This document shows positions 1 through 64,000 of a DNA stretch of 64,000 nucleotides, piece after piece. The notes under the pieces were generated by a model that saw only the letters and a program-made list of their open reading frames with translations, was not told where the DNA came from and searched no databases. Position numbers and translations under genes: made by a program. Position 1 is the first letter of the stretch; every line of letters starts with the position of its first letter. This DNA is from Saccostrea echinata (taxonomy: Eukaryota), in assembly GCF_033153115.1 (NCBI RefSeq), contig NW_026889759.1, forward strand, positions 10,726,001 to 10,790,000, read 5' to 3'.

Positions 1-1685
1 CCAGTGGTATCCCTGTGGATAACCAGTCATTTTCCTCACACAGCTGTATGATGTGGTTTAATACTTGTGTCAAAAAATCAAAATCTAACACCCTCCACAT
101 ACCTGTTATAAAAAATGTAATGTTATATACAATAACTAAAAGAACTATATGTAACATTTTGAGGTCAAGTTTAAGACTATTATGATCATGCCTTCCTTAA
201 TGTAAATATTTAGGGACCTTCTATTTGACAAGCCTGAAGTTTCTTCAAAGATTCTTTAATTTCTGTTTCACTTCCTTGAACAATGTTCAGCAAATCCTCA
301 AATGAATACTGCAATAAACATATCAAAGTACCGGTAAACAAACAAATACAGGTACATGTGTAATTTAAAAGTTCTTTTTTTTATAATAAGAAAAAATACC
401 CTTCCATTTGATTCTTTTGGTTTTTATTACAAGATCTCAAGGCACCTCATAAATGAACTTAAGAATCTACAATCAATTTGTTTGTAAAACTTCCACATGT
501 ACATTGAATATCTTCCTAATTGGAGCTTATGAGTTCACTGACCTTATGACCCTGATGTTCCTCATCTTGTTCACACTCTCTACCACTATACATGTTCTCC
601 TCCAGTAGTTTCTTTAGTTTTGATACCTTTGGCTTGCATGGTCTTAGCTCATAGTAGTTATTCATCACAGATGTCACCTGGGTGAAAAAAGCATTTATAT
701 TACTTCTTGTCTAATTAAAAGTTGAAGATAATGATAATACATCAAAGATGTAGAAGTTAATTTAGTTATACAGTTGAACTTCAGCATCTCAAACACCAAT
801 ATCTTGAATACCATGGATATGTCGAAGTGATTTGGAAGTCCCAACCACACATTCCTTTAGTATTTAACCCTTGATACATGTATCTCGAATCCTTGGATAT
901 CTCGTAGTTTTTTCTCAGTCCCATGGAGTTCAAGATAATGAGGTTTGACTTGTATGTACCTTTGAAACCTTGATGATCTGGGGACCTGAATCATCCAAAT
1001 CCTGACCAATATCTAGTTGTGGAACAATCAACATAGAATTTGAAATCTCTGCCTCCTTCATTTCAAAAGTGGCAGTTTTAGTGCAAAGCACTGCCATGTC
1101 CTCTGAGTTCCCTCGAATTACTACCCTGGTATTAAAAGAAGAAGCATAAAGTGTTGAAAGAACTATATATATGCTTTGATCACAAAAAATAATTTGTACA
1201 TGTATGGAGACTAATGAATTGCAGTTTATAATCAATATAATGTAATGTTGCAGGCTAAGAAACTCCCCAGTTACTACTAGAAGTATACCTATCTCCATTT
1301 GTTAAGGTTTCCAGCACTGTATCATTCACCTCCAAAAGCTTGAACGACTGATTGTCAAGGTGTTCAGAAAAATAAATACACTGTACTGTTGGCTTAACAT
1401 CACAAGATTCTAATTTTGCATATTCCAAAACGGTGTTAATATCTTCTAGGGTCCTGTGAAATCCAAAATTCTATTTATTTCAAATGTAAGTTAAAACTAA
1501 CACGTATATTACTATATATACCAGATGCTTTCAATGAATCTGCTTTAAACAATTTAGAACCGTTTAAAAATAACGTATTTGTAATCATAAATCATATTTT
1601 TTTTCTTAGTAGAAAGAATGTTAAAAAATTGCATTTACTGGATAAAATGACTAAATACAAACCTGTCATCGTGATCGCTATCCAT
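1..1685 (-). CDS. DSCC1: Sister chromatid cohesion protein DCC1 (CTF18-RFC subunit), 5' part; gene continues past position 1
   Basis: Exons with GT-AG boundaries and consistent phase: 1663-1685, 1289-1453, 960-1125, 543-677, 218-308, 1-102. Translation MDSDHDDRTLEDINTVLEYAKL...RVVIRGNSEDMAVLCTKTATFEMKEAEISNSMLIVP...NNYYELRPCKPKVSKLKKLLEENMYSG...GMWRVLDFDF. This matches recalled DSCC1 motifs (VIRGD..EQAVLC, NNYWELR..PKL.KLKKLL.EN, GYWRILEFDY). Confidence 0.93.
771..952. mobile_element. Tc1/mariner (pogo/Tigger-like) MITE, copy 1
   Basis: TA-flanked CAGTTGAACT...GGTTTGACT(T)G ends with internal GATATCTCGAA-type repeats. Homologous copies at 4347-4504 and 44764-44938. Confidence 0.8.
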
Positions 1686-1697
1686 TCTATCTAGAGC

Positions 1698-1755
1698 TCG
1701 ATAATTTTTTTTTCCGCCAAACAAATTCGATAATTTTTTTTTCCGCCAAACAAAT
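1698..1755. promoter_or_regulatory. 29-bp tandem duplication just upstream of the DSCC1 start, each unit holding an E2F-like site (TTTGGCGGAAA on the minus strand)
   Basis: TCGATAATTTTTTTTTCCGCCAAACAAAT occurs twice (1698-1726, 1727-1755), 13 nt upstream of the ATG at 1685. The E2F assignment is by similarity to the consensus only. Confidence 0.55.
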
Positions 1756-2331
1756 TGAAAGTGCATGTAAAGCTGTTTCAAAAGCAGTTTCGTATCTTAT
1801 TAATTAAACCGTTCCATAAAAATTCGTTTCAACACCCCATATCCAGTTTAAGTTTGTACCGGTACACTAGTTGTTTTTTTTTAACAAGGGTAGCACCATT
1901 GAAAAAAAAAGTGAGAAAGGGCAAAATGAAATATGTATTATCTACAATTTAATTATTTTCATTATCCCCATAGGCACTCCCCAAAATATATACCTACTAA
2001 TATATTTTTTTAAACAATTAAGATGGGAAGTGCCTATGATTATCCCATCCTTCTGTGCACTGTGCTTTAGCCTAGTTTAGGGTAACAATAAGTGTGTCAA
2101 TCAGGCAACAGAAACATATTTTTCTTCAGGTCACATAAGGCAAATCATTATTATATTTTTGTTATTGGAATATGACTTATCCAACAATGCCCCCCCCCCC
2201 CAAAAAAAAAATCAGGTAGAAATTTAAATTTTTAATTTCCCTTTCCATGACAGCTTTATTAACAAAATGTATGTATATAAATAGATGTGTTCAACCAATT
2301 TACATTTTTAAAAAAAGACTTCTACATGTAA

Positions 2332-5300
2332 TTATTGCACTTTCTTTATTTCATTCTTTTTTGATTGAAATTGAAATTGTAGACAATGAAATACAATTAA
2401 AAACAGCACAAAATGAGCACAGGAATATATAGAAACCAGGACTGGAAAAAGATCAGGGTATCTAGGGGGAGGAGTCAGACACAGGTTAGCAACTGTCAGG
2501 CACAGGGCTCCAACCATGGACAACTTCATCTAGATTTAAAAGAGATGCACAATTTTAATATTAAATATACATATTAAAATAAAAAAAACATGCACAATCA
2601 TGGATGGAAAATATCAAAGTGAAGCATATAATTTTTCAGCTGTATCAATGTATAAATAAGACTATTTCATTATAATTATTTGAAATAAATTATCTATGAT
2701 TAAATATAATTTGAAAATAAGTTTCTCTCCAAAAGTAAAGTTTATATGTGCCTTACTTATCACATACATACTGAATACAGTTAAAGTTGTTTAGTACATG
2801 TACAAACACAGATATTGCTGAACAAATATAGATCCCGGCAGATTTCTTAACAATTGCTTATAAACAATATAGGAGTTGGCATACCTATCAATTTTATCGA
2901 AACTCTCAATAACTAAAACAAAAATATGTAATACCCAGTACTTTAATAATAACATCTTGTGTTATTATTATAGTATTACATATTTTTTTTTATTTATTAA
3001 AATTTTTGTAAAATTGAAAGCTAATTAAGCCAACTCCTGTGCTTATAAACGGTTATAACAAACACTGATATAATGATTTTATGGATGAAGCAAACTGATT
3101 TTGTTTCCCAGAGGTTAACAATTACAAAATTTACTCCTATTATAAAGAATTTATAAAGATCTCAAATTTTAAAATATTGAACTTACAATAATTTTTCATA
3201 AGTATTTATATTTAAAACTTAATTCATCAGAAAACTTAAGTACTTGTAGGTATTTAATATTTCGCTGAACATTTTCGGTAGTCATACATGTACTTGTGTA
3301 TTGCAAATTTGCTACATACACTTTAACAATTTTGATTTATGGATATGACAAATTATGGATAAAGAGAAGTAATTTCACAGGTTCCCATGAATTTACTGTA
3401 TCCAAGTTTTACTGTATACCGTATACAGGGAAAAAAAAGACTGTCATCAAGGATCATGATTTTGACAATGAACTTGGACTGAATCATCCTAAAAACATAA
3501 TGATTAGACCATTTCCATATAAAAAATAAATTATTTTAAAGGTTGCAAGGTACAAGCATTTTTGCACATGAATGCTGAGAATAAACACAAACTTTTGATT
3601 AAGTGTTTGTAGACTCTAAAGCTGTTTTCTTCAACATTATAAAAAAAAAATTATTTACACATAAAATGTTGACAGAAAGACAGAGAAGTGCACATATGGA
3701 AGGATGATTACAGTGTGGTATCTTATCTTTAATGGAAGCTCTAAACACTACTGAATTTTTTCTTTTTTTGGATTTTGAGAAAGTTGTACATGTATCACAT
3801 AAAGACGTACATACTAACTTTATCTAGTTCTTTTCAACATAGGGTACCTGCCATATTTCTCAAAGAAAAATGTTCAAAGATAATGAAGTACTACTGAAGA
3901 GAAATCACTATTGTTTACTTACATTGGAAAAATACAATCAAATAATGTTTTCAATTACTTTATCTTGGTCTAAGATAAAGTTAAGATTACTTTATTCAAA
4001 ATGTCATTTACTGTAGATTTCCATTTATTCCATTTTACAATGAACATCAAAGGGCAGATCACTCTAACTGCATGAAACTACCATGAAATTTGAACTCTTC
4101 AGTGAGCAGTGCTTAGAGCTTCCTTAAGCTGGGCCCTAATTAAACTTACCATCACAGTCTTAATTCTCTCCCAGGGTTGATCACTATTTCCAAAACTTAA
4201 GCTGAGGCATGTTCCACAGACCAGAGCGTGTACAGCTGTGGTAGCAAAAGCTGCCACAATGAGGTCATCCTTTATAAACAGTGGAAGCATGCTACAACAA
4301 AAATCATATACATTTTACAATGTACTGTATACAGTACATGGAGATGCAATTGAACTTCAGTACATGTATCTCGAACACTGATATCTCAAATACCATGGAT
4401 ATGTCAAAGTGATTTGGAAGCCCCAACCCCTTTTTCCCTGGATATCTTGAATCCTCAAAGTTTTTTCTTGGTTCCATTGAGTTTGAGATAACAAGGTTTG
4501 ACTGTATTTTAGGAATCAGAGAAAATATGCCATTGCAGAAAATTTAAAAAAAAAATAATTAAAAAAAAAAATCAAACAAAACCAAGGACTTCCATGTAAA
4601 ATTTAAAACCATATTAACATATATGTACTACATATATACAGTATATGTTTATATTTATGTCTTTGTTTCCACAAAATAGCTTCTAATTCAAATGGTCTGG
4701 TAATTAGAAATCACAAAAAATCACCACAAAAAAAGGCCTTTGTTTACCGTATATTGAATAATTAATCAACAAAGATGCTCAATTACAATATTTGAACTTA
4801 GGACTACAAAATTTATTAGTTTTTTCTTACCTGAATGTTGAAATGAAGTAAAACCATACACACCAAAATGGATTTTCATGAACGAGTAGGGATATTGCTC
4901 TACAAGTTATTCAACAACTAAATTATTTTCTGAATTTTTTTTAAAGACAACAGTAAATAACTTTAATTTAAGCAGATTCATTTTTTTAAATTATGGAATA
5001 CATGTACTGCATATATTAATCTGAGATTCCTCTAACCCCTGCTTTTATTTTGTGACATGTGCAGGGTAGATCTCCCCGCTTATGTCACAACATAAAAGCG
5101 GGGGTTAAAGTCAGAGGAATCTCAGATAATGCATATACCAGAAAACCTTGTAAAATAAATCCTTTCTGTATTTGTTTTATTTTATAATTACAACAATGAA
5201 GCAAAAAAAAAGTACTAGTTCATAAAAAAAAACGATTATAAAGTTTCCTAAAACTGGATATTGAAGTAATTATGTGATTGATAGTGAAATATAACTTACA

Positions 5301-8300
5301 GAGCTGGGAGAAGAATGGATTTCTCATGGACATGAAATGAAAATAAAAAGAACACCAGAGAAGAATTGACCTGCAAATAAAAATACACAGAACACATATA
5401 TTAATCAAGGTATCTCACTACATGAATATATACAAAACTTATATAAAATGTAAGAAATACTGTATACAGGGAAATTTTTTCCCCCATTTTATTTTCGCCC
5501 CTTTCACCCTACTCACAGTTGGGCGAATTTAAAATGGGGTGAATTCAAGAAAAGCTGTATAATTTCTTGAACAGAATTGTGATTGGACAAATTTAAAATG
5601 GGGCAAAATTGTTTGCAAGTATGAAAGGGCGAAAATAACACAAGGCAAAAATAACCCTGTATACAGTTTACTCACCAGAGCTATTCTGAAGTTCCTGTCA
5701 TTGGGAACACACAGTAGATGTAGTGATGATGGCAACAAGAACAGTACTGTTGTCAAAAGACTAAAAAGGAAAATATCAAGTTGAGAAACAACTCTGGCAA
5801 ATATGTAATACCACAGCTAACTTATGTAACATAATTACGAGTAGTTATTAAATCAGATGTTGTGGTTCTATCATCGTATTCTATTGGTTTTTTACTCACC
5901 TGAGCTAAGAGCTCAGATGACCTTTTCTGATCATCTTTTGTCTGTTTTCATCTGCTCTAGCTCTGTCAACTTTTTCACATTTTTGACTACTTTTCAAAAA
6001 CTATTGGGTCATTCACACAACATTTGTTGGTCAGAGAGAAAATGCAGATGAAGGGCTATGACCCTTCCAAAGGGAGATAATAAATAATAATAATAAAAAA
6101 AAAATGTTTATTTATGTATGCAAATAACATAAATTGATTCATACATTTCCAGTTTTAATATGATTTACATGACAAATGAGGATAAAAGACTATCATTTAC
6201 ATAATTTTACATCCATTAGAACCACATACATTTGACTTACCATATTAGAACCAGCTGATCCACAGTAAACATCTGTTTAAGTTTGATAAGGACTGCTAAA
6301 CTGCACCAAACATTGGCAACTTTATCCTAAACAGAATGAACAATTTCATATACATGTACTTAAAAATTCCTGTAATTTAATTCTTGCATCAATTTGCATG
6401 TGTATATAAAACAAGAGGCTCCCCAGGAGTCAGACTATCTCATCTGGCTGTAGCCAATTAAAAAATCTAATACTTGTCTGTACTAAGAACCAAAATTCAC
6501 CTAACCTTGAAAGTTCAGGGGTAAGGATTCGAAAAATGGATGATCAGACAGCTATAGAAATTGCTAAATACTTTGTACATAGATTTTGTCTCTTTAACCA
6601 TTTTTGTTTTTACAATTTTCATCTATTGGATTATCAGATAGCTATAGAAATTGTTAAATACATATATTTTGTCTTATCCAACATTTGTTTTTACAATTTC
6701 AATCTATTGTATGATTTAGTATAACAATGTAGCCAAAAACTACACAATAACAGATTTATATTTCAGGGGCTATAACTCCAAAATTTGAGATCAAATATTA
6801 ATGAAATTTCGTAAGACAAACAGACCTTATTACACCATCTGATTTTGTCATTATAGTTATACATGCATAACTCCAATAATTTTCAAGAAATCCTATTTCT
6901 GACTAGATATGTGAAATCATGTCTCTTACGTATTCTAATGCAGTAATCCCATGTCAGCTGTTGTTAAGATCGTGTTTCAGTACTCTTATGACAAGGTGTA
7001 AAAACAGCTAAAAGTGCAATTTAACAGTTTTATAACAAAAACAGCACTGTATTCTTGCATGATTTTTTCTCTCTGTATTTTGTTTTGTAATACATTTATG
7101 TAACATAATGCTTGAATTGATTGAATTTGCTGAGCATAGCTTAGTGGGTTTCAAAAAAGTTCCAGATTTAAAAAGATTAACATACATGTACCTGTTATTA
7201 TGAAGATTTTGTGGATTATGTAATATATGCAGTTTTTCTAAATATTTGCAAAATAACAATTATACAATTTTTAATTTATTCTTTAAAGAAAATTAAATCA
7301 TGTGTATGTAATATGCACTAATTAGTTTTTCTAATAAGCTTGACTTCCATCAGGGACCTATATACTATAAGGACCTATACAGTGTATAAGTCCCTGCTTT
7401 TATGTAAATTTGCAAGAAATATGGTTTCTTAAATTCAGAAGACATTACTGAATATTTAGATTTTGTGCAAAATCTCCCGCTGTTCTATGATAAAACAGCC
7501 TCCACTGTGTGAACCTGGAATTTTATATCCATTTTATTTTGCCGAGACTGTCCTCCAAAATCATCTACATGAACCTGGTATTTTTATATCTGGTTACTGC
7601 CATCGAAAGAATATATAATTCTAATGACCTCATACAATCCTCTTGCCAAAGGAAAAACTCTGTGAAGAACCTGGAAAAGATTTTCTTTAGATCCTAGAAA
7701 GGGCAACCAGCATGCTGTAAAAGTTGTCAACACAACAGTAGCTATCTTAAAAAGATGTGGTATTCTGCAAAGGAAAGAAAATAGACTACAAGAGTGTAAA
7801 TACTCTAAAATTACATTTGATTTTTATGAAATTATCAATAACAATATACCTTGTCCATTTCTGAAGGCACCATCCAAGCAGATAGCAAAAGAAGGGTAGT
7901 GCATGATAAAGCTCCATTTGTTTGTAGTTCAGAGCAAGACAAAAACATACCGAGCCCCAGAGGTGGAAACCATGGGAAATCCAAACTACTCCAAATAAGG
8001 CTAATCCCAAACTTACACAGTTGTATCTTTATGCAGGTCAAGGATAGTAGAAAACTTTGATAATTCAAAAGAAGTACTCTATAGGGATGCGCGATTTTAT
8101 CGGTATACCGGTATATCATGATTTTTTATTGCGTGATACGTATCGTGATACGAAGACTAAAATACCGGTATTTGGTACATAACTAAAAATATTCATTTGT
8201 TTGTTCAATCTATTGAATGACAATAACAGGAGGTGTTAAAATGTTGAAAACAGTTAAACAACTGCATCCAATCATTCTTTATATTAAATAAATAAATATT

Positions 8301-11300
8301 TAAACAGTAAAGTTATGCTTTTATAGCATATTTTTAGGAAAAATTATGGAAATTCATATGAAACTGTAGTACAAATTGTATGTAAAAATATCACGATTTA
8401 TCGTGATATTTTTGGGAAAAAATCGTGATATATCACGATACGAAATTTCTGCCGATACCCATCCCTAGTACTCTAACTTTGATGCACAACAATGCACCTA
8501 ATTTCATGACTGAGAAAGAGAGAGAATGAAAGAGAGAATAATTATAACTTCTTTGAAAGGATACTGAAAATGGCCATGGTCAATGAGCAAGAAACCAGGA
8601 TACAACAGAACAACCAGTGATAATTTGATCTGTGAATACACAAGGTTTAAAAAGGAAGGTAATTTTTATACAATTTTCAAAAAATATAACCTTACCGAGA
8701 AAAATGATGTTTTCAATCTCCAGTGTTATAAAACTTAATTCTACAAACCCTTTCCTGTATATGAAGTTTCTGCTGAACAAAGAACAAAATAACAGCAGGA
8801 AAAAATATGGCAACATCAGCAACCAGCACTGAAAATGGTAGAAAAAATGTTAAAAGTGACAACATCTGAAAATCACTGAAGAGTTTTTACATGTACAATA
8901 CATGTACATCATACTATTATTTCTAAGTATTTTTTTATTTCTTCGTACATCATAAATCTGATACATGTAACATTGCTCTTAAATATTAGCATGAAATTTC
9001 ATTTATTTAATTTAAAACAGAAGTTATACCAGTGTATCTCATGAACAGTTTGTGGGCATAGCTTTCGTGTCCATGGGATTCCTTTAAAGCCACCCAGGAT
9101 GGATTTATTTTGTGGGCACTGGAATTAATGTAAACTGAACATGAATAGTCAACAACTTCAGTTGTACAGCATTGAAAAATCTTGATCAGAAGCTAAGTAT
9201 CAGAATATAAATTAGCTAAACTTATGTCTTATGGTACTTACATTGCACCACAAAGCCAGCTATGATAGGCAGTCAAAGGGGGATAATCCAATCCCCAGTA
9301 CGATAAATTGTTGTTAATGCCATTGAAATACCTAAAAAAATTTAAAAGAAATTACTTATGATATTTAATTACTTTTTAAATTACTTATATTTCCTTTCTG
9401 ATAGAACACAAATACATGTACTACATATATTCATAGAAATGCAATGAAATCAGAAAAGAAGAGAGAGACAAAATTTACCGATTTGTACTGTGGACCAACT
9501 TTTATACATGTGTGATAAATATTTGGATATTTATGGTTGTGACACAGTGAAAGACTTTAAAATTTTGAAACAGAAATCTTTATAGAAAACATGAGTTGTG
9601 TTGCAGACCAGTGAATAAAAAATGTCCCATACAGTAGTTCGTTCACAGTAATGGGCCTCTTTTATGGGTTTGCATTCTATTTTACATGTATTATAAATTA
9701 AGTTCATTTAAAAGCAGTTGAATTGCTAGTTGACAAAGAAGCATTTGTAAACTACTGAACATCAAAATTAACAATTAAGAAGTTTTATTACTAATACTCT
9801 CATTAATGTCATATCAAAGGATGCCTAAACATGAATTATCTACATTATAGCAACAAAAGGTATATGGGTGAATTAAAAAAAAATGACCACCAAACTGAAT
9901 TTTTTGGGCAAAATTCAACTACTTATAACATATTTTTCACTTATATCATCATATTGCAAATGCATTCTAGAACAGAATAGAATAGACAATTGGATTAAAA
10001 AGTTTCAGAATTTTTATTAGTAAAATTTCTTTTGAAAAAAGAAAATATCATTACACCTTAAAAGACTTTCTAAAATACATAATCACAAGAAATTATAGTT
10101 TTTTATGCTTCAAAATGGTAAAAGGGGTATAAATGATTAAATCTAGACCTTGAATGAGTATCTTCCCTTGTACATGTGACAAAAAATTGGCTTTCTGATT
10201 GTTATTTTACATTATTTTTTCAATTCTGGTTTGAAAAGTTTTAATATGAAAAAAAATATGAAGCAATAAAATTCCCCAAAATTCACTTTTTTGTTCGTTC
10301 AAGTCAGTTCTTTAAATCTAAGCCAAAATGAATTGTTATATACGAGTTCTCTTACAAAAAATACTAGATTTTGAAGTGACCCTAAGTTACATTATTGTGT
10401 TGCACTCCTGACATCTGATATGTATTTTATTTAACATTGTTTTAAAAATTATAACACACAATAACCCATTCTTACTTTGTAAATCAATTTGTCGTGTCGA
10501 TATTTTTCATCGTTTACAGCAGGTTTTTCATATTTTGAAGACCTTAAAACATGATTATTTGCAAAGTGTAATATATATAAATTGTATTTAAAATATATGT
10601 GAAATGATGAAAACTATTCTCCGAATTGACTGTAAAATTTCTGTAATTTGTTGATAGACATAGTGTTTTGAACATCAAATAGTATCAAGCATTTTTTTTC
10701 AACTTATGTTTTAGTAAAGATAGTTAAAAAGCATTGGTAATTATGAAGCAGTTTTGTTGCACTCCTGACTGCAGTAAAGTTTAAAATTAAAACCAGAGAA
10801 CACAAAAATTCATAAAGTGTTAGAAACATCAAGTGGTAGTGAAATTGTGCAATACTTATAGTCCAATACTTCATAATTAAAACAGATGAAAATATTTAAA
10901 ATTAGCATTTTATCTGTAATTATACCCTATTTTATGCCAAAAAACTAGCTTAAATGTACAGTGTATATTTAGAAGATAAAATATATTTTAAAGCATATTT
11001 TCCCTTAGAAGACAAACACAGTAACCCACCAGAAAAATTCTACTCATCATTTTTTTCTTTATTTTCATTCTTATTGGATGATTTATAATTCTAACATATT
11101 TGTTGCACTCCTGACCAAAAGCATTGGGGCCTTTAAAGTAGAGTTGTGAAGTGAAAATTACATAAGAACTTGTTCTGTTGTTTCAGTGAAGTTGAGGAGG
11201 AATTACTTGAATTTTATGACAATGTTTTAGTGTGTTTATTTTTAACATTCATTTAAAAAATCACAAAAAAGATAAAAGTTCACATCTGAATTGATAAAAT

Positions 11301-14300
11301 TGAAAAAGGAAGGATTTTAATAATAAAACTGTCAATAATATAGCATTAAATTATACAAAAAGATCATTATTAATTAATGAATACTTCTAAGCATGAATAG
11401 AAGTCTTTTCGTCACACAACCTGAATCTTTAAAAAAATGTGTTGCACTCCTGACCATAGAAATATGGATCTGAAGCACAGACAGATCCTGTAATTGATAA
11501 TTTATTTGGTAAAAATGTTCTTTGTGTCTTTATTTTCCAAAATAAAAATCAGAAAATCATATAATGATAATAGTTTTTTCATGCTTGGGAGCAAAACATC
11601 AAATGTTGCACTCCTGACATTTTTGGGTATGCACATATACTTGACTCTCATTAATGCTGCTTGTGATTTATATAACATTTTTAAGTTTTAAAATGTATAT
11701 CAGTTACTATTTTACACTTCCAAAATTCTTTTTTGTCTTAATTTTCTATCAGAATTTTACAATTGATGTTTTTTGGCAACACTACATTTTTTCTGTTGCA
11801 CTCCTGACATGGTATTACATTTTTTAAAACATCAGCCATGACCACAACTTGATTAAACAAAAGTTATGACAGTCCACATTTAAAGCTCAATACTCTGAAT
11901 ATTATCAGGAAAGTCTTTATTTTCAACATGAAGCATTATTTTTTATTGCACAGATCTCCAGAAAATATTGAAATTTCAAAATGTCACAAAAAGGTGTTGC
12001 ACTCCTGACAATTTTAGCATCATTTTTGGGCATAACTTTTTTGTTAATTGAGATATCAACGAGATATTTGGCAGGTATTTAGACACCATCTAAAGACATA
12101 TGCTGAGACATAGAAATCTATTTTCATTGCCTGTATTTTTAGTGTGGGTTGATAAATATGCATTTGGTCATTTTTTTTAATTCACCCATAAACAAAAGTC
12201 TAAGAATATCAGATTAATAGTCTACCACTGTTGAGGGGGCAAGTGATAAGTGATTTCCATCCAGTGCCTCTGAGCTTCATAATCACCAAACATAGGTGGT
12301 CTTCCAGCCCCTTAAAAAAGATCCAGACCATGATATGCTGTTTGCAAATAGCCACTTTGGAATAAGCACAAGTTTATTATTGATCATTNNNNNNNNNNNN
12401 NNNNNNNNNNNNNNNNNNNNNNNNNNNNNNNNNNNNNNNNNNNNNNNNNNNNNNNNNNNNNNNNNNNNNNNNNNNNNNNNNNNNNNNNNNNNNNNNNNNN
12501 NNNNNNNNNNNNNNNNNNNNNNNNNNNNNNNTTTGTGATTGAGAATAATCAGGAAAATTAAACTCATTTTTTAGCAGTTGTGTATTGCCGTTAGGGGTAA
12601 ACCACTATAATCATTTAACCGTTCCATCAGACATCATCCAAAAAATTGTAAAGCAAGAAAATTATTTCTTCTGTCTTAAAACTTTCCTTATAACTAGGAA
12701 ATAAAACAATCATGTAAGTTTATATACAATCTATTTATAGAGCAAGGTGCCAGTAAAACACATCACAAATTAACAATACAATGTAATTCACAATCTCAAT
12801 TTTCTGAAAATTCAGTCACATTATAACTACATAGGTAGAAATAGTCTTTGGACTGGACCTCATGGAAATGCAACTTACATACAACGTCATCTGATGTCAC
12901 AGTCTAGACTGTGTCTCATGCGGTTCGAATTTTGAAGAGGTGGTTCAAAGTTACAAGTGTAAGCTGTGTAAATGTTTTTTTATGGTAAAACTGCTATCGC
13001 CCTAACAGTCACACTGTAAAAAATATTACAGTATAAACAACAGGGGTTGAAATATACGGTAGCCCGACTCCCGGGGCTTGTCATTTTTAGACTCAGGCTA
13101 CCTTATTCAAATGTAACGATAGTCAGTCGGACTAGCTGAATGGGAAAAAAAATCTCGTCAGTTTACTTTCTTCTTTTATGTAGACTGGTTCCTTTTGACT
13201 GAGAACTAGCTGAATTTGTTTCAGTCACCAAAGAGACTGAAACTTCAACTTGTTACGTTTTCATTTTGCATAAAAAAAAATTATTGGGTAGTTAGTTTGA
13301 GGTTTGGGCTAGTAACTTTTCACTGATGATAGTAGCCCCTGGCTAGTGGGATTTCCAGGAAAATTTCAACCCCTGAACAATCATTGACCATTAACATGAT
13401 TAAATAAACAATTTTTTAAACAGTAAAACTAGATCACTACAGTAGCTAACGTACTGAGGATAAGCATTGTCATCAAATGTAATATGTTGACGGGACGAAC
13501 GTATGGGTGAACACAGATACCTATTCACCTATTTAATTTATATCCACCTCATAGTCTTCAAACCACGAGACATTTTGAATGTCTAGACTGACATCACATG
13601 AAGTTGTATGAGGGGATTTGAAATGTTCTGAGAACTGTTTGATAAAATATTAACCGTATACATGTATCAGAAATTACCGAGTTTGATATAAATGGACAAA
13701 TCACAAAAATATACACATAATGTGATGTCACTTTGTAATTTTTATTATGTTATAACTCCAAAAAGGATGTAAGAATCTTGTGTGTTTAGCATACTGACCA
13801 TAAAAATGACGAAACAAGAGACACAATTTCAGTAAAGTAAAATTTTAAAGTCAACGTTTGTTCATTACTTGGATGAATACTAACGGACACAACTGCCAGT
13901 TGGGAAAATGTTTAAGACTACCAGTCTATCATATGGAGTTATATTCAGGAGCTCGTATACTATAGGCTATAGTTCTGAGGTGGTTTAAGAGTGTGTCAAA
14001 CATAGCATGTTATTATCAACTCTCGTGCAAAACCTTGGGTAAAAAAGACGCCGCTTTGAGAAAATCACAAAGTTGACAATCACGAACAATCCTAGTTTAT
14101 ATCAAGCTGTAACCGTGCTTTACTTTGTCTATAAGATTTAGTTATAATTTCGAATTTCCTCTGTCAAATTAAAAAATAAAAGTTTCCAGAAGATTAACTG
14201 AATGTTTGAATCCATCTCATTAATCATAAACAATATTAAATAAATAGAACCTGAATATTTGTGAAGGGAAACCAGCCATCGCACCAAAACAGCAACGAGC

Positions 14301-14329
14301 AGAGCAACAACGTACGCTGACTTGTGCAT
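2332..14329 (-). CDS. ALG6: Dolichyl-PP-Man9GlcNAc2 alpha-1,3-glucosyltransferase, complete, 14 coding exons
   Basis: Exons: 14251-14329, 12226-12310, 9242-9331, 9030-9118, 8749-8828, 8565-8629, 7850-8026, 7629-7764, 6241-6326, 5676-5760, 5300-5370, 4831-4899, 4150-4291, 2332-2529. Motifs: [105 protein letters not shown]. The C-terminus KKVQ is a KKXX ER-retrieval motif. Confidence 0.96.
4347..4504. mobile_element. Tc1/mariner (pogo/Tigger-like) MITE, copy 2
   Basis: CAATTGAACTTC...GGTTTGACTG followed by TA; aligns with 771-952 and 44764-44938. Confidence 0.8.
5018..5130. mobile_element. Short foldback (hairpin) MITE-like element
   Basis: ATCTGAGATTCCTCT...AACCCCTGCTTTTAT..TTGTGACAT pairs with ATGTCACAA..ATAAAAGCGGGGGTT...AGAGGAATCTCAGAT; nearly the whole element is an inverted repeat. 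Confidence 0.7.
5458..5668. mobile_element. Palindromic MITE
   Basis: TIRs ACTGTATACAGGG / CCCTGTATACAGT with internal TTTCGCCC / GGGCGAAA repeats. Confidence 0.75.
5890..6080 (+). mobile_element. Truncated Helentron-associated (HINE-like) fragment
   Basis: TTTTACTCACCTGAGCTAAGAGCTCAGATGACCTTTTCTGATCA...CCCTTCCAAAGGGAGATAAT resembles the start of 37284-39422. Confidence 0.6.
6535..6715. repeat. Two-unit tandem repeat, ~90-bp period
   Basis: ATCAGA(C/T)AGCTATAGAAATTG(C/T)TAAATAC...TTTGTTTTTACAATTT..ATCTATTG occurs twice. Confidence 0.7.
7351..7396. mobile_element. 46-bp palindromic micro-element (CAGGGAC...GTCCCTG)
   Basis: Same ends as 15727-15753. Flanks CTTCCAT / CTTTTAT match at 5 of 7 positions, consistent with a decayed 7-bp TSD. 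Confidence 0.55.
8027..8564 (-). other. U12-type (minor spliceosome) GT-AG intron in ALG6
   Basis: Donor GTATCCTTT at 8564 matches the U12 consensus. Branch point TCCTTGAC (8037-8044) lies ~10 nt from the AAG acceptor, and there is no polypyrimidine tract. The intron interrupts GHFQ|YN. Confidence 0.92.
8082..8467. mobile_element. hAT-type MITE
   Basis: TIRs TAGGGATG / CATCCCTA, perfect 8-bp TSD GTACTCTA (8074-8081 and 8468-8475), subterminal CGATA/TATCG repeats. Confidence 0.9.
9863..12190. mobile_element. Non-autonomous TIR DNA transposon (~2.3 kb) with seven internal identical 15-mers
   Basis: TIRs TATGGGTGAATTAAAAAAAAATGACCA / TGGTCATTTTTTTTAATTCACCCATA. TGTTGCACTCCTGAC at 10398, 10755, 11101, 11440, 11604, 11794 and 11995. 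No coding ORF. Confidence 0.8.
12389..12531. other. Assembly gap (N run) in ALG6 intron 1
   Basis: Run of about 143 N. Confidence 0.99.
12870..13612. mobile_element. Old degenerate TIR element surrounding the 13041-13375 insertion
   Basis: CATACAAC.TCATCTGATGTCA..GTCTAGAC..TGTCTC (~12878-12917) is the inverse of GAGACA...GTCTAGACTGACATCACATGAAGTTGTATG (~13567-13610). Confidence 0.5.
13041..13375. mobile_element. CAGGG-ended MITE with an apparent 5-bp TSD
   Basis: TIRs CAGGGGTTGAAAT / ATTTCAACCCCTG with AACAA directly on both sides; GGGCTA(G/C)-type subterminal repeats. Confidence 0.75.
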
Positions 14330-14781
14330 AGTCAATGTCAATAATTACTTGCATCTTCCAGCCAAAATTAACTTTTTTAAAACGTAATTCTGACCATAAA
14401 TCATTAAGCGATACAAAGTTCCATTCGTGGAGGTCTGTCTATGTTTTGGTAGAAAACCTTTCTAAGATTGGGGAAAAAAGACTATCTCATACAAATGACT
14501 TTTTTTTTACAAAAAGAGAAATCAAAAACCGAAATAGATTTAAAATGTCTCTTTGCATGTATAATTCCGAATAAAACAGGTACAACTGGATGAATGAAGC
14601 CTTCTTGCGTATTACGCATGCTCAGCGTTCTTAGTTTCCTCTAAAATATTTGCCTAGTCTGGTTTAGTCTTGTTTTGACAGTTAAATATTAGTAAATAGT
14701 AAATATATTGCATTGTTAAATCCTGCATGCTAAAGAGACATCACATTTTCACGTAACAAGAAGATTTGTAACTGAACGTAG
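14330..14781. promoter_or_regulatory. Probable bidirectional promoter of ALG6 and EFCAB7, including a non-coding first exon of EFCAB7
   Basis: The two ATGs diverge only ~670 bp apart. A strong donor G|GTAAGT at 14781 would splice to the TTACAG acceptor at 14996. A palindrome TGCGTATTACGCA and an NRF1-like ACGCATGCTCA lie at 14606-14624. Confidence 0.6.
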
Positions 14782-14997
14782 GTAAGTATTAAAGTTTATT
14801 TATCTTGAAAGCTAAATGCAGTGCAAGTGGACATTACATTCACATATATAGCTGCTGAATCAGATTTTTTTTTTTAATTATGAAATTTTATTTGTTCAAT
14901 AAAAGGTCAATTGAAATAGAGAAGACAATTAAGTTCAATGTCACTGGTTTCACCTTTAATTTCTATTTCTGTAATGTATACCTTTGTTTGTTACAGA

Positions 14998-17900
14998 ATG
15001 TCAAGGCGGGCCAGTCGGACTTCCTTAGGTGGGGATAATGGAGAGTTCTACCTTGAGTGTAAAGCTGCTTACTTGTCTATTTATGACAATATCAAGGATG
15101 AGATTGATTCATTAGAGGACCTCATCCAAGGTTTGTTTTAAAGGATAAATGGCTCTTCTTTCCATCTTATTCTTTAAAAAAAACATTTAAGGCCATATGG
15201 TTTGGGTTTAAGCACTAGTCTTATGAGCATTATGATTTGGAGAAGGATTTAACTTCAACAGGGGTAGACAAATAGAATTTTTCAGTACTTGCCCTCGGAC
15301 AGGTTACCATCGTAAAATTACTTGTCCTACCAAAAAATATGCTTGTCCCACCTTTTTCTTGATTAACACAAAATTAAAGCATTATCGTTAAAAATTAAAT
15401 TATTTCTCAACTGATACACTACATGGGGACCAAACTAGACACAAAATCACTTAATTTTTCCATGGAAAAATTTAGGGGTAAGTCTTGTTCCAGGAAGATT
15501 TCTTAGCTTGAGCAGTGTGCATGATCTAAACTTTTCTCTGTGTTACTTTATCATCCCAAAAATACTCAAAGCGAAAAAAAAATGAAGACGTCAAATCATT
15601 TGATGTTTTCCAATTGCAAGGCATATGAATTTCAAGCATTAGAATTAAAGTCTATATTGTCAACTTACAATTTCTCAACTGAAAAAAATTATTTCATGCA
15701 TACATGATCACAGTTCAATATTTTAGCAGGGACCTATATATGTTAGGTCCCTGATTTTAGTAGTAAAATTTTACATTTAAGATTCAGATTTCTTTCTGTA
15801 TTTTCTGGGTATTAGTAAAGTCAAAGTTTCAGTCTATTTTCTTCAAAATTCTTTAATGAGGTATTCCCTTTTTTTTTTATTATTCAAAAATAATGTGTAT
15901 TTATTTAATTGAAAACAAAAAATATATAAAGTATTTGATTATGAAAACCACCACTGCATGCCGATTGTGACTTTCAGTGATCGCCAGTCAACAACTCCAA
16001 TTTTAATATCAGTATAAAACGTTTGCATTCACGGCATGAATTTTTACAGTATTTTTTACAATACCTAAAAAAGGTCTAAAATCCTCTTCAACTTTTTGAC
16101 ATGGATTCGATAGCTGCTATGTTTTACGTCTTGTATATATTTTAACTACACATGAATGGGTAAATTCTAGAGGAGTTCCGACCGAGTATTTGATGTAGTG
16201 ATGAACAGCAGCGAAAAACAGGTGCTCTACTGTGATTCATTACATTTCAACAGCGATAAAACAAACAACATTTGATTTTTTGTTAACTGGAGAAGCACTT
16301 GTCCGTGGGCAGGTACCACTTATCAAATAACTTGCCCGCCAAACAAAATTGGTTGTCCCGGGCGTCGGGCACTGCTATTTGTCTAGCCCTGACTTCAAAT
16401 ATGTTTTAGTAAAATGTAGCAATTTTGCTGAGAGTTAAAATTGTGGTATTGGAACAATGCTTCTTTTTATTTCAGTTTTATTTTTGATTATGACCCAAGT
16501 GTCAAAATTATGGACCATACACAGGTACTTAAGAAGGGGCAATTAAACTCCATATTTCTTTTCAGTTTTACAGCAGGCTGGTAGAAATCCATCAAAAAGA
16601 GTTTTGTCAAAATATTGGAAATCTGATACAGGTAGAGATTTTCCTATAAATTAAATTCCTTTAGCTGATGTACAACAAAATATTTTAGGATGTTTTCAAA
16701 AAATTTGCTTTCCTTTGGTGAATTGGATCTTTCAGAATGATTTTTGGATGAACAATGTATAAATTAATGAACTTTATTATTTTCAGACCACTTAACATTT
16801 GATGATTTTGTTGAAATCTGTAAAAAGGAAAAGGCCACAACTGCTGATGACTTAATGAAGGCATTCAGAAAGATTGACATTAATGGCGATGGTTATATTT
16901 CTCTAGAGGAGTTGTACAAAATCATGACCACTGTGAGTCAAGCATGATAAAACACATATATGAAAGTTATTTCCATCATATACAATTCTTGTGTAGCTCA
17001 AAATGTCTGACTTTTTTCTTTGCTGTCCTCTTAATTCTATTGAATTTTTTACTACACTGTATTTTCAAATTTAGAAAGGTGAGAAGATGAGTCGTTCAGA
17101 GGTTAAAAAGATGATTGATGAAGTGGATGAAAATAAAGATGGTCGCCTGGATTATGGGGAGGTAATTGAAGTATATGCTGCGGATATACATAAGATTGAT
17201 GAATATGTGGTTCAGTGTTTTAGAAGGAGTATAAATAATTACAAAACAAATATAAATTTGTTAATTTGTTTATCTTGGTAGCTTGACTATGCAGAGGTAT
17301 AAATGTTTCAAGAGTCCCAACCTTTTAAACACTGCATGATAAAAGAAAAGTTCACTGCTATTTGTTTTCAGTAAAAGAATGTGCTTCATTAAACATGGGC
17401 AGGCTAAAGCATGATCTTTGTTGTCAAGGAGAATGTATACATGTATATAAATTAAGCAAATCTATTTTAGTTCGATACTTCATGTGTATATTGTGTTCTT
17501 ATCACCTTTTCAGAAAATTTTATATTACTAGTAAAAACTGTGATATCAAAAACTCATCTAACCATCTATTATTTTGATAAGTGAAGGTGTCAAAGTTTTG
17601 GAGCATGTCCATTACAAAGAAATTTTATGTTTCTACTATGACCAAGCTTGCATGGTTGATGCATCAAAAGATACATGCTAACTGTCTTGCTTAGAAAGCC
17701 GCAGTTGATGTGTAGTTTTAGTTATTGAAAGGCTTTTAATGTTGAACATACAGTTGTACATATAATTAATAGATCTTACTAAATTTTATTCAATATTAGA
17801 CTTTGCCTTATGGACAAGTAACATTTGTCGAAGTGAGTGGGTTATTCTTTTAATATTTTGTCACTTTATTACTGTTAAACAGTTTTGTAAGATGATCATG

Positions 17901-20900
17901 GAAACAACAGAGGAATGTAAGAAAGCATCTCGTCGAATCATGGAGAAAAAAGAACAAAAAAGAAGGAAGGAAGATCTTACCAAAACAAGTAAAACATTTC
18001 ATAAACCTTTGTTAAACCTTTATTGAAATTTAAAAATGCATGTATACTGTATGATTCTTTAGATCTTACTATAGATTGAAAACATGAAATTGAGATTATG
18101 ATAGTGATTAAAATGCATTTCAGTATACAGGGTTCATAGCTTATGAAATAATTGTAAGATAGTTAATGTGAACTTCTACTAATGCTACACTCAAATGTTA
18201 ACTTTTGAGAAAAAAATGTTAATGAGGTATTGTTGACTTTGAAAAAAAAAAGTTTTGTCCACACAGGTGATTCTAGGTCAGGGTCACAGATATCAGTTAA
18301 ATCTGCAGCATCCGTAAAAAGTAAGAGCCCGCTACAGTTTTCACTGGTGTGGCATCACAACTTTGCACATTCCCCATCCATTTTGCTCATACATCTAACC
18401 TATGCTTGATGATAAACAATTCCTAAATTTCAGTTTATGGTTTTTGAATTTATTTTCTGAAGCTATTCATCATTGCTGGAGAATATAGTCATAAAAAAGC
18501 AGTAGTTCAACAGAATAATGTGAATATAATATTTTTGGCTAGAATCCAGCAATTACTTTATTGTAATTAAAAAATATTAACAAAAGATGCCATATATCAA
18601 ATTTCCTAATTTTTAATTTAATTAGAATATTTACATAAATATGTTGATGGTAAAACTCTTTTACCAGCTCTTAATGCAGCTATCATTCCTGGCTTGAAAT
18701 CTCTGTACATGTATTTAAAAAGTGCTTGTATAAAAAGATATATATTTTTGCTTTATGCCATCTATGCATTTTTTTTCTCCTGAGCATAGAATTCAGTATC
18801 CAATGCTGCAAATAAAAATGGGGGATTCAGCTCTCTGTTGATTTTATCCTTCATTACAAACATCCATTTCATTGTGTGTCCAAGCAGCTCTTCATTTTGT
18901 GATGTGATGTTGTTGTACAAACACTCTCACTTAACAGGATAAAAGTGTGATCCTAATAAATACATAAAAAATCTCACTCGAGATTTAATCCTGTTGTCAG
19001 GATAAGATGGCTAGACTGATCAGTATTTGTTGTCTGTAATTTTAAAACCTATTGTTAACACTAGTAATCATGCATTTACAAATAGGTCACAGAAATATGT
19101 ATGCCATTCTTCTCTATCCAAAAATTATTGAATTCATGCAGTTTATGATCCATGTAGAACATATCACAGTGCACTCATTTGACCCTCCACCCCAGACCTT
19201 AAATAAATAATCTGAGATTTAATATTACCTTGTTTCTTAAATTGCTTGTAGATTTTAAGATTTTTTTTATTACTACTCTATTAACAATATCTTTCAAAGT
19301 CTATAAACTCTCTTTGCTAATTTTTTTTTGGCTTGATCCATTTCACTTACCCAAACCATGAAATCCAAAATTCGATTTTATTTCATTCTTTTGCTTTTTT
19401 ACCCCTTAAATTCCTGTTAGATATATTATTTTTTTATTAAATTGTTTGCATATTTACCATCTCATTTTCTTTTGACAAAAAAAAAATGGCTTGGAATTTT
19501 TTAAATTCCAGTATTAAATTCTGAAGTATGGCTTCCACTACAAGTGTATTGTATGTTTCCCTTCATTTAATTGCAGGTCACAGTGAGAGGCCAATGTCTG
19601 CTTCCTCCAGATCTAACAGAGGTAAAAAGAGGTTTTACAAATGTTCTGTACTTGTAGTGTCTATTAGAAATCAAATAGAGGCTGATTGCATGACTACATG
19701 TTAATGAAATAGACATCACACAATAGATGAGTTGATTAATGCTCAGAGTAGATGGGAAGCTAGTGTAAAAGTAGATACAGCAAGGCAGAATTAAACAATA
19801 TTACAGTGGGGTGTGTGGTAAACAGCAGTGGAAATATGTACTATAGCTTTGTTAATGCTCACTTTAATGGATGTGTGTGAATGCTACATTCATTTATTAA
19901 CTTAACTCTGGAATTTGATCCCTTCTCTCTGATATTAATTAGATATATAATACAATTTGAAAGACATCTATTTTCTTTTAAATCTTATTTTCATTTTTCA
20001 AAATGCATAATTGAGCAGGCAATTATATCATTAAGGGATTTTATATACACTATTTCTAATCCATTATTGTATGGTATTAGTAGTTTTAACATGTAACACT
20101 GTGTAAAACTTGTATGGAAATATGTTAGATGATAAAGTTGCTATGGAGGAACCAAATGTGTCTTCAGAGGCATCAGAGCCACCTAAAGAAGACAGTGCTG
20201 TCACTCAGGAGAACACAGGGTCAAAGGTTTCACTAAGGTCAAAGGACAATGATCAAGCATCTACCAAAGGTTTGGGATCTAGGGTATCATTAAAATCAAA
20301 CAAGGAGGAAGATAAGCAGAAATCCCAAGGCATGGGATCCAAAGTATCTATTAAAGAGGAAATATCAGAATCTAAAGTAGAGGAACCAGGAGCAACAACA
20401 CAAAATATGGGATCTAAAGTATCATTAAGATCAAGCAGGGAAGAAAAAAAGCAGGAATCCCAAGGCATGGGATCCCAAGTATCTATTAAGGAGGAAATAT
20501 CAGAATCTAAAGCAGAGGAACCAGCAAATATGGGATCTAAAGTATCATTAAAATCAAGCAAGGAGGAAAATCAGCAGAAATCCGAAGGCATGGGATCTCA
20601 AGTATCTATTAAGGAGGAAATTTCAGAATCTAAAGCAGAGGAACCAACTTCATCAACACAAAATATGGGATCTAGAACATCAGTGAAATCTAAAGAAGAT
20701 GGGACTAGTAACACTGAAGTAACAGGTTCTACTACTTTGCTCAATACTAAGGAGGAAAAGTCTGAAGCTATGGGATCCAAGGTGTCCCTGAGGTCAAGGA
20801 AAGATTCTAAAGCAGATATAAGTGGTTCAAAGCTCTCCCTGAAATCGAAAGATGGAGATACTGTCAAACAAGAAACTATGGGATCTAAAGTTTCTCTGAA

Positions 20901-34000: not shown

Positions 34001-37000
34001 CAGATAGGAATCAAGATGGTGGACACATTTATTCAGGTCAGTTTTTGTCACCTGCAGAACATGGCTGTTGACAGGGGATCCATTCTGCCTATTTGCCTGT
34101 CTCAGCATAAGTACTTAATCACACAGCTTTTTGATATATCATGGAAATACATGATAATGAGAATTGTGAGCAATCTCCCCCTCCCCTCCCCAAGTCAAGG
34201 GTTCTTGAGCCTTATGTTCTTGTTCTTAACCCAGCTTTAAAAAAAGAGCAGGAAATATAGAAAGTTATCAGTCTGATGGTAAACTTAGTGGCAAAGTGCC
34301 AAAACCTATCCTCTAGGAGGTTTAATTAAGGCAAAAGAGAATGCAAAAAAAGAAATAAATTACAGTTTATTACTTCTTATCAGAAAGAACAAGGTACGGT
34401 TTCAATACAAATCTTGCCCTGTGTTTTTCTTAAAAATGAAAGTGATGTAAAAAATTAAAACTCATGCTTTCTGAGTCATTGAAATTCTATGCAGAAAGAT
34501 CTTGCAAATGATTTTTCTCATATGACCTTCTAAATGCTAATTGTGACGTCATAAACATGTGCATTTTCCCGTATTTTACTAAAAAGTTGCAGAGGACACC
34601 AATTTTCCATGGAAATTTCTTTCAGATAATATTGTCCACAGGCATCGCCCACAAAGATTTTGAGATATGTGATTTTTCAAAGAATTTTACACAACATATC
34701 CGAAAATTTTAGTGGGCGATGGCTGTGGACATTATTTTCTTAAGGAAAATAACCCTTGAAATGGGTCATTTTGAGGCTTTTTCTGTTTAGAATAGAGAAA
34801 GGCATCAAATTAATGACGTCATATTTCCAGAATGGTACTCCTTCATGCCATATACTTTCCTGATTTATTACATTCATATACTCTATTAATATTTAAGCCA
34901 GTTTCAAAACTTTTTGAAGACATTAATTTTTTTGGGCAAAATAAAGTCAAAAGTGTACCTTCTTCTTTGTTCTTTACAGTATGTCTGTTTATGGTTAGAC
35001 CTAGAGTTCAGTCTGAAGTGCACAAGGAAAAATGTTCTTGATTTGGATGCCAGGCAAGTATCCACATATTATTTCTGCTGAAGATTTTAAAGCCTTTTGA
35101 GTATTTACATGTTACATGTACATGCAGTAAACAGACTTACATGTTCTGTTGTAACTGTGTATATAGAATATAGACAATGGATTCACCAAGAAATTTCAAG
35201 TTGTGGTCTGACAGAGAAGATACATTATTCTAGAATACTATTTTTTTTTCAGCACTGATAAGAAATTCAGTAGACATCTTGTCTTCCTTCTTCCTGATGT
35301 GGCCTTTCAAGACAACATTACAGTGGGTCAGTAGATATATGTTAAAATAAAGCAGTATCTTTTGTATGAACTATAAAGTACAGCAACTTTTTGTCATAAT
35401 TGCTTAATTTTCAGACTATTGAACACATTGGATCCACATAAGATATGTTGCATTACATTAATATAATAAAACATCAACACAGAGAAACAAATGTCTATGC
35501 AAATAAAAATGTTTCATGGCACACAATCATTTGTGTTTGTTTTTCAGTATATAATGAATGGTAAATTGTTGAATAAAATGTTTTCAGTATCTTTTAGGCA
35601 ATTTTGTGCAGCACATAATCACTGCACTAAGCCAACACTGTGAATGCAAAACAGTTAAAGGAGAACAGTCTCTACACGACAGCAACGAAGCTTGTACATC
35701 TCAGAGAAAAGAAGATGACGCAACGAGGGCAAAACAACAGGGGAAGTCATCGGAAAAATTTGAAGGTCAAACTGAACGTACTGGCACTCCACAGGACTGG
35801 AAGAAATTTACTGATGAAGTATTGATTGGTGAAAATGATCAAATGCCTGAGGAAGGTGGAAAGAAAGAAAAGTTATCTGACAGTGTATTTGAACATTTTA
35901 CAGAAGAGCAATTGTCATCTCTTTTTGTTAAAACAAAGAAGGGAGAGAAAACTGCATTTTGTGATTTGGGTAAGCTAACTTTATTCATCAGATATCCATT
36001 TCATGTAATGTATTGTCAGGTGCAATTCTGTATATGTAGGTGCATGTAAAATTGTCCTTAAGTTTGATTTTGAAATCTGGTTGCAATGTTTTTAGATAAT
36101 TCATACAGAAATTCAGAGCCTTCATGTATTATCTCAGGTGTGTACACTAAAAACAGGAATTTTCGGCTGTACCTATCCAGCAAGTTTGGCAAGAACAATC
36201 CCCTTGTGGTGGCACCAGAAAATGAATTTCTTCCGTCTACAGCAACAAAATGTTATGAAGAGGGAATCTTTATGCAGTCACTGATATCAAATGTGAAGTA
36301 AGTTGTAGAGTCACTCTTTGAATACATTTGGTTCACATGGTTACAGAAACAAAATTGAAATAAAGTAGAAATATACTTTCTCAAACTGATTAACCCTTCA
36401 GATACATGTATGTAGTTGTTTGAATAAAAATCTAGGTACCAAGTCTCAGTTTTTAACATTTTGAAAAAAGAATCGTTGAAACTTTTCTGAACCATGAAGA
36501 AAATATTTTCTTGCAACAGATTTTCACCAAGAATGAGAATTTTAAAGTTTGGTGGCATGCAGAGGGACAGTCGAAGATTTGTTAAAAACAGCTCCACCTG
36601 TGTAGGTATGAACAAAACTTGCTAATACTTTTGCATGTATTGGAAACTCCCAGGTGATTGTGTGCTTTATTTTCTCCATTTGGATTTGTGGGTCCGTTAT
36701 GTTGCATTCACTTGAATTTTCATCTCATTTAATACATGTATTCAGTATTGATTACTTAAATTTGGGACTATTGAATCACAACTTCATAATGTAGATATAG
36801 TTAAAATATTCTGGCAATAGACCCACTCTTAATATGATATGTTTTTAGGAATCAATTACTGACTGATGGCCATGAATTACATGAAGCAAATTCTGAACAC
36901 TTACATCAAAGCTGTTTACTATTACAGAAATTTATCCTGGATTTTTGTTTCAAAATACAGATTACAGATTGGCCTCAAGAAATTATGCTTTTGACAGTGT

Positions 37001-37388
37001 TTGAAACTCATGGTAGAATTGGCTAGACATGCAGGAAATTTCTAATTAAAAGTATTCAAACATACCTTAGAAAATCAAGACAGTGTATTGCCAACACAAA
37101 ATTACTGATAAAAAAAGCTCAAATTACAAACAGAAACCATTCCAATAAATACATGTACATGTACTAAAAAAAAAATGCAGAAAAGGGTAAACAGCTCTGT
37201 TACAAGTATCTCTGAGAACTTTTAAGTAACAATCATAGTTATTGTAATCAGTCATTAGTAAGTCATTGTAAATGTGCCGCATTTTTAGCTCACCTGAGCT
37301 GAAAGCTCAAATGAGCTTTCTGATCACATTTTGTCTGTAGTCTGTCTGTCCGTCCGTCCTTCCGTCTGTAAACTTTTCACATTTTTGA

Positions 37389-37432
<44 letters not shown>

Positions 37433-37433
37433 T

Positions 37434-37465
<32 letters not shown>

Positions 37466-40400
37466 AATCAAATGAAGGGCCACACCCTCATTCAAGGGGA
37501 AATAATTCAGAAATAGTACAAATTTGGTGGCATATTTTTAAAATCCTCTTCTCAAGAACCACAGGCACAAAAAAGTTGAAACTTATAGGAAACCTTTTTT
37601 ACATAGTGTAGATTCAAGTTTGTTCAAATCATGACCCCTGGGGTTAGGGTGGGGCCACAATAGGGGATAAAAGTTTTACATAGAAATATGTAGGAAAAAA
37701 TCTTTAAAAATCTTCTTCTCAAGAACAGCAGAGCAATGATTTGTCATATTGATATGGAAGCATCCTCAGGTAGTTTAGATTCAAGTTTGTTCAAATCATG
37801 ACCCCTGGGGATTAGGGTGGGGCCACAATGGGTGATCAATGTTTTACATAGGAATATATAGGAAAAAATCTTTAAAATCTTCTTCTCAAAAACAGCTAAA
37901 CCTTGTTTAGTCATATTGACAAGTAAGCATCCTCAGGTAGTGTAGATTCATATTTGTTCAAATCATGACCCCTGGGGCTAGGTTAGGGCCACAAGTGGGG
38001 GGGGGATCAAAGTTTTACATAGTAATGTATAGGAAAAAATCTTTAAATCTTCTCAAGAACACCTAAACCTTGTTTAGTCATATTGACATGTAAGCATCCT
38101 CAGATAGTGTAGATTCAAGTTTGTTCAAACCATGACCCCTGTGGCTAGGTTAGGGCCACAAGTGGGGGGGATCAAAGTTTTACATAGGAATGTATAGGAA
38201 AAAAGCTTTAAAAATCTTCTCAAGAACAGCAAAGCCATGATTTGTCATATTGATATGGAAGCATCTTCAGGTAGTCTAGATTCAAGTTTCTTCAAATCAT
38301 GACCCCTGGGGGTAGGGTGGGGCCACAATGGGGGATCAAAGTTTTACATAGAAACATATAGGAAAAAACTTTAAAAATCTTTTTCTCAAGAACAGCAAAG
38401 CCCTGTTTAATCATATTGATATGTAATCATCCTCAGGCAGTGTAGATTCAAGTTTGTTCAAATCATGACCCCTGGGGATTAGGGTGGGGCCACAAGGGGG
38501 GGTCAATATTTTACATAGGAATTTATAGGAAAAATATTTTTTCTCAAGAACAGCAAAGCCATGTTTATTCATATTGATATGGAATAATCCTCAGGTAGTA
38601 TAGATTCAAGTTTGTTCAAATCATGACCCCTGGGGATTAGGGTGGGGCCACAAGGGGGATTAATGTTTTACATAGGAATATAAAGGAAAAATCTTTTTCT
38701 CAAAAACAACAAAGCCATGTTTAGTCATATTGATATGGAAGCATCCTCAGGTATGTAGATTCAAGTTTGTTCAAATGATGACCCCTGGGGGTAAGGAGGG
38801 GCCACAATTAAGGAATGTTTTCAAGTTTTGTGTGAGTTATTGGTGTGTAAATCACACAGACTTGTCACGTAGGCATATTTCATGAAACACGCTAGCGCTT
38901 CATGAAAAATATGCCTACGTGCAAGTCTGTGTGATTTACACACCAATAATTCACACTAAACTTAAAAACATTCCTTATATTTACATTTTACAAGTTTAAA
39001 AGCACTAATAACATACTCAGTATTTGAATTTCTTGCTGCCCTATATCGTTACATTTTTATTAACGTCTCTGTAGCCTCATTGTGACGTCACTTTAGCACG
39101 AGTTTCACCGTGTATATTTCTACGCGTGAGTATACACAAAAATGACTTTCAAATCAATTTTTCAGTTGGCTTAGTAGAAAAACACAGCAAATGTAAATAT
39201 TGGGGTATCAAATTTTTACAAATGAATATATAAGAAAAAATCTTTAATAAAAATCTTCTGCTCAAGAACAGCAAAGTTATTTGTTATATTGATATGAAAG
39301 CATCCTCAGGTTTAAAAATCAAGTCCCCCAACCCCCATGTAAACTTTTCAATACTGAATTGATTTGAGCTTTTTCCTAGTCATTGTGCTCAGGTGAGTGA
39401 TGTGGCCCATGGGCCTCTTGTTATTGAAATTCATGAAAAGGTGAGGTGATGTGGTAGAAGATTGCACCCAGAGAATAAAAAAAGAGAATGAATCAACATT
39501 AAAATAAAATAATGTTACATGTAAATAATGTTAAAATTCAATTAAAATAAGAAGTGTTGATCTGAAGATGTTGTTATAACAGTAATTCTGGCAGTCCTTG
39601 GAGGTTGGCTTTAACTGTGATTAATAATGAATTACATTCCAACTTTGAAACTCAATAATTATTTTGCAGCAAGTCTGGAAGGATACAGAACTTCTCCTTA
39701 TCCTGAAATAGATGCTTTCCTTGGGAAACTTGTACAGGAAGTAGATACTCGAGGAGGGATCCGTCACTGGACTTACTTCAGTCAGGGAGAACTCATTGTT
39801 TATGAAATGGCCAACTATAGATTCTGTCACAACATTAATAGGAGTCATAGAAGCAACAATGTTATGTAATGTATACAGTTTGAGGCCAAAACTTTTGGCC
39901 TCATTTTATGAAAGATCTAATGACCAACACCATAATGTAATTTTGCGAATAAAATTCTTTCTTACATTCTTTGAAAGTTGTTAAATAATCTTTTTTAAAA
40001 GAATTTAGAAAGATATATTTATGAAAGCAATTTTTAATAGAATCATTAATTTAGCATGATTTTACAATCAATTTAAAGTTTGGGTCTTAGTTGTAAATTC
40101 TTTTTGGAAATGGGCCCAGGTCTTTTGTCGTAATAAAGTACTAGTGGCTGCAGATCTGTAGCCTGCTGGTCTGAAAAAAAATTGGGATGGACGACCAGAG
40201 AGCTATGGTGCCACCCATTGAAAAAAAATGTATATTTATTGTGCACAAAAATGTGCGCTATTTCTCGAATTACTTCTTCGTATACACGTACTTAAGCTGT
40301 CATCTCAAAATATCACTAACAGTGTGTTCCTAGCATATAGTTTTACTACTTCCACAATGAAACATTCCCCGAAACTGTTGTTTGTAGCCTTACTTGGCTT

Positions 40401-41049
40401 GAAATTGAAACCATAGAAAAGTTCGCCTATTTATACTGCCATTTTGGGTGGCAAGTCATTTCGGTCCAATGTGCTTCATGCATGACTTATACATGCAGTT
40501 TTGTTGTGAAAGTGGTAAAAGTATATATGTTAGGAACACACGGTTAGTAATATTTTGAAATACATGTTTATGGAGAAATAAATCGAGAAACAGTGCACTT
40601 TTTTTGTGCAATAAATATACACTTTTTCCAGTGAGTGGCACTGTAGCTTTCTGGTTTTTCATCCCAATGTTTTCAGACCATCGAGCTACAGATCTGCAGC
40701 TAAAATACTACTATCCTTCAAAGAATTTCTTGGATTATACTTTATCTGATGTTTTATCCTGTAGGTTTATTGTGGACCTGAAGAAAAGGATTTATTACCA
40801 GAAATGTCATGATCCAGTTTGCAGGTCACAAAATTTCAAGTCCTCAGGTAAAACTGAACACATTAGTAATTGTAACAATTTTAAAGGTATAATCCAGTAT
40901 TGATTCCAATGCTATTTGCTCCTGCAGACTTCCCATTACCGGACTCTGTATTTCCTGTCTACTTGTGGGAAGATGATCCCATGTTTGATGGAGAGGATGT
41001 AGATTTGTGTAGTGCTGTTGATGAAGCAGAGAGAACAATGCCTGTTTGA
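31027..41049 (+). CDS. PRIMPOL: DNA-directed primase/polymerase PrimPol (AEP domain plus UL52 zinc finger), complete, 14 coding exons
   Basis: Exons: 31027-31082, 31348-31431, 32195-32273, 33476-33576, 33750-33796, 33945-34036, 34980-35053, 35253-35326, 35598-35969, 36138-36297, 36520-36605, 39670-39865, 40765-40847, 40928-41049 (TGA). Motifs: HYEIIPEGSVCKLYFDLE (DxE), KFSRHL (SxH), FCDLGVYTKNRNFRLYLSSKFGK, zinc finger RFCHNINRSHRSNN...YYQKCHDPVC, and an acidic C-terminal tail. Confidence 0.95.
32355..32830 (+). mobile_element. Helentron-associated (HINE-like) element with internal ~145-bp tandem units
   Basis: TTATTAGGGCCCCGCTCTGCGGGTGCCCTATAG, then a TCCA/TCCG microsatellite and repeated CTTGT(C/G)CGGAGCATATCTTCTCT...TTTCTAGGTC. 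The right end is uncertain. Confidence 0.6.
34391..34961. mobile_element. Non-autonomous foldback-type DNA transposon (AGGTAC...GTACCT ends, Kolobok-like by inference)
   Basis: AAGGTAC...TTGCCC / GGGCAA...GTACCTT ends; internal inverted pair GTCCACAG.CATCGCCCAC / GTGGGCGATG.CTGTGGAC; paired TGACGTCA. Confidence 0.65.
35054..35252 (+). other. GC-AG intron in PRIMPOL
   Basis: The donor CAG|GCAAGT is required to join LDLDA-S-TDKKFSRHL in frame. Confidence 0.85.
37284..39422 (+). mobile_element. Helentron/HINE element with a central array of ~8 Cg170-like (~166-bp) satellite monomers
   Basis: Start TTTAGCTCACCTGAGCTGAAAGCTCA, a (GTCT/GTCC)n microsatellite, repeats of TAGATTCAAGTTTGTTCAAATCATGACCCCTGGGG, and an end GCTCAGGTGAG...GGCCCATGGGCC-TCTTGTT (subterminal IR plus palindrome). 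Confidence 0.88.
38809..39199. mobile_element. Asymmetric hairpin element nested in a satellite monomer
   Basis: A ~170-bp near-perfect palindrome (38809-38977) is followed by a segment bounded by TATTTACATTT / AAATGTAAATA. It interrupts the host monomer at GGGCCACAAT|TGGGG. Confidence 0.75.
40142..40706. mobile_element. Foldback MITE with long TIRs (Academ-like by inference)
   Basis: GCTGCAGATCTGTAGC...TGGTCTGAAAA...TTGGGATG...GTGCCAC is the inverse of GTGGCAC...CATCCCAA...TTTTCAGACCA...GCTACAGATCTGCAGC; the inverted similarity continues inward. Confidence 0.75.
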
Positions 41050-41729
41050 TACATCCTTCATATACATGTAGGACCTTTGTAGGAAGCTAAATGACACCCC
41101 CTTGTCATTCTGATGTCCCTTCAGGAAAGTGCAGCCCAGAGAAGTAGACAGAATTCCATGGGATAAAGCAAAAATTGATAAAAAACTATTTTTGACAACT
41201 TTTCTCATTAGGATCCTCTGTAATAGACTAATGAAACCTACTTTTTTTGGACGCTGATGAAATTATAGGTTATATTATAAAGGTTTAAATACATGTATTC
41301 ACTTAAAGTATATCTATCTCAACATAGGGTACCAGCCCCCCTTCCCCCAGAGGTAAAAATGTTCGAAGACAAGAAGTACTGATTAACAGAAATCACTTTA
41401 AATTTGTTTTATACTTTAAATTTTAAGTTTAATGAGTAAGATACATTTGCATGAGAATAAAGTGTTTATCTTGCCTTCATAAAATGTCAAATATGCTTGA
41501 ATTGATTACACACACTGAGAAATGCACCAATGATTTCAAGAACTGCGAACAGTAGTATAGTTCTGCCACCTATCTCCAAGTCAATTTTCAAAAGTTTAAC
41601 ATATTTGAATGATTTTTTGCAAATTCATATAAATATATGTGAATTTTCACAAAACAAAACTTATTTGGTAAAACAAAGAGAGATATAACTCTATAATTTT
41701 GGTAAAAACTTGTGTTTTTCACTACAGAA

Positions 41730-42000
41730 ATGAAATATGAAGATAACGAACAGTATTCAATCTCAAAAGTCCAATGAAACGATACAAAATAGGAGCAGAG
41801 CAAACACAGACCTCAAAATTTAGAGGTGGGATCACGTGCCATGGAGGAGTGAGCATCCCCTGCCGTGACCGGTCACACCCACAGTGTGCTCCTTGTCATG
41901 ATCGGGGGGGGGGGGGGGGGGGGGGGGGAATCCGTAGACAGTTCAGTGTATAAATAATGGCCTAACAATTAGCATGAAAAAGGTCAGTCAGCATTCAACA
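41730..42000 (-). mobile_element. Fragment of an interspersed repeat, probably the 3' end of a retroelement
   Basis: The minus strand reads GTGACCGGTCACGGCAGGGGATGCTCACTCCTCCATGGCACGTGATCCCACCTCT...GAGATTGAATACTGTTCGTTATCTTCA, which I recall as a common bivalve repeat end. The family is not determined. Confidence 0.45.
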
Positions 42001-43410
42001 GAAAATATTTTTAAAACATCTCCATCCCCCCCCCCCCCCCCCCCTTATGAAACAAAAATCCATTTTACAGGTATGTTGATTCACTGGGTGGGGGATATAT
42101 GTTTACAGACAAAACAGCAAAAATAGTCATTTTATTAGCAATTTCATATGAAGTTGCAAATAAAAAAAATGTACTTTATCAATCTTGTATGTTGAATTTT
42201 ACATAAGTTAAACAAACAGAAAGATTTAAGGGTCGTTTATCCATTTCCATGCATATTTGAAAATCTGGTGATGTTTTAAAGTCTGTGATTTCAATGGATA
42301 AAATTTTCTACCCCCCCCCCCCCCCCCTTATGAAAAGAAGTGTAATAGAGCAATTAAGTTATTGACTCTGCATGGTTTCAAAATTATTATCAATTACTAA
42401 TGAACTCTTCTTTGTATTCAAACAAGTTTTAATGGCCAAAATGCCATTTATATTGAATTAGATGGGTGTAAAATTTAGGCGGGAATCGAGAGTTAGTGTG
42501 CATAGTTCTTTACTTATTTAAAACCTAAGGGCTGATCACTCTGCTGAAAAATACCACAGAATTGGTACTCTTTTTGTGTGCCATGTATAGAGGTCTCTTA
42601 AAGAAAAAGATGAATACATTGAGATGAGTTAAGACTCTATTTTAACTTGGCTAGAACAATCAATTTTTTTTCTGCATGAATATTGATTCATTCATCTGTA
42701 CTTATTACAGAACTCTAATGTGAAAATAAAATGAAAAAAAAACCCAAAAGAAATACTTAGATTTATTTTGACAACCTTTCTAGAAATACAGGAACTTGCT
42801 GCATGAAATTGTATATAAGCATGTGCAACATACATGTATATTCACACTATATTGTCAAAGCAGTCACAAAAAGGGTATCTTTGCTACGTTATCAACTTGT
42901 ATATTTTCAATACATGTATATTGGTGTGCATAATGCATGTACATATGTATACATGCACATTCATCTTTTTTCTAGTTAACTGAATATTCAGTCAAACAAT
43001 GTGAGGATTAATGACTATAAAATTTGACAACCTCCATCCCTATTACATGTTCAAGTATATGCAAATACTGCAGAATCAACTGTAACTACACATAGATGTG
43101 TACTAGAGTTTAAAAAAAAAGCATGTCTACTATATGTATTGTGTTTAGTTCTTCTGGATTTACTTCATGAAGCACCATTATTTCATTCTCTGTATGGCAC
43201 ATATGTTGATGATTTTTCCAGTCTAGCTTTGCCAAGATCTCTTCTACAGAATTTATTTTCAAAGTTACACCAGTAACTAACCCAGCTTAAACAACTATAA
43301 AAAGTAAATTTCACTGGACAATTCTAAAGCTTTGGATCACGGAGTAATGGTTCCTTGGTCACACAACACCAATAATTTGTCCAGTTAAAGCTAATGCATG
43401 TATTGACATT

Positions 43411-46400
43411 TCACATCCACGGTTCCCAGCCAACATAAACCCGACCTAGAATGTTTGGGTCGGTGGCTTGATCGATCAGTGCTGCCACCTGTTGTTCTAC
43501 TGACAGGCCGGTGTCGTTAAGCTGTGCTCGTACATTCTCCCTCTTGTCTCCCTGAAGCACCCTCTCCATGGCAGGGAATGCTGCCTTCTTGAAGTGACCT
43601 AATTTTAACTCAGCTCTACAAAATTACAGGAAATATATAATCACAAAAGGGTCCTTTTTAGGAAAGACGAGCAAAATGGGTTTTATAAGGATAACTACAC
43701 GTACCTGGTTACACTGACTGGGTTGTCTCCCATTAGCTTTCTTTTCATATACTCTATCTTTTCTTTTGGGTACCACATCACATCCTCTTCCTCAGGTGAT
43801 TCTAAAGAAGAAGGGCACAGCTTTCAGTGTTTTGGCAATTGTGATAATCTTTCATGAATTTGTTGAAATGAGATTTCAAAATTCTTTAAAGAATTATAGG
43901 GAAAACTTACCATCTCCTTTCATTTCATTCATTTGTTTTTCTGCATTTATCTGAAATGAAAAGAAAAAGTTCTTTAAGGGATTTAAAACTGTATAATATA
44001 TATATATATTTAAAATTTACCTACATCTGAATTCATTTTCCACACACTATTGGTCTGATTACTATGAATAAGGCTTTGTTAAAATGAAAATGACGCTGAA
44101 CTGACCAGCCAATCAACTGATGGTTCTTTCACAAAAATGTCCATGGTATTTAACAGCAGGTCACAGTTATTTCTGAGTGCTCGGAGGGTGTGGATCATTG
44201 TGGATTCCATTAGACCATGAACCTGTAGTGGCATCATCAGGTTACGCAGCTGTCGAGTCAGGCGGAACGGCATCAACTCAGGAATAGGCAGGAACTGCAA
44301 TGAATTTATACGATTACTTGTACTAGGAATAAAATGAAAATTTTCATCATATTCTCAAAAGTGCCGACCCCTTGTTAATAAATATTGGTCAACAACATTA
44401 ATAATTAAACACTTGAAAGTTTTAAAATACAGCTGGGCAAATGTTTGTCATATCTACATGTATGTTGTTTCTTATTTTGACTGTATACCAACATGGTGAT
44501 GTCAATAAATTGAAATGAATGTTCCCACTGTGTTCTGTCCAGGCCACTTTGAAATTTTCGGGTCTCATGCCTTAGATTTTTACAGTAAAACACTGCTTAT
44601 CATGATCACGCTTATAATGAGTTGATTCTTGCAGGGAAATGATTTTCATTCCTCCTGGCTTTAAAATACATGTGAATTTATAGGTTATAACAAACTTCGT
44701 TCATAAGGAAGCAAAATTGTCCGTCCCTGGCACTTCGTTCTAAGTGAGTTTTAATGTATAATACAGTTGAACTTCGGTATCTCGAACATGGATATCTCGA
44801 ATACCATGGATATGTCGAAGTCATTTTGAAGTCCCAACTACTTATTCCTTAAGTATTTTACCCTGGATATCTCGAATCCTCAGTTATCTCAAAGTATTTT
44901 CTTGGTCCCTTCAAGTTCGAGATAACGAGGTTTGACTATATTTGGTTTTCCTTGGTAGAGTTTTTAATTTCAAATAATATTAAGAATACATACATTTGTA
45001 GTTAGGATATCAGGGATTTATATTATGGAAAGAAATAAACATTTTATTTAATTTTCAATTTTGGCCTTTTACCAGGACTCTTGTGTCCTATCATTCTTTG
45101 TTGAAAATTGCTGCTGTCCGTGTTGTTACATGCATACTTACCTGTGTAGCAGAGCCAAAGGCATGGCCAAAATCAATGCCCACTATCTCCCCATTCTTTA
45201 AGTTCACCATAAAGTTGGACAAATGACGATCACCAATCCCGAGTATGTACTGACAAATGGAGATCAAGGCATGAGTCGAGGCACACTTACAGCGGAGGAC
45301 ATGGAATGCTTCTGGGGAAGTGCTCATCTTGTGGAAAGCACGCCTACAAAACATTGGTGAAATGTCCTTTAGAAAGTTCAAGTCTTCATGGTGTAGAAAA
45401 TTACTGTGGAACCTTTTACCGTTCCATATTATAGTAGGAGGAGAGAATGATATGCAAATTGCACAATGCATATATACCGGTACTGCATTTTTTATGCTTA
45501 TTAATGTCTATCAATGAAGACCAATGGGCAGCAATGCTCATCTGAGTCACCTCAAGCTCCAGTCTTAATACACATGAATTTTATAATTTGTGGCTTTGCT
45601 CTTTTAACAGATTTTGAAGATTTTACTTAAACACCAATGATAGTGTTATCCCTATGAAAAATATTTTCAATTTAAAGATCCTAAATGAAGAACTGTAGTC
45701 TTCCTGTTCTTCCCAAAAAGCTTTCTACAGATTTCTCTCCCATTATTAAGATGTAAAAATTTGTGGTCTGAACCCATTTTAGGACTATCAGTTGCACAAA
45801 TTTGAATGTACATATTCCATATGGAAGATTGTCACTTCTTACAATTACTGAGTAGACTTTCTGTGACTTTCCAAAGATTTCATGACACTTTGTTACTTCC
45901 ACTTGGAAAAGGGCATTGTTAGCTCGAGTGAACATATCTGATCACATGTTGTCTGGCATCCATATGTCTAGCTGTTCTTCTGTCTGTCCATCTTTAAACT
46001 TGACACTTTTTTGACCTCTTCTCAAGAACCACTGGGTCAGTTATAATCAAAGTTGGCACAAAATATCCTTTGGTAAAGGGGATTCAGGGGATTCAGAATT
46101 GTTGCAATGGGACATAATCAAGAAAAGGTTTTGGTCATTAAAAATTCTTCTCCTGAATCACTGATCAGAGAAGTTAAAACTTATGTGAAAGCTTCTTGAT
46201 ATAACGTTGGTTCTAAATTGCTCATATCATGGACCCAGGGTAGGGTAGGGCTACAATATTGGATCAAAGTTTTACATGGGAAAATATAGGACAAAGTCTT
46301 TAGAACCCGGGGGGCCAGAAAAGATGAAACTTATAAGTAAGCTTTGTGATATAATGTAGATTCTAAATTGTTCAAAATCATCTCTCTCTCCTCACCCCCA

Positions 46401-59700: not shown

Positions 59701-62700
59701 CTGGACAATTTGTTTGATATGTGGTCTAGGTAAACCATTCTACAGAAAAGTTGAAGAATTCTTGTTAGATTCCATAATGATATGTGATAAATACATGCAG
59801 TATCTAGCACTCCATTTTAGTTTACCTATTGGTGACAATGTCATCCCACACAACCTCAGGGTCCAATAGTGGATGTAGGGACCTGTTCTGCCATCTCTCT
59901 ATTAGCAAGTTAGCAGGCCCCGCTGATGTAAAATTGCCTGAAATAGAACACAATTTACATATAAGTATATTATTTTTACATTTGAATGTGTACAACATTC
60001 AGTCACATTCAACTAGTACATGTAATTCTTAAATTAAATTACAGTTAAATTCCCTAGATATTAACGAAAGCGTTTATATTCCAAACCCATCTAATAGAAT
60101 CCTGCTACCATTACAGACCCGAAGAACGGGGGGATGGGCTTTTTTTGAGTATAGTATTTTGCTGGTTGCCCCCCCCCCCCCCCTTTCAACTTTTTGTTGC
60201 AGTAAGGTCGATTGGACGGTTAATTATGGGTTTTTTTCTTGCTTGTCAGATTATTTTGGGAAGTTGGCCCCCTCACTTTTTGGTCAGTTTTTCTTCTTGC
60301 TTGTCAGATATTTTTGGGAAGTTGCCCCCCCCCCCCTTTTGAAACTGTTGCTATGGGCATGCATTATTATTGTCATGCTACAGCAATAAAAAATTACCTT
60401 CTTATTAAAGAAACTTAAAAAATTTAGAATAAATATTACTTCTGAAGCCAGAGATTCTGTGGCAATATATGTTTTTGCTAATTTAAGTGATTACACTAGC
60501 CTACATATAAAACTAAAACTGGAATAAATCCAACAGAGACTGTATATCCTGTAGCTGCACATTTGTCTTCTCTAAAACTGACTAAATCATAAACCTAAGA
60601 AACTCATGTAGTTCCAATAAGGGCTGGAGATTCTGTAGTTACACACTTAATAATAGTTTCTGCTTGTAAAGTGACTTACACTCAAGCTCCATAAGTTGAG
60701 GAAATTCTGTAGTTTAACCAAAAGCTAAGTAAACACAGATTTACAATGATACACTGACTTACTCTCAAGCTCCATAAAGCTCAGAAATTCCCGTAGCTCC
60801 ACTAGTGGTTGTAGATTCTGTAGCTGGCTTCTCCTGCTGACAGACATCAGACTGTCTGTGCTGCTCCAGTCCTGGTAAAAGGAAACCAACATCAGTAAAA
60901 TTCTTGCTTCAACTATCTAGCACTACTATTCAGAGTCTTAAAATAATAATTTACAACAAAGGATAAGAGAGAAGAGTCTGAGTTATTTTATCTGAATGAA
61001 GACTTATATCGGTATACCAGCAAGAACTGTTGGGATGCCATTGTGGAATAGTGCCTTGCTCTGTCATAGTCCCCCTGCCAGATGTACATCAAAGCCAGCT
61101 CCTCACAATATCGACTCTGTCAAAACAAAGTACACTGCAAAATGACCGTTCAAACTTTTAAAATCAGAATCCAAGGCTTTATCATTATTCTTTGTCAGGT
61201 ATTGTGCCACTGATAATCTGTCATTCATTCATCAGGAAATAAGATAGATCTAGTTTTAGTATACCTCTATCAGGGCCTTCTGGTCTGGCTGCTTCATACA
61301 GTCATCAATAAAAGTCAGTAATGGCTGCTGATCATCATCTCCATGTAGCATTAGCTTCACCTTACTTCTGATGATGTATGGCAAGTAGTGTTCCTGTCAA
61401 ATTACAACCAGTATGCCTCATGATTTGTTGCAAATAATGTACCCATCAAAGTAAACCAAAACAAAAAGCCAATGTCTTCTTAAGGCTATAACTGCAGTGT
61501 ATGATGTGTCCTTTAAAATGACCTTGATCTGCCCTTGACCTGACCTGGTAGTATGTATCCTTCCACACTTGGTTGATAGACTTGCTGTTGATTCCAGACA
61601 TGGCCACTCCCTCCAGCTCCTTCCACTGAGACAGGTTGTCTAGGCACTAGAATGAAAGTAAATTTACAACATTATTCCACTTTTATCATTTATCAATAGT
61701 CTCTATTAGTAGAAGATTTTACTCAGAAATTAACTATCTGTAAGATACCTCCATCCTAGATTCATCCCACATATCCACTTCAATGGTGGGTGGAGTTTCA
61801 TCCCACTCTTCACATGACATGGCCTGTTTTAATTAAAAGAAACATATTACCATGGTTCGAAAAAATTGATGGCCCGCTGGTCTGGAGCCAGTGAATTTTT
61901 AATCTGGGCTAGTACATTGTAGAGGGCATGTGTCTTTTGGGTCAGTGCTTTTTTATGCATAATAAAATTCATTCATGATTGAGCTAGTTACATGTAACTT
62001 GACAGGGGTGTGTGTTCAAGTCCTGTCGTTTCTTGTTTTGTTAAGTTGTTCTATTAAGTATCACAATATAAACAAAATATTATTATTATTCTTACGGTTT
62101 CGGGCCAGTTCTTTTAAAATCTACTGGCCCAGTGAGACAGTGAAAGTACCCAGTTGATCAGTAAAAATTTAAGGTATTAGCCTGAGTGACCAGTGAAAAA
62201 AAATTATTTCTAGCCCTGATTACTAGCTAAAATCCCCCCCCCCCCTTTCAAAAAAAAGAAATAACTACATCATATCAAATACCAAGGACTAAATGTCAAT
62301 ACATGTACAGTGTATATAAATTAGATCCCCCTCCCCCTTTCTCTGTCTCTTCCCATCTATTTGACCTAATCGTACAGTTAAACAGCTTTGTAGTAGTCTC
62401 CTCTCTCTGCTACCTTCCCCCTCTCCCCCCTCCCTCCCTCTCTCTCTGACCTGATTATAGAGATTAACAGCTTTGTAGTACTCCTCCCCCTTCTCTCTCT
62501 GACCTGATTGTAGAGTTTAACAGCTTTGTAGTAGCCCCCCGCCCTTTTCTCTCTTACCTGATTGTACAGTTTAACAGCTTTGTAATAGTCTCCTCTGGCC
62601 TCCATTTGTACAGCCTCCTTTGTGATTTCCTGTGTTCCTATCTTGTCACTGAAGATCCCCAGCAGTACATCATAGTCCTTCACTGATTTATACAATCTGT

Positions 62701-63267
62701 AATACAAAATCATACTTACTCTTTAATACACATATATTTCCTGGATTTGACTATATTTTGATGAATTCCCCATTTCCCTTTTACCAAGAGAAAGACGTTT
62801 TTGTGAAACTCAATGCCCTTTCAGTAGATAAAATTCAAGGAAGGCAATTTGTATCAGACCTACAAAATTTGATCTAACATGAGGCCTTGACCAAATATAT
62901 CTATTATAGTGTCTCTTTGACTCCAAAAGTTACAATTAAAGGTCAAAAGGTGAACAGTCAGTAAAAAAATTAAATGATGGACATTCAAACAGAGGTTTAA
63001 TATCCCATTTAATCTTTTCTCTAAGAAGAATAAGTATGTACAAGTAGTTTCTGTAAAGTTGCAATGAAGTGAATCAGGTGGTAGGAGACACAGATGTACA
63101 ATGGTAAATCGGTACATCCATCCTTTTGGTGTGAGAGTTCAGTTACCTTGCAAGTTCAATCCAGCTTCTTGTGTCTCTGGATACAACTGCTCCCTCACTT
63201 CTTCCTCTCTTTGATGGCCGTTCATCTTCGTTCTGTGATATTAGTTGCTCCTCCAGTACACAGATTC
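43411..63267 (-). CDS. PRKDC: DNA-dependent protein kinase catalytic subunit, 3' part (FAT, PI3K-like kinase, FATC); gene continues past 64000
   Basis: Exons in transcript order: 63147-63267, 62558-62696, 61749-61823, 61545-61646, 61265-61393, 61018-61116, 60763-60871, 59826-59937, 59547-59739, 58537-58681, 56419-56609, 56072-56231, 55683-55855, 55387-55509, 55174-55250, 54839-54932, 54232-54430, 54036-54104, 51842-51992, 49575-49642, 49170-49390, 47918-48013, 47321-47473, 45142-45343, 44106-44294, 43911-43950, 43705-43801, 43411-43615. Motifs: [29 protein letters not shown]...[59 protein letters not shown], and [26 protein letters not shown]. Confidence 0.97.
44583..44757. mobile_element. 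Tigger/pogo-like MITE, short relative of 24272-25002
   Basis: TA-CAGTAAAACA...GCTTATAATGA...GCAAAATTGTCCGTCCCTGGCACTTCGTT...GTTTTAATG-TA. Confidence 0.7.
44764..44938. mobile_element. Tc1/mariner (pogo/Tigger-like) MITE, copy 3
   Basis: TA-CAGTTGAACTTCGGTATCTCGAAC...GTTCGAGATAACGAGGTTTGACTA-TA. Confidence 0.8.
45920..47052 (+). mobile_element. Degenerate Helentron/HINE element with decayed Cg170-like monomers
   Basis: TTAGCTC...CTGATCACATGTTGTCTGGC start, repeated GGG(T)GGGGCCACAATAGGG and TAGATTCTAAATTGTTCAAATCATG, end CTGGTGAGCATTGTGGCCTTTGGGCCTTG. Confidence 0.65.
48765..49160 (-). repeat. About five decaying tandem copies (~95-100-bp period) of the 3' end and donor of PRKDC exon 49170-49390
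   Basis: Copies of CCAGCCTGTAAACAGAGGAAC...CAAGTCATTCCAATGACACCAAG|GT at ~49064-49150, 48972-49036, 48878-48962, plus fragments at ~48815-48865 and 48765-48810. Confidence 0.9.
49930..50408 (-). mobile_element. Helentron-associated (HINE-like) element with (GACA)n and two ~146-bp units
   Basis: TAGTCCCCTACCGG at the left; TAGTCCCCTCCGGTTTCACCGGTAGGGGACTA hairpin at the right; duplicated CC(A/G)TAATTCCGTCAAAAAT.AATGAAGCGG...CACATACCAAAAATCAGCTCAATATCT. Confidence 0.8.
50727..51555 (+). mobile_element. Solo LTR (probably Gypsy-type)
   Basis: TGTTACG...CGTTACA ends, 4-bp TSD ATAT, TATAAAAG at ~51056 and AATAAA at ~51337. It interrupts a host repeat unit GTTTGATAAAATAT|CTTGAATAG whose intact version is at ~49793-49830. 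Confidence 0.82.
52101..53775 (-). mobile_element. Helentron/HINE element with ~8 Cg170-like monomers (same family as 37284-39422, opposite strand)
   Basis: AACAAGAGGCCCATGGGCCACATCACTCACCTGAGC...TTGAGCTTTCAGCTCAGGTGAGCTAAAAA with repeated CCCCGGGGGTCATGATTTGAACAAACTTGAATCTACACTACCTGAGGATGCTTCC. Confidence 0.88.
57602..58509. mobile_element. Tigger/pogo-like non-autonomous element
   Basis: TA-CAGTAAACTTCTTTTATAAC / GTTATAAAAGATGTTTACTG-TA with subterminal TATAAC/TATAAAGTA repeats. Confidence 0.8.
60395..60720 (-). repeat. Decaying copies of the 3' end and donor of PRKDC exon 60763-60871
   Basis: 60672-60715 (TGACTTACACTCAAGCTCCATAAG..GAAATTCTGTAG) mirrors 60755-60797. Further GATTCTGT(A/G)G-anchored remnants lie at ~60630, ~60545 and ~60452. 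Confidence 0.7.
61851..62218. mobile_element. Degenerate CA(G/T)GG-ended MITE with an apparent 5-bp TSD (similar to 13041-13375)
   Basis: CATGGTTCGAAA / TTTCTAGCCCTG ends with ATTAC on both sides; GGGCCAGT/GGGCTAGT repeats. Confidence 0.6.
62361..62557 (-). repeat. Three tandem copies of the 3' end and donor of PRKDC exon 62558-62696 ([12 protein letters not shown]|GT)
   Basis: ACCT(G/A)AT..TA.AG.TT.AACAGCTTTGTAGTA at 62502, 62449 and 62364, separated by GA-rich spacers; visible in ORF 62378-62713. Confidence 0.9.
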
Positions 63268-63285
63268 CTATGGAAAGAACAGATG

Positions 63286-64000
63286 TAACAAGAACGAGAG
63301 GCCTATGGGCCACAGTGCTCACCTGAGTTACTTTTCTCTTCCTGACAAATAAATGTATACGTAAAAAAATAAAAGCCCTCGTTGCAGCCGAAAAGAAAGA
63401 CAAATGCCAAGTTTTAAATAAGTTAAATCTACAGCATTTTGGTAAAAAAAATTACAGCCTTGATTTTATTAAAATCTACACAGTGTGAATTCGTTTCACA
63501 ACCTTTCCCTAACTTGGAAAGGGGGGGGGGGGGGAGGAGGATATGACATAACAAATTAGGATTTACACTATCTAAGAAGTTTACTTATTGACATGAGAAA
63601 TTGCGGGGGGGGGGGGGGGTTTCTAAGGAAAGAATTTTGAAGAATCTTTCCTTCCAGGGAAAAAAACTAGAAATATGTCCATAGGATAGGAAGACCTGCC
63701 CAATGTATCACAACAGTAAAAAAGAATTGTACTTTCCTTCTTTGATCTGAAGTTATCTTTTATGGAATTCATAAAGATGAAATATATGCAAGAGTAAAAT
63801 GAGAAAAAAATGTTAAATTCAAGGTCATACACTTATGTGTGTCAGTATACAAAGTTTGAAGACAATATCTTGAACATTTTTTTGAAACTTAGGTATGTGC
63901 AAAATTAAGGAGAAGTGAAGTCAAGGTCATTGGAAGCTCAACACAAGATAATAATGGCACAGTTGAATAGCTGTTACCAATTTGTATAAGTGTATTAAGT
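63286..64000 (-). mobile_element. Helentron/HINE-like fragments
   Basis: AACAAG...GAGGCCTATGGGCCACAGTGCTCACCTGAG end at ~63288-63328. ACTAGAAATATGTCCATAGGA at ~63666 is shared with ~49711. Confidence 0.55.

What the first reader, a model, noticed from the sequence alone, without database searches (positions are those of the whole stretch)
9863..12190. TIR element carrying seven perfect, same-orientation 15-mers separated by unique spacers
Seen: TGTTGCACTCCTGAC occurs without mismatch at 10398, 10755, 11101, 11440, 11604, 11794 and 11995. All copies are on one strand, inside a ~27-bp TIR pair, and I saw none elsewhere in the window. Start-to-start spacings are 357, 346, 339, 164, 190 and 201 bp. 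The AT-rich spacers show no similarity to each other by eye and contain no ORF, so this is not a tandem repeat. The first ~530 bp of the element lack the motif. An 8-mer AACAAAAG flanks both ends but is offset by 3 nt on the left, so the TSD type (TA or 8 bp) is ambiguous. Known: transposase-binding repeats are normally subterminal and arranged symmetrically at the two ends. Inference: a polar internal array with invariant sites suggests selection on a protein-binding or recombination site. Possibilities are a transposase loading array, a host-factor array with roughly one- and two-nucleosome spacing, or a cassette array that gains and loses spacers at the motif. This is the best candidate here for an undescribed system.
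Basis: partly seen in the sequence, partly recalled or inferred. Interest (0 to 1): 0.78.

Follow-up and report, generated by a model that had tools for sequence, protein, structure and literature searches.

The report
Jumping gene with seven conserved boxes
This is one copy of an abundant, gene-less cut-and-paste transposon carrying seven identical 15-base boxes that stay intact while the DNA between them drifts, so the element probably needs them to spread.

Summary
TGTTGCACTCCTGAC occurs seven times, perfectly, on one strand, at the stated places and nowhere else in the window. The spacers are unrelated to each other.

The element is window 9866-12187. It has 24-bp terminal inverted repeats (GGG...CCC) and a 4-bp target duplication of AWWT type, perfect in 27 of 30 copies. 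AWWT duplications are reported for Sola1 and Sola2 transposons, so I file it as a non-autonomous Sola-type element. I found no transposase partner.

The family is large: 4355 perfect boxes in the genome, and 36 further full-length copies that are all colinear. This rules out cassette shuffling.

The boxes are protected:
- 8 substitutions against about 54 expected in 30 copies.
- 6 of 90 box bases changed in a relative that is about 23% diverged.

Inserted copies do decay, so selection acts through transposition. My best reading is that the boxes are docking sites for a sequence-specific protein needed for spread. That step is inferred, not shown.

The scan noted this family before on other DNA (s1-803112, s1-817867).

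The parts
9862..9865 (.). Left copy of the 4-bp target-site duplication (ATAT)
   Evidence: Read directly. The 4-bp duplication is perfect in 27 of 30 copies, with consensus A-W-W-T.
9866..9889 (+). Left terminal inverted repeat, GGGTGAATT(A)9TGACCA
   Evidence: Inverted-repeat pairs I1 and I11. The ends are aligned in 30 copies. The 24-mer pattern occurs 432 times in the genome against 0 for the control.
9890..10397 (+). Box-free left part of the element (about 530 bp with the TIR)
   Evidence: No box match of 11 or more of 15 bases anywhere in the element outside the seven boxes. It is shared at 68% identity with the distant relative L081.
10398..10412 (+). Box 1
   Evidence: Perfect in 29 of 30 copies.
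10755..10769 (+). Box 2
   Evidence: Perfect in 28 of 30 copies.
11101..11115 (+). Box 3
   Evidence: Perfect in 30 of 30 copies.
11440..11454 (+). Box 4
   Evidence: Perfect in 30 of 30 copies.
11604..11618 (+). Box 5
   Evidence: Perfect in 25 of 30 copies.
11794..11808 (+). Box 6
   Evidence: Perfect in 30 of 30 copies.
11995..12009 (+). Box 7
   Evidence: Perfect in 30 of 30 copies.
12165..12187 (-). Right terminal inverted repeat
12188..12191 (.). Right copy of the target-site duplication (ATAA, one mismatch to the left copy)

Best explanation
Window 9866-12187 is one 2.3-kb copy of a high-copy, non-coding, cut-and-paste DNA transposon.

Shown:
- It has 24-bp terminal inverted repeats (GGG...CCC) and a 4-bp AWWT target duplication. 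That duplication is the one reported for Sola1 and Sola2 elements, so it is most likely a non-autonomous Sola-type element moved in trans by a transposase encoded elsewhere.
- Its right three quarters carry seven co-oriented, identical 15-bp boxes separated by unique AT-rich spacers of fixed length.
- The boxes plus about 5 bp on either side change several times more slowly than the rest of the element along the lineages that kept transposing.
- Boxes do decay in copies that have landed.

Inferred:
- The boxes are cis-acting sites that an element must keep in order to leave descendants.
- Each box most likely docks one molecule, or one domain, of a sequence-specific DNA-binding protein. This could be a second DNA-binding module of the transposase or a partner protein. 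The array would then raise the local concentration of the transposition machinery on the element, or hold it in a favourable chromatin state, and so favour excision and copy gain.
- Because the boxes do not resemble the terminal repeats, the factor that reads them is not simply the end-binding activity.
For: Family and ends:
- 4355 perfect boxes in the 923-Mb genome against 0 for the reversed control.
- 2006 first-look candidates for the whole element. 41 match rows were returned, of which 37 are full-length colinear copies (the window's own plus 36 others), 94-96% identical to the window.
- The 4-bp TSD is perfect in 27 of 30 copies. Among those 27 the four positions read A 23, W 24, W 22 and T 21.
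- AWWT is called a hallmark of Sola1 in PMC3845634 (passages) and is reported for Sola2 elements in PMC3627910 (passages).

Box protection in 30 young copies:
- 8 substitutions in 3150 box bases against 1088 in 66663 elsewhere.
- 53.8 were expected from base-specific non-CpG rates (Poisson P about 1e-14).
- 0 of 20000 random sets of seven 15-mers were as low.
- The cold zone spans about -5 to +19 relative to the box start.

Box protection in older and distant copies:
- The distant relative L081 was found through its left end, not through boxes. It is 68-70% identical overall, about 23% by substitutions alone.
- L081's six boxes carry 6 changes in 90 bases, P = 3.5e-5.
- Older copies picked through the TIR (L076-78) show 11 of 135 box bases changed against 266 of 1784 elsewhere, P = 0.03.
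- Genome-wide, a box site is perfect about 622 times. Two control 15-mers from the spacers are perfect 381 and 415 times.

Decay after insertion: 1742 one-mismatch boxes exist in the genome.

Boxes are family-specific: only 36 of 4355 have G at +1, a base that no family box has there.

Other points:
- Spacing is nearly invariant in 30 copies.
- Precedents for internal or multiple cis sites that tune mobility are mPing (PMC9921582, abstract) and Galileo THAP sites (PMC3688188, abstract).
Against: - I found no transposase partner, so superfamily membership rests on the TSD and the presence of TIRs only.
- No protein is known to bind the box.
- The boxes share nothing with the terminal repeats. 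The best non-box match in the element is 10 of 15 bases, no more than in shuffles.
- The array is polar and internal, unlike the symmetric subterminal sites usual for transposases.
- In the seven older copies other 15-mers are as well kept as the boxes; box ranks fall at 6-28% of windows.
- One of two control 15-mers shows a one-mismatch to perfect ratio (about 0.5) close to that of the box (0.40).
- Most older copies were found through a perfect box, which biases that count.
- The 30 young copies were the best matches to a query with seven perfect boxes, which is a slight bias.
Confidence: 0.55

Rival explanations
1. Host-factor array. The boxes are sites for a host DNA-binding protein, for example a multi-zinc-finger, insulator-like or nucleosome-phasing factor. 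The element spreads about 4000 such sites through the genome. The spacing of roughly one nucleosome (165-201 bp) or two (337-357 bp) reflects phased chromatin that keeps the element accessible or shielded from silencing.
For: - A 15-bp asymmetric site with a footprint of about 25 bp suits a multi-domain DNA binder.
- Spacings are fixed in 30 copies and roughly kept in L081: 353, 154, 193, 232.
- The boxes are unlike the TIRs, so a factor other than the end-binding transposase is needed in any case.
Against: - Boxes decay in landed copies: 1742 one-mismatch variants. So there is no sign of host-level purifying selection at individual insertions.
- Almost no boxes lie outside the family: at most 36 of 4355 have a non-family base at +1. 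A host factor would therefore have no evident host targets with this exact site.
- Fixed spacing also follows trivially from colinear descent.
- No chromatin data could be consulted.
Confidence: 0.2
2. RNA-level motif. The element is transcribed from its box-free left part. The seven boxes act in the RNA as repeated targets of a small RNA or an RNA-binding protein, which would explain why all point the same way.
For: - The strict co-orientation and the box-free 5' region are what a transcript-level function predicts.
- Fifteen perfect nucleotides fit a guide-RNA match.
Against: - No Rfam family matched at E up to 1.
- Predicted accessibility of the boxes in RNA equals that of random windows on both strands: 0.48 against 0.49 on the + strand and 0.35 against 0.41 on the - strand.
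- The only runs that hold the element are contigs whose RNA status is a guess, and they showed no starts, ends or joints at boxes.
- It is unclear why a target for silencing would be selected for in the mobile lineage.
Confidence: 0.1
3. Recombination or cassette sites. The boxes are crossover or cleavage sites at which spacers are gained, lost or exchanged, as in an integron.
For: - Two young truncated copies end 1 nt after box 4 (query 1593) and 3 nt before box 6 (query 1929).
- Among 22 box-4 sites whose next base is not C, 13 have A. A is the base that follows boxes 1, 5, 6 and 7, as expected if some copies lost DNA between two boxes.
Against: - The window's copy and 36 further full-length copies have the same seven spacers in the same order.
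- All 30 aligned copies have seven boxes at fixed distances.
- The deletions I could read do not join box to box: L061 674-1009, L079 579-1370, L081 931-1329.
- No copy with a foreign spacer was seen. Extra DNA in L063, L064 and L065 lies away from boxes and looks like nested insertions.
- Rare box-to-box loss would also arise from plain microhomology.
Confidence: 0.05
4. Relic without function. The array is what remains of an old tandem repeat, and the boxes are merely a mutationally cold or recently homogenised stretch.
For: - Bivalve transposons often carry satellite-like arrays (PMC7492417, search listing only).
- Unit lengths near 170-200 bp and their doubles resemble monomers and dimers.
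Against: - There is no detectable similarity between spacers.
- There are no degenerate boxes at mid-spacer.
- Base-specific rates cannot explain 8 observed against 54 expected substitutions.
- The boxes stayed identical across about 23% divergence.
- Tracts of 15 bp are too short for ordinary gene conversion.
Confidence: 0.05

Closest known systems
Non-autonomous Sola1 / Sola2 DNA transposons (for example Sola1_NA MITEs of insects; Sola2-type elements of Dictyostelium)
   Same: - A 4-bp AT-rich target duplication of AWWT type.
- Terminal inverted repeats that begin with GG.
- No coding capacity and a high copy number.
Sources: PMC3845634 passages, PMC3627910 passages, and my counts.
   Different: - No sequence similarity of the ends to a catalogued Sola family could be tested, because Repbase and Dfam were not available.
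- No DDD transposase partner was found.
- The passages I read mention no polar internal array of identical boxes for Sola elements.
Internal and subterminal cis-acting sequences of cut-and-paste transposons (mPing internal regions; multiple THAP sites in Galileo TIRs; Lemi1 sites in the Emigrant MITE)
   Same: Sequences other than the terminal repeats bind transposase or tune mobility, and several sites occur per element. Sources: PMC9921582 and PMC3688188 abstracts; PMC1636448 search listing only.
   Different: - Those sites are subterminal, short or part of long TIRs, and are usually arranged symmetrically.
- Here seven long (15-bp), identical, co-oriented boxes are spread over 1.6 kb of the interior with unique spacers, and they do not resemble the ends.
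Transposon-borne arrays of host-factor sites (gypsy Su(Hw) insulator) and CENP-B boxes in alpha satellite (both recalled, not checked in any call)
   Same: Repeated identical protein-binding boxes are embedded in otherwise divergent AT-rich DNA. The CENP-B boxes recur every one or two nucleosome lengths.
   Different: - The gypsy sites are packed within a few hundred bases.
- CENP-B boxes sit in true tandem repeats.
- Here the spacers are not repeats, and no binding protein is known.
Satellite-carrying mobile elements of bivalves (Helentron-borne arrays in the Pacific oyster)
   Same: Both are non-autonomous elements of a bivalve-type genome with a repeated internal module (PMC7492417, search listing and start of abstract only).
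   Different: Those carry true tandem repeats and move by rolling circle. This element has TIRs, a TSD and non-homologous spacers.
KolobokP composite transposons of bivalves
   Same: Both occur in bivalve-rich hosts, have 5'-RR...YY-3' termini and make a 4-bp duplication (PMC9587614: abstract, section 5, passages).
   Different: - Kolobok duplicates TTAA; 0 of 27 perfect TSDs here are TTAA.
- KolobokP has long terminal direct repeats, which this element lacks.

Membership tests
Sola superfamily (Sola1/Sola2), non-autonomous member | 4-bp target-site duplication | tested here: met
   27 of 30 copies have a perfect 4-bp duplication. The other 3, including the window's copy, differ at one base.
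Sola superfamily (Sola1/Sola2), non-autonomous member | AT-rich AWWT target preference | tested here: met
   Among the 27 perfect TSDs the four positions read A 23, W 24, W 22 and T 21. The literature basis is (passages). Bao et al. 2009 itself is not held.
Sola superfamily (Sola1/Sola2), non-autonomous member | Terminal inverted repeats | tested here: met
   24-bp TIR.
Sola superfamily (Sola1/Sola2), non-autonomous member | Termini align over positions 1-11 with a catalogued Sola family (the Repbase rule; PMC4455052 passages) | not testable with these tools
   No Repbase or Dfam library is on hand. The one printed Sola1 TIR shares only the initial GG.
Sola superfamily (Sola1/Sola2), non-autonomous member | A DDD transposase-encoding partner with the same ends | tested here: inconclusive
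   - All 9 TIR-bearing ends with a non-family next base belong to the same family.
- The one 3.8-kb TIR pair seen is a copy with a nested insert.
- Only 100 of 432 TIR matches were listed.
- There is no Pfam model for Sola (PMC5751038 passages).
   The flanks of the 30 copies share only 4 bases.
   The duplications are 4 bp, and several lack TA altogether, for example ACCT, AAGT, ATTG, TGAA and AACT.
piggyBac / Kolobok | TTAA-specific duplication | tested here: not met
   0 of 27 perfect TSDs are TTAA.
Tandem-repeat-bearing transposon or satellite | Internal units are homologous to each other | tested here: not met
   28 pairwise local alignments gave no score clearly above shuffles. TRF found no array. 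No degenerate boxes lie between boxes.
Cassette array (integron-like or CRISPR-like) | Spacer content and order vary between copies, with breakpoints at the repeat | tested here: not met
   The window's copy and 36 further full-length copies are colinear (37 of 41 match rows). Distances are fixed in 30 copies. The deletions I read are not box to box. Weak hints to the contrary appear.

The most novel reading that the evidence does not exclude
The seven boxes may be an obligatory, orientation-dependent loading array for a dedicated sequence-specific protein, distinct from the end-binding activity. That would be the first cis requirement defined for a Sola-type transposon. As a by-product, the element would have seeded several thousand identical 15-bp binding sites, at one- and two-nucleosome spacing, across a bivalve genome. 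There they could act as a dispersed chromatin-organising or insulator-like network.
Probability: 0.2. Interest if true: 0.7.

Novelty: new variant of a known kind. Interest (0 to 1): 0.5.

Why it matters
Almost nothing is known about how Sola-type transposons work. A non-coding element that keeps seven identical internal boxes across roughly 23% of sequence divergence points to a cis requirement that can be tested directly: pull down the binding protein, or compare intact and mutated natural copies. It also gives a clean natural example of selection acting through transposition rather than on the host. If a host protein reads the boxes, the family has distributed thousands of identical sites through the genome, which would matter for gene regulation and chromatin structure in bivalves. 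The finding also corrects the element's borders and class, which is useful for repeat annotation.

Tried and rejected
- **Cassette or integron model:** rejected.
- **Diverged tandem repeat:** rejected.
- **8-bp or TA duplication:** rejected.
- **Known RNA family:** none found.
- **RNA accessibility of the boxes:** no different from random windows.
- **Box as a copy of the end-binding site:** no resemblance.
- **Motif in print:** the 15-mer and its reverse complement occur in 0 papers of the library. I ran no search of the papers for the concept of a polar internal box array as such. Neither the lists nor the passages I read describe one. Repbase, Dfam and the supplementary libraries of PMC9587614 and PMC10294476, which I could not see, may hold this family.
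- **Autonomous partner:** not found.
  - TIR pattern search: 432 matches, only 100 listed.
  - TIR plus a non-family next base: 9 hits, all the same family.
  - A 3.8-kb TIR pair: a nested insertion.
  - L075's odd left end: unique in the genome.
- **Expression:** the single runs search gave only contig-level runs whose RNA status is a guess. Laying them showed presence in organisms A and B, a diverged right end in organism C, and no starts, ends or box-linked joints.
- **Relatives through spurious ORF proteins:** the 65-aa ORF across box 5 has no homologue.
- **One-mismatch to perfect ratio as a conservation measure:** only weakly discriminating. Box 0.40, controls about 1.04 and about 0.5.
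- **Taxon:** not tested here. Earlier notes call it a bivalve (oyster or mussel-like).
- **Bao et al. 2009:** could not be read.

Full report
**Observation.** The window holds seven perfect copies of TGTTGCACTCCTGAC, all on the + strand, at 10398, 10755, 11101, 11440, 11604, 11794 and 11995. No further match with up to two mismatches exists in the 64 kb. None of 100 dinucleotide shuffles reached seven matches. Tandem Repeats Finder sees no array. Local alignments between the eight box-free segments score no better than shuffled controls: 28 pairs, highest z 3.1. There are no degenerate boxes hidden in the long spacers.

**Borders and class.** I aligned the window's copy with 29 other full-length copies and 40 bases of flank.
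- Similarity starts at GGGTGAATT and ends at AATTCACCC. The element is therefore window 9866-12187.
- It has a 24-bp terminal inverted repeat.
- The flanks share exactly four bases. The duplication is perfect in 27 of 30 copies. Among those 27 it reads A (23), W (24), W (22), T (21), most often ATAT.
- The window's own copy has ATAT and ATAA.
TA, 8-bp and TTAA duplications are all excluded.

A 4-bp AWWT duplication is described as a hallmark of Sola1 in PMC3845634 (passages). It is also reported for Sola2-type elements in PMC3627910 (passages). The original description (Bao et al. 2009) is not held. Bivalves are reported to carry Sola1, Sola2 and Sola3 elements (PMC10294476, passages). On these grounds I file the element as a non-autonomous Sola-type transposon. 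Membership rests on the duplication and the presence of TIRs, not on a transposase.

**Size and shape of the family.**
- The box occurs 4355 times in the 923-Mb genome against 0 for the reversed control.
- The whole element gave 2006 first-look candidates. 41 match rows were returned. 37 of them are full-length and colinear: the window's own copy plus 36 others that are 94-96% identical to it.
- The remaining four rows are three truncated or interrupted copies.
- In the 30 aligned copies the element is 2322-2337 bp long. All have seven boxes; 22 copies have seven perfect ones and 8 have six.
- Box-to-box distances are almost fixed: 357 in 30 of 30, 338 in 24, 337 in 16, 165 in 28, 191 in 28, 201 in 27.
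- Older copies of 80-88% identity also exist, as does one distant relative of 68-70% identity. The family has therefore been active for a long time with the same architecture.
- Extra DNA in some copies (L063, L064, L065, L015/L019) lies away from the boxes and looks like nested insertions.
- Nothing supports an array that gains and loses spacers.

**Are the boxes conserved more than the rest?** Yes, by several tests of unequal strength.
- *Young copies.* In the 30 young copies there are 8 substitutions in 3150 box bases and 1088 in 66663 other bases. Base-specific non-CpG rates predict 53.8 in the boxes. None of 20000 random sets of seven 15-mers was as low. Summed over the seven sites, the cold zone runs from about 5 bases before to 5 bases after the box, even though these flanks differ between sites.
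- *Distant relative.* L081 was found through similarity of its left end, so it is unbiased with respect to the boxes. It differs from the family consensus at about 23% of aligned bases but at only 6 of 90 box bases (P = 3.5e-5). Its box 3 was lost in a deletion.
- *TIR-picked older copies.* Three older copies picked through the TIR show 11 of 135 box bases changed against 266 of 1784 elsewhere (P = 0.03).
- *Pooled older copies.* The pooled figure for eleven older copies is 27 of 680 against 1334 of 12596. It is inflated because most were found through a perfect box.
- *Genome-wide.* A box site is perfect about 622 times, whereas two control 15-mers from spacers are perfect 381 and 415 times.

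Results against, or weaker than, this reading:
- The ratio of one-mismatch to perfect matches is 0.40 for the box, about 1.04 for one control and about 0.5 for the other. This measure separates them poorly.
- In the small set of older copies several other 15-mers are as well kept as the boxes.

**Where selection acts.** Boxes do decay: 1742 one-mismatch variants exist in the genome, and the older copies carry hits in them. There is thus no sign that each insertion is kept intact for the host. In a cut-and-paste family, changes on internal branches have passed the test of further transposition, while changes on terminal branches have not. The pattern is boxes nearly unchanged along lineages but eroding in landed copies. 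This is what one expects if an element needs its boxes to leave descendants. That is an inference from the counts; I could not build the full tree.

**What the boxes are not.**
- They are not copies of the terminal repeat. The best non-box match in the element is 10 of 15 bases, no more frequent than in shuffles.
- They are almost confined to this family. Only 36 of 4355 are followed by G, a base that follows none of the seven family boxes. The one such locus I read, L079, holds two of these sites and is an old family copy.
- No Rfam family matches.
- Predicted RNA accessibility of the boxes equals that of random windows.
- The only public runs that hold the element are kept as contigs whose RNA status is a guess. 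They show near-identical copies in two coded organisms and a diverged right end in a third, with no starts, ends or joints tied to boxes.

**Mechanism.** I commit to the following, at about 55%. The boxes are cis-acting docking sites for a sequence-specific DNA-binding protein that the element needs in order to spread. The protein may be a second DNA-binding module of the still unidentified transposase or a partner protein. The array loads several molecules along the right three quarters of the element. Shown: the sites, their protection and its footprint, the decay after insertion, and the lack of resemblance to the ends. Inferred: that a protein binds, and that binding favours excision or copy gain.

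Precedents exist for cis sequences beyond the terminal repeats that control mobility:
- internal regions of mPing (PMC9921582, abstract);
- multiple THAP sites in Galileo (PMC3688188, abstract);
- subterminal motifs of Emigrant (PMC1636448, listing only).

None of these, as far as I read them, is a polar array of long identical boxes with unique spacers.

Rivals, with my estimates:
- a host factor that organises chromatin on the element (20%);
- an RNA-level target motif (10%);
- recombination sites (5%);
- a functionless relic (5%).

**Loose ends.**
- Two young truncated copies end one base after box 4 and three bases before box 6.
- Of 22 box-4 sites not followed by C, 13 are followed by A, the base that follows boxes 1, 5, 6 and 7. 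This would fit occasional loss of DNA between two boxes.
- Twelve loci match only the first 142-154 bases of L075's divergent left end at 79-83%. They may be a sister family that shares the end, and they would be the first place to look for a partner.

**Comparison with the known, and novelty.** The element itself is an ordinary kind of thing: a non-autonomous Sola-type transposon of a bivalve-type genome. The taxon comes from earlier notes and was not tested here. The conserved, co-oriented internal box array is unusual. I therefore rate it a new variant of a known kind, of moderate interest. The scan had already noted the same family on other DNA of this genome (s1-803112, s1-817867). The earlier follow-up reached a similar docking-site reading. 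I tested the claims of conservation and spacing myself. I add the borders, the 4-bp AWWT duplication and the Sola assignment, the rejection of the cassette model, the footprint, and the argument that selection acts through transposition.

Noticed in passing
window 12389-12531: A run of 143 N lies about 200 bases downstream of the element. I left it as it is.
   Followed up: no
G000:C30:17301514-17303109 and G000:C18:1108416-1110351: Two young (95%) truncated copies end one base after box 4 and three bases before box 6. With only two cases this could be chance, or the boxes may be break or recombination points.
   Followed up: partly
22 genome sites listed: Box 4 followed by a base other than C: 13 A, 7 T and 2 G. 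The excess of A, the base that follows boxes 1, 5, 6 and 7, hints at rare box-to-box deletions or at a subfamily variant.
   Followed up: no
12 loci (for example G000:C76:2036602-2036739): These loci match only the first 142-154 bases of L075's divergent left end, at 79-83%. They may be a sister family sharing the transposon end, and so a lead to the autonomous partner.
   Followed up: no
G000:C56 at 9.90, 10.00, 10.16 and 10.25 Mb: Four hits with the same extent (1-192) and identity (77-78%) lie within 0.35 Mb. This looks like a local segmental duplication that carries an old copy.
   Followed up: no
L065 751-2234; L063 and L064: Other repeats are inserted into family copies: 1.48 kb with a 6-base overlap in L065, and about 1.0-1.4 kb pieces in L063 and L064. 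None is at a box.
   Followed up: partly
L079 805-878 and 624-636: An old copy has grown a (TA)n microsatellite in the spacer after box 5 and a run of 12 G before box 5.
   Followed up: no
window 5520-5610: GGGTGAATT occurs once more at 5537, inside an unrelated short repeat (AATTTAAAATGGGG occurs twice). Three matches to this 9-mer in the window are within chance.
   Followed up: yes
window 9966-9980 compared with the family consensus: The window's copy has a small rearranged or deleted patch near 9970 relative to other copies. The contigs of runs X1, X2 and X5 show insertions there.
   Followed up: no
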